From Pseudogymnoascus verrucosus (Eukaryota), in assembly GCA_001662655.1 (NCBI GenBank), contig KV460206.1: a stretch of 64,000 bases of DNA. One strand, 5' to 3'. The first letter of the stretch is position 1. Every line of letters starts with the position of its first letter. The notes under the pieces are model-generated. The model searched no databases. It worked only from the letters and a program-made list of their open reading frames with translations, and was not told the origin of the DNA. The translations under genes and the position numbers were made by a program. Shown here in pieces: positions 1 to 64,000 of the stretch.

Positions 1-1269
1 CACTCAGACTCGATCCAAAATCACTCTGAAGTTACCTACTCTGGCAACATCCCTATCCCTCGAAACTGCACAAACTCGGCGCCAGTCGAAGGGGGAACTC
101 GAGATACCGAAAAGTTTGCTCAGGCACTTGCCATACCTCTGATACAATCTAGTCGGAACGGAGAGGATCACGGTACTCATTGCGACGATTGTTCATGCTC
201 TCGATCAGCTACGCCAGAAGATGCATCTACAACCTTTACTATGTTAAGTAGGCAATCTCTTGTTGAGAATCCTATGTATAGGGCACATTTAAAGCAGAAC
301 GGCATCGATTTACTCCCTTCGTACAACCATTTGCCAGGGAATATTTCAGACTTCGTCAATCATCTATGGAAATATCGCAACCCGATAGGGCCATTGGAAA
401 GTCAAATACAATCGGATAAGCGACTAGCAAAGCTTAGAACGGGTTCCGCAGAGAGCGAGGTCGCATCATATTTCCAGGAACAGCTATTCCTGGTGTCCGA
501 ACAGACAGATATCCTAAAGGGAAGCCTCAAGTTGCCAATGTCTAAGCTTGTTGTCCCAGGCGTCGATTCAGAATTGAGGGTTAGCATCCCAGTCCCTGAT
601 ATTCTCTACGGTTACGACTGGTTAGGCGCTTTCACCGACGAAGAACAAGTCCAACTTAATTCAATGGTGATCCCGGTCTTTGGTAACAATGACGGCTTGG
701 TATTTCCCTTCTTCGCAATAGAGCAAAAGGGGGATGGTCCAGTCAGTCGAGGGAGCTTATGGGTTGCAACGAACCAATGCCTAGGTGCCTCTGCATCGTG
801 CGTCAACATAGTTGAGCGATTTAACCAGCTCCTGAGACAGTGCAACGATAACAACGACGACATTAAAGGCGGTAATATTGACGTCGGTCTACCCAATAGC
901 ACATCTTTTAGTATAGCTATGAATGGCTCCGAGGCGCGCCTCTACGTTACCTGGAAGCACGACGAGTTTAAATACCACACTGCAATCGTCGATAGCTTCC
1001 TCCTCCAAAGACCCATGGATTTCCTCAAATTCCGCAGGTACGTCCTGAATATACTCGACTGGGGCATGAGTGCACGCCTCACAGCAATCCGGAACTCGTT
1101 GGGCCACCTTCGCGAGGAGAGCAGGAAGATGGCCTCAAGACGGGCTAAGGCCCGACTGTCGCCTTCGATGGAGGACCGAGATAACGGACAGGCTCAAAAA
1201 CGGCGCAGGGGCTACCGACGAGCCGTTGTGGATGACACGGAGTCGAGCATGGATCCACTGACACTTTAG
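1..1269 (+). CDS. Fungal protein of unknown function with PD-(D/E)xK-like motifs (resembles the DUF7924-type family); possibly 5'-truncated by the window edge
   Basis: Frame 1 is open from base 1 through the 342-aa ORF at 241..1269. Motifs VPDILYGY, FPFFAIEQK, GSLWVATNQCLG and FSIAMNGSEARLYVTW match a fungal hypothetical-protein family recalled from memory. No search was run. Confidence 0.65.
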   Translation, partial: HSDSIQNHSEVTYSGNIPIPRNCTNSAPVEGGTRDTEKFAQALAIPLIQSSRNGEDHGTHCDDCSCSRSATPEDASTTFTMLSRQSLVENPMYRAHLKQNGIDLLPSYNHLPGNISDFVNHLWKYRNPIGPLESQIQSDKRLAKLRTGSAESEVASYFQEQLFLVSEQTDILKGSLKLPMSKLVVPGVDSELRVSIPVPDILYGYDWLGAFTDEEQVQLNSMVIPVFGNNDGLVFPFFAIEQKGDGPVSRGSLWVATNQCLGASASCVNIVERFNQLLRQCNDNNDDIKGGNIDVGLPNSTSFSIAMNGSEARLYVTWKHDEFKYHTAIVDSFLLQRPMDFLKFRRYVLNILDWGMSARLTAIRNSLGHLREESRKMASRRAKARLSPSMEDRDNGQAQKRRRGYRRAVVDDTESSMDPLTL

Positions 1270-1485
1270 GTTTGAAGTGATGGTGGAGTTGGATACGAGG
1301 CATCGGGCGTTAAATGTCTGGGAGATAGAGAGTTGGCTGAGCTGGAAGCGAGGAGTGCGAGAAGGGGAAATATTGTTACAGGCACTGTAACTGTCGATTA
1401 TCTTGCTTTTGTTAACATATCTTCAGCTTGCGGTTATAACAACAGAAATAACAATAAATTGATATCAGTTATTAAAAACCTGTCT

Positions 1486-2822
1486 TTAGACTTCATGCTT
1501 TCGACTGTTTAAATGCCCCCTCTTCATTAGTCGGTGCCTGTTATCGTACAGCTCTTTAAGTCCCCACCACTGTCGATTCAGCCGGCTTTCGGAGCCGGTG
1601 TAGATAAAGGCGTCGTACAAGAAACCCCCAAACGCACATCCACAGAAGGGGGCCACCATAGGAATCCAGAAATAATAGCCACCCGCAGACCAGACCCCCG
1701 GACCATACCCAAGAATATATGACATAAGACGGGGTCCAAAGTCACGAGCAAGGTTAATGGCGTATCCGGTATCCCAGCTAGAGAATATAAGCCAGAGGCT
1801 GCAGCACCTTGATGTGTGTTAACGTACCCAAAGGCGGCTCCAAGTCCAAAAATCAGAAAGAATAATCCAAGGGGAAATAGCGGTCCTGGGCCAGACTTCC
1901 CCATGGCGCCGGGATTTGAGACATCCTTCAATGCAAAAATGGCAAACATGAGGATCGAACTTGCGACGAACTCGGAAACGAACTGGCTCGTTTTCGCGAG
2001 GAATGGCTGTGGATATGTGCAGAATATTGCTGCTATAGTAGTCGGCGATGGGGGGACATTTCGAATCCCATGTCCTTCAAATTTATCGATGCCATTCACA
2101 TTATTAGCATAGACCACGCCAGCACCTACAAATCCTCCTAGACACTGAGCTAGGAAATAAATAGGACAACGCCTCCATGGTAGCTTTCGAAAGAGGCAGA
2201 ACCCCATTGTAATGGCGGGGTTCAAGTAACACCCTGAGTCGCCTGCAATATAGATACCAAAGAAGATACCTATACCCCAGCCCCAGTTGATCCCCTGATA
2301 GCTTCCGTATCCATTTTTCCTTGGAGCATTTATTTCACCCCCGCCCAAAAGAACTTGAGCTACGCTCCCATTGCCGAACATCACCATTACCATGGTGCCA
2401 AAGAATTCTGCAAATGGTTCGCGGAATACGACCCGAAAGCTGGGCCAGCTAAAGCGATTCGTTGACTCTTGTTCTGGTCTTATGTGAGGATCTTCTGATA
2501 ATCCCACTCTCTCTCGTAGGTGCGAGATTTGTTTCTCACGCTCCTTGAACTCTTCTTCTGTCATTTGTGAACCGTGTCTCGCTCAAGATTGACTGGTTGA
2601 TGTAGTACGGAGAACTGTAGCGCGTCCTCCCTCCTCTTTTCCAACAGAGAGATCGGCATCTTGGTTCTTTGATATAGGGCTGGCAATGACCTCAGAAGTC
2701 GCATTTTCGAAGTGTTTCGCATGTCCTCTGTTTGGCGTTGCTATTTTCTCATCAGGATCGCGAATAATTGGGCCGTTACAACCGGGCAGTTTCCTCTCTT
2801 GGAGATTTTGGTCGGAAGACAT
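1486..2822 (-). pseudogene. Aquaglyceroporin (MIP family, Fps1-like) with an in-frame TGA in the N-terminal extension; the channel core from Met at 2564 is intact
   Basis: Motifs EPFAEFFGT and GCYLNPAIT. Removing the 50-nt intron 1778..1827 (GTACGT..TAG) gives GWDTGYAINLARDFGPRLM (second motif NLA) and YYFWIPMVAPFCG. The ATG at 2822 is in frame with the ATG at 2564 but separated by TGA at 2583..2585. It could still function as a shorter protein. Confidence 0.7.
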
Positions 2823-3450
2823 CAATACATCCCTCTAGTTTTGTTGGCTTTGTTTGTGATTAATAAGGTCTTTGGTAAAATTTCCACAAAATTGACATGA
2901 ACTACTAATTCCATCGCACTCTTCTCAGGAACCTGAAGCCAATTTTGTACTCCATTGATCAATACTTCAGTCTGATGTCATTTCTAACATTTGTAACCGT
3001 TATAATATACAGCCTCTTATTGGTCGTAGACGTGAGACATCCCCTTTGCCGTAAGAATGCATTGTTTGGGTTCCAACAAAGTTAGGTATGGATGCAACTC
3101 GCCCACGTATCATTTCATTCAATAGATAGACCTAAGGCAAGCGGATTATATTCATCTAGAATCTCGCGGCGTAGACCACAAGATAGCACATTTTCACGCA
3201 AACGATCTATATAGAGTGGTTTAAAGTAACCACACCCCCACTTGTACGCAAAACAAAAGAAACAATTCACCACTGAACTTACTAATCGCCCCTTTCTACC
3301 CCCCAAAGAACTCTCATGCACTACAGCACAACTCTCGCCTTTCCACTTTCCCATGCCAAAACAAGACCGGTCTTCCCCATCAGCATTGCTGGATGAGGCA
3401 AACCAGCCTTGCGTTGTCCTAGGTGAACATTCTAGGACCACCAATTGTTG

Positions 3451-6400
3451 TTATTGAGCTTGCTCAATCCTTTGTCCTTGCATTTCCACCTGCTGCTGCT
3501 GTTGCCCAGCGCCAGCTCGTCCCTGCTCGGCGGCCTTCTCCTGACTGGGGCTCTCGCTCATTGTCAAGAACTGCGAGAACATATTACGCTGGAGGTCGCC
3601 ACCACCAGCGGCTGCAAGCTTCGCAGCTCTGCGGCGGAAAAAGATACGCTTACCCCATTTCCAAGTCTCAATACCAGCAAAGAAGAGGATTGCTTCGATG
3701 AGCACAATGGCCCATTCCCAGCTAATCCCAGTATGCTTGAAGACCACGTGGTTGATGACCGGGATATAGAGGACGGGGAAGACGGTGATGAATCCCGCCA
3801 TGATGGCCCAGAACAGGAACTGGTTGCGCCAAACATCGTGCATCCATTGGGTGAAGTACTTCTTGGATCCGGGCTGCATGCGGAAGAACGAGCGGCGCAT
3901 GTTGACCATCTCCCAGGCGAGGAAAAGGGCGAACCATGTGAGGCAGACAAAAGTCGTGGCCCGAGCGCGGAAGACGGTGTCGCACACTTCGCTGTAAGCA
4001 TCGTTGCAGCCGATACCGAGGTTGCCATCACCGAAGCCGAAGAGGACAATGGAGAAGGCGGCAAGGCAGAGGGCGGCCATCCATAGGCCATAGACGACCA
4101 TGTCGACCATTACTTCCATAGTGAAGACGCCAGTTTTGAGAGACTGCGGTGGGCGTTGCATGATGTCTGGGGCTGCAATTTCAACACCGAGGCCCATATC
4201 GGGCATACCTGAAAAATGGTTAGTGACAGGACGGGCATGGAAATAAATGGACAAGCTTACCAGAAGTGATCATAATAACCCAGAGAATTTCAACAGGCGC
4301 AAGAGGGAAAACCGAGAGGCCAGACTGGTCTTTGAAGGCAAGACCAATAAGAAGAGTACAAGCTTGTGCAATATTCTCGGCGAGGAGATGGAGAACAAAC
4401 TTCTGAATATTGTCAAACATACGTCTCCCCTCCTCAATGGCGTTGAGAATAGAAGCGAAGTTATCATCAGTAAGAACAATATCAGAAGCATCCTTTGCAA
4501 CATCAGAACCGGCTTGGCCCATGGCAATGCCAACATCAGCGCGTTTGAGAGATGGGGAGTCGTTGACACCATCACCGGTCATAGCAGCGAAGCATTTGCG
4601 GCGATGGAGCGCATCGATCATGCGGACTTTTGTTGTTGGGGAGCAACGAGCAATAACAAGAGGAAGAACAGGCAGGTCATCAATCTCGTCATCGGAGAGC
4701 TTATCGAATGCGCTGGCCGTCATGACCATAGAATCAACGACGTCCTTGGCAAAAGACGTCATATTCTCAGGAAGGATGCCAACTTGAAGAGCAATGGCCC
4801 TTGCGGTGCCAGGATGATCACCAGTTAACATATGAACTGCGATACCAGCCCGGTGGCATTCCGCGACAGCGCCGGCTGACTCTGGTCTTGGAGGATCATA
4901 CAAGCCAACAAGACCACGGAAAGTTAAGTTCTCTTCAATGACCTTGCGGTCAAGTGGCGCATTCTTGCCCGCGGGAACAGTATATTCCTTGCTTGCAAGA
5001 GCCAAAACACGAAGACCTTGCTTAGCAAGAGCCTCCATGTTTAATAGAATTTCCTCTCTGAAAACCTCGGTCATCTTAATAAGACCTTGGTCATTGTCCC
5101 AGTGAACTTCTGTGCAGGATCCCAAGACGCGCTCAACAGCACCCTTGGTAAAAACCATGGAACTTCCATCCTTGTGCTCGAAGATGACCGACATCTTCTT
5201 GACGTCAGAATCAAAAGGAAATTCAGCAGTTTGGGACCACTCGGGCTCATCTCCACTGGTGAAACGGTCGCGGCCCCAGTCAAAGCGAGACGCAAAAACT
5301 TGAATGGCAATTTCAGTTGGATCCCCGCGAGCCTTCCAGGTATTTTCACTCTTGTAGACACGAGCAAGATTAGCAAGCGATGCAACATTGAGGAAGTCCT
5401 TAAGGTGAGTATTATCTTCGAGGAGGTCGGCAAATGGCGTAACCTTCTCATGATCTCCCTGGGGGACATTGGATGGGGCAAAAGCGCTGTGGCTAATATC
5501 ACCAATCGATGGGTCGACGGGGTTTTCGGATGTACCAACGGAGTAAGTGCCCACAGCTGGAACCCAAGCCTTCTTGGTAACCATCTTGCCCTGGGTGAGT
5601 GTACCGGTTTTATCGGAGCAAATATCGGTCACAGCACCGAGAGCCTCGAGGGAATCCAACGTGCGAACTACAACGTTACGGGAAACCATTCTCTTGGTAC
5701 CAGCTGCCATTGTGATCGTTAACACCACAACCAATGACGCAGGAATCATAGACAAGCCTGTGGCGACTGCATAAATTATGACCTCGTTGTTGTTCGAGAA
5801 CTTATTGGCAGCCAAGACGATAATGGCGCAGACAATGGCGGTACCGAAGAGGAGGATAGCCAGTTTGGACAGCTTCCTTTGAAGGGGAGTGCCAACAGTT
5901 GTCCCAAGAAACTTGCCAATAAAATCGCCGGCAGTCAGACCCCATGCTTCAAGGTATCTGTGTGGCTTGACCTTGCCATCTTTGCTGCGCCTAGGTTCAC
6001 GGGTTTTCTTGTCAGTAGCCCGCAGTGCCAGTGCGATAGATCCAATTTCGGTTCTCATGCCAGTCGCATAGACGATACCTGTTGCACGGCCCTTGGTAAC
6101 GGTAGATGAGCTGTATGCAACGTTGAGGCGGTCACCCGGGCCAGTATCAGCGTCGAAGATGACCTTGGCCTCTTTTGCAACTGGGAGGGACTCTCCTGTG
6201 AGGAGAGCCTCGTCTGTCTCGAAGTTCATAGCATCGACTAATCTTTTCACTAAGTCAGTATGTGTGCGTTTATAATCGATCGACAATTGCATACCGGATA
6301 TCCGCAGGAACAGTATCTCCAGTCTTAAGCTCTACTTTGTCACCGGGCACTAGATCACCAGTGGGGATAGTTTCTGTCTTGCCATCTCGAACGACCACAG

Positions 6401-6841
6401 CAGTAGGAGAGCTAAGAGACCGTAGAGAGTCCATCGTTTTTTCAGCGCTGAACTCCTGGAAGAACCCAACGACGACGTTGAGGACGATGACAGCGGCGAT
6501 AACGCCACCTTCGATCCAGGATTTGATACCAAAACTCACGGCCATGGCCATGATCAGCACCTAAGTAATTACATCAGATGGCCGACTCTTTGAAAGGGGG
6601 TTGTGGATCTCATAACTAGAATCATTGCGTTTGCAATCTGATGGACCAGGATCTTGATGGGTTGCACACCCGGTCCATCGTCGAGCTCGTTGCGTCCCCA
6701 TTTCTCCGCGCGAGAGGAGATTTGGCTGCGTGCAAGACCGTCTTCGAGGTTTGTCTCAAGTTGATCTCGAGTTTCGTCAATTGTCAGTGCATGTGCAAAC
6801 ACAGCTTGCGGACCGCCGTCCAGGCCCTTATCTTTGGCCAT
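3451..6841 (-). CDS. ENA1: ENA-type (P2D) Na+/K+-exporting P-type ATPase, 4 exons
   Basis: Motifs DEALLTGES, CSDKTGTLTQGKM, GDPTEIA, TGDGVNDSPSLK and RARATTFVCLTWFALFLAWE. Three GT..AG introns near 6561..6615, about 6245..6295 and about 4210..4260 join the ORF pieces in frame. Confidence 0.95.
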
Positions 6842-7035
6842 TATGTAGAGAAAATAAATACAGCAAACGAAATGTGACAGTTGTTTTTCACGCGACCAAG
6901 AATAATTAACAATGGAAGAGAAGTTGTACGAGCAGCAGCAACAACTACTGTATATGTAGTCTTGGAAGTACCAACAGAGGAATTCGTGCTCCACCAAACC
7001 TTTAGGATGAGTCTTCAAGGTAGCAAGAAGTCCGA

Positions 7036-7063
7036 CTTGGCTTAGTCTTGGCCTGGTCTTGGC
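7036..7063 (-). promoter_or_regulatory. Three tandem PacC/Rim101-type sites (GCCAAG) upstream of the ENA ATPase
   Basis: CTTGGC on + at 7036, 7047 and 7058 (11-bp period), about 200 bp upstream of the ATG. A further GCCAAG lies at 7285. GCCARG is the established PacC consensus. Confidence 0.6.
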
Positions 7064-7499
7064 CTACAATCTTGGAGACACAAAATGAAAGAGAAGATGA
7101 AAAAGAAGACACGCATAACAACGGTAGGTAATACAATCAGTGGAACTCTAGATATCGTGGAGAAAACTAGATAACGCCCATTGCGACCTTGTGTTATCCA
7201 CGTTGATATCTCCGCCATCCTGTTTGGTTAATGGGGTGGCAACAGTGCGAAGAGTCCAGTTGTTGGCCCAGATATATGACGAGTGCCAAGTAAAAACAAA
7301 TTCGTACTCGGTATACATCCCACAATATATCCCACAGAACTTACTCAGATATGCTCGCGTGCCCATACCAAGGCGGCTAAACTCGGGCCTAATCGCATGA
7401 TGTTGTACGTTGACCATTGACTAACATTGTACATATCTTAAAATATAAATAGAAGAGGTTTAAAAAGCCTCCAAAAAAAAAAGTGCTAAAAAGGCAAAA

Positions 7500-7618
7500 A
7501 CATACAACAGTGGGTATTCGCTGGTGGTCACCCACCCAACTACTAATCCACCGATCTCAAGCTTGTGTATGGCAGAGCGGACGGGATGCCCAATTCTCTT
7601 GAGTCTATGGTCGTATGT
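7500..7618 (-). rRNA. Dispersed 5S rRNA gene
   Basis: Minus strand reads ACATACGACCATAG...CCCGTCCGCTCTGCC...TTAGTAGTTGGGTGGGTGACCACCAGCGAATACC...GTTGTATGT, followed by T-runs (Pol III terminator). A TTTATA element lies about 25 nt upstream (7641..7646). Confidence 0.97.
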
Positions 7619-7683
7619 GACTGTTCTTTTGCTACGATGCTATAAATGAATAGATTGTTGTTCTGTTCTTTCATACAATAGAA

Positions 7684-9503
7684 TCATCGCAGCTCGACCC
7701 TACACCCGCCAACAATGGACATGACCATTGTGATTTTCTGCTTTTCCACCCCCACCCGACCGAAAGGCTCATTCTTAGGCAGTTTAATTTTCGGAAACTT
7801 TTGTATAATTCGTACGACCGTGTATGCCGCTTCACTGAGCGCAAAGTCCACTATCGTAGAACATAAGAATAAATGTCAGTCATAAAGGGGGATGGATGCT
7901 AGAGAGATTGTAGATGCTTACTTCCAAGGCATATTCTTGGCCCACCATTAAAGGGCAAATATCCCCATTTTGAATATATCTCGTTCTCGCTCAGGGGCAT
8001 TTGTTCGTCCCATCTTTCGGGGCGAAAGAGTTCGGCATCCATGTCATATAGATCGGGTCGTCGATGCATTGTGTACACGCTGTATGCGACAGAGCTGCCT
8101 TTGGGTATGAGAACTGGAGCGGTGCGATCTGGCCCACCGCCGGTTGGAAGGATAGTTGTGCATAGAGCAGTTTGTGCGTTGACTGGCACAGGAGGATAAA
8201 GACGAAGTGGTAGCTAACTCAGGACTTATTATCGTGGGTTAAGAATCTGTGGAACTCACTTTCTTTGAGAACATTTTGAAGATATTTCATATTTCGAAGA
8301 CTGTTTCGAGTCAGATCTGTGTTGCTGTCAAGCTTAAAAATCTCGTCTCGTAGTTTTTCGAGGACCTGCGGATGTCTAATAAGTAGAAAGAAGGTCCAAG
8401 ATAGAAGGCATGCTGTCGTATCTCTGCCCGCAGTTAAGATGTTGATTATTTGACTTCTCAGTGCAGTTCGACTCGGTGTTTTCTTAGCCATTGCCTGTAG
8501 GAAGACATATTGGTCTTCTTCACCGTCTGTCATCTCGTGCGAGAGATTACGATCAATTATCTTGTCCGCAAATGAGTGCACTGTCTCGCACGCATCTCGG
8601 AAGTTCTTCCCTCCAATCAGCCAATACAGATCAAGAAGTCGAAACCGCCTAGCAACATAATCCTGTGCTATGTTGAAAGCATCTGCGAATGCCTGCTCTC
8701 CAGATCCTTCCCCCGCCTTAAGGCTTTCTATTGACACCCCAAATAAGAATGCCGTCGTGACGTCGAGGGCCAGCCGAAAGAAGAGAGGCTGAAGATCTAC
8801 AACACCACCAGATGCTGGTATTTTTTCTAGGAGATTGTCGCAAGCGTCTCCAAAAAAATCCAAGTCCGCATACTTCTTGAAGTGAAACTGTGGTCGAAGC
8901 AGCTCTCGTGATTGCTTCCAGGTACCTCCGTCCTGGGTGAATATCCCGTCGCCGAACATGGGAAATGTAATCTCACGTCGTAGTCCCATCCCAAAATCTA
9001 ATTAAATTTAGTTCTCATTGTATTTATCTTGGCTCTTAGCACCGTTGTAAAGCACGCCAGGGTTTCGAAACTGACCTTTGAAGTTGGAAGACAAGATAGC
9101 CTCCATGTTTGCTGGATCAACGGTTCCAAACGCTGGAACCCCCAGAAACACCTGCTCCAATGTCCATCCTGTTTATCGAAAGTGAAATAGGAAAAGCTCC
9201 ATCAATCGTGATTCTGTGTTCGCACGGAAAATCTGTTCCAAGCGATCCACGCCAAAGGGACGCTGGTTCTGAAGTCTGGGGGCTGGAAGGCAACCATGGA
9301 GGTCTCCAAGTGCTTTATTTGCCTTCATTGCATTTAGTGAACGTTAATTTCTAGAGCTTTCGGATCCAGACCTTGCGCCGTTCAACTTTCTTGTGCCTAT
9401 AGCGCACAAACAAACATACGGCGAGAAGCGCAATCAACGGCTGAATATACATGTGTATGGCGGCACCCATGTTAGCGGATGATGCAACTATCATGAACGA
9501 CAT
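7684..9503 (-). pseudogene. Cytochrome P450, CYP52-clan-like (alkane/fatty-acid hydroxylase type), disrupted
   Basis: Motifs FGDGIFTQDG, AGRDTTACLLSW, FRPERW and heme motif YLPFNGGPRICLG. There is an in-frame TAA at 9173..9175 (FHFR*TGWTLEQ), and the intron at 8210..8259 ends in TAC instead of TAG. Confidence 0.85.
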
Positions 9504-9798
9504 TGTTGTGCATCGAGGTGTTAATGTTTGTTTTGTTGATTAATATGAACAAAGAACGGCATGGACAATATTGCGGTGTAACGATCTACAAACGTGATCA
9601 AAGAACAGCGTAGTGCTAAGGTATGCAAGGGGTCACCAACTCAACCTCGGGTTCCTAAGTCAGGCGGTACAACTCCTTAATCCCAAAGACCTATCCGTCT
9701 TGTCCCCATAGTATTTACGCTTGATGCGAATAGGCGCCGCCTCCCGAGGATTACATTTTTGTTATATTTGAAGTTTTAACATTTCTTATTCCTATCTC

Positions 9799-11742
9799 TC
9801 AAACCTTGGGGTTTGCATTGGCATCGACATCCTCGGCGTGCTCAAGGTCATCCATCTCAAGTTTTTCATTCTGGTTCTCAAAGAGTGCCATGTCATGCGA
9901 CATACCCTGTGTTTTAAAAGAGCTGAACTTCCACGCTGGAATATTAGCATCGAAGAGTTGATCTATTTCCTCCAAGTTACGACCCTTGAGCTCAGGCATA
10001 CAGAACCATACCCACACAGCACCAAGAGCAGCAAATCCTCCCCAAACGTATCCTAATTTAGCCCCGAGGTTGGCATAAGGCGCAGAGAGCAGATATGGAG
10101 TCGTAAAAACCACCACAAAACCGACGACAACATTTATGGCAGTAGAGAAAGCCATTGTCTTCTCTCGAAGAGATGCAGTACCAATCTCTGCAGCCGTAAT
10201 ATATGCTGCTGGCCCAAGTGTTGCATGAAGGGCCGCGGCGTAAAGGATGAATGATGCGACCATCCCATCGGTCTCTGATTGGGTGCGGTTTGCCTTAGAG
10301 CCAATACCACCAATGAGACAAAGGAACAGAGCTTGGATCCAGTTTCCCCAGAATGTGACTTCTCGACGGCCAAATGCATCGAGCGCCAGCATACCTATGA
10401 TGGCGGTAACGACTGATACTCCGTTGTTGACGGCAGCATAGACAAATGCCTTCCCTCCGAGTCCAACCTGTCTGTAAAATGTAGGGCCATAGGAGCTGCT
10501 AAATGTAACACCAGTCAATTGTTGAAGAGACATGATGCTCACTGCGATGCTGCAAGTACGTTAGCAGCGCTACCATCTATTGTCATGTTTTTCAATTTAC
10601 CCAGTTCGTCTTCTGTTTTTGCTGTTAAACAGAGCCACCCAAGGTTGTTTGTGTGTAATCTTCGTGCCTTCCTCTCGAAGCGCTGCAAGCTCGAACTCGC
10701 AAATCCCATTTGCTACATCCTCTTCACGTCGAAGCTTCTGGAGGACACTAAGAGCTTCCTCGCTACGATCTTTACTAACGAGCCAGCGGGGGGAGTCTGG
10801 TTATCATTAATATAAGGAAATCAGAGTGTGGCGAAGGGTTCTTACTAGGTGTAAATGGAATTCCAACTAAAATTATTATAGCAGGTAGAACCTGCAAAGC
10901 AGTAGCGATGATCCATCCAGCATCGGTTTTGCTAGTTGACATCGAATTGTTGACGATGCCGGCGATGAGTGACCCAAACGTAAGAAAGAGTTGAATTGAT
11001 CCAACAAAGAATCCACGTAGAGGAGCAGGTGAGATCTCGGTTTGATATGTGGGTACCACCTGAATCTACTGTCAGTATGGAACGATACCTAGAGCCTATG
11101 TGGAAGACCTACATTTTCAACTAATCCGACCGCTGTGTAGATGATGACTCGACCAACTGTATATTGCGCCGGTGTTGAACTGGTAACCTGGACTATTCGC
11201 TAGTTAATCAGCTGAGAAGCAGGATGGTGTCTTCTAGCTTACTGATAACCCCAACGATTTGAGTAACACAAGTGATGAGCATCGTTTTCTTGTGTCCTAA
11301 TTTTTCGATCAGGGGCCCGACGAGCAGAGTTCCCAAGAATTTGCCAATTAAAGCAAGGCTTAAAGCCGTCAGCAGAGACCTTAATAACGTGCTAATTTCA
11401 AGACTTACCTGTTCATCAGCGATGCAAGCGCAGGAGGTAAGGCGTAAATGCGTTTGGCTGCGTTGAACTCTCCGAATTTTCGTGCAAAAGGAGTAAAGGC
11501 TTGCACGCCAGCAAAAGAAGCCCCGTCACTGTTGGAAATGTCAGGTTGCGCTCCTTAATTATTGTAAGGGCATGCTAACTATCCTAAGTATTTGTTAGAG
11601 CTTGATCTATAGTAAAACTAGAGTAAGGTAACCTACCAAAGAAGATGCTTCCCATAGAGTAAACTAAGCACGCATAGATGAGTCGTGGGGTTGCCGCAGC
11701 CCATGACTGACGGCTCACAAAGATGTTGCCTTTTCCAGCCAT
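9799..11742 (-). CDS. MFS sugar porter family transporter (8 exons, including a 4-nt exon)
   Basis: Spliced protein contains FFGYDGA, VPTYQTEISPAPLRG, PNSPRWL, LQQLTG, LDAFGRR and PELKGRNLEEID. All junctions are GT..AG and in frame. Confidence 0.92.
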
Positions 11743-11844
11743 GATGAAGGAACAAGAAGAACTAGATTGTCATAGATTTTACAATAGCGAAGCCAACGTA
11801 GATGGAAGGGTATATATACTTCGACGGGGTTGTTAAATCGGCAT

Positions 11845-12063
11845 GCGGGGGATGGGGTCAGAGTGGGGAACGTGGAGCCCGATACCACTTTGATGGCGGG
11901 GGAGGAGAGGGTAGCAAATGATACGGCATAAACATCAGTGAGGGCTTCCTGTAGCCCATGTTCAGGCCTTCCGATTGCGGGGAAGAATGTGAAAGTAAAA
12001 TACCAGAAAGGATGTAAATGCAGGCACAGCAGTAGAAAGGATTTAGTGATATGCTAAGTGGAG
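11845..12063. promoter_or_regulatory. Cluster of CreA/Mig1-type SYGGRG sites in the divergent promoter between transporter and oxidoreductase
   Basis: GCGGGG at 11845, 11896 and 11977, GTGGGG at 11863, GTGGAG at 11872 and 12058. Confidence 0.5.
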
Positions 12064-12452
12064 TTGAAGGTTGCCAGGAGCAGTTGAGTACACCACTCGG
12101 AGCATGATCCGAGACGCTTATTTTGTTCCCCGAGGTTTCGTTGTGTTCCCCGAAGCTTTTGTCTCCACTTCCAAATTACAGCCCCATGAATTACGGATAT
12201 ATATTGTTTTCATTGAAGTGTTCCGTGCTTTAATGTCGCAACTAGAACCTGAACATATCCTCGGGCTTGCAAGTCATGTGGGTAAAGACTTTTCCTGCCT
12301 CTTAGTCCGTGGTAGAAACGATTCATGGAACAACGCCCAATATGCAAGATTATTAAGACGCACCCCACGCGATATACTCTCCTGGGACGTCTCTACTCAA
12401 ACCCGTCCTGCTGATTGAACTGCCATCAAAAATATATCAATTTTTGCGAATC

Positions 12453-14338
12453 ATGGCGATCTTCGCACATACACCCACCTTTGACGTTGTAGTCTATGGT
12501 TCTACTTCTGGTGCTGTGGCAGCTTCAATTCAGAGCGCAAAGCTTGGACTTAATGTCGCACTGGTAAGTCCGCAAGAACATATCGGTAAGTCAAGATATA
12601 TATGTTTAGAAGAAACTCCATTAATTGGTTGACATGCAGGTGGCATCCAGATTGAGGGTCTTGGGGCAACAGACATTGACAACCAAGACGAGGTGTTTAA
12701 CAGCACCACCGTGGGAGGGCTTGCTTTGGAATTTCATCGGAGAATCAGTACTTTTTACAACAGACTGCCACGTCTTGAAGAGGTGGTTGCAAAGAACATC
12801 AAGGATACCGAAGTGTGGCGGTTTGAGTCAAGGGTTGCTGAGAAAGTAATCCTCGAGTGGCTTGCGGAATTTGACAACATCAGAATAATATTTGTATGTG
12901 CTACTCGATCCTACAAAGCGGCCATCTACCTAATACGACATAGGGAAGCCTAGCTGCTACAGATTCTGTAATCAAGAAAGGTGCTGAAGTCTGCTCGATC
13001 AAACTCCGGACTAAACAAATTGTGTCCGGCAAGGTAAGATGGAGAACGAACCTAGGACACTACTATGCTAACAGCCTTAGGTTTTCATTGAAGCTTCGTA
13101 TGAAGGAGACTTGCTAGCTGCATCAAAAGTCACTACTACACACGGACGAGAGTCAAGTTCGACCTTCGACGAGAGCTTGGCTGGCGTTCGAGAAAACACG
13201 CCTTACACGCAATTGACCGTGGACATTGATCCATTTAAGATCCCAAAAGATCATTCTAGCGGGCTAATTTACGGGATATCCACCGAACCGTTTGGCAAAG
13301 CGGGTGACGGCGACAAACATCTTGCTGCATTTTCCTACCGTCTTCCACTTACAGATGCCGTCGAGAATCGACTGCCATTCTACAAGCCAGATGGGTACAA
13401 TCCAGCCCATTTCGAACTGCACAGACGTTTCGTCAACTCTGGCGGAAAGCTATATACCCCTAAGGTTAGACTTCCAGGGCAAAAAACAGACTTGATTGGA
13501 TCGGAGGCACCTCTGGCGACGGATCTTCTTGGAATGAATGATGGCTGGGTAACAGGGTCTGAAGAGGAGCGAAAGCAAATTCTCGAGGATACAGCACGAT
13601 TTACGAAAGGCCTTATGTATTTCTTTGCTAACGATGACTCCTTACCTGTAAGTGACAATACTGGAACTGCAACAGAAGGCATTGAACTAACAGTGTTTCA
13701 GCTCGAATTCCGTCAAGAATGGTCCCGCTTTGGTTATTGCCTAGACGAATTCCCAGACAACAATCACTTCCCGCGGATGCTCTATATTCGTGATGCACGA
13801 CGCATGGTTTCGGACTATGTGATTACAGAACACACTGCGTCAATGGATAATGGCGAAACGCCAGTGGAAGACCCGGTCGGCGTGGCATATTGGCCGACAG
13901 ACACACATTGTGTGCGCCGAATCTTGCGCGATGGCAAGGTGCACAATGAAGGGTTCATCTTCAAAGATGGTCATCGCTGGCGACCATTTGGAATTGCGTA
14001 CCGTGCTTTGGTGCCACGACAGGAAGAAGCAACGAATATCATTACGGCAACTTGCCCTTCATCGTCGCATGTAGGCTATGGTATGTGAACTCTAAAGCAC
14101 CAGAAATTGATCCTGCAAGTCAAAATCAAAGTTAAACTGACTAATTCTAGGTGCTGTGCGTCTGGAACATCAATTTTATGCTCTAGGACAAGCTTGTGCC
14201 AACGCATGCGACATTGCGTTGAAGAAATCGATCCCTCTTCAAAATGTCCCTTACGGAGACTTGAAGAAGCGCCTGTTAGAGCAAGGCATGATTCTTGACG
14301 TTAGCAAAGTTGGAGTGCCGCATTTCCCGGATAATTAG
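12453..14338 (+). CDS. FAD-dependent oxidoreductase (FAD_oxidored/PF12831-like, often labelled xanthan-lyase-associated), 6 exons
   Basis: Rossmann start FDVVVYGSTSGAVAASIQSA, then GLGATD, WRFESRVAE, VFIEASYEGDLLA, GRES, LYIRDARRMV and SSHVGYGAVRLE. Five GT..AG introns restore the frame. No obvious signal peptide. Confidence 0.88.
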
Positions 14339-14782
14339 ACGTCATATAGATCGTTTTTATAATTTGAGAATATAAAGAGCCTATGTCTAATAATAGTAGC
14401 GATCTTGCCTATTGTTAACGTTTAACAGAGGTCAAAGATGAGATCCATAGCAATAACACAGTCTAAAATACACAAAACAGACCTCGGGATTATTACCTTG
14501 GATCCAACGGTCTCACCCCTCGCGATAATTTCAGTTATATCTTCACCAGTCTCACATTCCGTCATAAGAGGTCTTGGGTAAGTTGGCGAACTGGTTTGTA
14601 GCATCTGCTCAGTCATTACCCGCACCCCACTTCGCACTAGTGGTCCCAGTTCCCCGGTTCTCGGTTCCTAGTCCCCCACGTTCCCCGGTCGGGTTTTGGC
14701 ATCATTCCTCCTCTTGTTTCATCCCCGCCTTCCTAAAAAAGACTCCCCCCGATGACTTCCCGTACCAAGCGTTTAAGTTGAT

Positions 14783-17366
14783 ATGGAGATGCAGCACATC
14801 CTAGATGATCGGCGGCAGGAGTTTAATTCCCAAAATTGCGGCGTAGAGCAAGCGCCTAGACGCCTCAAGAACAAGTTAGCCTGTGAGGAATGTCGTGACC
14901 GGAAGATTCGTTGTGATGGAAGACGACCTGTCTGTCGTTCGTGCCTCCGTAAAAAGTTACCCCCGGAGCGTTGTTCATACTCCACTCATTCCTCAACCGA
15001 CAATCATGCGGCTCGCGACGACAGGTATGCATCGAGTGCTTCAAATTCTTATATCTACTATCAACCCCATTTTTGCTATTCTTTGTTCTAACCTTGCATG
15101 TCTTACCTAGCTACACAAAAGCACTTGAGAACAGAATTGCCGAGCTCGAATCTGGCCATGGACACAGTCCGAGAATTGCTTCGGTCCCAACTCCCACCTC
15201 ACAGCAACATGTCGAGCGTCAAAACGCTACTGACAATAGCCCGCCATATCTGGGCCGAGCTAGCGCAGTGGGTTTTATGGAAGAAGTTATCGAGACGTTG
15301 AAACCCGCTGAAGCATTAGCAACCAAGACCCTCAGTAGAGGATATATTGCAGTTGAGGCTCCGGAATCCTCACCGTCATCATGGTTCGCTGGCAATAGCA
15401 GAGGAGATCAAGATTCGATAGTTCTAGGAGTAGATCTTGTGTTACCACCGAGGCGTACCGCAGACAGCTTGCTCCGAAGTTATTGGGTTGGAGCTCACCC
15501 ATTACTTCCCATCATTCATAAGTCGGCTTTTTTAGCACGGTATGTTTATCCTCACGGTCATACGATGCCAACAATCGCATTGTCTCATTTGTTTATGTTT
15601 ACAGTTATGAGAGACTTTGGAGTGGTACTCTATCTACATCAGAAAACGACGGAGAGAGCTCTCGTAACTCCGAATTAGTATTCCACTTTATGCTCAACAT
15701 TGTATTCGCACTTGGCTGTAGGTTCATGTCAATATCTGGCCAGGGCCAGCTTTCTAGCGACCTGAATTCTAGGCAGCCGTTTTTTGATCGCGCCATGAAG
15801 CTCATGACTTTGGATCTCTTAGACGATGGGTCTATAGAACTTGTTCAATCCCTGCTAATCACAGTTCAATACATCCAAACTTTAGAGCTGTCTAATAAGG
15901 GTTGGGTGATCCTTGGAATGGCGATACGTTTAGCCCAGAGCATCAACATACACGTCGGTGTCGGGAGGGAAAGCCAAGCAAAAAGAGAGGAGAGGAGGAG
16001 GACTTGGTGTGTTTGCATTCTTCTCGATAGGTAAGGAAATAAGAGGCACCTAAAGGCAACTTAAAATAAACTAATCAATCGTCTAAGGGTTCACGCTATG
16101 ACCTTCGGGCGCCCATCAATGCTGCATTCGCAACACCATACAACGCTGCCGCAAATGATCGATGACGAATATTTTGCCGTGGATGTAGATGAGGCAGACA
16201 GACAACACCCTCTCGGGATTCCGTGCAAGTCAGCATACTTTGCGTCCATTGTAACGCTTTCCGATATTACTGCGGAGATACTAAGGTAAAAATCTCATGT
16301 TTCGTTGCCCCCTGAAAATCTGCCACGAGAAAAACAGTAGTTGACAGCTTGTGGGCAGACTTTATTATACGACAACTCCCGGTACAGCAGTGGGATTAAA
16401 ACCTGAGAAAGACTACAACTCACTGCTTCAGCTTGATGCCCAGCTGGAGAGCTGGAAACAGGGGCTACCGTCCTACCTCCGTTTCGGTATTGACAATCAA
16501 AGTGGCGATCCTACTGATTTATTTGTCCGACAAGCACATCTGCTCCATCATCGGTGAGTTGAAATGAAATTTACTGCTTGTCATGGTTACTGATATCACG
16601 TCGCAGACTCTTATATTCTAGAATTTTACTGTTTCGAAGGGTAGTGGTACGACTAGCCGCTGAGAGTTTTGTCCAGCCACAAAAGTCAACAACGACAAGA
16701 TTAGAGCAAACCTTAGGCCTGGGATGTGTGGAAACATGTAGGTTAGCAGCTCAAGAGCTTCTCGAAGTCATACATCCGCATATAGGCACATGGCTACTTC
16801 CTCCTCCGTGGTACACTGTCTTTGGTATGTTCACTCGAATCAACTCATACTTTTAACAGCGAGTCTCATATTTATATAGCAATTTATACGGCGGGGACGG
16901 TTTTAGCTGTTGTCTTCATTACTCCAGCTTTCCGGAATGCATTGGATGCACACCAACTAACAACCCTACGACATTCTTGGGAGCTGAGCATCGATTCCTT
17001 GAAACAATACCAGCAACTAAATGTACCATCAGCGTCGAAGTGCTTGTTGAACCTTCTAAAAATATACAAGGTTTCGGAATCAGAAACACGAAGCAGTGAG
17101 CTTAGTGAGTGCTTCTACAACTCTGTAAGTATTTTCCGAGGCTAACATATTTGGCCGCCGATTTAGACGCCAATGATGTTGCTCTAGCAGGTACTGCACC
17201 AGACCCCGGATCTGCTACAGCGCGAAATTTATGCTTATCTGAAGATGGACAATGCATATTTCCCGGGCAAGACGATCCCAGGCAACTCGAAGCACTGTTT
17301 CTTGATTCTACGTTTTGGGCCGACGAAAACATGGACTGGCTGGTAGATCTATCTAATGGTGCATGA
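14783..17366 (+). CDS. Zn(II)2Cys6 transcription factor with fungal-specific middle homology region, 8 exons
   Basis: ACEECRDRKIRCDGRRPVCRSC...C zinc cluster, plus LGMAIRLAQSINIH, ERRRTWCVCILLDR and TFGRP. Seven introns splice in frame with no stops. Confidence 0.92.
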
Positions 17367-20300
17367 ACAGTCGTCAGGGATCGGTTCCCGGAAACCGGAC
17401 CATTACAAAGTGAATGAGATACCCGGGAGATGGAAGAGGAAGTCGATGATATGGACAATGCCATATCCCTACTGACCTTTCAACGATCGGGCTTGACAAT
17501 CTCCCTAGAAAGGAGCGCAAGAACAATCTGTAAAGCTAACCACTGTAACTCTATGTATAAGCACAATCTCGGTCTCGAGAGGATACGCCATCTAAGCATC
17601 CAGAATATCATCCCATGGCATCTCACATCTCTGCAGCAAAACTCTATTCTCGAAGGGATATATCGGGGACCAGCATAGAAGCAAAGGACTTCGGGATGAC
17701 ACACATGACACACCCGAACTCTCGACAAGACATCCATCCTTCCGCGCCGTTTTCGCACCCACCTCGTCGCTCAGGCACAGCATTGTTACCTCAACACATC
17801 GTCAAATCCCTCCCTCCCTATCGCGAGGCAATGCTGCTTGGACGAAGCGGCCCGAGGATCCTATCAAAATCCGCAGCAAGCCTAAATCGCGCGCATGCAC
17901 ACGACACGGGTGACTGTGTTACTCTACTCTATTCAGGATTGGAACTACAAAAAATCGCTCTCCAAATGCACATCTCTGTCCCATCCATCCCACGTGCAGC
18001 CTCACCCCCCCATCCCCATCTCCCATCGCCCCCGAAATCCCAACCCACGTAGACATCCCGCCCACGCAGTGCCACGGTGAAGAAAAACCAGCCTCACCTC
18101 ACAGCGCCGCCATACCCGACTCCACCAGTGTCGTGTGCAAGCACACCGCAACCGTCCAACCCACATCGCCAACCCACAGCCCACAGTTAGTTGGTTGGAC
18201 CGCGCCCCTGCGCCCTCCGCCACGCCGGCCTGTGGAGAGCCTCAAGGTTTCCTCATCGCGCGGTGCTGCTGTTGGACACCGCACGGAGCACGACAGGCTC
18301 GCAAGCACGCAGTTTAGTTGGACGGGTCCGAACGCGGCGCACGTGATTGGTAGGGCCGTAGTGGGGGGATGCAAGGTAAGTAAGGGGCGATGCTGTGTTA
18401 CTTTGGTGGACGCGCTGCACGTTCTGGATTGGGGAATCAGGCACAGGACCGGTTGTTGAGGGGGCGGCCGGGTGCGCTCAGAGCTCAGCGAGGCATTCTC
18501 TTTTCTGTTGTGCGAGGACAGGTATTATCCAGCCAGCCTTGTCGATTTGTATGCGTCAGCATCCCGGCTGGCGCGGACCTCACCGCCCATTTGGATGCGG
18601 TGGGTGGTGCTTGGAAAGCTTGATTGGGGAGGCAGATGGGCGCTGCATGTGAGTGTTCTGATGGAGGACCATGGGTCCACTACGATCCAGTGCATTTGAT
18701 GGGGATGGATGGGGAGATGGGGAGATGGTGTCAGGGCTGAAGGGGATCGATTGAGGCAAGTGCGGTTTATGGAGAGGAGAGTAAGTAGTTCAGCCTGCGA
18801 CACGCATCCCTATCCCCATCCCATCCAGTCGACGCGACGGCATAAATGCCTCACACGTTTTTACGAGTCGGACCTCCGTCGCTTCACCTACCTTATATTT
18901 ATGTTCCCGACGCGCGCCCAAGCAAGCAAGGAGAGGCATCTGACTCTCCTCTATCCTCTCTCCTCTCATCTCCTCACTCCAGCTGCATCCTGCAACTGCA
19001 CCGTACCGTGTAATATCGTAAACGTATCGTATCTATCTACAGTGGCGGCGGCGGGCGTCGGGTCCAGACACGTACGCCCTTCGCCCACCACAGGCCGCCC
19101 CGAATGCCGGGGGGGCGTCAGAAAACGGAGCGACGTCGCGAGACCCCCACGCCTCTCATGCAATCATGTGTGAAGGAAACGCATGCCAATCCGACATTCC
19201 CGGTCATATCCGCCCGTAGATCTAAAACGAGATCCCCTTGGGATCTGGGAAGGGGGAGGGGGAGGGGGACGTAGCCCCCATCGCTGCCCTAAGCCGTTCT
19301 ATTGTTGAACTCCGCACCACGATACGCTTACGGGTACAGTACTGTACATAATCATTACCTATCCCGTACCCGTGTGTGTCCTCGCCTGATAGATTCGAAA
19401 GCGACGCGGACGGACGGTGTAGCGATGGGGCGGCCGTGACCTACAATGGACGGACGCATATGTAATATGTAGATGGCGATGGGCGGGACGGGAGGGAGGG
19501 TGAGGTAAGAAGTGAGGTAAATAGCTGGGATGGGAGATTTGGAGGTCATCGTGGCCCGCGCTGGATGGCTGTCGGCGAGGGAGGAGGGCGGGGGTCGGGA
19601 GGAAAAAGAAAGGTGCGCTGCTCCGCTTGGATGTCTGCATCGCACACGCACACGCGCGCATCGCGGGGTAGGTGATGTGTTGATGGGTGATTTGGAGCCC
19701 GATGGAGCGGCCTACATACATATATATGTAAGGTAGGCAAGGTTTATCATATCAGTATGGGTGAGATAGGAAATGATAGAGGGAAAGTGGGTGTATCTAT
19801 CGGATCTGAAAAAGGCATCAAAAGACGCTGTAAGCGCCGACTCTTGGCTGGCTGGAGGATAGATCTGGTAGCCGAGCGAGCCGTCAGTCAGCATTAATTA
19901 ATGGGCGTCATTCATAATTAATTACTTAATTTCTGACTGTTCTCCAACAGATGTGTGCCGTTGTCCGTGAATTTACTAATGAGATTGAAGCGACAGTGCG
20001 TATCTCTCGTCCCACGCGGGTCGGCGCTCATAATGTCTTCAGTGGACAGTGGAATGACTAACGGGGGAAAGTAAGGGGGAGGTACGAGGAAGGATAGGAT
20101 AGATCATACTCCCCTCCACTCCCGTTCTACCTGCTGTCTCCTCCCGTTTCCAGCTTCAATTTCCGCCGTTGATGGTCGCGGCATGAGATCATGAGAAACA
20201 CAAGAGAGGCTGTGCGATTCGAATTAAGAAAGTAAAATTGCCGCCAAGTGCTTGGTTAAACATCACTCGTAACGTTGTTTCGGGTGCTACTGATAAGGAA

Positions 20301-21519
20301 TGCGAACAGCCTCTGAGCAGCTCTGAATAGCTCTGAACAGCCTCATTAATAACCACATCTCAACTCTCAAATCTCAACAATGTCTTTTACTTGTCTTATT
20401 GTGATTTGGCAAAAGGAGGTGAAGACGGGTGGATGCGCGCCAAGCATCGACGACGATCGAGGGAAGGAGCGTTCCCGGCCGTCTCGGTCGCCACAGAGTC
20501 GTCATCAACCCAGCGATCGACTTCTTGGCTTTTGGAGTTTTGGGGTGTGCTGTGGGCGGCATATAAGCCGGAATGGGGCATCTTGAGGATATCAAGCCAT
20601 ACAGAGCCCTACAGCGCCATTCAGAGCAGCACAGAACCATACAGAGCCATTCAGAGCCATCTACCAAGCCATCATGTGTGACATCTCCCCCTCAACCGTT
20701 TTCTCTCGGCGTCGCTCTTTCCCCTTACTTCGTGCATCGATCATCGATCATCGTCGTCGTTTTCTGCCTCGCCGTCCTCCTGTCGTCGTCCCCGTCGACC
20801 ACAGCCCCCCCCCCTTTATCAAAAGTGTCCCCAAGCCCAAGAGATCACCACAGATGCCAAGTATCGTGGCATTTGTCACATAGCGCAGCGCCGAGCACGC
20901 AACTGTGGCAGCCGTCGCAACAAGTGGTGGTGTTCTCTGGCGGGTATTGGCTACTTTGGCTGCTTTTACCTGATGGATACGCGGCACGTTGAATTAGCTA
21001 GTTAGGCCGAGAAGGAACCTTCTTTATGAAGCCAGTCAAAGTGTCCGCAAGCCAGTCATAAGTCTTGGATGGCTCTTGTGGGCTCCTTCCTGGTCGTGGT
21101 TGTAGTGGGCTATGATGATGGGATTGCCTTTCTCCGGTCCATCTCCCACCCCCCATCTTTCCATCATCTATCCCCTACGTACGTACCTATTTCTTGTATT
21201 TATTTCTTGTATTTAAGTATCGACGCCGCCCTTCGAAAATAGTGACAATCTTATGCTAAAGTAGTGCCGCCCAGGTCATGTCAACCAATGCCAATGTTTT
21301 AACGCCGACTCGGATCTTTTTTGCTCCACCATCAATATTTTGTATAGGGTACCTACGACCGACTTGTTGAGTCCGTACTTACTCCACTGTACGAGAGTAG
21401 AGTAGAGGCGTAGGACTCTTAATCAATCACCTCAATCATTTTCTACACACCTATAATAAAACACTTCTACATCGAAACCTACCGACAGCTGAGACTGGCA
21501 CGTACATACATACATTCTT

Positions 21520-21520
21520 C

Positions 21521-21557
<37 letters not shown>

Positions 21558-21710
21558 GCGCGAGAGATATATATACCTTGCCTTTCCCTGCCCTGCGTTG
21601 CGCATCTTTTTGCATCCTATACCAATACCAATACATACCTATACCCATACCACTACCTATACCTATACCTATACATATACTTATACATATACATCTACCT
21701 ACCCATACGC
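21520..21710. repeat. Microsatellite block: (GT)n, (TA)n and degenerate (TATACC)n
   Basis: Read directly from the sequence. Confidence 0.85.
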
Positions 21711-22219
21711 TATACGGTCCTTGATACCCCGGACTTCGGTGCAGTGCCATACTGTACGAGACACCACTTCTATCCTCCTCGGTACGCACATAATAGAGAC
21801 AAATAGAGACAAGAAGGGTCCCAAGTTTGTCCCAAGCAGTCCCAAGTGTCCCAAATCCTGGAAGCTGGAGTCGCCAAACAGAATATCCGTGTCACTCGCA
21901 GGCAGACTACTGCTCAAAAGGCTCTATTTCTGCTCGACAGGCCATCGACAGGCCACTCGACAGGCCGCTGGACAAGCTACTCTACTGTACTATCTACCGT
22001 ACTAGAGCACGCTAATTAGCTTGCTTCCTTCCCCCTCCAACTCTCTCCAAACCAACTCTCTCCAAACCTCTCCAGATTAGTCGGTTAATCGCTAGTCATC
22101 GCTAGTCGCCTCTCAAAACGTCTACCACTATCACGTACCTCTATCACGGAGACAAGTACGGAGACAAGTACGGACAAAAGTACAGGCCTAAAAAGAAAGG
22201 CTCCACTCCTCTACTCCTA

Positions 22220-22560
22220 TTACCTACTATTACCACCTCCACGCCACCCTCTAACACCACTTACACCACCACACACACCACACACCACACACACACTCCA
22301 ACTCCAACTCCAACTCCAACTCCATACCACTACAACTACACCCACCAACCACACCCACCAAACTACCCACCCACCACCCACCACCACCAACCACACACCT
22401 AAAATCCGCCAGTCCGCCAACAAAAGAATCCCCCCACCCCACGCTCCCACGCTCCCCATACTACATACAACCCTCATACAACCCTCCATACATTCACACC
22501 CCCCCGCCTTCAACACCGCCCCCTCCACCCACCCCCCCCTCCTCCATCAACCCCCCAACT
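22220..22560. repeat. C/A-rich low-complexity tract including (CTCCAA)n
   Basis: Very few G on the + strand; tandem ACTCCA units at about 22294..22325. Confidence 0.85.
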
Positions 22561-23147
22561 TAGGCTTGGGTCTTGGAATCTCCCGTTATTCTCAAATAGA
22601 CTGCTGAATGCATTCCGTCTCCTCTTTAATAAACTCCACCAAAACCCTCATTCTCCAACTACCAACTACCTCAACAAAACAACTACAAACTAACTTCGAC
22701 TCTATATCGAACATATATACTTATTCAAATCACCAATCGCTCCCGCTTGTCCGCCTAACTGTCACCTCGGCTTGCGCCCTCTACTCGTCATTCAACATCC
22801 TGTCTCAGACCCCTTCAACGGATTGGAACTAAACTCGACCACGGTCCAACCCTGTATGGGTATTGTCCAGACACAGCAGACACAACAAGTGCTTTTAATG
22901 GAGAATCTCGTCAATTCATACTCTGCTCATACGAATCTATATCCGCTGTGTGTGCCGTAACTGCACTCGGAAATCGGCTCACTCTTGTTCTCTGCAAACT
23001 TTGGTTCCTCCCGTCCAGTCCAATCGCGAGTAATCGGACTCTCCCGAACCGACTCTTCCGTCCTCTAACCAAGGACTAATATAAGGCCGTCACCATTTGA
23101 CCGGTCTTTCCACTCCTCCATTGGCCTCAATAATCTTATCATCAGAA

Positions 23148-24778
23148 ATGTCGTCAGTTCAAGTCGTCAGGATGCCACAGACTGAAAACTTACACTCGAC
23201 TGCTCCGAATGATACCGCCTCGAAGCATCGAGCACCCTTATTTCAAATAGGCTCCACGCCACCCGCACAAAGCAGAGATCAATCGCCCGATAGTCGTCCT
23301 ATAGACCTACAAAGTCCAATCCCTGAAGAAGAAGAAGACGAGACCGGCAGCGAGGCCGCCAACGAACCCCTAACTCCGACTGACACACAACCACCCCACG
23401 ACTTCCGCCATACCCCTCCTGACGACTTAAAATACGACACTTCACAAGAGGCCTTCTCAAATGTAGGGAAGCCACCGCTGCTCGTCAACACCGCCGCTAC
23501 ACCGCCGCCAAAGTCTTCGTCAGACAGGAATCGAGAGCAACGTGCCTCCGTCGACGAATCTCTATATGCGTCGCCACAACGGCCTACATCCGCCGTCGAC
23601 TCCGGTATCAAGCGTGGCCTCTCGCAATTCTTCCGTCGATCAAATTCCCAGTCACAATACCCCGCAGCGGCTTCCGGCACATCCGCCATCGAAGACCCTT
23701 CCCCGAACCCGTCTCGTGGAGGATCAGACACAATGCTATTTCAACGCAGCCCTGGCGCACGTCGTGTCTCGGTGGTCGAGTCGTCGGATACAACTCGCTC
23801 GAATTCCCCGCCATCACCGTCGAGTACGCCGCGGGACAAGAAGGCGACCATGCTCGAGCCCGACGCTTCGCAGTTCCTGGGCAAGAAATCCCGCGCCTCT
23901 AGTGGCATCGGATTCCGCCAGAGATTCATAACCTTTGCGGGGCCAAAGGACCTGAAGGAGCCAGCTCCCAGGCCGAGAGCGACCAGCGTAGATCTGCGGA
24001 GTACCACACAAATCTCGAAATTAAAAGAACCTGAGCTCACGAGACACGAGTGGGGTTTCCCTGCCGAGGCCGGAACGGGCCTGAAGGCAAGGCGCATGAG
24101 TCTGAGTCTGCCAGACGACTTCTGGGTTGACGTTGTGGACCTGCACAAGGAATTTTCCGACCAGAGCAAACTCATTGGCCGACGTGGCAAGACACTCGGT
24201 AAGGGTGCGACCTCGAAAGTTACACTCATGACGCGCAAGGGCGGGTCGGAGCTGCATGCCGTCAAGGAATTTCGCGGCAAGCGAACGGGCGAGGTGGAGG
24301 AGGACTACGAGAAGAAGGTCAAGTCGGAATTCAGCATCGCGAAGAGCCTGCACCACCCGAATATTGTAGAGAGCATACGCCTCTGTACGCACAACGGGCG
24401 ATGGAATCATGTGATGGAGTACTGCCAAGAAGGCGACCTCTTCAGTCTCGTGCAGAAGAACTACCTCACCGGCCCCGACCGCCTCAATGACCGACTCTGC
24501 ATCTTCAAGCAGCTCGTCCAGGGCGTCAACTACCTCCACCAGCACGGCATCGCGCATCGCGACATCAAGCTGGAAAACCTCCTCGTGACCAGCTCGAGCA
24601 AGATCAAGATCACCGACTTCGGTGTCTCGGAGGTCTTCTCGGGCATTCACCCCGGCCTCCGCGAAGCCGGCGGACAATGCGGCAAAGAAATGGGCGAGGT
24701 GCGGCTGTGCGCTCCTGGAATCTGTGGGAGCATGCCGTACATCGCTCCGGAAGTCGTAGTTAAGAATGGTAAGCCCGC

Positions 24779-24812
<34 letters not shown>

Positions 24813-25349
24813 CCCCCAAATACCCAAAACAAAATCCTAACATCAACCCCAGGCGAATACGACCCTCGCGGCCTCGACGTCTGGAGCAGCGGCATCGTCA
24901 TGCTCCACGTCATCTTCGGCGGCGCTCTCTGGCCCCGCGCCGAGCGCGGAAACAGACACTACGACTCCCTCGTCCGCGGCTGGGAGAAGTGGGAAGCGAA
25001 GCACCCCCCCGGCGCAACCATCACCGAGCTCGACTACCCCCACGTCGTGGCCTTCGATCAAATGGTCAACCCGCCCGCCCTGCGCCGCATGCTCATCGCG
25101 ATGCTGCACCCCGACCCGGCGAAGCGCATCAAGATGGCGGACGTAGCGCGCAACCGCTGGCTGCGCAACATCGAGTGCTGCCAGGTTGATACATACGAGG
25201 ACCCTAGCACTGTCATCGATGCCAGTAAGGCCAGCAGTAGTGGGTATGCCGGGAATAACCGCGCGAGGGTCGTGCAGCATAATCATCTTCCGCCTTCGAA
25301 CCATACGGGCCATCGCTTCGTGAGGTTACCCGGGAGCACGGCCATGTAG
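23148..25349 (+). CDS. Ser/Thr protein kinase, HAL/Npr1 family (Ptk2/Hrk1-like ion-transport regulator)
   Basis: LGKGATSKV, AVKEF, SEFSIAKSLHHPNIVE, HRDIKLENLL, TDFG, ICGSMPYIAPE and DVWSSG, after a long S/P-rich N-terminus. One intron at 24769..24852 (GTAAGC..CTAAC..CAG). Confidence 0.9.
24781..24810 (+). repeat. 30-nt poly-C homopolymer inside the kinase intron
   Basis: Read directly from the sequence. Confidence 0.9.
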
Positions 25350-26892
25350 GCCTTTGCCTTGGACCTGCTGGTCTGGTGGGGAAGGAGCGTCTGCGGCGGT
25401 CTCTTTTTACTATTACCACGGTGGAGACGACGGCGCGCGAACAAACACCGTTGTATTATGATCCTTTTTTTTTTTTTGCATGGCGCGTGTGTTGGGTACG
25501 GGGATTAGGGAGGGATATTGTCGTGTATGTAAGGTGAAACATCACCATCTGCGCCGCGCGCGGGGAAAAACATTCCAGAAACCTTCTTCATCGCAAGAGC
25601 TGGTATAAGCCCTGCTAGGCCGGAGTAAAGGCGTTCTTTTTAGAGAAGGAGAGAATGATTTTTTTGTTCTGTTTAGACAAATACGATACCTACGAAATTG
25701 CTTGAGCTGGGTTTTGAGGGGAAGCTCACATTCACATTCGTTTTGAGTTTTTGGGCGAGCGTGATGGGTAATGTCTCGGATGGGTGGGGATGCTTTGGGC
25801 ATGGTGGTGGTTAGGAGGTGGGATATGAAGTGGAAAGACGATGGATGAGGAGTAGACAAAGTCTTGGATTTGCGAGAATGCAGTCGTTGACCATACCATA
25901 CATATATTCGTCTTATTGTGATACTCTTTACCTGTTATTCTAACATCTCTCCCCCTTTGATAACATTCACAGCACTCACTATTAACTCACCCACTCGACC
26001 AATGTAGTGGGCTCAGTATACATACTTTACGTCGTTGAGTTACTACAGTTGCAATAACGCCTTTTTTGCATTTAGGATAAAATCCGAACCGGAAACACAA
26101 ACCACGAGTTTCCGTGGCTGGCGAGATGGGAAAGTTGGAAATTGGCATCTCGCCTTGAAGGACCCCTGGTGGGGGGGGGTGGTGGGGAAGTGTGTGTGTT
26201 TGGTTGGTAGGTGTGAGTGTGGCGTGGGGTTGGTTTTTGATGACGGTTGTTGGGGATTGTTTCTGGGATTTGTTTCCAGTTACTGGGAAGGGTTTTAATT
26301 ACTACGGAGTGGGTAGGGGGGCTTATGATGGAATTGGATTTATATGATGGGAGATGGCTTTGAATGTCGAAATTAACTGGTACCAAGGTCTGGATTGACG
26401 GTGGTATTTTCTATTTTGGAGGTTGATATTATGGTAGGTAGATTTATATTTTATTTTATTATTTACTATTCACACGAAATTTATTATCCTGCTACAATAC
26501 CACTCCCACAATTCCTCGATGGGCCAAATAAATACCTTGAACCATGTCGGGGGAAATGAGAATAAGTGAGGAAATGAGGAAGTGGCGAATATAGCAATCA
26601 AGTTTCCACCATGAGAAGGCGTTGATACTCATCCAGGGATCAGTGAGTGAATGCCTGGAAAGAGCTACCTGCCTATATGTACATTCTTATTATAACTTTT
26701 TTTCACACCTCTGTGCCTGCCGTGTAATATATTACTAAATATCCCTCTTCATAGACCTTCTACCAGAAGAAAAGGGACCCGAATATACCAATTGAGCGCC
26801 TTCCCTTCTTATACAATTCCGTGAACCCCAAATGCGAACACAACGACGGTCCACAGCACAGCGAGCGACTGGCCCAGTGCCGGCCCCTCACA

Positions 26893-29251
26893 ATGCACAA
26901 CCTCAAACGCCGAATCCGCGCAAAGTTCCACCGTCACAACTCCACCGACTCCAACAGCAGCAGCAGCGACATCCAACCACAGCGATTACCAGGCCTGTCG
27001 TCGTCGCAGCGGATCCCCAGCACCTCGCCGCCCGCCTGGCGTTCCAGCTCGAACGACGCCAGTAGCGTTAGTCTGGAATGCGATCCGCGCTATCGGGGTG
27101 CTGCGGAGCCTGTGCCACACCCACATCCACTCGCGCAGCCACAGGGTGGTCCGCCCGGCGCCACGGCGAATCTCGACGACCACGACCGAGACACTGAGAC
27201 GTCGACTACGCTGCCGTCTTCACTGCCAACTACCGCACCGTCGCTGTCGAGTCCCGCTGCCAATACACCGACAGAGCAGGAGGAGGGAGATAAGCGCATT
27301 CACGACGCCGAGGATCTAGAGACGGAACGCCCAGAGCTAGAAAGCAACCCTGAACTAGTCGAGAAGCAAGAGTCAGGAACCCACCACCCTGAACAACAGC
27401 AGCAGCAGCTCGAGAATCCCGGCGCAGACGACCCCATCGACGACCTGGAGCCTGGAAATGGAATACAGATGCCGGTGAATCCCTCCGACAGCTCGCAACC
27501 GCGAGAGAGCGAGCGGCGCCAATCGCTCCTGCCGACACAGCAGACGGCGCTGATCCAGACACTCCTCGAGATCGGGAAGGCGGCGAACTTGGAGTCGGGA
27601 AGGGGAGAGCAGGGCAGCGCGAGCGGACAGCAGTCGACTATCAACGGCAGCATGTTGATGAGGAAGATCTGGGTCAAGAGGCCCAATTCGTCGGCGACGC
27701 TGGTTACTATAAATGAGGACGACCTGGTGGATGATGTGCGGGATATGATTTTGAGGAAATACGCGAATTCGCTGGGGAGGAATTTCGACGCGCCGGATGT
27801 TACGTTGAAGATTTGCTCGAGGGGGGATCATGCGAGGGACCATTCGAGAGACCATGGTCGTGAAAATCGACATGAAAGGATCCTTGGGCCCGAGGAACCG
27901 ATTTCGAGGACGATAGACGCCAACTTTCCCGGTGGCCAAACCGTACACGAAGCTTTGATTATCGATGTCCCCGTCAGGCCGGCTCCGCGACAATCTCCAA
28001 GAGCCACATTATACTATCACGACGAACTACGGCCTAGTGAGTCTGGGACAGACTACTTCCCACCTATGCCAGTTACGCTCGTTCCGTCCCCCCACCATCA
28101 GGGCGGCGTGTCGATGCCAGCATCAGCCAGCTCGAGCATCCCGCATTCCATATCCGTCCTCGGCACCGGGCATATCCCGAACCTGCCATCACCCGGGAGG
28201 AAATATGCCGCCAGGCCGCGAGTTTCTCGCGTGACCAGCTCTTCGCCTCCCGTTATCAACGGGCAACAGACTCCCGTGTCCGTTGGGGCCAGTGGTCGGA
28301 CTGCCTCGCCTCATGGGGCCAGGTCGAGAGTTCATCCGGTACTGGCAGAGCATTCCAAGACACCCCCTACTCCGAAACCGCCGACTCCACCGGAAATCGA
28401 AGCAATCGCTCCAGGTATCGTGGCCCCACCGCCCCGGGATTCCTCACCTGCCCCTAGCTCCAGACCGAAGAAGCCGAAGAGACTCATGAGGAACCTTCCC
28501 TCCATGCCCGGAGGGATGCTCAATGGCGCCAGCGTCCCACCCATCAACGTCCTCATCGTCGAAGACAACATCATCAACCTAAAGCTCCTCGAAGCCTTCA
28601 TGAAGCGCCTCAAGGTGCGCTGGCAGACCGCCATGGACGGCAAGGACGCCATGACCAAATGGCGCCAAGGCGGCTTCCATCTCGTCCTAATGGACATCCA
28701 GCTCCCCGTGATGAACGGGTTGGAAGCCACGCGCGAGATCCGCCGCCTCGAGCGCCTCAACGGCATTGGCGTCTTCTCGTCGGCGTCGAGCACCGCGCCC
28801 GAGAAGCCAGAGGAGCCGGAGGGAGAGGATAAATTGCCCACGCCTATCCTGTTTAAGAGCCCCGTCATCATCGTGGCGCTCACAGCGAGCTCGCTGCAGA
28901 GTGATCGTCACGAGGCGTTGGCGTCGGGGTGTAATGATTTCTTGACCAAGGTACGCTTCCTTCCCCCACAGTCGGAGAATGATTGAAAGATAAATAAATA
29001 CTAACTCCCCCTACCAGCCCGTCAACTTTGTCTGGCTCGAGCGCAAGGTGATGGAATGGGGATGCATGCAGGCCCTGATCGACTTCGACGGATGGCGCAA
29101 GTGGAAGGATTTCTCGGCGCAGGAGGTGCAGAAAGACGCGCCGCCGAAGAAGAGTGGCGGCGGTGGCGGAAAGGGGAAGGGCAAGAAGAGCCGGATGGGC
29201 GCTGCGCGCGAGGCGGTCGCTACGAGTGCTACTATTAGGGAGGAGGAGTAG
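26893..29251 (+). CDS. SSK1: HOG-pathway response regulator Ssk1/SskA
   Basis: RKIWVKRP..ATLV domain and receiver domain VPPINVLIVEDNIIN...LVLMDIQLPVMNGLEATREIR...PVIIVALTAS...GCNDFLTK|PVNFVWLERKVMEWGCMQALIDFDGW. Intron at 28951..29017. Confidence 0.95.
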
Positions 29252-29963
29252 GTGAGGGACGTGGTGATGGTTGTGGGTGGGGAGGAAACGCACTATGTGG
29301 TTGCTGTGCTGCGCTGCGTCGGAGCCATTCTACCTCCGTTCGTATCTTCTTTTTCCTGTTTTCGTTTTTCCTGTTTTCGTTTTCTCATGGGTGTCGGATA
29401 CATATAAATAGCCTGGGCGTTTGTTTCGTGGGACGGGAGCGTGGTGCATTCTAGGGGTGTGTGTTTTTTATATTGACACTCTATGTGGGGGAGGTTTTCA
29501 CCTCCCGCGGTCTCTTATCTATTTTCTGGTGGGTGAGGGTGGAGATGGGGAGGAGGTTATGTAGGATTACTGATGGCGTGGGTGAGCCAGAGGAGGTGTG
29601 TGAAGGGAGGAAGGGAGTGAGGGGGCTGTTAGTTAGGGATGTGATAGATGGTGGTGGGCGGAGGAGGAGGGGCGCTGTAGCGTATTATATACTCCTTGAG
29701 ATGGGAAACTGAGCTTTTCTTGGTAGCTGTGAGTGCATTGAGATATTGCGATGAGTGACCCCCCGTACAAAAATATAGGCAACCCATTTCCTCTCATTGT
29801 AAACCCACGTCTTCCATCGCCATCACCCATCTCCAACCCAAACCACGAAACCCCCATCCTCGCTTAACCCTCCACCACCACACAAAAAATAATCCCAACC
29901 TCAACCACTATTGAGGTCAAAAAAGAAAGAAACTGAAGTAGGCAAAATGACAAAAAGATGATT

Positions 29964-30037
29964 TGGTCACTACGAGGGTCGAACTCGCGACCTTGGCGTT
30001 ATTAGCACCACGCTCTAACCAACTGAGCTAAGCGACC
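29964..30037 (-). tRNA. tRNA-Ile, anticodon AAT, no intron
   Basis: GGTCGCT TAGCTCAGTTGGTTAGAGC G TGGTG CT-AAT-AA CGCCA AGGTC GCGAG TTCGACC CTCGT AGTGACC A folds into a full cloverleaf with A and B boxes. Confidence 0.96.
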
Positions 30038-30621
30038 GGGTTATTGATGGTTGGGGTGGGGGAGAGGGGTATTTATGTGGGTGTCGTCATGGTTAGTTTG
30101 GTTCAATTCAATTCTTCCGGTTGGTGGAAGTACGGAGGCGGGTGGTGGGTTGGGTGTGAGTGATAGGTAGGTAGGTGTTGTTTGATTTCAGGCGGTCTAT
30201 ATTATAGAATGAAGAGGTACTGCTCGCTCAGATTGGGAACTTTATTTTGGAAGACACGCTGCTTATTATGTATATCGTACTCCTCCCTCTCTCATATTCT
30301 GTAATGCGACCCGTTCTTCCCCCGGTATCTGTCCAGAAAAAATCCATCCATCCATCCATCCATCTAGGAAGAAAACAAAATCTTTTGTGATTAGAAACCC
30401 CCGTCTCCGTTCCCTTCCCTAATAGTCTCGCTCTCTGAAGTACTGGCGGATTGTGAATACAGGCAGTTTCGCTGATTGAAAGGACCGAGGATTGCGAGGC
30501 TCGGTGTGGATATACGGGGGGTATCCGTGTCCACCGTCTGTTCGGAGGGGAGATAAAATAGAATAGTAAAAGAATAAGTATATAAGTATCATAAAATGTC
30601 GTCAAAAACGCTTTTGTGTCA

Positions 30622-32366
30622 TCAAGAGACGTGACATTTCACCAAGTCATCAGAAAGGTCGTCAGACTCCGCTTTGGCCCCCGTCAGCCGCCACAGCAGG
30701 ATCTATGTCGTTGTGTCAGCTTCTCCGCTCCCACCTTCTATCCATCAGCAGAGGGTAGAGGTAGACTCACTCTTATTAATCGAAGACGCCGTCGTCAAAG
30801 ACGGGTTCGTCGAGGTCTCCACCACATCACCCCGCTCAACCTGCATCTCCACATCCTCTCCCCCCTTTCCTCCCTTCCCACCCTTCCGGGACTCCTTGAG
30901 GCAAAACCGCCGCTCAGAAAACTTCCACGGCGTCCCAGCGTGCGCCTTCTCCTCGAGGACGTCGTCGAAGGTCTTTCCCTCCAATGCAGCGGCGCGACGG
31001 ACGCGGCGCGTGCGGATGAGCCAGATGCCGTGGGAGCCGAGGATGCCGAGTTCGAGGATTATGACGGCGATGTAGAGGATGCCGCCGAGGATGTCGAATT
31101 CGTGTTGGGCGACTGGTGGTGGGTGTTAGGGTGCTGATAGTTTGGGGGTTGGGGAGGGGCGGGGGAGCATACCGAGTGCCATGAGGGAGAAGAAGGCGCC
31201 GAGAAGGTCGATGAAGATGAACCAGAGGCTTATGCCGACGACGCGGCCGCGGCGCTTCCACATCTCGTAGTAAGGTGGGAGGAGGCCGATGGCGACGAGG
31301 AGGGAGGCGATGACGCCGACGATTATCATGGGGTAGTCGATGCCGCGGTTGTAGAGGGGCTGTTGGGCGGTTAGTTGGAAATATTCTGGGGAGGCCTGGG
31401 AAGAGATCCCTGAGAATGAGGGCGAAGAGGGTACACATGGGTTGGAGTTGCAAAATTGGCTTTCTGCCCAGGGACAGATGGGTGAGATTGGAGACGAGGG
31501 GAAGAAAAACGTACCCTCAGCGTGAGGACTAATACCGCCTGAGCACCTCCAAAGATGGCCGCTGTGGTTACCCCATAGATGGTAGCTTTAAACCATGACC
31601 ACCCACTGCACGCAGGTCAGTAATGTAAGCAAGACTTGCGGCCCTGATGAGGGATGTGAGGGAGGTGATATCTTACTTTCCGTAGACAAGGATCTGAACC
31701 CATGATATGAGGGACAGCGTGCAGAGGAGCTGAGGCTGGATCTGGAGTGGCGTATTGAAGTGCTTTTGACCGTTAGTATATCAAGGCAAGGCCTCGACTG
31801 GAGAGCATAGATCAGTTGGAAAGTGTACTTGGACGATGGCGTATGTGCCGAATGGGACTGCGGCAATAGCCCATAAAAAGACCATGGCAGGTGGCAAGCC
31901 ATCTGTATCTTTGGTCTTCCAATTTGACCAGATTCTGAAGGGTGGTTAGGACGCAATGGCTAAGAGAACAAAAAGGGGTTGGCCATACTGCGGAAGTAAC
32001 TGTGGGGTTGTTAGCATGTGTTCATGATATATTTGTTGTCACGTTTCTGGGGTGGGGCTGGTCTTACTTGGATGCACCATAATCTTGATGTGGCTGTCAG
32101 TAAAGTGGAAAAAGTGAGCCTTCAAAGGGTGGGAATATAACATACACTGTTGCAAGTTAGAAAGGTCACAGTGATCAGAGGCGCGGCATGACTTACCTGT
32201 GCCAATTGTCTACACCAAAATATCAAGGTTCAGATTAGATCTCTATGTGAAGTGGAAGTAAGAGGACTTACACCAAGGACATTTGCAGCCTGTTGGAGGT
32301 CAGAACATGTGAGTCGTTGGGTGAAGTCAGCGAACTTACAACAGGTTGTTCCTCTATAATTGCCAT
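30622..32366 (-). CDS. PQ-loop repeat membrane transporter, about 12 exons with six very short 5' exons
   Basis: Manual splicing gives MAIIEEQPV-AANVLG-TIGTVLWCIQ-LLPQIWSNWKTKDTDGLP...QIQPQ...GLLPPYYEMWKRRGRVVGIS..F..IDLLGAFFSL. The last intron (30703..30770) and the C-terminus are less certain. Confidence 0.85.
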
Positions 32367-35300
32367 CTGCATCCAAAATGTGGTGATAATATCTGAAGTT
32401 GAACTTGCAGTCGAATATATAGGAGTGTAAGAAGAAGAAACAAGAAGAACACGGAGACAAGAAAGCAGGAAACCAAAAGTAGATTGGAAAGAGTAGATGT
32501 TGGGACCGGCTGCTATTGTTCGGTCTCGGGTATATATAACAATGGCTATTGAAGAAGGGGGAAAAAGAGGATCGAATCCTTACAAGTGAATCTGGACCCT
32601 GATAGACAGATAGATAGGGAGGTGATCCGGAATAGCTGAAATCCCACGCCAACCGCGCCAGCCGGGGAGATAGCAGCAGGGGGACGGCATCTCTTGTGGA
32701 GAAGAGGGGAAAAGTATTATCTCATGGCTGTCGCATGTCTTGGACGGCATTGGCCTTGACAGGGCCAGATAGCAGGTACAGCAAATAGTACGTCAAATAT
32801 CGTCTGCACACTCCATCTGATACACGGTAATGGGATTTCTAGTGGGAATTTCTCAGGTTAGTGGTGATTAGCGGTTATTAGTGGTGCGTTAGTAGTGGTA
32901 AGTAGTGGTCAGTAGCGGTTAGTAGTGGTTAGTTGGTGGCTAGGGCTACTGAAAATGGACGTGAGGGTGGATGGATGTGATGGATGTGATTGATGTGGGA
33001 GGGAAGGATGGGAGTGACCGGATGAGAATATTGGACCTTGGAGACGTGATTGGCAGGTGTGATTACGCGCTGTAGGAGCCCAGAGCTCTCTGAATTGATC
33101 TAGGGATGTTTGAGTTGTGGAGCGACGGGCTGAGACGGGTTGGAGGCTAGATTTGGATTGGATTCTTCAGCGTTTTTAATATAATACTGCATATAACTGC
33201 ATTCTGATCTTTTCATATCCATCTCAATCGGTGAGAGGCTGGCCATATAGGGCAATGTGCGGGTATTGTGGTGGTTGCAGTATTACGCACAGTAGAGGAT
33301 ACAGTGCAGTAATTACGCACATAATGTACATAATGCACGCACGCACACCCAACACACACGACCCGGTTCACGACTAACAAACCAACGATCAACGGCAGAC
33401 CAGGCCGGTCAGCACAGGCATATACTGTATGACCTGCATCAGCTATTTACGCTAAGATCTCCGATGGACGGACAACCGAAGATCGGGCGATCCGCGACAA
33501 GGTGGGATGGGGATGGGAAATAGAGGGTTTTGAGGGGCTGGAAAGGCTGGAAGGCTGGTGGTGGCTCGATGTCGAGGCGTTATTTTTTCCCCAACAGGAT
33601 ATCCCGGGCTGTGGCGGCTATGTTAAAAAAGAAAAATAACTATTGATAGGCACGGCACATATACATATACATACATATCCATGCCGCACCAACACCAACG
33701 AAGACCAAAGAAGGGTCAAGTTCGGCAACGACAAGACACATAAGAATACAGGTCATATAAAGAGTGCATTCTCCTGTGCGTTGAGGGTCTGTCTGTTGGC
33801 CCTGCAGACTCACTGCCCCACCATTCATCCCTTGTCTCCATGTCTGGTCAATGGTCCGACGACGACGACGATCGATGCTGCAGACTGAGTGGCTAACTGC
33901 GTGGCTATCGCGGGTGCGGAAAGAACGAAGAAGGCAGCTGGACTGTGCCGATGCTCGCTGATATCCGTTTCTGGCCAGATGCCACCATGGCCCCCCAGGC
34001 CTCCAGGGCCCCAGGGCATGTATATCATGTATATCACCATAGTATACATGTATGAGCATACTCATCTGTTGTCCGGAACCACGAATTAGGGAAGACGGAG
34101 CTTCACCTGCAGCACATATGCATTTTTTGAGACTGAGGGTGTAGAAGTTTTATCCGCGCAACCAACGACGGGGTATGAAGTCAAGAACAATCCAGTGAGA
34201 ATACAGCAAGCACCGTCCTCGCACCTACCCCCATTTTGTGATTTTATAATACATGCGCCAGACGCGGCTACATGTATATATATATGTTGCCGCTGAATAT
34301 TCAGAGAATCTTCCGGCTTGACGTCACGAGATTTATTATTAGTAGAGAGACAGAAGGAGGGAGAGCGAAGAGAGTGACAGACAACTATGGAAGGAGGGCA
34401 CGGAACGGAGTTATTAGAAAGTGCGGGGGGGAGGGGGAGCTATGGGCACAAGGTCCCCCAAAATCGGCTATCAACCAATCATCGCAGTCGTAACCTTGCG
34501 TGCTGAACCCCACATTCGTCTGGACAACAAATTGTGGACAGTTCATGGTATTTGGATATTTACTAAGGATACTCTACTCACAAGGAAAGTCAGTAGAACC
34601 TCAATTGCTTTCCACCAGTTCCTGAGAAAGTGATATATATATTATATACACCGTCCGCCCCTTCATATACATACGCCTTTGTATATCCAGTTTCAAGCTG
34701 CACACCTGCAGCTACCTTGTGTGTGAATTTGGTAAGTCAAACCACCCTCTCTTTCTTCCCTGTTCCAGCACTCTTTGGCCAGTTGCACCTGCATTGGAAT
34801 GAGGATCATGCGGGAACCCACAAACAAACGCAAAGATGCACCGATCCGTCTGGCTCTTCTGGATCTGCGACTCACAAAATGCGGGATTGCTGGTGAAATA
34901 TCTCGGAATAGCATTCTTTATCTTCGCTGGCCGCCTACACGCCCTCACCTATTACTGCCGCCTACCTGGAACCTCTCAATGAACTGTTATAAATATCGCC
35001 TACTCAATCAAGCCTTTTCAAATTCAAACCCGATCACACATTCATCTGCACGACCAAAGCTTCACAGTCATTGTCAGCTGCCACGAACAAACTGAGGCTT
35101 GAACCACTGTCAAGATGGCCTCCGGGACCGGCCCGTACCAATTCAGCACACCCACCAGGAAGCCCAGGCGAACCTATGGCCTCAAAATTGGCTACAACAC
35201 TCCTTTTAGCAAGAAGAAGGCCGAGGACTCCTCCACGAACTCTTCACCTGAATCTACAAGCTCATCTTCATCAGCGCAGTCTGCTAACTTCATTGCTCCT

Positions 35301-35387
35301 TTTCCTAGTCCTAGCAGCTCCCCTGCGTCAGTCACATCCTCATCATCGGTTCAGCGTCCGCATACAACCCCCGCCCAATACGCAAAA

Positions 35388-38033
35388 ATGGCAGTCCAGG
35401 CTGGCAGAGTCAAGTCTGTGTTGAGCGGTGACACGATCATCCTCACCTCCATCGTCAACCCAGCGCAAGAAAAGATCCTGTCTCTGGCCTACATTACAGC
35501 ACCGCGCCTCAACAAGACCGGTGACGAACCGTGGGCATTCGAGAGCCGCGATTACCTACGAAAGAGCTTGGTTGGCAAGAACATCCAATTCCAGGTTCTC
35601 TACGAGATTCCGACCACAAAGCGACAGTTTGGCGTGATATTCCTTGAGGATGGAGTGAAGTTTCCGCAGGCAGTTGTCCGCGAAGGCTGGGCCAAGATCA
35701 AGGATGCAGCTGGCCGCAAGGAAGACACAGAAAAGGCTGTCCAACTGCTGAATGAGCTCAAGCTTCTGGAAAGCCAAGCTCGCGCTGAAGACCTGGGTGT
35801 CTGGTCACCATCTAGCGGGCACCTCGACGTTCAGCACGACCTGGGCAACTCCGACGAATTCATGGCAGAATACAAGGGCCAATCCGTGGATGGAGTTGTC
35901 GAGCGCATTCTCAGCGGCGACCGGATGCTTGTGCGATTAATAATGCCCAACAAGAAGCACTATCAACCTATGACTCTTGTTGCTGGTATTAGAGCCCCAA
36001 GCACAGAACGTGTCAACCCGTCAAACCAACAAGTGCAGCCAGCCGAACCCCTAGGAAACGAAGCCAAGGCATTTGTTGAGACTAGGTTATTACAACGCAA
36101 CGTGAAGGTCGACATCCTCGGTGTCAGCCCACAAAACCAACTGATTGCCACCGTCAGGCACCCCAAAGGCAGCATCGCGAATTTCTTGCTTGCTGCTGGA
36201 CTTGCGCGTTGCTCGGATCACCACTCGACTCTACTGGGTTCAGCAATGCCGGCATTGAGACAGGCTGAGAAGGATGCCCAGGTCAACAAGCGTGGCCTTT
36301 ACGAGGGACATGTGGCCAAGTCGAAATCCGGCGCAGCTGCACAAGAAGTCACAGTCACCCGTGTTTTCAGCGCAGACACCCTGTTTGTCCGAAACAAAGC
36401 TGGTGTGGAGAAGCGCATCAACATCTCCAGTGTTAGAGGCCCAAGAACAAACGAACCTTCTGAAGCCCTATTCAAAGATGCTGCCAAAGAATTTCTGCGC
36501 AAGAAGGTCATCGGAAAGCACGTACGCGTGAGTGTTGATGGCTCAAGGCCAGCTACCGATGGGTACGATGCCAAGGACGTCGCAACTGTCATCCTGAACG
36601 ACACGAATATTGGCCTTGCTCTCGCCCAGGAAGGATGGGTTTCGATCATTCGCCACAAGAGGGACGACACTGACCGCGCACCAAACTACGATGAACTTCT
36701 GGCAGCACAAGAGACCGCAAAGGAGGAGAAGAAGGGCATGTGGTCGCCGAAAGCCCCAGCCATCAAGACCTATGTTGATGCATCCGAGACCGCTCAGAAG
36801 GCAAAAATGCAACTTCAGACTCTCCAGCGCCAAAAGAAGATCCCAGCAATCGTCGACTTCGTGAAGAGTGGTTCGCGATTCACAGTTCTCATCCCCCGCG
36901 AAGGCGCAAAGTTGAACTTCGTTCTTGGAGGTATCAGAGCTCCAAAGTCTGCGAGGAACCCAAGCGAGCAGAGCGAACCCTTCGGGCAAGAGGCACACGA
37001 CTTTGCGACGAAGCGCTGCAGCCAGCGTGATGTCGAGATTGATGTTCACAACATTGACAAGGTCGGTGGATTCATCGGTGAGCTTTTCGTCAACCGCGAG
37101 AGCTTTGCCAAGGCTCTCGTTGAGGAGGGTTATGCTACTGTCCACGAATATTCCGCCGAGCAGTCTGGAAACGCCCAAGAGCTCCTAGGTGCCCAAGGTC
37201 GTGCCAAGGCAGCGAGAAAGGGTCTGTGGAAGGATTGGGACCCGTCCCAAGACGAGGAAGCCGAGTCGGCTGAAGCCGCCCCTGAGAACGACACAAACGG
37301 CGACTCTGCGCCCGTTGAACGCCAAAAGGATTACCGCGACGTGGTCATCACCAACATCGACGACGAGGGTAAGCTCAAGCTCCAAATCATCGGCACCGGC
37401 ACCTCGAGCCTCGACACCATGATGTCTCAATTCCGCAGCTTCCACCTCAACCCCACCAACAACGCCGGGCTCCCCGCCGACCCCAAGGCCGGGGACTTCG
37501 TCTCCGCCAAGTTCAGCGAGGACGGGCAATGGTACCGCGCGCGCATCCGCGCCAACGACCGCCCCGCCAAGGTAGCCGAGGTGCAGTACATCGACTTCGG
37601 CAACAAGGAGAAGATCCCCTGGGCCCAGCTGCGCCCTCTGCAACCCCAGTTCTCGATCCAGAAGCTGAAGGCGCAGGCGCAGGATGCGGTCCTCTCGCTC
37701 CTCCAGCTGCCAGTCAGCACGGAGTACCTCAACGACGCAATCGCGTACATCACGGAGCTGACGGCGAACAAGGAGCTCGTTGCTAATGTGGATTACACGG
37801 ACAAGGACGGGACGCTCTACGTCACGCTGTTTGATCCCAAGACGAGCGATAAGCTGACTGAGAGCATCAACTCTGAGGTCGTGGCTGAGGGCCTCGCGAT
37901 GGTGCCGAGGAAGCTGAAGCCGTGGGAGCGTAGCTTTGGGGATGTCTTGAAGGCGTTGAAGAAGGTGGAGACTGTTGCTAAGGACGATGAGCGCAGGGGT
38001 ATGTGGGAGTATGGTGATCTGACTGAGGATTAG
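35388..38033 (+). CDS. SND1: Tudor staphylococcal nuclease (Tudor-SN/p100)
   Basis: Four SNase repeats (VKSVLSGDT, VERILSGDR, VTRVFSADT, VDFVKSGSRF), a Tudor domain (AKFSEDGQWYRARI..VQYIDFGN) and C-terminal GMWEYGDLTED. An upstream in-frame ATG lies at 35115. Confidence 0.96.
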   Translation: MAVQAGRVKSVLSGDTIILTSIVNPAQEKILSLAYITAPRLNKTGDEPWAFESRDYLRKSLVGKNIQFQVLYEIPTTKRQFGVIFLEDGVKFPQAVVREGWAKIKDAAGRKEDTEKAVQLLNELKLLESQARAEDLGVWSPSSGHLDVQHDLGNSDEFMAEYKGQSVDGVVERILSGDRMLVRLIMPNKKHYQPMTLVAGIRAPSTERVNPSNQQVQPAEPLGNEAKAFVETRLLQRNVKVDILGVSPQNQLIATVRHPKGSIANFLLAAGLARCSDHHSTLLGSAMPALRQAEKDAQVNKRGLYEGHVAKSKSGAAAQEVTVTRVFSADTLFVRNKAGVEKRINISSVRGPRTNEPSEALFKDAAKEFLRKKVIGKHVRVSVDGSRPATDGYDAKDVATVILNDTNIGLALAQEGWVSIIRHKRDDTDRAPNYDELLAAQETAKEEKKGMWSPKAPAIKTYVDASETAQKAKMQLQTLQRQKKIPAIVDFVKSGSRFTVLIPREGAKLNFVLGGIRAPKSARNPSEQSEPFGQEAHDFATKRCSQRDVEIDVHNIDKVGGFIGELFVNRESFAKALVEEGYATVHEYSAEQSGNAQELLGAQGRAKAARKGLWKDWDPSQDEEAESAEAAPENDTNGDSAPVERQKDYRDVVITNIDDEGKLKLQIIGTGTSSLDTMMSQFRSFHLNPTNNAGLPADPKAGDFVSAKFSEDGQWYRARIRANDRPAKVAEVQYIDFGNKEKIPWAQLRPLQPQFSIQKLKAQAQDAVLSLLQLPVSTEYLNDAIAYITELTANKELVANVDYTDKDGTLYVTLFDPKTSDKLTESINSEVVAEGLAMVPRKLKPWERSFGDVLKALKKVETVAKDDERRGMWEYGDLTED

Positions 38034-39501
38034 ATGGTTCTCTCGTCGTCCCTCGTCGTTCGCCATGCCATCCTTACTTCCTACACGCCCTGAGTGACCG
38101 CATGCACTGGTGGTGCTTTGGGTGTTCTACCTCCTCTCTCCTTCATCTCTCACTCGCTACCGCAAGTTTTTGGATCCATCAACCCCCCTCTGCGTTTGGA
38201 TTTTGAGTTTTTCAAGCATTGCACGTATTTTCTTGGTTCGGGATGCATATAATTTGGACAAAAAGGGCCGGCAGGCAGGCAGGCAGCGGAGCAGGCAGGG
38301 CAAAAAAGGCATAGGCGTGGACAATGAATGGTGCATTGCATCTTTTATTTGCAAAAAGGGGCAAACCAAACAAACAAAAAACTATAAATACTAACTCTTT
38401 TATTGGATTGGGGAGGGTGACTGGTGGTGGAGGGGATGGATGGATGTATTAATAGACAGACCTAAGCCCCGGCCGGGAAAGTAGATTCGGAAATGTGAAT
38501 CTGATACCCTCCCTCATGGATTGTTTGTTATAAGAAAGTGCAGAAGGGTTGTGATGTGACTATGTGCTTAGGATGCTACGTGTCAACAACAACAACTATT
38601 ACATAGTATCTTACCTATGATTGATTGGGACCTTCACACAGCCAACTACTTCACTGAATTCACAGCACGAAAACAAGCAAGAATCTATACACTCTCCTCT
38701 GAATTCACTCCAACACTCTACAACTAACTAACAACAGTGCGAGATACGCAAGCCTCAGCCCACGATCCAAGAACAATGAGTAGTCGTAGAAAGTAACAGT
38801 ACTAATCCAACACACCAACAAACAGCCGTGCGTGCTGTCCAAGAACCCCTCCCTGTATTCCAACACCCAAACGAGGAGGAGCTGCTGTATGCAAGACGAG
38901 TTGGATATCTCCTATCCGAAAAAAGGGTCGGTTTTCTGCGATAGTGGTGTAAGAGATATCATCCAAGACATCATATTCGAACGGTTGTAATCAATGCTAT
39001 CTGTCAAACTGTCGTGGAAAGAAAGCAATGTTGAATCTCAGAACACTGTCAGTGAGCGAGGCGTATTGTAAAGTGTTCGAGCTGCTGTGTGTTTGCGCTA
39101 TTAAGAGTGGAGGTGTTCCGAGAGGTCGGATCTAGACCAGTTCTGTCGCACCGCCAGCGCGATGGCGGCGGTCGAGGAGAGTAAATAGGTTGGTTGGTGG
39201 TAATAATAATATGTTGTACAAGGCGAGAAGGAAGGACCAAGAAATCGTATGTTCGTGGGACCCGATACAGCGGGCTCAGTGAAACAATCAGGCCCCTCTC
39301 TATGCAATGCCCATGAAAGGTAAAGAGCGCCGGGAAATCGAATGCTGTGCGAAAATGCTGCTGGTGACAAGGAAAAGGCGCCTGGTGATGCAATGTGCTG
39401 TGCTGGGGGATAACGATGAACTCCTGACAAAATGAGATGGTATCCTGCACTCTCAAGTTGATATCTCAACAAGAGGTAGTGCGGGTGTGGGTGGCGTTGT
39501 G

Positions 39502-41189
39502 CTAGCTAGCCAGTGCCTCCGAGTTCCCTGCGCCGCCCTGAACGTTGGTATGTTTCACGTCCTGGTTTTGAGTCGCTTTGTGCTGCGCAACTGTAGGCAG
39601 TGGGTAAGTCGGAGACGCTGGCTGGTCATCTTGTGCATAACCGTCATAATCATCATCATTATAATAGTACCTCTCGCCTGAACCGTGAGGTGCATGGCTT
39701 GAACCGGCCGATGCGTGACGCCCACCTTGGGCTTGGCGGTCTTGGGTAGCTGCCGCGTTCTTCGCACCAGGTTTAGTCCCTTTCTTGCTCTTGCGGCCCT
39801 TCATCTTCGCCTTCTCCAGTAACCTCCGTCTCTCAGCTTCCTGCTTGCGGATGCGCCGATCTTTCATCTCGTATTGCCTGATGAGAGCTTCCGGTGGTGT
39901 GCCGAAGATTCTCTCGTACTCGCAGAACTCGCAGATCCATTCGTCCTCGGGTGCTAGAGGATGGTGATAATTCTGTAGCTCCTGCTGCTCTCGGCGCTGG
40001 CGAGCCGCGATTTGGTACTCCTTCCCTGCCGATCGGCGGTTCTTTTTGGGAGGAACAGGACCCTGTCTCTCTTTAAATTGTTGATTTTGCGACGGATCAA
40101 AGTTTTGCTGTGGAAGGTTTCCATTCGAAATCGGTGGGCTCGTCTGAGTTGCGTGGGTATTCGTCGGTCTTCCGTTAGAGCCATGGGGGGGAGCTTGAGG
40201 CCTCGGCCAGGCTACCGTGCCAGGGACTCGGGAGTCGCAAGTAAAGGTAAACTGTGCAGCGGTAGAGCTCGATTTTCGGGCCGCTTGTTCTTGAAGAAGA
40301 CTCATGTTCTCCTGGCCTCTTGAAACAGGGGCTGAATTGCTTTCGGCATTGGCAATTGCTGTCGAGATAATCCCTGCAGGTTCGCCTGATAACAAACCAT
40401 TAGTAAGATGAATATATTCCTGTAGTGGAACTGGTACTTACCCGGTGACCATGGAGCCTGTCTCTGCCGCGGCGTACGGGCATTACCCCAGTTGGCAGGA
40501 CTATCTGATAAACTTCTAAGCGGGCTCCTTGCGCTTCTAACTCGTCCATAACGCCCCCGTCCTGGGCCAGACAAGCCCTGGACGAGATTGCTGACAGGCG
40601 GGCCATAATATTGCCCGGGGCCGGAACTGGATTCTTCACGGACAGGTGATTCTTCTGTCGTGGGATTTGATATAGCTAAGGACGCCATGTCGTTTGCTTG
40701 TAGTATCCCGTTAGAGATCGCGTCGCCAGGTGTTGGTATCTTCCTTTTCTTCTTGTTGTTTGTATTCTCGAAAGAATCATACCCGTCGGCGGACGATGTC
40801 GTGGATGCTGGCGGATCAGGTTTGGGATATTTGGCAGCCTCTGGTTTTTGAACGAAACGGTACGATCGGCCTGTGGGGTCTGGGGAGTGGCGTGAGTAAC
40901 GACTCCGGTAGGCTAGTTCCGTGTATTCCTCGTCACTATCCACTTCCTTCAGGTTCCGCCTGGATATGTAGTTGTGCTCGACATCATCCTCACGTGTCCT
41001 ATTGACAGGATAAGGTTTAGGGGACCGGTCTTCCTCTGTGGGTGCATGGTAAGGATAGTGAAACAGAGGCGCTATCGCTGGGGCCGTCGGCGGGTATACG
41101 ATGGCGTCTGCCACATTGGGAGAGAGACGCTCACGCAGTCGGCGCTTTGGCATCGGCCGGATGGGGCGGTCGGGGTATGCAGCTGCCAT
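39502..41189 (-). CDS. Conserved fungal protein of unknown function, probably nuclear
   Basis: Motifs IRPMPKRRLRERLS, SSADGYDSFENTNNKKKRKIP and WICEFCEYERIFGTPPEALIRQYE.KDR. An intron at about 40387..40440 joins the two ORFs in frame. The start codon is uncertain. Confidence 0.8.
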
Positions 41190-42665
41190 CGCATCTGGTG
41201 AGAGATCTCGTGTATCTGATGAGTAGTGACCTATAAAGCAGAGAAAGAGAGTTATCAGCCACTGTATGAAGCTGTGGGAACTGCCCATAATCGGTGTAGG
41301 TGAGGTCTATGGGAGTGTCGAAGGGTGGGCGATGTGCTGGCATATGGTCGTGGGGTTTCGGGAAGGAGGGTTAGGCAAACAGGAGGAAAGAGCAAACCTA
41401 CCCATGACAGTCGCGGACATGAGGAAATCGCAGCCAGATCGCTGGAGGGAAGCTTATGGTGACTCTCAGCGTCCTTATTGCATCGAATATTGGGCAAGGT
41501 GTCCCGAGTTGTAGAATTTCGACTGGGGGGGGCCCCTTTCGAGCTTTCGAGGTATTCAAGCAAGCCCTAGAAGACGAACAGAATCCCAATCAGTACGGCG
41601 TCCTCTCTGACATCAACAGAAGCCCGTCGTCCCTTCTCCGGTATGTGGCCGCGATAGTTGATCTAACGGTACCACTATGGGCTGTTGGGGGTTCGGAAAT
41701 GTCGTCCTCGTACCACAGGGTCTTCTTACTAATTACAGTTCCAGCACACAAAACCACTGGAAGGTACTTTAATCGAGCCCCATGAATCGACCCTTGGGAA
41801 AGTTTCCGCGGCGGGCGAAATGTCTACCGGCGACAGATGAAGAGAGCGGAAGTAGCAAAAATGAGGGTATCGATGAGCCAAGTCTGCACAGCGGAATAGC
41901 TCTTTGGAGAGATGTCGGGGGGGAGTTTGTGGTGAGCGGCGATATTTCCTTGAGAATCTTCAACGGCGGTTCATGGACGGGGTACAAAAGTACAACGAAC
42001 AACTCAGAGAGAGACACCACAGCCGAGCATCGAAGGGAGTTGGATGATCAGAGGCTAGTCCTGATCGGGTCATCGGGTTATAGATTCATCTCCAGAGAGG
42101 TTAGTTGCCTTGATTATAAGGTGTTAATTGTATATATATAAGGCACGAAGTTGTTGGAGTAGACTAGAGTAAACTAAGGAGACTAGTTGCCTCGATTATA
42201 AGGTTGCAGTTATAATATAGTCTAGTAGCCTCAATTATAAGGCACAAACCGCATCGGCCCCGCGAGCGATGCGAGAGGAAAGGTGCAAGAGGCACAAGAA
42301 GGTGTCCACCATGTATTTTGCCCATTTCCCTCCTCTCTCCCCCCCCCCCAATGTTCCGCCATGTTGATCTCAACATTCCAAATATCCTTCTTTGCCCTTT
42401 ACTATATAACATTGGCGCGTCCATGATCATTCTGCTTGAATTCTACCATCTATAACTCCATCAATCATCCACTCCATCCATCGCTCTCTCCACCATAGCC
42501 CGTCTTTTAGACTCGGAGCTACCGTGAACGGACAATCGCTGGTCAACACAAGCTCAACCAACAACCAACATCACTCGATACGGGAGCTACGAGTGAGCGA
42601 GGGAGGCTCTACTATAGTGCGAATCCATTAGCCTCCCCGTCATTCTCTTTCTCCCTCCCGAAACA

Positions 42666-44935
42666 ATGGCAGGCACATCCCCTCGCCGTTCCATCCGCTC
42701 TCGTCCCCTCACACAGCAAAATTCGAACTCACACCACTCCTCGGCCTCTTCGAACTCATCCAGCAGAGGAGAGCGGAATACACGAACATCTGCGAAGGCC
42801 GAATCGCCGCGGAAGCTCACCTCGAACGAATCGCTCTCCTCTGAGCCTCTCGACGACAGAGTCGCGTCGTCCATCGAGGAGTCGCTATCGACACGCCGGC
42901 GGAAACGTGGGCAGACGGACGAACAAGATAAAGAATTGAAAGACAAGCGATCAGACATGCCTAACGGCATCAGCGAACCTGTCGGCGAGGATGACGAGGC
43001 CGTTCGCTGCATCTGTGGCAGCGACGACTACCCGGGCCCGCCTCAGATCAGCGACGAGGACAAGAAGGGCATCAAAGAAGTCGTCGAACCCGACCTTATA
43101 ACCCCCGAAGACTACACCGAGGATCTGGCCGGGTTTTTCTTGCAATGCGACATGTGCAAGGTATGGCAGCACGGCGGCTGCGTCGGGATCAAGAACGAGG
43201 ACATGAGCCCCGACGAATACTTTTGCGAACTATGCCGCAGCGACCTTCACAAAGTCTTTACAGCCTCCAATGGGTGAGTTTTCCCATATCCTCTGATTGC
43301 GCAGCATCGCGCGCGCAACAGTAAGCGTCGCGAGACGTGGCGCAGCCTTATGAGACCAGGCTGTCGCAATCCTCCCCTCCAACCCATCCCCAACCTCAAA
43401 CGCATTGCCCGCAACTCGCAAGCTCTCCCAGACCGAATTCTCTAACATGTCGCGACTTAGGCAAAAATACTCGCACTACCTCCCCCTCTACCAACACCAA
43501 CACCAGCAGCACCAGACAACGCTGTCGCGCAGCACCAGCCGCGCCAGCCGCGCTGCCTCCTTCTCGAAAGACGGCACGCGCTCTCCCCGCGCAGGGAGCA
43601 AGAACGGCCGCCCGACATCGAGCAGCATGATGAGCGCGAACCAGAAGCGACGCTCCACGATGAACAGCCGCGACGCTGCGTACGACGAGGAAGAGCAGCT
43701 GCGCCGCGCAATCGAGGCGAGCAAGGGCGAGAAGTCGGAGAGCACCGACGGCGGTGGTGGCACAAGGCGCAAACGCGGCCGTAGCGATAGCGAGGAGTAA
43801 GTCTAGCCTCCTTCCTTTCATGTCCCGCCTTCAAATACTCATACTAACCCCCGCGCGCAGAAAGCCAGACTTCCCCAAGCGCCAACGCACGCTCTCGAAC
43901 TCCCCCTCCCCCCAGAAAGAAGCCCCCACCCCCTTCGGCCCCTCCAACGACTCCGACGATGCGGAGGCAACACGACCGGTAGGCGCGAAGAAGATCCGCG
44001 GCGCAGCGGCACGGAATCATCGCGAGAAGGAGGCGCGAGAGGAGCGGGAGAAGACGAGGCTCGAGGCGGCGAATAAGAGGAAGGGGAGAGCGGAGAGGAG
44101 GAGGGTTGATGGTATGTTCTTCCTACTTCCTACATTATGCACCATGAGAAGACAAATTAACCACTCCCACCCTACAGACCTCGAACCACCAGAAGACCTC
44201 CTCCCCCCCCAACCAACAACCACAAACACATCCGCACCCCCCACCTCCACACCCTCCACAGACGACCAGCCCATCCCCGCTCCCAAACCCCCAGCTTCTA
44301 TACCCCCCTCCTCCCCTCCCCCGCCGAAGACAACACCCTCCACCACCACCACCACTGCCACAACAACCACTACAACAACAACAGCCACTTCCGCCCCCAC
44401 AACAACGACAACAAGCCACAAAAAAGGCGGTCGTCCCCCGCACACCCGCAAGGGGAAGGTGGGGAAAAACCAGTATACCCGCGATCGCGACGTGGAGGAT
44501 AGTAATACCCACATCTCCCCGCGGCGCAGCGAGAGTCGCGAGGGAGGAGGTGCCTCTGGAGCTGGTGGTGGCGGGAGGGGCGGGGAAGAAGGCCGACGAG
44601 GTGGAGGTGGTGGTGGTGGCGGCGGGAGAGGGAAAACGAGTTTACTTGAGATGCGACGCAGGGTGGCGGGGATGTTGGAGTTTATCTCTAGGACGCAGGT
44701 TGAGATGGCTGAGACGGGGGATACGGGGGAGGCGGAGAAGATGGTTAGGGCGCTGGGGGGGGTTGTGGGTGTTGATTTTGGGGGGGGTGCGGGGACGGGG
44801 AATAATGCGGGTGGAAGGGGAGGGGATAATAGGGCTGATGATGATAGGCCGAGGGAGTTTGGGGAGTTGAGTCTTTTGGGGATGATGGATGTGTTGACGG
44901 GGGAGCTGGTTAAGTGGCAGAAGGCTTTTACGTGA
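42666..44935 (+). CDS. CTI6: PHD-finger Rpd3L-associated protein Cti6
   Basis: VRCICG...FFLQCDMCKVWQHGGCVGI...YFCELC, RRSTMNSRDAAYDEEEQLRRAIEASK, GKNQYT and EMRRRVAGMLEFISRTQVEMA. Introns at 43274..43460, 43797..43860 and 44112..44177. Confidence 0.88.
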
Positions 44936-46128
44936 GTATTGTCTCTTGTGTGTGTTTTTTTTTCTTTGGGGGGGGAGGGGATTAATGGGGGGGTATGGGA
45001 TGAGGCAACGAATTGAGGGGGTGGGGTGTTTTGGGAGGGGGGTTGTATTAGGGAAGGGAGGGGTGTTTATATGTATTGTACTTCATTTTTGGGGGGGACA
45101 TGGAATAAAGGGGGATATACCCACGCAGACAGACAGACAGGAGACAGGAGACAGGCAGAGAGGTAGAAATAAAGACGCAACTACTTTTTATAAATACTTC
45201 TACCAGTCTATCTATGAATGGAATGGAGGCTGTGAATTGGGATGATGGGATGGGGTATTTGAATGAGATGAGATGAGTGTCTGATGGCTATGGCTATGGC
45301 TGTGGCGATAGATAGTATATCTTCACAGGTGTTAGACAGTAACTGCTCTTCTTCCTGTGTTTGACAGTAACTGCCCTTCTCACTTCCTTCAACAGGCTCC
45401 ATGTTTGATTTGTTTGATTTGATTGTTATTTCTCATTCTCATTTCTTCTATTTTAAGCCTGGTTCCTGGGTATGTTCGTGTCCAATTTTCCCCTTTCCTC
45501 CGCGCTTGTGGCTATATTCCGAGGTAAGGTAGGTGAGCGAGATCCTTTGCCTTGCCTCCCTTCATCCTGACCGAGTTCATTCTCTCAATCCTGGTTTCCT
45601 TGCTTCTTTCCTTCCTCTCACCCCTCCTTTCGGCGTTATGGTTTTTGTTCAATTTCAGGTACGTCGGTGCCTCTGTGACGCCAGTATAAGTGAGTGGATG
45701 GTATAACCACCCCCATCCCCCCCTTCTTCAAAGTTCCAATAACCTCCCCCCAGGCCAAGAACAAAGAAGAACCGCGCAAGACCCCCCCCAAAAACACAAA
45801 CAAAACAGAAAATAAAACCCAATAAAACCCAATAAAAACCAAAGCAAAGACAAAAACAAAAACAGAAGCATCCCAAACGCCGTCCTGGTAATAGTCCGCA
45901 TCCCGCTCGCTCGCTGGAGAAGAAAGAGATGTTTCGCTTCAATGCATGATTAATCCCCCCCTCCGCAAGCATAACACGCGATGCCGCTTTTTTTCAAAAA
46001 AACACGAAAACAAAAAAACAGAAAAGATCGAGAAGGTGAGAATGGAAAGGCAGGCAGACAGGCAGACAGGCAGACAGGCAAGTCGTGAGGTGAGTAAGCG
46101 AATGAGTCCCAAGACACACACCCCCCTT

Positions 46129-47986
46129 TCACATAACAACCTCCCTAACACTCCCCCCCTCCTCCCTCACCACCCCCCCCCTCACCACCCCCCTCTCATC
46201 CACCGCCGGATACCTAGCCCTCAACTCCAGCTCATCAAGCGGCAAGTGGCTCCTAATATACTTCTCCCTCCCATCATCAATCGGGTTATAATCCCAGCTC
46301 GTGAACTTCCCCTTCGTGAGCGCGGACCACACCAGCGTGCGCTGGCGCTGCGAGTGGTGCACTGAGCGCGTGATGGTTGGGAAATCCCACTTGGCGCTTG
46401 CTTCGGCGCGGAAGGCGGCGAGGGCTGTGGAGGCCTCGGTGGGGGAGGTGGTGGATTTGGTTAAGGCGGAGTAGTTGGTGGTGGAAGAGGCGATGCTCTT
46501 GGAGGGGGGGAGGGCGAGGTTGATGAGCTCGAGGGGGTCGGCGGAGAGGTCGTAGAGCTGCTCGGGGTCGACGGGGCAGGTGACGTATTTCCACTTTCCG
46601 CGACGGATCATCATTAGGGGGGATACGGTGCCTTCGCCGCAGTACTCTGCGTAGGCGGTGTCCTTCGCTGCGTTGGCTGAGGCGCCGCGGAGGAAGGGGT
46701 AGAGACTGTGTCCGTCGATGTCAAGGGTATCCCACAATTTTGTGCCGACGAGGTCGACGAGGGTAGGCAGGATATCCAGTGTCGAGACGTGCGAAGAGAC
46801 GTGGCGGGCTGGGAAGGAGGCAGGGTGATGGATGAGCAGCGGCACGCGGACAGAGGCTTCGAAGAGGGACATCTTATACCACAACCCCCTCTCTCCCAAC
46901 ATATCCCCATGATCGCCGGAGAAGACAATAATAGTATTCTCATCCAACTTACACTTCTTCAGCACCTTCAGCAGCCGGCCAATACAATCATCCACATAGC
47001 TAACCGCGCCATAATACGCGCGCCGCGCCCGCTTAACCTGCTTCTCCGAAATCTCAGCATCCCACAGATCACACACCTTCAAGAGGCGCTTGCTGTGCGG
47101 GTCCTGCTCATCGCGCGGGATCGTCACGGTGGGGGCCACGATGTCGACGTCCTCGTAGAGGTCCCAGTATTGCTCTTCGATGGTGTAGGGGTCGTGGGGG
47201 TGGGTGAGGGAGACCTGTTTAGGACCAATCAGCGAGCTGCGTCGATAGTGAGGTGCAGGAGGGGCGCAGGATAGTCACAAGTAACTAAAACTCTAAACCG
47301 AGACATGGGAAGAAGAATGGGGGGGGGGTACATACCGTCAAGCAGAAGGGCCTGGCCCCGTCGCCCTGGCGCACATGGTCGTACAGGAACTGGGAGCTCT
47401 TATACATGACCTCCTCATCATAATCGAGCTGGTTGCTCCTCACACAGGGTCCAGCCTGCAAGATCGAACTGGCATTATGATACCACTCCAACCTCCGATC
47501 CGGCTCGTCCCAATTGACCATCCACCCGTAATCCCCGGGGTATATATCACTCGTAAGCCTCTTCTCATACCCATGCAGCTGCTCCCCGATAAAATGCATC
47601 TTCCCCGCCAAGGCGGTCTCGTAGCCCGCAGCGCGGAGGTAGTGCGCGTAGGTCGGCACGTCGGGACCGATGCTGTTGGCGTTGTCGTAGGCGCCGATCT
47701 TGGTGGGGAGCTGGCCCGTTACCATGCTCATGCGGGACGGGGCGCAGAGGGGGGAGGGGCAGTAGGCGGAGTCGAAGACGACGGCGGAGGAGGCGAGGGA
47801 GTCGAGGTGCGGGGTCTTGATTTGGGAGGCGGGGTTGTACATCTTCAGGAGGGGAGCGGCCAGTTGGTCCGCCATGATGTAGAGGATGTTTGGCTGTGAG
47901 GGGGGGGTGGACGAAGGGGCGGGGGGAGTGGCGGTGGTGGAGGGGGGGTAGGGGGAGAGGGGGACGGAGTTGAGATCTGGTGCCAT
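46129..47986 (-). CDS. Choline sulfatase (BetC-like, formylglycine-dependent sulfatase)
   Basis: PNILYIMADQL, LCAPSR (CxPxR), GKMHF, LHGYEKRLTSDIYP, VSLTHPHDPY, DHGDMLGERGLWYK and C-terminal WDYNP..YIRSH. Intron at 47215..47335. Confidence 0.92.
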
Positions 47987-50900
47987 GGTGGCGGGTCGCA
48001 GGGAGAGTTGGTGTGGTGGTTGTTTGTTTGTGTGTGGTGGTTGGAGGTGATCGATCGATTGAGTGAGGGTTGCAGATAGTCAGATCGTGGCTGAATCTGG
48101 CGTGGGGGGACCTCGATATTTTTTTTTGGTTGCTTGCTTGCGCTCAAACAGCGGTGGATGTGTGATGCCTTGAAGCTGTGGGTGCGAGTTTGAAGCTGGT
48201 AAAGCTTTGTAAGGTAGTAGAGTAGAAGTAGTCAAGGCAGTAGAGTGGCAAAATAGAGGTATAATGGCTTTGCTGGTGACCTGGTGTAGTCTGGTATAAA
48301 GTGGCAGAGATGGATGGAAGTGACGACAGCTGTAGATACACCGTGGGGATCTGGAGGAATTCACGGTCTCGCGATGGGATGAATGTAAGGAAGAAAGGAA
48401 GGAAATGAAGGAAGGAAGGAAAAAGGAAAGAAAGATGGCGCTTTTGAGGGTGGGGGGAGGAGTTTAGGCTTCTTGGTATTATTCGGGGTGTTCGGAGGAG
48501 GGAGGGTGGAGGAGGGAAAATGGTGGTGGGTGGTGGTGGGTGGTGGTGGGAGGAGGAGGATTTGTTTTCTTGGGGTTGGAAGCTATTACTGATAGGGTAT
48601 GCACCAAGAGGGCGCGAGCGAGGAACGCATAACCGGTGCCGGCGCCTCCTCCACACCAAAGAGCACGAGACACGCGACACGGGGATGGAAGGGACAAAGA
48701 AATACATAATCGAAGACTGATTAGAGCAGAGATGGTTTAATGGACGGATGTACCTTGAGTGTAGTTTGTGAGTGTTTAGGATGTGTTGTTGTTGGATTGG
48801 TGTTGAATCCTCAAAAGTGTCGCTGTCATGGTCGATGAGGACATTCCCCAGTTATAAGATGCCATCCCCTCTATCCCACCTATATCCCCGGAGTTTCTCT
48901 GCACATCCCTCGGCGGTACGTAGTTGTAAGACTGTAGTGGTGTTACTACTAATGCACTACTCTTACGGATAGTCGGGGTATATTGATTGTTTAGTAAGGA
49001 GAAGTATTTACTAAGTATTATCTCTACTGGCTACTGGCTACTCTACTAATTAACTCTACAGATTACTCTACTAGCTAGTTATCTCTACTAACTACTCTAC
49101 TAATCCCCATACTGATTACTCTTACTATCTTACTATATGTACATCCCTTCCTCCTTCATCCTACCTTCCTCCCTCTTACTCAATCAACCACCACCACTGC
49201 CACTACCACCACCACCACCCATGCCTGTCCTGTCACCTGCTGTCACTCACACAAAGAATGCCTCTACACACACCCCCCTCCCCTTGTCTGCTTCCCTCCT
49301 TCCCTCTTATCTCCTCCTCCCCTCCCTCCTCTTATCTCTCTCCTCCCTCCCCATCCCCAGTCTATGCAGCAACAACTACTGTAACTACTACTCTATCTAC
49401 TGTAACCCTACACCTATCCCCCACCATCAGTAGTCAGACATCCAACACCCAAACAACCCCCAGGGTACACAACACACACACACAGACCCCCAATCACACG
49501 ACCAGACAAAAATCCCCCTCTTACTTACCTCCTCCACACCACCAAACCTCGCACACTCTCCGAGCAGAAAAATAAACTATTCTATCCCTGTCTAGCCCTC
49601 CCCCCCATCCCAGCCCATCACCTGATCTCCCTGCTCAACAATTGGTCACCCACCCAGCACTTCCCTCCATCCACTCCCCTCTAGCTCATCCTTCTTCTCT
49701 CTCGTTTCTTGCCCTAGACAGCATTCGGTGGCTCTCATTGACGCTAACCCATTTCTGCCGAAGGGCGGTGAGGGCGGTGAGACGAAAACAATTTTCAGAT
49801 CCCCACCCCACCGTGCCTTACATAACCCTACGACATAGCGTCGTTAGCGTCTGCTTAGCGTCTGTTAGCGTCATAACTCTTTGGGGATTGTTGGGTGTGC
49901 TGGGTAAGCAGGGGTGTGGTGTGTGGTGGGTGTTACCGCCAAGATCGACACTGGTGGTGGGGTGGGGGAAGGGGTGGGGTGAAGAAAGATGGATGGGGAT
50001 GGATGATGGGATTCTAGCTACCTCGCACGTGCTTTTGTGAGATTGAGGGGCGGGATGGTGTGATCTGAGGTGCGAGGGGGGTACGTATATACTTTCTTAC
50101 CCTCCACACGATAGACAGCAGGAGAGTACAGTAAAGGTGTATACGTAGATGGTACGGCTGGTAGTGGGGAGGAGAGGATGGAGAGGGAGGTACTGGTGAT
50201 GTTGCTGTTGCTGGAGTGTGGGGTAGAGGGGTGTGAGGATAGGATGATTCACTTGAGGGATTGGCACGTTAAAAGCCGCACTCATACAGGCAGGTATATT
50301 ACATACATGACGGAGATGTTGGATTCATATGAACACATACTGTATGTACGTACTCGAGCACCTCATCCTCTTTATCCCCTCCATCCCTCCCTCTCACCCG
50401 ACGAACGACTCGGAGGCCCCGTGTGACGCACGTTGTGCGACATATATCCAGACACGACGAGATGAGACAGCCAGACAGACAGGATGTTCACTGCGTATCC
50501 TGCCCTGTGTGAGCTGAGCTGGGTCTGCCCCGATGCACACGCGAGGTGAATCCTTCCGAGTGAGCATGTGAGCTGCGAGTCGTGAGGATGCAGATGCAGG
50601 TGAGGTATATTCGTTGCTCCGAGGTCGGTCGTCGGCGATCGGCAGATGGATAAACAAGGAGTGCAGGAGGAGGTGAACTGTCTCTATTTCCTTTCCGGCT
50701 GGAGAGAGAGCGGAGAGGTGGTGGTGGTGGTGAGGATATTGTGTCCATCTCTGTCCGAGGGAGGTAGGTGAGAAACACCCTCTTCGTCTCCGTCTTTTGC
50801 CAGCGAGGAACCGCGTCTCTTCTCTTCCACCGAACACATCTGCCACCAACATACCCCGTAAACCCGATCATCTCGTATCCATATCTCACCCAAGAATCAA

Positions 50901-51008
50901 ACCCCCTCTTCCCCCTCTCTCCCCCCTCTCCCCAACAATCAACCCCTGGTATAAGAAACCCCAAAAAACGCCAACACCCCCTTTCCCTCCCCTCCTTCTC
51001 CTCCCCTT

Positions 51009-52850
51009 CTAGAAAATCCACCTCAAGACCGCCCTCGCCTTCCCCTTCCACCCCACCGCCGCATCCCTATCCACCTCCCCCGGCTCGGGATGATACACAT
51101 CCGTTACCAAATCCATCTCCTTCAGCCCCACAATCTTCGTCTTCTTCAGCAGTTTCCAGCCCACAAACATGAGTGCCATGACCGGTAACTCGATATAAAA
51201 GCTCACGAAATCCACCGCATTGAACCGCGGACTGAAACAACTCCACCCTTGCACCAGAACCAGGAAACTGCATCCGATCACCACGAACCATGGGCCGTAG
51301 GGGTACGTCCAGTTCCTGAAGGTGAGGAGGTGGGTTTTTCCCTGTGCCTCCAAGCCGGCGCGGAAGCGAATCGATGCGATACCGATAGAGATCCAAGAGA
51401 GCTGATTCGATACCCCGACGATATTCTGAAGCCACGTCCACAGCTGCCCCGCCCCAATAAACGACGCCCCAAAACAAAGTCCCGATATCAAACTCGTAGC
51501 CAGGACAGCAACCCAAGGCACGCGGTTGCGGTTCAACTTCCCAAAGAACGCAGGTGCGTGCCCATTAACAGCTAACGTGAAAAGCAGCCTCGTACCCGCG
51601 AACAACGCGTGGTTCCCCGCCGAAAGGACAGAAGTCATGATCATAGCATTGATAAAGCTCCCCGCGACATTCGACCCGACCATCTGAAACACCAGCGTGA
51701 ACGGCGAGGTCGCAGAGTTCTTGGTCGACAGGTCTGGGGTGGTGTAGGCGACATCGAGGCCGATGAGGAGGATGGAGATGACGTAGAAGAGGAGGATGCG
51801 CCAGAAGACGTTTTTGATGACGCGGGGGATGTTTTTGTGCGGGGAGGCCGTCTCGCCGGCGGTGATGGCGATGGATTCTGTGCCGCCGTAGGCGAAGGAG
51901 GCGGTCACGAAGACGGAGGCGAATCCGCCGATGCCGCCGACGAAGGGGGCGCCAGGGAGACGCCAGTTTTCCCCGCCGATGTAGTGGTTGGAGGTGTTGC
52001 CGCCGGCGTTGACGGCAATCCCGAGGAAGATGAAGATCTGGGGGGGTTAGTGATGTGCTCTACTTTGTAGTTTAGTTAGTTTGAGGGGAGGCTTACGATG
52101 ATAGTGATGATTTTCAACAGACTGAGCCAGTATTCAAGCTATCAGCATATTAGTTATGATAGTTCCCGACTGATAAGAAGGGAAACTTACCTCGCCATAC
52201 GCTTTCACAGTAATGATATTAGCAAGGATGAGCACCACCCAGAAAATCAAACTCAATCCCCACCCTGGCATCGCCGTATTCCAATAACTCCAAACCAGCT
52301 ACAAAATAAAGTCAGCAACCAAATCCCTCCACCACTTCACCACTCAAAAACCCACCTGCAACGCCACCAGATCCGCCGCCGTGCTCACAGCATCATTAAA
52401 CCAATAATTCCACGTCAAAGCGAACCCAAACGCATCATCCACAAACCTGCCCGCAAACGTACAAAAGCTCCCCGCTACGGGGATGAAACTCGCCATCTCC
52501 CCCAGCGCCAACATCGTCAAAAACACAATCACTCCAATGATAATATAACAGATCAACATGCTCGCCGGCCCGCCAGTCGCCAGACTCTTGCCCGTCCCGA
52601 GGAACAAACCAGTCCCGATCGTGCCCCCAATGGCGATCATCTGCACCTGCCTCGCCGTCAGGGTGCGGTTCAGCTTATCCGCCTTGATGGGCACAATCTC
52701 ATCCTCGTAGCCGTAGGCGGGCAGGCCGTCATCGCCCAAGCTGCCTTTCTCCCCATCGACATGGCGCGGAGACTTCTTCTCGACGTCGTCGCTCGTCAAC
52801 GAAGCGGGCGCCAGGGCGATGGGCGAGGGTGAGCGGTGGTGGTGCGACAT
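51009..52850 (-). CDS. Amino-acid permease (APC superfamily, YAT family), 4 exons
   Basis: LTARQVQMIAIGGTIGTGLFLG, ALGEMA, YGE|LEYW and ASFAYGGTESIAITAGE. Three introns between 52038 and 52355 splice in frame. Confidence 0.93.
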
Positions 52851-53922
52851 CACGTGGTGTCGTGGGGGTTGGATTGGGGGTTTATTCTTTCTGCGTCTTC
52901 AGCCTCGTGAGGAGAGCGAGGTGGCGGCTGGGATGTATGACGAGTGGATGCTGCGCGCGCGGTTGGGGCCGCAGTCCGGTGCTGTAGGTTGTGCAGAAGT
53001 GTGTTTTTCAGACGGAAGAGGAGGTGATGGGCAGGGGTGGTGAGGGGGATGGGGGAGGAGGGAAATAATATAGAGCTGAGCTTGCAGAGCTTGCTACAGA
53101 GCTACAGAAGGATTTGATGAGGAAAGAAGAGGGAGAAATGACCAGCGGAATGACCGACTTGGCTGCCTCTGGGGGGGCGTCGTTGAGGGCATGATGACCT
53201 TCCGTATGCAGGACGTCGAGATCGAGTGAGAACGGGGATGCTTGACGCCAAAGGCGGGTTCTAGGGAGGGGATGCATACTGCTGATACGACGGGGAGGGG
53301 GGAGTGGCCGTTAGTTTTTCTGTTGGTGCGGATTGCGTGCTCGCAAACAGCTTTGGTAGGTTCAGCGGGGAGTTTTTAGCACTAAGTAGGGAAGGTGGGA
53401 GGGAGATGGTGGGATCGGGCGGGGTGGGTTGGTGGTTGTAGGGTAGGGTAGGGGCGATGATCCCGAGATGGGTCCGGGAGTGGTGATTTTGCCGTATTAC
53501 ATACCCGAGAGTAGGGGATGTGATTGGCTGGAATGGCATTCCAATGTTGTCATGAACGTGGCTTTTTAACGGTCTTTATGTGGGTTTTTGACGGGTTTCA
53601 GGGGTCTAAAATAGTAGGGGTGGTCGGATGAGGGAGAAATGATAGTCCGAGTGCTTATTCATCATCGAGAATGTAGGTTGTCACGTGATAACCACACCCA
53701 GCTAAACGGATATACTTTCCCCCGATAAGCGCCGCTGAATATACAACTACAAACAATACAACAACTTCCTTCCAATCCCATGCTTCCAACATCCCCCGCC
53801 CCCAAAGTCCCTTGATTCAATTGCCCTCACTAGACACTTAACTTACCCTCCCTCCCCTCTGACCGTAAAAATGTGAAATCCTTTGAAATATTGATTTGTA
53901 GAGAAGACAAAAATTATTTTCA

Positions 53923-54007
53923 AGCTCCGTCCCCAGCTCCATCTCCAGCTGCATCTTCATCTCCAGCTCCAGCGCCATGTCCAGCTCTAGCTCCATGTCC
54001 AGCTCTA
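53923..54007. repeat. Degenerate hexamer repeat (CCAGCT/CCATCT/CCATGT)
   Basis: Read directly from the sequence, just upstream of the first F-box-like gene. Confidence 0.7.
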
Positions 54008-54057
54008 TTTCAACTTGAGAACACTTGGGATCCTTTCGTTGGAAGCTCACAAACAAA

Positions 54058-55227
54058 ATGGCCGATGCTGCTATACCTGTTGAACTGGCTGATAAGGCCG
54101 TCGCTCCTATATCTCCTCACCAGGCTGCTACGTCTTATCACCAGGCTGGTGCAGCCACTGATTTGCCAACTATAGGACACTTCCGCTCCGCCTCTGAATA
54201 TAATCTCCAAACAGACAAGGTAGACGCCATTATTCGAGACGTATCCTATCATCGTGTACTCGAACGTCGATATTTCATATCATTCTCAGAGGATGAGCAT
54301 GAGCTTATTCGCATATCGATATCGACATCCTTCCAGCGGCCCTCGATCGCGAGCCTTGGGACCCTTAACCGGCTACCTTATGAGCTGTTAAGCAACATCG
54401 CCTTGTCTCTAGACATACAATCCGTTTTCACTTGTCGGCAAGTAAGCACAGGGTTGAGACAGACAATAGATTCTTTCTCAGAGTATCAGGCTATAACAAC
54501 ACACGCACTCAGCGCTCTATGCGCCTTGTTACGCACGCGGGTGCTAGCTCCTAAAGTCTCATTTTTCGACTTCCACCGTGAATTGTGTTCAAACACCTGC
54601 TTTCGCTGCGGCGAGTTTGGCGAGGTCATTTTCCTACCAACGTGGCGTCGATACTGCTCTCTGTGCATAACACATGCCCCAGAGGTTCTAATGGGACCTC
54701 TCGACGCCATCCAGAGCCGGCTAGCCCTAAGCCCGGAGGCTGCCAACCAACTTCCGGTATTTGAGACTATAAGACAAACGCATTCAGTAGACATCAACGG
54801 CGACAGCTTACCCCGCGACACACTCGTTCCAATCCAACAAGCAGTGAAACTTTCTCCAATACCACAAAGGCATAGAGACAGGAAAGCGTTGGACCTATAC
54901 CTTAGAAATTGCGAACTTTCAAAGAGTGCATCCTGTATACTGCCTTACTATAATAGACATTCTGGCAAAGCTGAATACGGACTGTCATGTTGTGGGTGCA
55001 TTCATGGACATCATACGGGGGAAGACGAGGTTTTGAAAGTATTAAATGGGGAGGTTTTTGACAGGATATATGGGGACGAGCGCTTTCTACAGCACTTCAA
55101 GTGGTTTTGGCAGGCACAGTATTTGTGGGAGTTATGTGAGAGCGTTAACGCGGTTGCTGCTGGAACCGAATCCGCCATATCTTGCAGGCGGAAACCATTT
55201 TGGACTGAGCGCAAACTTCGCTATTAG
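54058..55227 (+). CDS. F-box-like domain protein with Cys-rich C-terminal region, paralog 1, intronless
   Basis: LNRLPYELLSNIALSLDIQSVFTCRQVS (F-box-like), CFRCGEFG..FLPTWRRYCSLC, LPYY and EYGLSCCGC. Confidence 0.75.
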   Translation: MADAAIPVELADKAVAPISPHQAATSYHQAGAATDLPTIGHFRSASEYNLQTDKVDAIIRDVSYHRVLERRYFISFSEDEHELIRISISTSFQRPSIASLGTLNRLPYELLSNIALSLDIQSVFTCRQVSTGLRQTIDSFSEYQAITTHALSALCALLRTRVLAPKVSFFDFHRELCSNTCFRCGEFGEVIFLPTWRRYCSLCITHAPEVLMGPLDAIQSRLALSPEAANQLPVFETIRQTHSVDINGDSLPRDTLVPIQQAVKLSPIPQRHRDRKALDLYLRNCELSKSASCILPYYNRHSGKAEYGLSCCGCIHGHHTGEDEVLKVLNGEVFDRIYGDERFLQHFKWFWQAQYLWELCESVNAVAAGTESAISCRRKPFWTERKLRY

Positions 55228-55726
55228 GATATTTATTGCAATTCATCAACCCTACTAGGATACATATAAAATCGGCCGCATCTATAGCCTGTCGCAGCCT
55301 TTGCCGTGATACCATCGTTCTCCTCTTGTACCTCGTTCCTGCCCTCCATTCCCATGACTGTTGAGTATTAGTGCCTCAGGCCGAATTATACAGGCAGCTG
55401 CTGCCTATATATGATGGCACAGAACATCGGTTGTTTTCCCATAGTCAAGTCATACTCAATCAAGACGACTGCAATTTCTCTAACAATGACTTTGATGACA
55501 TAGGCCACCTTTTTGCATTATATCATAATTAGTTACTGCTTAAGCTTTGCGATCTTCGCGCGATTTTCACCGTGTACAGCACTATCAACACGGCACCTAT
55601 CAAAGGTCTCAGCTACCCCTCATATCCCACCCATGGGTACACCGTAACCTGGCCTCACCATATGCAAGCTTGTGACCTTGTGTGAAATATAGCTCAGTAA
55701 GCTACACTGCCTATCGGCCGTCAATA

Positions 55727-56779
55727 ATGGCCTCCGAAATGCCTCAGGAGTATCTCTTCGATGATGGCTACCAATTCTCAGAGGAACAGGCAGACGCCAT
55801 TATCCGAACCACCTCCTACCATCGTAAAGACTTCGATCTTGCCGTCATATGGTTTTCAGAACGTGAGCACCAAGGCATCCGCACGTCGATATCCACGTCA
55901 TTCCAGAGGCCGTCTACAAGCCCTGCCCCCCTCGGTCGGCTACCTCAAGAGCTGCTCAATAACATATTCTTAAGCCTTGATATGCACTCACTCATCAAAT
56001 GTCGACAAGTGGACCTACGGCTAAGACAGGCGGTAGATTCTCTCCCAGAGTATCAAGCCATATCCACTCATGCACTAAACGCTCTATGCGCCTTGTTACG
56101 CACGCGGCTTGCCCATAACGTCTCCCTCTTCGACTTTTACCAAGCACTATGCACAAAGAACTGCTCACTCTGTCGCCGGTTTGCTGGGCTCATCTTCCTC
56201 CCAACCTGGCGTCGATGCTGCTTCATATGTCTCACGCTAGGATCTACAGAGTTTCAAATGCACACGGTTCCTGCTATCCAGGAACAGTTCCCTCTAGACA
56301 CGGAGGCAATCAGCAAACTTACATCATTTGAGACATTGCCAGGGACATACTCGATGAAAGAATATGTTCAGAGAGACCGCATTACTATCGTTCCCGTTGA
56401 GCAGGCAATGCGAGCTTCCGGAGGAGATAAAGAGGCACTTCTACGACCTGGGCCACCTTGGTTTCCACAAAATCCCAAATTGGCATTCATGGCATCGTGT
56501 GCACTTCCATACTACGATAGGCAGAATAAAACGGTCGAATACGGAATTTCCTGTGCTGGGTCCCAACTTGCTATTGACAAGGGCAACGCCCGCGGTATGG
56601 CATTGAAATTTGCTTACATGGCCCGAGACTTGGTATACACGAAGGACGGATTTTTAGAGCACTTTAAAGAGTGTCGGGAGGCGCAGCTTTTGTGGAAGTC
56701 GAGCAAGGAAGGCTCTATAGAGCCGCCGGAGTTACCCCAGATAGCAAAGGATGGTGGCTACTTGAAACCTAGAGAATGA
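55727..56779 (+). CDS. F-box-like domain protein, paralog 2, intronless
   Basis: LGRLPQELLNNIFLSLDMHSLIKCRQVD and CSLCRRFAG..FLPTWRRCCFIC; colinear with paralog 1. Confidence 0.78.
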   Translation: MASEMPQEYLFDDGYQFSEEQADAIIRTTSYHRKDFDLAVIWFSEREHQGIRTSISTSFQRPSTSPAPLGRLPQELLNNIFLSLDMHSLIKCRQVDLRLRQAVDSLPEYQAISTHALNALCALLRTRLAHNVSLFDFYQALCTKNCSLCRRFAGLIFLPTWRRCCFICLTLGSTEFQMHTVPAIQEQFPLDTEAISKLTSFETLPGTYSMKEYVQRDRITIVPVEQAMRASGGDKEALLRPGPPWFPQNPKLAFMASCALPYYDRQNKTVEYGISCAGSQLAIDKGNARGMALKFAYMARDLVYTKDGFLEHFKECREAQLLWKSSKEGSIEPPELPQIAKDGGYLKPRE

Positions 56780-57103
56780 TATAAAGATATGTGAAGTTGG
56801 TCCTATATCTACCACTGTAATTGAAGTTACTCTGTCTTCTATAATCTAGCCGTCTTGATTGTAGTATTTGATCCATGTAAATACTATATATAGCCTCATT
56901 TCATCTCGCTACGGGAATTAAGAAGGCGATCTAGTTTTTATACACAGGCAACTAAAACAAAATAAAGCGGGCGGAAACCCAATACACACTAGTTAGAACT
57001 CATTTGCTCACCCATATGTTTTAGTCGTCCTGTGACAATTATCATCTTTTGGAGCCTAAGAAACCTGATCTTATATATCTACAGATTAGAACCTATAAAT
57101 TGT

Positions 57104-57290
57104 TGAGCGCCATAAGCTGCCGCTCTTCAAGATTCACAGAATGGAAAACCAGGGAAACAAACCAGCATTACAGGGCCCAAGATTTATTATCGCAACGATG
57201 GATTTATTACCACTAAACCACTGATGCTTTTCGTTGTTGACGAATTGCGTATTGCCAAATATGATGGTTTTTGCCCCGGCTGCTCGGTCT
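57104..57290 (+). repeat. Diverged direct repeat, copy 1 (downstream of the lipoxygenase)
   Basis: Shares colinear blocks CCAGGGAAA, CAGCATTA, AGGGCCCAA, GATTTAT, ACCACTGATGCTT, TTGTTGAC and GATGGTTT with 60961..61149. Confidence 0.8.
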
Positions 57291-57580
57291 GCAATTACCC
57301 TTCCCGCCGCTTTTGCAATTAAGAGTGGTTCTGGCCCTCCTCATCTTCGAGTGCTAATATGGCTGTAGTGGGGTTTGAAACGAAGGAAATGTGCAGAAGA
57401 TTTTCGAGCGGCCTGGGCAATTAGTGGGCTTGTAATCTACTATGGCGTTGTGTGATAGGAGACATGTAAATAGTAAACAATGAATCAGAAGGAACAGATA
57501 TAATTACTAGCAGACGTCAGAGAACCCACGATATCGCCAGGCAACGGTTCCTTTTCCTTGCATGCTCCTGCCTACTTAAA

Positions 57581-59750
57581 TCAAATCAAGATACTAACCG
57601 CCGTCCTCTCAGGATCTAGGACCTGGTACTTAACAGTCTTATCGTCCATCTCATCCGAATATGCCTCAAATATGCCGCCCAAAGTCACAAGGTCGTCGTA
57701 CAGCTGCAACGCCGCATCCTTGACATGGACTTGTTCCGCCCCATCAACCCCTTCCGTGCTTTTCGCCACGCTCAACGCGTACTCAAACAGCGTCTCTTGC
57801 TCGGCTACCTGCATACTTAGCAGGTATGGCAAATGTGTGGCCATTAGCCACTCCCGTGGATAGTTAACTGGGAGTGAGGCGATGAGTTCTTTTTCTGTGT
57901 ATTTATCAAGCTCCGCGATGGTCTTGGGCAGAGGCGCGTATATCGCGGGTGGCTTATTGGGAATAAAAGCCTGGTAGTAATTCTGCAGGTAATTGACAGC
58001 GGTGTGTTGGGGCGATGCGATATGGATGCACATAACGACAGCATCAACAAGCTCGTCAAACGAGTTGAGGACCGGGAAACTCTTCATGTTTCCGCTAGAC
58101 TTTCCGCGCATTTCAGAGGTCCAGGTAATGAGCGAGGAGTCGGAAGCGACGGAAGCGTCGTCGGGATAGAACAGCTTTAGGACTGAAGAGACAAATTTAT
58201 GCAGCACCTGCCACATGAGGCTGATATCTTTGCCATAGACGTAGTTCTTGAATTTGGAGTCTGTAAGATCCTTGAGAGCAAAGCCTCGGCGCTCGAGCAA
58301 TGCGGGGACATAGTTGGCTTTCCAGTCGAAATTCTCATATTCGTGGCGGATAAAGGCGTATGTTTGTGCCTCAGTGAAGCCGTTGATTTCGACGATGATG
58401 GAGGGAACAAGAGTGGAGCGAGCTCCGGCGTTGATAGTTAGTGTCTTGAGCCAATGAGGCATAAGAATCTTGTAGACTGGGTGGTCGCGTCGAAAGGAAC
58501 GGTGTGCAGCTACGATTACGACTTCTTCAACAAGATGGCAGTTGGTAAGGTGGGCGGTGATCTCGTGGCGTGTCCAGTCTGAGCTTTGGGCGCATGTTTT
58601 GGCGTAGCGCCAGGGCCAGTCGGTTCCTTCTGAATTGACAGAGTCAGAGGGTACGTAACGCTTATTAAAGATGGTTACTGAGTTCCCCATGGAACCTTTG
58701 TAGTCGATTATAATAGCTAGAGGGTGGAGCTTGCCCTCCGGGGTCAGTTGCAGTAGCGTCACTGAGGCACAGCAAAATCGTGTCCCGTCTTTGGACTTTA
58801 ACTCTGCAGCAGCAGGAGTGTCCACAGCAGCTCGGTAGTAGCTATTATCTTGCATGTAGAGTGATCCCTCTTTGATAACGTTGATCATAGCATCCTTGGA
58901 TTGGGCCTTTGCTTCCTCGATAAACTTTTCCACCCAATCGTTGCTTGCTGCTTGAATAGTCACTGGGTTGGCGCCCGTAAATGACTGCTGTGCAAAGACG
59001 GCGTCTGTGTACCAGTCGGAACGCTCTCCTATGTTTGGTTCCGTATAAATGTCTTTCTTTTCCTTCAACAAGATTCGGTTGCTACGCTCAATCGCAGCAA
59101 TTGTAGCACCCTCGGGATGATCGTGGTACCAATCCACAACCTCGTCTGGGATGACCTGAAAGAGCAAGCTCCCTGTATCTAGCAACCTAGAGAAATCAAA
59201 GAGTTGACTGAGATCTAATGCACCTCTGACCTTTCCGACAATATTTGGGGTCATATGCAAGTGGGGCGGGTAGAGATCGGACCCTGGTTCCTGGAATGTG
59301 TAGAGAAGTTTTCGCTCTTCAAAGTCTCTATCCTGAGGGACCGATGGCTCGAAACCCGCCATATCAAAATAGGACTCAAGCCTCAAGATTAGGGTTAGCA
59401 AGGTCGTGAAATATTATGAAGAACAGACTTCACCTCTTCTGGATGCGCAGAAAGACTTCTGTCATTGCCCTTGTCGTGGCACTTGCAGTAGTTCTGGGAA
59501 TTTTGGTGAGTGGAAAATGTAGAGGAGCTATCAAGCCATTGGGACCGAGCTCTACATCTTGGCGAGGTAGGATCCTATTCTGAACTAAGGAGTTCGAGAA
59601 GATGCCTTGATTGAAGTGAATGAGGGGACGACGCTCTGATGGAGCATCATGAGCAGCTTCATGTAAAGCATGATCTTTCAATATTGCATGAAGCATATTC
59701 AAGAAAGATTGGCGAATCTTATCTCGGATGGTTGATAAGAGAGATCCCAT
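57581..59750 (-). CDS. Lipoxygenase, iron type, intracellular, 2 exons
   Basis: WRYAKTC, RHEITAHLTNCHL (metal His ligands), HPVYKILMPH, INAGARSTL, QHTAVNY and C-terminal SILI (Ile carboxylate ligand). Intron at 59382..59433. No signal peptide. Confidence 0.93.
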
Positions 59751-60960
59751 TTAATTGGAAGATGAACAAATTGGACATAATCAAATAGCTTGCAAGAAAT
59801 TAGAATACTTGCGACAGCTCTATTCTTTAATACATGTCAGTCCCCAACTACCTCATGTTGCTGTGCGACTCTAAAGTCAAGAGTTTAGAAAGAAAATGGT
59901 TCATCGGCTGCAACGTCATAATTCTTTAATACAGCATAGATAAGTCCGTTGCTAAGCTAAGTAACTAATGGGCTAGAGCTTCGCTGCGTCGCTGGCTGAG
60001 TCGGCTTCATCCGTCATAGGTCACAATCTTTTACTGCCATTCATAGTAGTACAAGAACAAGTAGTTTGACGTTTTCAGTAGCAGACCCCATTAACTAGTC
60101 TGGGGACGGGGATTATGACCAGGTGAGGTGTGGACATGTTAGAGTAAGCCCTGCTTAAACTTAAGAGTGATGAGTGGATCTGTTGACCTGTCAAACTTTA
60201 ATTTGTGACGGGCGTATCTCTTAGCTTTGTACCTTCCTCTAGACTAAATCGCGAAAGTATTTATCTAACCTTGGGGTCATGATGAGGTAAGCGTTGTTAA
60301 TGGCGGAATAAGTTGTAGATCCGTCGATCTACAGATCTAGACACCTATATGTTGCTTGACATCAATCGATCGATCACCATAGGGTGCGTCATGACCGCCG
60401 GTCTAGGTTAAAAATCCAGCGAACTGCTGAGACCCCCAGGGGTTGTTGGGGATATGTACGTGTGGTACGGTGGACTGCAGCTAATTTGTAGGTGTAGTAC
60501 GGTACCTGAAATGTTAATCCCCACGTAACGCGAAAGCTGGCCACAGTACAGTATAGTAGATTCAATTGCCTTTTCGATTCTAATGATTCTACGCAGTATT
60601 TATAGGCCCGTAAGATCTTACCGTAAGCCCTAGAGCCCTGGAGTAATCTAACTGTTTCTAGCGTAGAGCCTTCACTAGCCCCGGTGAGGACCATGGTAAT
60701 CGTCCCATGGGACCACTGCCACAGTAGAGATAACTAGGCTTTTCAGGGCTAAAGGCTTGAAGTCTCTCCGTCCTCCGACTGGCATTCCCAACAGCGGTTC
60801 CTTGACAGACTAGTCATGTGAATAAATACACGGTTAAGTTTGAGAATAGTAAGGCCACCATCTCATAGCAGCTTTGGTCCATTTATGGCAGCTGGAGGCA
60901 GCCCCCACCTAAAATGCCCGCACGGGCACCCCATTTGGGAGAAACCTACGTTTAGACAGC

Positions 60961-61149
60961 TGAACGCCAGAAGTTGCTGCTTTTGAAAAATTGACGGAAT
61001 GGGAAGCCAGGGAAAATAAAACAGCATTATAGGGCCCAAATAATTTACTATAGCATCGATAGATTTATACCACTCACCACTGATGCTTCTACTTGTTGAC
61101 CAGTCCTATTTTGCCACATAAGATGGTTTGGGGCTAAGATGCTCCGTCT
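60961..61149 (+). repeat. Diverged direct repeat, copy 2 (upstream of the lipoxygenase)
   Basis: Colinear with 57104..57290. Confidence 0.8.
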
Positions 61150-61439
61150 CCCCCTGCCGCTGCTTTGGCGATGCGGCCTATCCGTGAATGTGTGGTACTA
61201 GTACTTCAACTATCGCCTTACAATTCAAGACGCTTGGGCTGCATGTTGTGCTAGGCAAAGCCACGTAGTCTGCCTTACGGCCGGGCGTGGCAGTTTCCGC
61301 CAAGTACCCATGACTGCTGTGGCTGGCACGGCTGGTTGGGTTTAGGGCGAGCTCAGCCATATTAGAACGCAAATGACAGCTCCATTAATCTCTTCCCTCC
61401 TTCACATCATCCAAATCTTAGTATTATATTACATGAACA

Positions 61440-61820
61440 ATGGCTGCCATTAGGCTTGCCGCCTTAATAATTGCTGTAATTCAGATCACTACAAGTGTGG
61501 CCACGCAGGCGTACAAATATGGCCGGTTAGTTAAGAATGCGACAAGTGACATCGGGAAGGTTCTTGACCACCTGAAGGAAGTCGAAGACAGTTCAACGAA
61601 ACTCAGGGATTTAGTTGACTAAGGAGAAATGTTAGAGAAACCCTTGAAGTCATGGCCAACATTAGTCGCCCTTAGCAGCCCTGATGGAGCCCTACAACAA
61701 TGCAATCTTGCTATGATGGCTCTTTACGCCAATTTAACGCTCGTGGAGGGGCCTATGAAGATAATTGAACTTGCCCGTTGGCCCGTAAAGAGAAAGAAGG
61801 TAGAACAGCTCTACTACTAG
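61440..61820 (+). pseudogene. HeLo-like N-terminal domain of a fungal STAND/NLR-type protein, with a premature stop and truncation
   Basis: The pattern LAALIIAVIQIT...YGRLVKNATSDIGKV...L...DGALQQC...ARWPVKRKKVEQ fits this domain class. In-frame TAA at 61620..61622 separates two same-frame ORFs, and the sequence runs into a TpA-rich relic at about 61811. Confidence 0.65.
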
Positions 61821-62508
61821 GCTAGGATACCTTACTAATATTATAGTAAAACTAGTAGATTTTACTACTCTCCTCTATGCTACTAGCTTTTATACTAGCA
61901 TCTATATCTACTAGGGTAGCTACTATAACTAGTAATAGACATCTACTAGATTAATAGAAGCTCCTACTTCTCTTAAGTCCTATAGATGCTCTAGGTTAAC
62001 ATAACCTAATCCTAGAGGATAATTACATTTACTTTTATATACTAGTAGTTAGGGTCTAGTTTAATTATCCCTAACACTCTTTAGCTTTTACTTTGTCTAA
62101 ACAGCCTTTTATTTCTATAATTTTCCTTCTTTACTACTACTATTATCTAAGATTCTAAGCTCCTACTCTAGGATAAGGATAATAGCAATATAATACTACT
62201 CCTTATAGTAGTTTAAAACACACTAACTATACTTACTAGCTAATCTACACCCTTTTAGGAGAACTATTAAGGTAATAGCCTCTACTAACATATCTAATGC
62301 TATCCTAAACAGTAGGGAAGGCACTCAACTAATAGGCCCTATAGCTATACAGCCTACGCAAGAAATGCTTTCTACAGGTCATATATAGCATACATAATTC
62401 CCTAGCATAGCACGTCCCCATACCCTTCGGGAGGTTTCTAGGGCCGCAGGTTTCACCCGCGTCCCGTAGGACGCAAATAAATATCGTCATCATCATCATC
62501 ATCATCAT
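61811..62508 (+). mobile_element. RIP-mutated repeat relic, probably the 3' end of a 5'-truncated non-LTR (LINE-like) retrotransposon
   Basis: AT-rich with a strong TpA/TAG excess and little CpA/TpG, and no long ORF. It ends in a GC-rich hairpin region (CCCTTCGGG; GCAGGT-TTC-ACCCGC), AATAAA at 62476 and a (CAT)7 tail at 62488..62508. Confidence 0.65.
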
Positions 62509-62822
62509 GTCTTCAAGTTCTCTATTCTTCGCGTCTCTAGTTTAAGGCGCCTAAGCTGGCCTCTGAGGATCTGTTAGCCGTTGCGATGACGAAAAGCACG
62601 GAAACGGAATGGTTTGGCAGGTAGGCCAATTTTGGCTGATATCACTGTAATGCAGAATTGATATAGAAACCGTGGTCTCAAGATCTATGGTCCCCCTCAA
62701 GCTTTGGAGCGTCGAAAATAGGGAACATTGAATACATAAATAAATGAGGTCCATGGCACAGCCATACCATGTCACAAAGACGAACCTCCTCTCCCCCACC
62801 TCGGGCCCAATCCCCCCCCTCT

Positions 62823-63254
62823 TCAAGCCGCCAGCAACATCGCCGCTCTCCCCGTCAAAACAGCCACCAGCCCTGACGAAATCAAATAAAACCCAAAGCG
62901 CCTCGTAATATTATTGGTAGTGTTATGCGCCAGACTATGCGCGACCCTAGCCGCGACATACGCCCACGCGAGCCGGGCATCAGTCTTCCCGCCACCTGCG
63001 ATCGCCAGCACCACAGCCACGGCGTAGAACTGCGTGGGCTGCTCGAACAAATTCGAGAAGTTGTCGGCCTTCCAGCGCACGGATGGGGGGGTCATCTTGT
63101 TGATCTCCTCGCGCGTGAGGGTGTTCTTCTCGGCGATGTTGAGGCGCGTGAATACGGGGAGGCGCGTCGCGAACATCCAGCCTTCGACGACGAGGGTCCA
63201 GGCGTTGAGGGCGATGATTGGAGTGAGAAGGGGGGAGGCGCGGATGGACTCCAT
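62823..63254 (-). CDS. MAPEG family membrane protein
   Basis: 143 aa with several hydrophobic helices; motifs WKADNFSNLFEQPTQFYA, AWAYVAARVAHSLAH and RFGFYLISS. Confidence 0.85.
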   Translation of the reverse strand: MESIRASPLLTPIIALNAWTLVVEGWMFATRLPVFTRLNIAEKNTLTREEINKMTPPSVRWKADNFSNLFEQPTQFYAVAVVLAIAGGGKTDARLAWAYVAARVAHSLAHNTTNNITRRFGFYLISSGLVAVLTGRAAMLLAA

Positions 63255-64000
63255 GGTTGTGGCGGTGTGGGAGGGATTGACTGTGGTGGTTGTGGAGGTG
63301 GTAGTGGGTTTGCAATTGGTTGTTGATGATGTCAATTGAGAGTATATGGGAATATATATTGTCTTGAGACGGAGGTTCTCTATAGTCCGTTATGATGCCT
63401 GTCCTTGTGATTGCGGGGCAGGTGCGGGGCGGGTGCGGGATGTCGAGTCCCCGTCTTACTGTCATACTACCGAGGTTCGTTCTCATGAATATTTTGATGG
63501 TAGTGATTCAATGTGGGAATTTAATATCTCTTCGCGAACTTGTGCACAGCTGACATATTGATACACAAAATCAAAGCTACTGACTTACAAGTTATTAATT
63601 GCTTATTTTTATATTATAGTTGCCATTATAACATAGACTACATGCTATTCTAAGCTTCCAGGGGTAGCTCTTATGCACAGACCTCCCCCGCACTTTGGGC
63701 CGCACGACTACATGCCGTGTAGCTTGCATATTATGTACTCGTAGTGCCTCAAACCTTCTCAAATTCTACCGTCATACTGCTCAACAAACGCTTGAATAAA
63801 TATAGCCATATCTATTTCGCGCATTCTATGATACTCCTGATTTGCTGTCTCTGTCTACCCGTTTGTTGAGTTGTAACAGCCGCAAGATGCGCGACGTCGG
63901 ATTGGAAATCATCATCGCCGGTGGCCGGTATTTCGCATATTCCTATTGCCGGAGGCTTGCGGAAATACCTGATCCAGTGCAATTGATCGTTGACAAAATA

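Follow-up and report, generated by a model that had tools for sequence, protein, structure and literature searches.

A single T at position 32146 on the minus strand is very probably a genuine, constitutively included exon of one nucleotide in a gene for a PQ-loop repeat protein of Pseudogymnoascus verrucosus. We refer to the whole 64,000-nucleotide stretch of DNA that was analyzed as the window. Reading the minus strand, exon 3 ends with ..GGCACAG at 32197 and is followed by intron 3 (32147..32196, 50 nt), which runs GTAAGT..TCTAAC..CAG; 10 nt separate its branch A (32157) from the 3' end. Next come the lone T, intron 4 (32084..32145, 62 nt; GTATGT..ACTGAC..AAG, the branch A at 32097 standing 13 nt before the 3' end) and exon 5, which opens with ATTATGG from 32083 and reads ATTATGGTGCATCCAA. 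Two complete introns, each with donor, branch site and acceptor, lie exactly one base apart. An earlier note on this DNA had given the boundaries of both introns and of the T, and our reading of the minus strand found them correct to the base. The T, exon 4 of our model (32146..32146), is the second base of a valine codon, an assignment based on the reading frame, on the length of a spliced contig and on the occurrence of T in 17/17 lineages.

The base is needed for the frame and for the conserved spacing of the protein, as indicated by the frame check, the alignment and the profile scores. Frame arithmetic revealed a coding sequence that is open throughout when the T at 32146 is included and shifted when it is skipped or when the intron pair is read as a [D1,2] stwintron; both frameshifts had been claimed in the earlier note. 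Among the readings compared, the frame was open only in those that contribute one additional base. The motif by itself carries little information. The 64-kb window contains YAGNGTADGT three times; the expectation from 100 shuffles was 1.94, 30 of these shuffles reached three, and the bare motif is not beyond chance. Significance therefore has to rest on context, and it is the context that rises above chance: two complete introns with branch motifs, a frame that needs the base, and T in 17 of 17 independent lineages.

The gene model was built by coordinate-based splicing with a script and refined with contig joints. In its revised form the coding sequence (30662..32366, minus strand, as are all features below unless stated) comprises 12 exons and 11 introns and encodes 312 aa. 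The first seven exons measure 27, 18, 13, 1, 16, 11 and 106 nt, with six introns inside the first 86 coding bases. Exon 1 (32340..32366, 27 nt, ATG..CCTGTT) is followed by intron 1 (32290..32339, 50 nt, GTAAGT..CAG) and by exon 2 (32272..32289, 18 nt), which encodes AANVLG, a string present in 17/21 named Pseudogymnoascus models. Beyond intron 2 (32210..32271, 62 nt, GTAAGT..TAG), exon 3 (32197..32209, 13 nt, ACAATTGGCACAG) encodes T I G T and contributes G as the first base of the Val codon. Exon 5 (32068..32083, 16 nt) supplies A as its third base and continues with L W C I Q, matching the homologue motif [LFC]WC[IV]Q. It is separated by intron 5 (32000..32067, 68 nt, GTAAGA..CAG) from exon 6 (31989..31999, 11 nt), which encodes L L P plus the first two bases of Q, and intron 6 (31935..31988, 54 nt, GTATGG..CAG) leads to exon 7 (31829..31934, 106 nt, IWSNWKTKDTDGLP...). 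This run of very small exons (27, 18, 13, 1, 16 and 11 nt) could serve as a benchmark for gene finders and spliced aligners.

The profile PF04193 (curated cut-off 22 bits) matched the translation of exon 7 with 34.5 bits (E 1.7e-8) and that of exon 10 with 28.2 bits. The annotated protein P0002 (NCBI: Pseudogymnoascus sp. VKM F-4519), to which the exon 10 translation is 100% identical, scored 72.5 bits over two matched stretches, in keeping with membership of the PQ-loop family. The full identity of exon 10 assigns the window to that fungus or to a near-identical one. The valine lies in the first transmembrane helix, within the first PQ-loop repeat and eight residues ahead of the PQ dipeptide. 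A profile search of solved structures returned 0 matches, and sequence comparison therefore supplied no structural template.

A search with exon 10 retrieved 98 relatives, 36 of which carry G-x-x-G-T followed by one residue and [LFC]WC; at this single position 27 of them have I, 7 have V, and G and R occur once each. The remaining 62 comprise 26 proteins with the PQ motif and another N-terminal stretch, and 36 without the N-terminal region. All 22 full-length homologues aligned gap-free at this point, with exactly one residue between GT and [LFC]WC, and the one-nucleotide model preserves this family spacing, GT-[I/V]-[LFC]WC, without a gap. Against a profile of the 22 homologues, the one-nucleotide model scored 434.8 bits, a model with ATSR in place of the valine 425.2 bits (a three-residue insertion) and the public annotation 388.6 bits (a ten-residue deletion). 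The earlier note had proposed that the codon is assembled as G|T|A from three exons, giving TIGT-V-LWCIQLLPQ, and this is supported by the fit of the protein, by RNA length and by conservation, the latter two described below.

Public annotations have failed at this site. TIGTVLWC occurs in 0/21 named public Pseudogymnoascus models, none of which, like many models in other genera, has the correct first transmembrane helix, and the correct N-terminus was found in 0/24 cluster-member sequences examined. Nine of the 21 Pseudogymnoascus models fuse AANVLG straight to L-x-PQ, and the others begin downstream or run through introns. Specifically, the read-through models P0003 and P0008 continue as ..TIGT VYVIS.., P0004, P0105 and P0106 as ..LAQ CMLYPH.., and P0101 and P0109 as ..TCNS or ..TRNS before a splice. 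These seven models translate as expected of ..CAG|T|GTATGT.., from which we infer that at least seven other Pseudogymnoascus strains would have the arrangement, a reading drawn from protein text and not from their DNA.

Proteins of Helotiales and Sordariales, among them P0010, P0013, P0017, P0057, P0060, P0063 and P0084, are garbled at the same codon, where they show read-through, omit residues or have an out-of-place R or G. Judged from these protein sequences, such garbling suggests that the one-nucleotide exon may defeat gene prediction well outside Pseudogymnoascus. In P0063 a phase-1 donor is joined to a phase-2 acceptor, which is suggestive and was deduced from a mis-annotated protein. 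In P0006 and P0106, the PQ-loop gene is annotated as a fusion with its upstream neighbor (517-518 aa, start MKMVPARRRR...), and these fusion models are probably a by-product of unrecognized small exons.

Metagenome contigs were scanned with the 22-protein alignment, yielding 80 loci that were sorted by regular expressions and, for the remainder, by eye. The alignment of orthologous loci for a conserved AG-N-GT, which the earlier note had put forward as a check, bore the arrangement out: AG|T|GT was present in 23 of the 80 loci, or 23 of the 73 that reach the site (7/80 do not), and the middle base was always T. The codon was uninterrupted in 50/80 loci, and 0/73 loci reaching the site carried one intron alone. 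Each of the 23 loci follows the pattern exon ..[G/A] | GT..AG | T | GT..AG | N + [LFC]WC, with a single solution. They represent 16 lineages (groups with <90% identity), or 17 when the window is included.

Across the 17 lineages, the middle base was T in 17/17, the first base G in 14 and A in 3, and the third base A in 6, C and T in 5 each, and G in 1. The split codon always encodes Val or Ile, as in intronless genes: the 50 uninterrupted codons were GTC (15), GTA (10), GTG (8), ATC (7), ATA (6), ATT (2), CTG (1) and TTC (1), with T at the second position in 50/50 and GGN in none. The flanking introns measure 43-72 and 47-95 nt and are unrelated in sequence. A CTRAY-like branch motif was found in every flanking intron of the 17 lineages, and in 16/17 the motif of the upstream intron lies 10-13 nt from that intron's AG. 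Conservation of the arrangement in orthologous loci is what was observed, and among the lines of evidence for a one-nucleotide exon this comparison of sequences is the strongest. The recurrence in 16 further lineages with unrelated introns constitutes strong natural evidence of faithful splicing.

The microexon series (27, 18, 13, 1, 16 and 11 nt; 31989-32366, minus strand) recurs whole or in part in related loci: two (L027 and L036) retain the exons of 16 and 11 nt, one (L022) no longer has either intron 5 or intron 6, and another (L026) has lost only intron 5.

Contigs from four runs were aligned to the gene. Two runs, X1 and X2, derive from organism A, a close relative; the other two, X23 and X24, contributed unspliced contigs only, and record 13 of X23, a DNA contig, is collinear with the window over 31911..32500 with 0 gaps. 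The X1 and X2 contigs are joined exactly across introns 7 to 10 and have no coverage inside them, from which we infer that they represent spliced RNA; the tool's own guess was 'RNA?'. Specifically, X1 record 2 contains exact joints at intron 7 (31763..31828, 66 nt; joint 31762/31829), intron 8 (31606..31676, 71 nt; 31605/31677) and intron 9 (31360..31514, 155 nt; 31359/31515). Two X2 contigs contain the joint 31112/31173 at intron 10 (31113..31172, 60 nt), and contigs of both runs cover exon 7. Intron 11 (30703..30770, 68 nt, GTGAGT..TAG) has its joint, 30702/30771, in X2 record 3, which carries 10 differences in 141 aligned letters. Removal of intron 11 deletes the stop of the initial model and of the read-through annotations; the C-terminus changed, the frame was checked, and the revised protein ends ..SSINKNPAVAADGGQSGV with its stop at 30664..30662.

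A single contig spans the junction of interest and allowed a test of length. X2 record 8 (263 nt) aligns to 32461..32339, including all of exon 1, with 0 differences and to 31934..31853 with 2, and 58 letters, read as a length and not as letters, replace the 404-nt stretch 31935..32338, which takes in intron 1 and ends at the 3' joint 31934/31935 of intron 6. Intron 1 opens with the G at 32339; this base matches the first base of exon 2 and was taken up by the aligner. The spacing between exon 1 and exon 7 is therefore 58 + 1 = 59 letters, equal to 18 + 13 + 1 + 16 + 11. Between exon 1 and exon 7 the one-nucleotide exon predicts 59 letters, the ATSR model 68, skipping of the T 58 and the stwintron 57. 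Expressed as letters between the two contig pieces, the ATSR model predicts 67, skipping of the T 57, the [D1,2] reading 56 and the public annotation 28, against 58 observed. The length of X2 record 8 fits the model with the one-nucleotide exon, in a test of length and not of sequence.

Eight readings of the junction were listed, and only three give both an open frame and 59 letters: the one-nucleotide exon and two versions of a single non-canonical 112-nt intron, TA..AG or GT..AA, in which the mRNA would carry G for T and the codon would become GGA (Gly). Such an intron matches the contig as well as our model does, and glycine does occupy this column in one annotated homologue (P0016, 1/22 aligned homologues). 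It is nonetheless very unlikely. Its splice sites must be non-canonical, it leaves unexplained the normal intron length of each half, and the T at codon position two in all 50 uninterrupted loci, with no GGN, speaks against a glycine codon. Moreover, the internal AG|T|GT persists together with a branch motif 10-18 nt upstream in 17/17 lineages, for which a single non-canonical intron gives no reason.

The earlier note had set against its own reading a single 103-nt intron running from 32196 to the AG at 32094, with the protein TIGT-ATSR-LWC. Its frame is open and its profile score still reaches 425.2 bits, but it is contradicted by X2 record 8, which has 59 letters in place of the 68 predicted from exon 1 to exon 7 (58 in place of 67 between the contig pieces). 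It would also add three residues, including an Arg, to a transmembrane helix at a point where 22/22 homologues are gap-free, and would place the branch A of ACTGAC just 3 nt from the AG at 32094. We consider this intron extremely improbable. Equally hard to credit, taken together, are a [D1,2] stwintron or an undivided intron of 113 nt in a gene that is a frameshifted pseudogene or makes another product, and a lone T that is an assembly error. A donor-like G+TGTAT does form once intron 3 is removed, and 21/21 public gene models avoid the one-nucleotide exon. The stwintron and the 113-nt intron, however, put the gene out of frame and call for 56 or 57 letters against 58. The same arrangement is also present in assemblies independent of this one, at 23 metagenome loci and, to judge by read-through models, in seven other strains, and the downstream exons are spliced and conserved.

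Two related classes were considered as candidates for the arrangement and rejected. A [D1,2] stwintron should leave a functional mRNA once its external intron is removed, and here the product would be out of frame, with 56 letters predicted against 58 observed. A recursive splice site, or zero-length exon, does not describe the locus, where one T separates the AG from the GT and the frame of the mRNA depends on it.

Further searches for direct traces of the junction returned no matches within their scope. One-intron splicing intermediates were not seen among the contigs of the four runs on the gene, the 80 metagenome loci included no mRNA and genomic pair of the same organism, and the 15 short metagenome contigs had no poly(A) ends. 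A 54-aa open reading frame enclosing exon 7 had no match among proteins of 29-95 aa; among longer proteins it matched six Pseudogymnoascus models only, with no transcript-derived protein spelling out the junction.

Intron definition is the usual mode for short fungal introns, and introns 3 and 4 (50 and 62 nt) are two ordinary short introns of the U2-type GT-AG class that flank the T, both of them complete with a donor, a branch motif and an acceptor. The spliceosome would recognize each of them separately by intron definition, and the mature mRNA would read ..CACAG + T + ATTATGG.., with one Val codon (GTA) built from three exons. The AG and GT are only one base apart; two spliceosomes therefore cannot hold both sites together, and removal of the two introns in succession, which the earlier note had called a must, is most likely. 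Either order of removal would leave the other intron intact. The locus offers a simple system for studying the order in which abutting introns are removed.

The distribution of the arrangement was placed on a rough FastTree phylogeny (74 tips, ~200 columns stitched from tblastn pieces), and the taxon labels of metagenome loci come only from this tree and from best hits to named proteins. Loci with the one-nucleotide exon occupied four places: with the window and the transcript-like Logan protein P0009 (support 1.0); with Hyaloscypha, Stipitochalara, Mollisia and Phialocephala (0.994); among Sordariomycete proteins, where the support of the Sordariales-like node was only 0.28; and in a distant clade (0.966) that also holds two intronless loci. 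On the evidence of these sequences, the arrangement appears to be inherited and common to Pseudogymnoascus relatives, Helotiales-like and Sordariomycete-like lineages and a more distant clade. Of the metagenome tips, 13 fall within the clade that joins the named proteins of Leotiomycetes and Sordariomycetes (0.945), and all 13 have the one-nucleotide exon, which fits one old origin with repeated joint loss. Such an origin, and not repeated gain, is what the pattern points to, within the limits that paralogy and a weak tree place on this reading. Gene conversion by cDNA would take out two introns that are one base apart together.

Taking this further, we consider it an evenly balanced prospect that the T is the most widely conserved one-nucleotide exon yet, a single ancient feature older than the split between Leotiomycetes and Sordariomycetes, perhaps older still, whose introns form an inseparable pair lost only as a pair. 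If this were true, a T in place of the consensus-friendly G would show that the spliceosomes of filamentous fungi need no exonic information at either splice site, and the locus would be a natural substrate for studying whether the order of removal of abutting introns is obligatory.

One-nucleotide exons mark the lower limit of what the spliceosome handles, and few are documented. The closest parallel is in the CYP621A P450 genes of Fusarium, where a one-nucleotide exon, presented there as the first in fungi, was described in 20 orthologues with SRA read support (Nelson and Syed 2026, PMC12940212). The two cases share much: a single base between two GT-AG introns in a fungal nuclear gene, forming the second position of a codon within a conserved motif, recognized through out-of-phase boundaries with an intronless relative as length marker, kept among orthologues and overlooked by annotation. 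They differ in gene family, a P450 in Fusarium and a PQ-loop transporter here, and in range: the CYP621A case lies within Fusarium, whereas the PQ-loop case extends to 16 further lineages, Leotiomycete-like, Sordariomycete-like and more distant. They also differ in the base itself, which in Fusarium is a G (AGGGT) argued by the authors to be favored as fitting both splice-site consensus sequences, whereas the T of the PQ-loop gene does not fit donor position -1. Splicing here would be independent of an exon base that matches the splice-site consensus.

In Arabidopsis, APC11 contains a constitutive one-nucleotide exon for which the authors favor intron definition with successive removal of the flanking introns (Guo and Liu 2015, PMC4674806). 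The PQ-loop exon resembles it in being constitutive and in the mechanism proposed, but APC11 is a plant gene that was tested by GFP fusions and base substitutions, and the PQ-loop case is computational only. A long-read annotation of Coprinopsis cinerea lists 13 one-nucleotide exons in 13 genes (PMC12230235). That work indicates that such exons recur in fungal genomes under full-length transcripts and that omitted microexons break gene models; it concerns a basidiomycete and gives genome-wide counts, and not PQ-loop genes or cross-class conservation in the parts compared. The earlier note had called one-nucleotide exons very rare, with APC11 as a reported case: the APC11 report stands, and 'very rare' needs updating in light of the fungal cases in print (PMC12940212 and PMC12230235).

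Stwintrons, especially of the [D1,2] and [D1,2]/[A2,3] types, are complex intervening sequences of Pezizomycotina that are spliced consecutively (Fekete et al. 2017, PMC5587772). They share with the PQ-loop gene intron positions one nucleotide apart, but the internal intron of a stwintron splits a splice signal belonging to the external intron, and no base between them stays in the mRNA, whereas here the introns are independent and a base would be retained. Recursive ratchet points, zero-length exons of the form AG|GT that allow stepwise removal (Discussion of PMC4674806), likewise place a donor right after an acceptor and remove RNA in steps. As outlined in that Discussion, they leave no base in the mRNA and occur in very long introns, whereas the PQ-loop gene would keep one base between introns of 50 and 62 nt. 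A search of the literature, from which subscription journals were mostly absent, found no account of a one-nucleotide exon either for PQ-loop genes or for Pseudogymnoascus. The T exon of the PQ-loop gene adds to a known rare class, and what is novel is the T base and a spread far past one genus.

Upstream of the gene, we observed two tandem arrays, both ~500 nt from the start codon. The first (32858-32938) has a 10-nt period and ~8 copies, CCACTAAC-like on the gene strand and resembling branch-site motifs; the second (32955-32997) has a 9-nt period and ~5 copies, CACATCCAT-like. Both arrays could be promoter elements or simple repeats.
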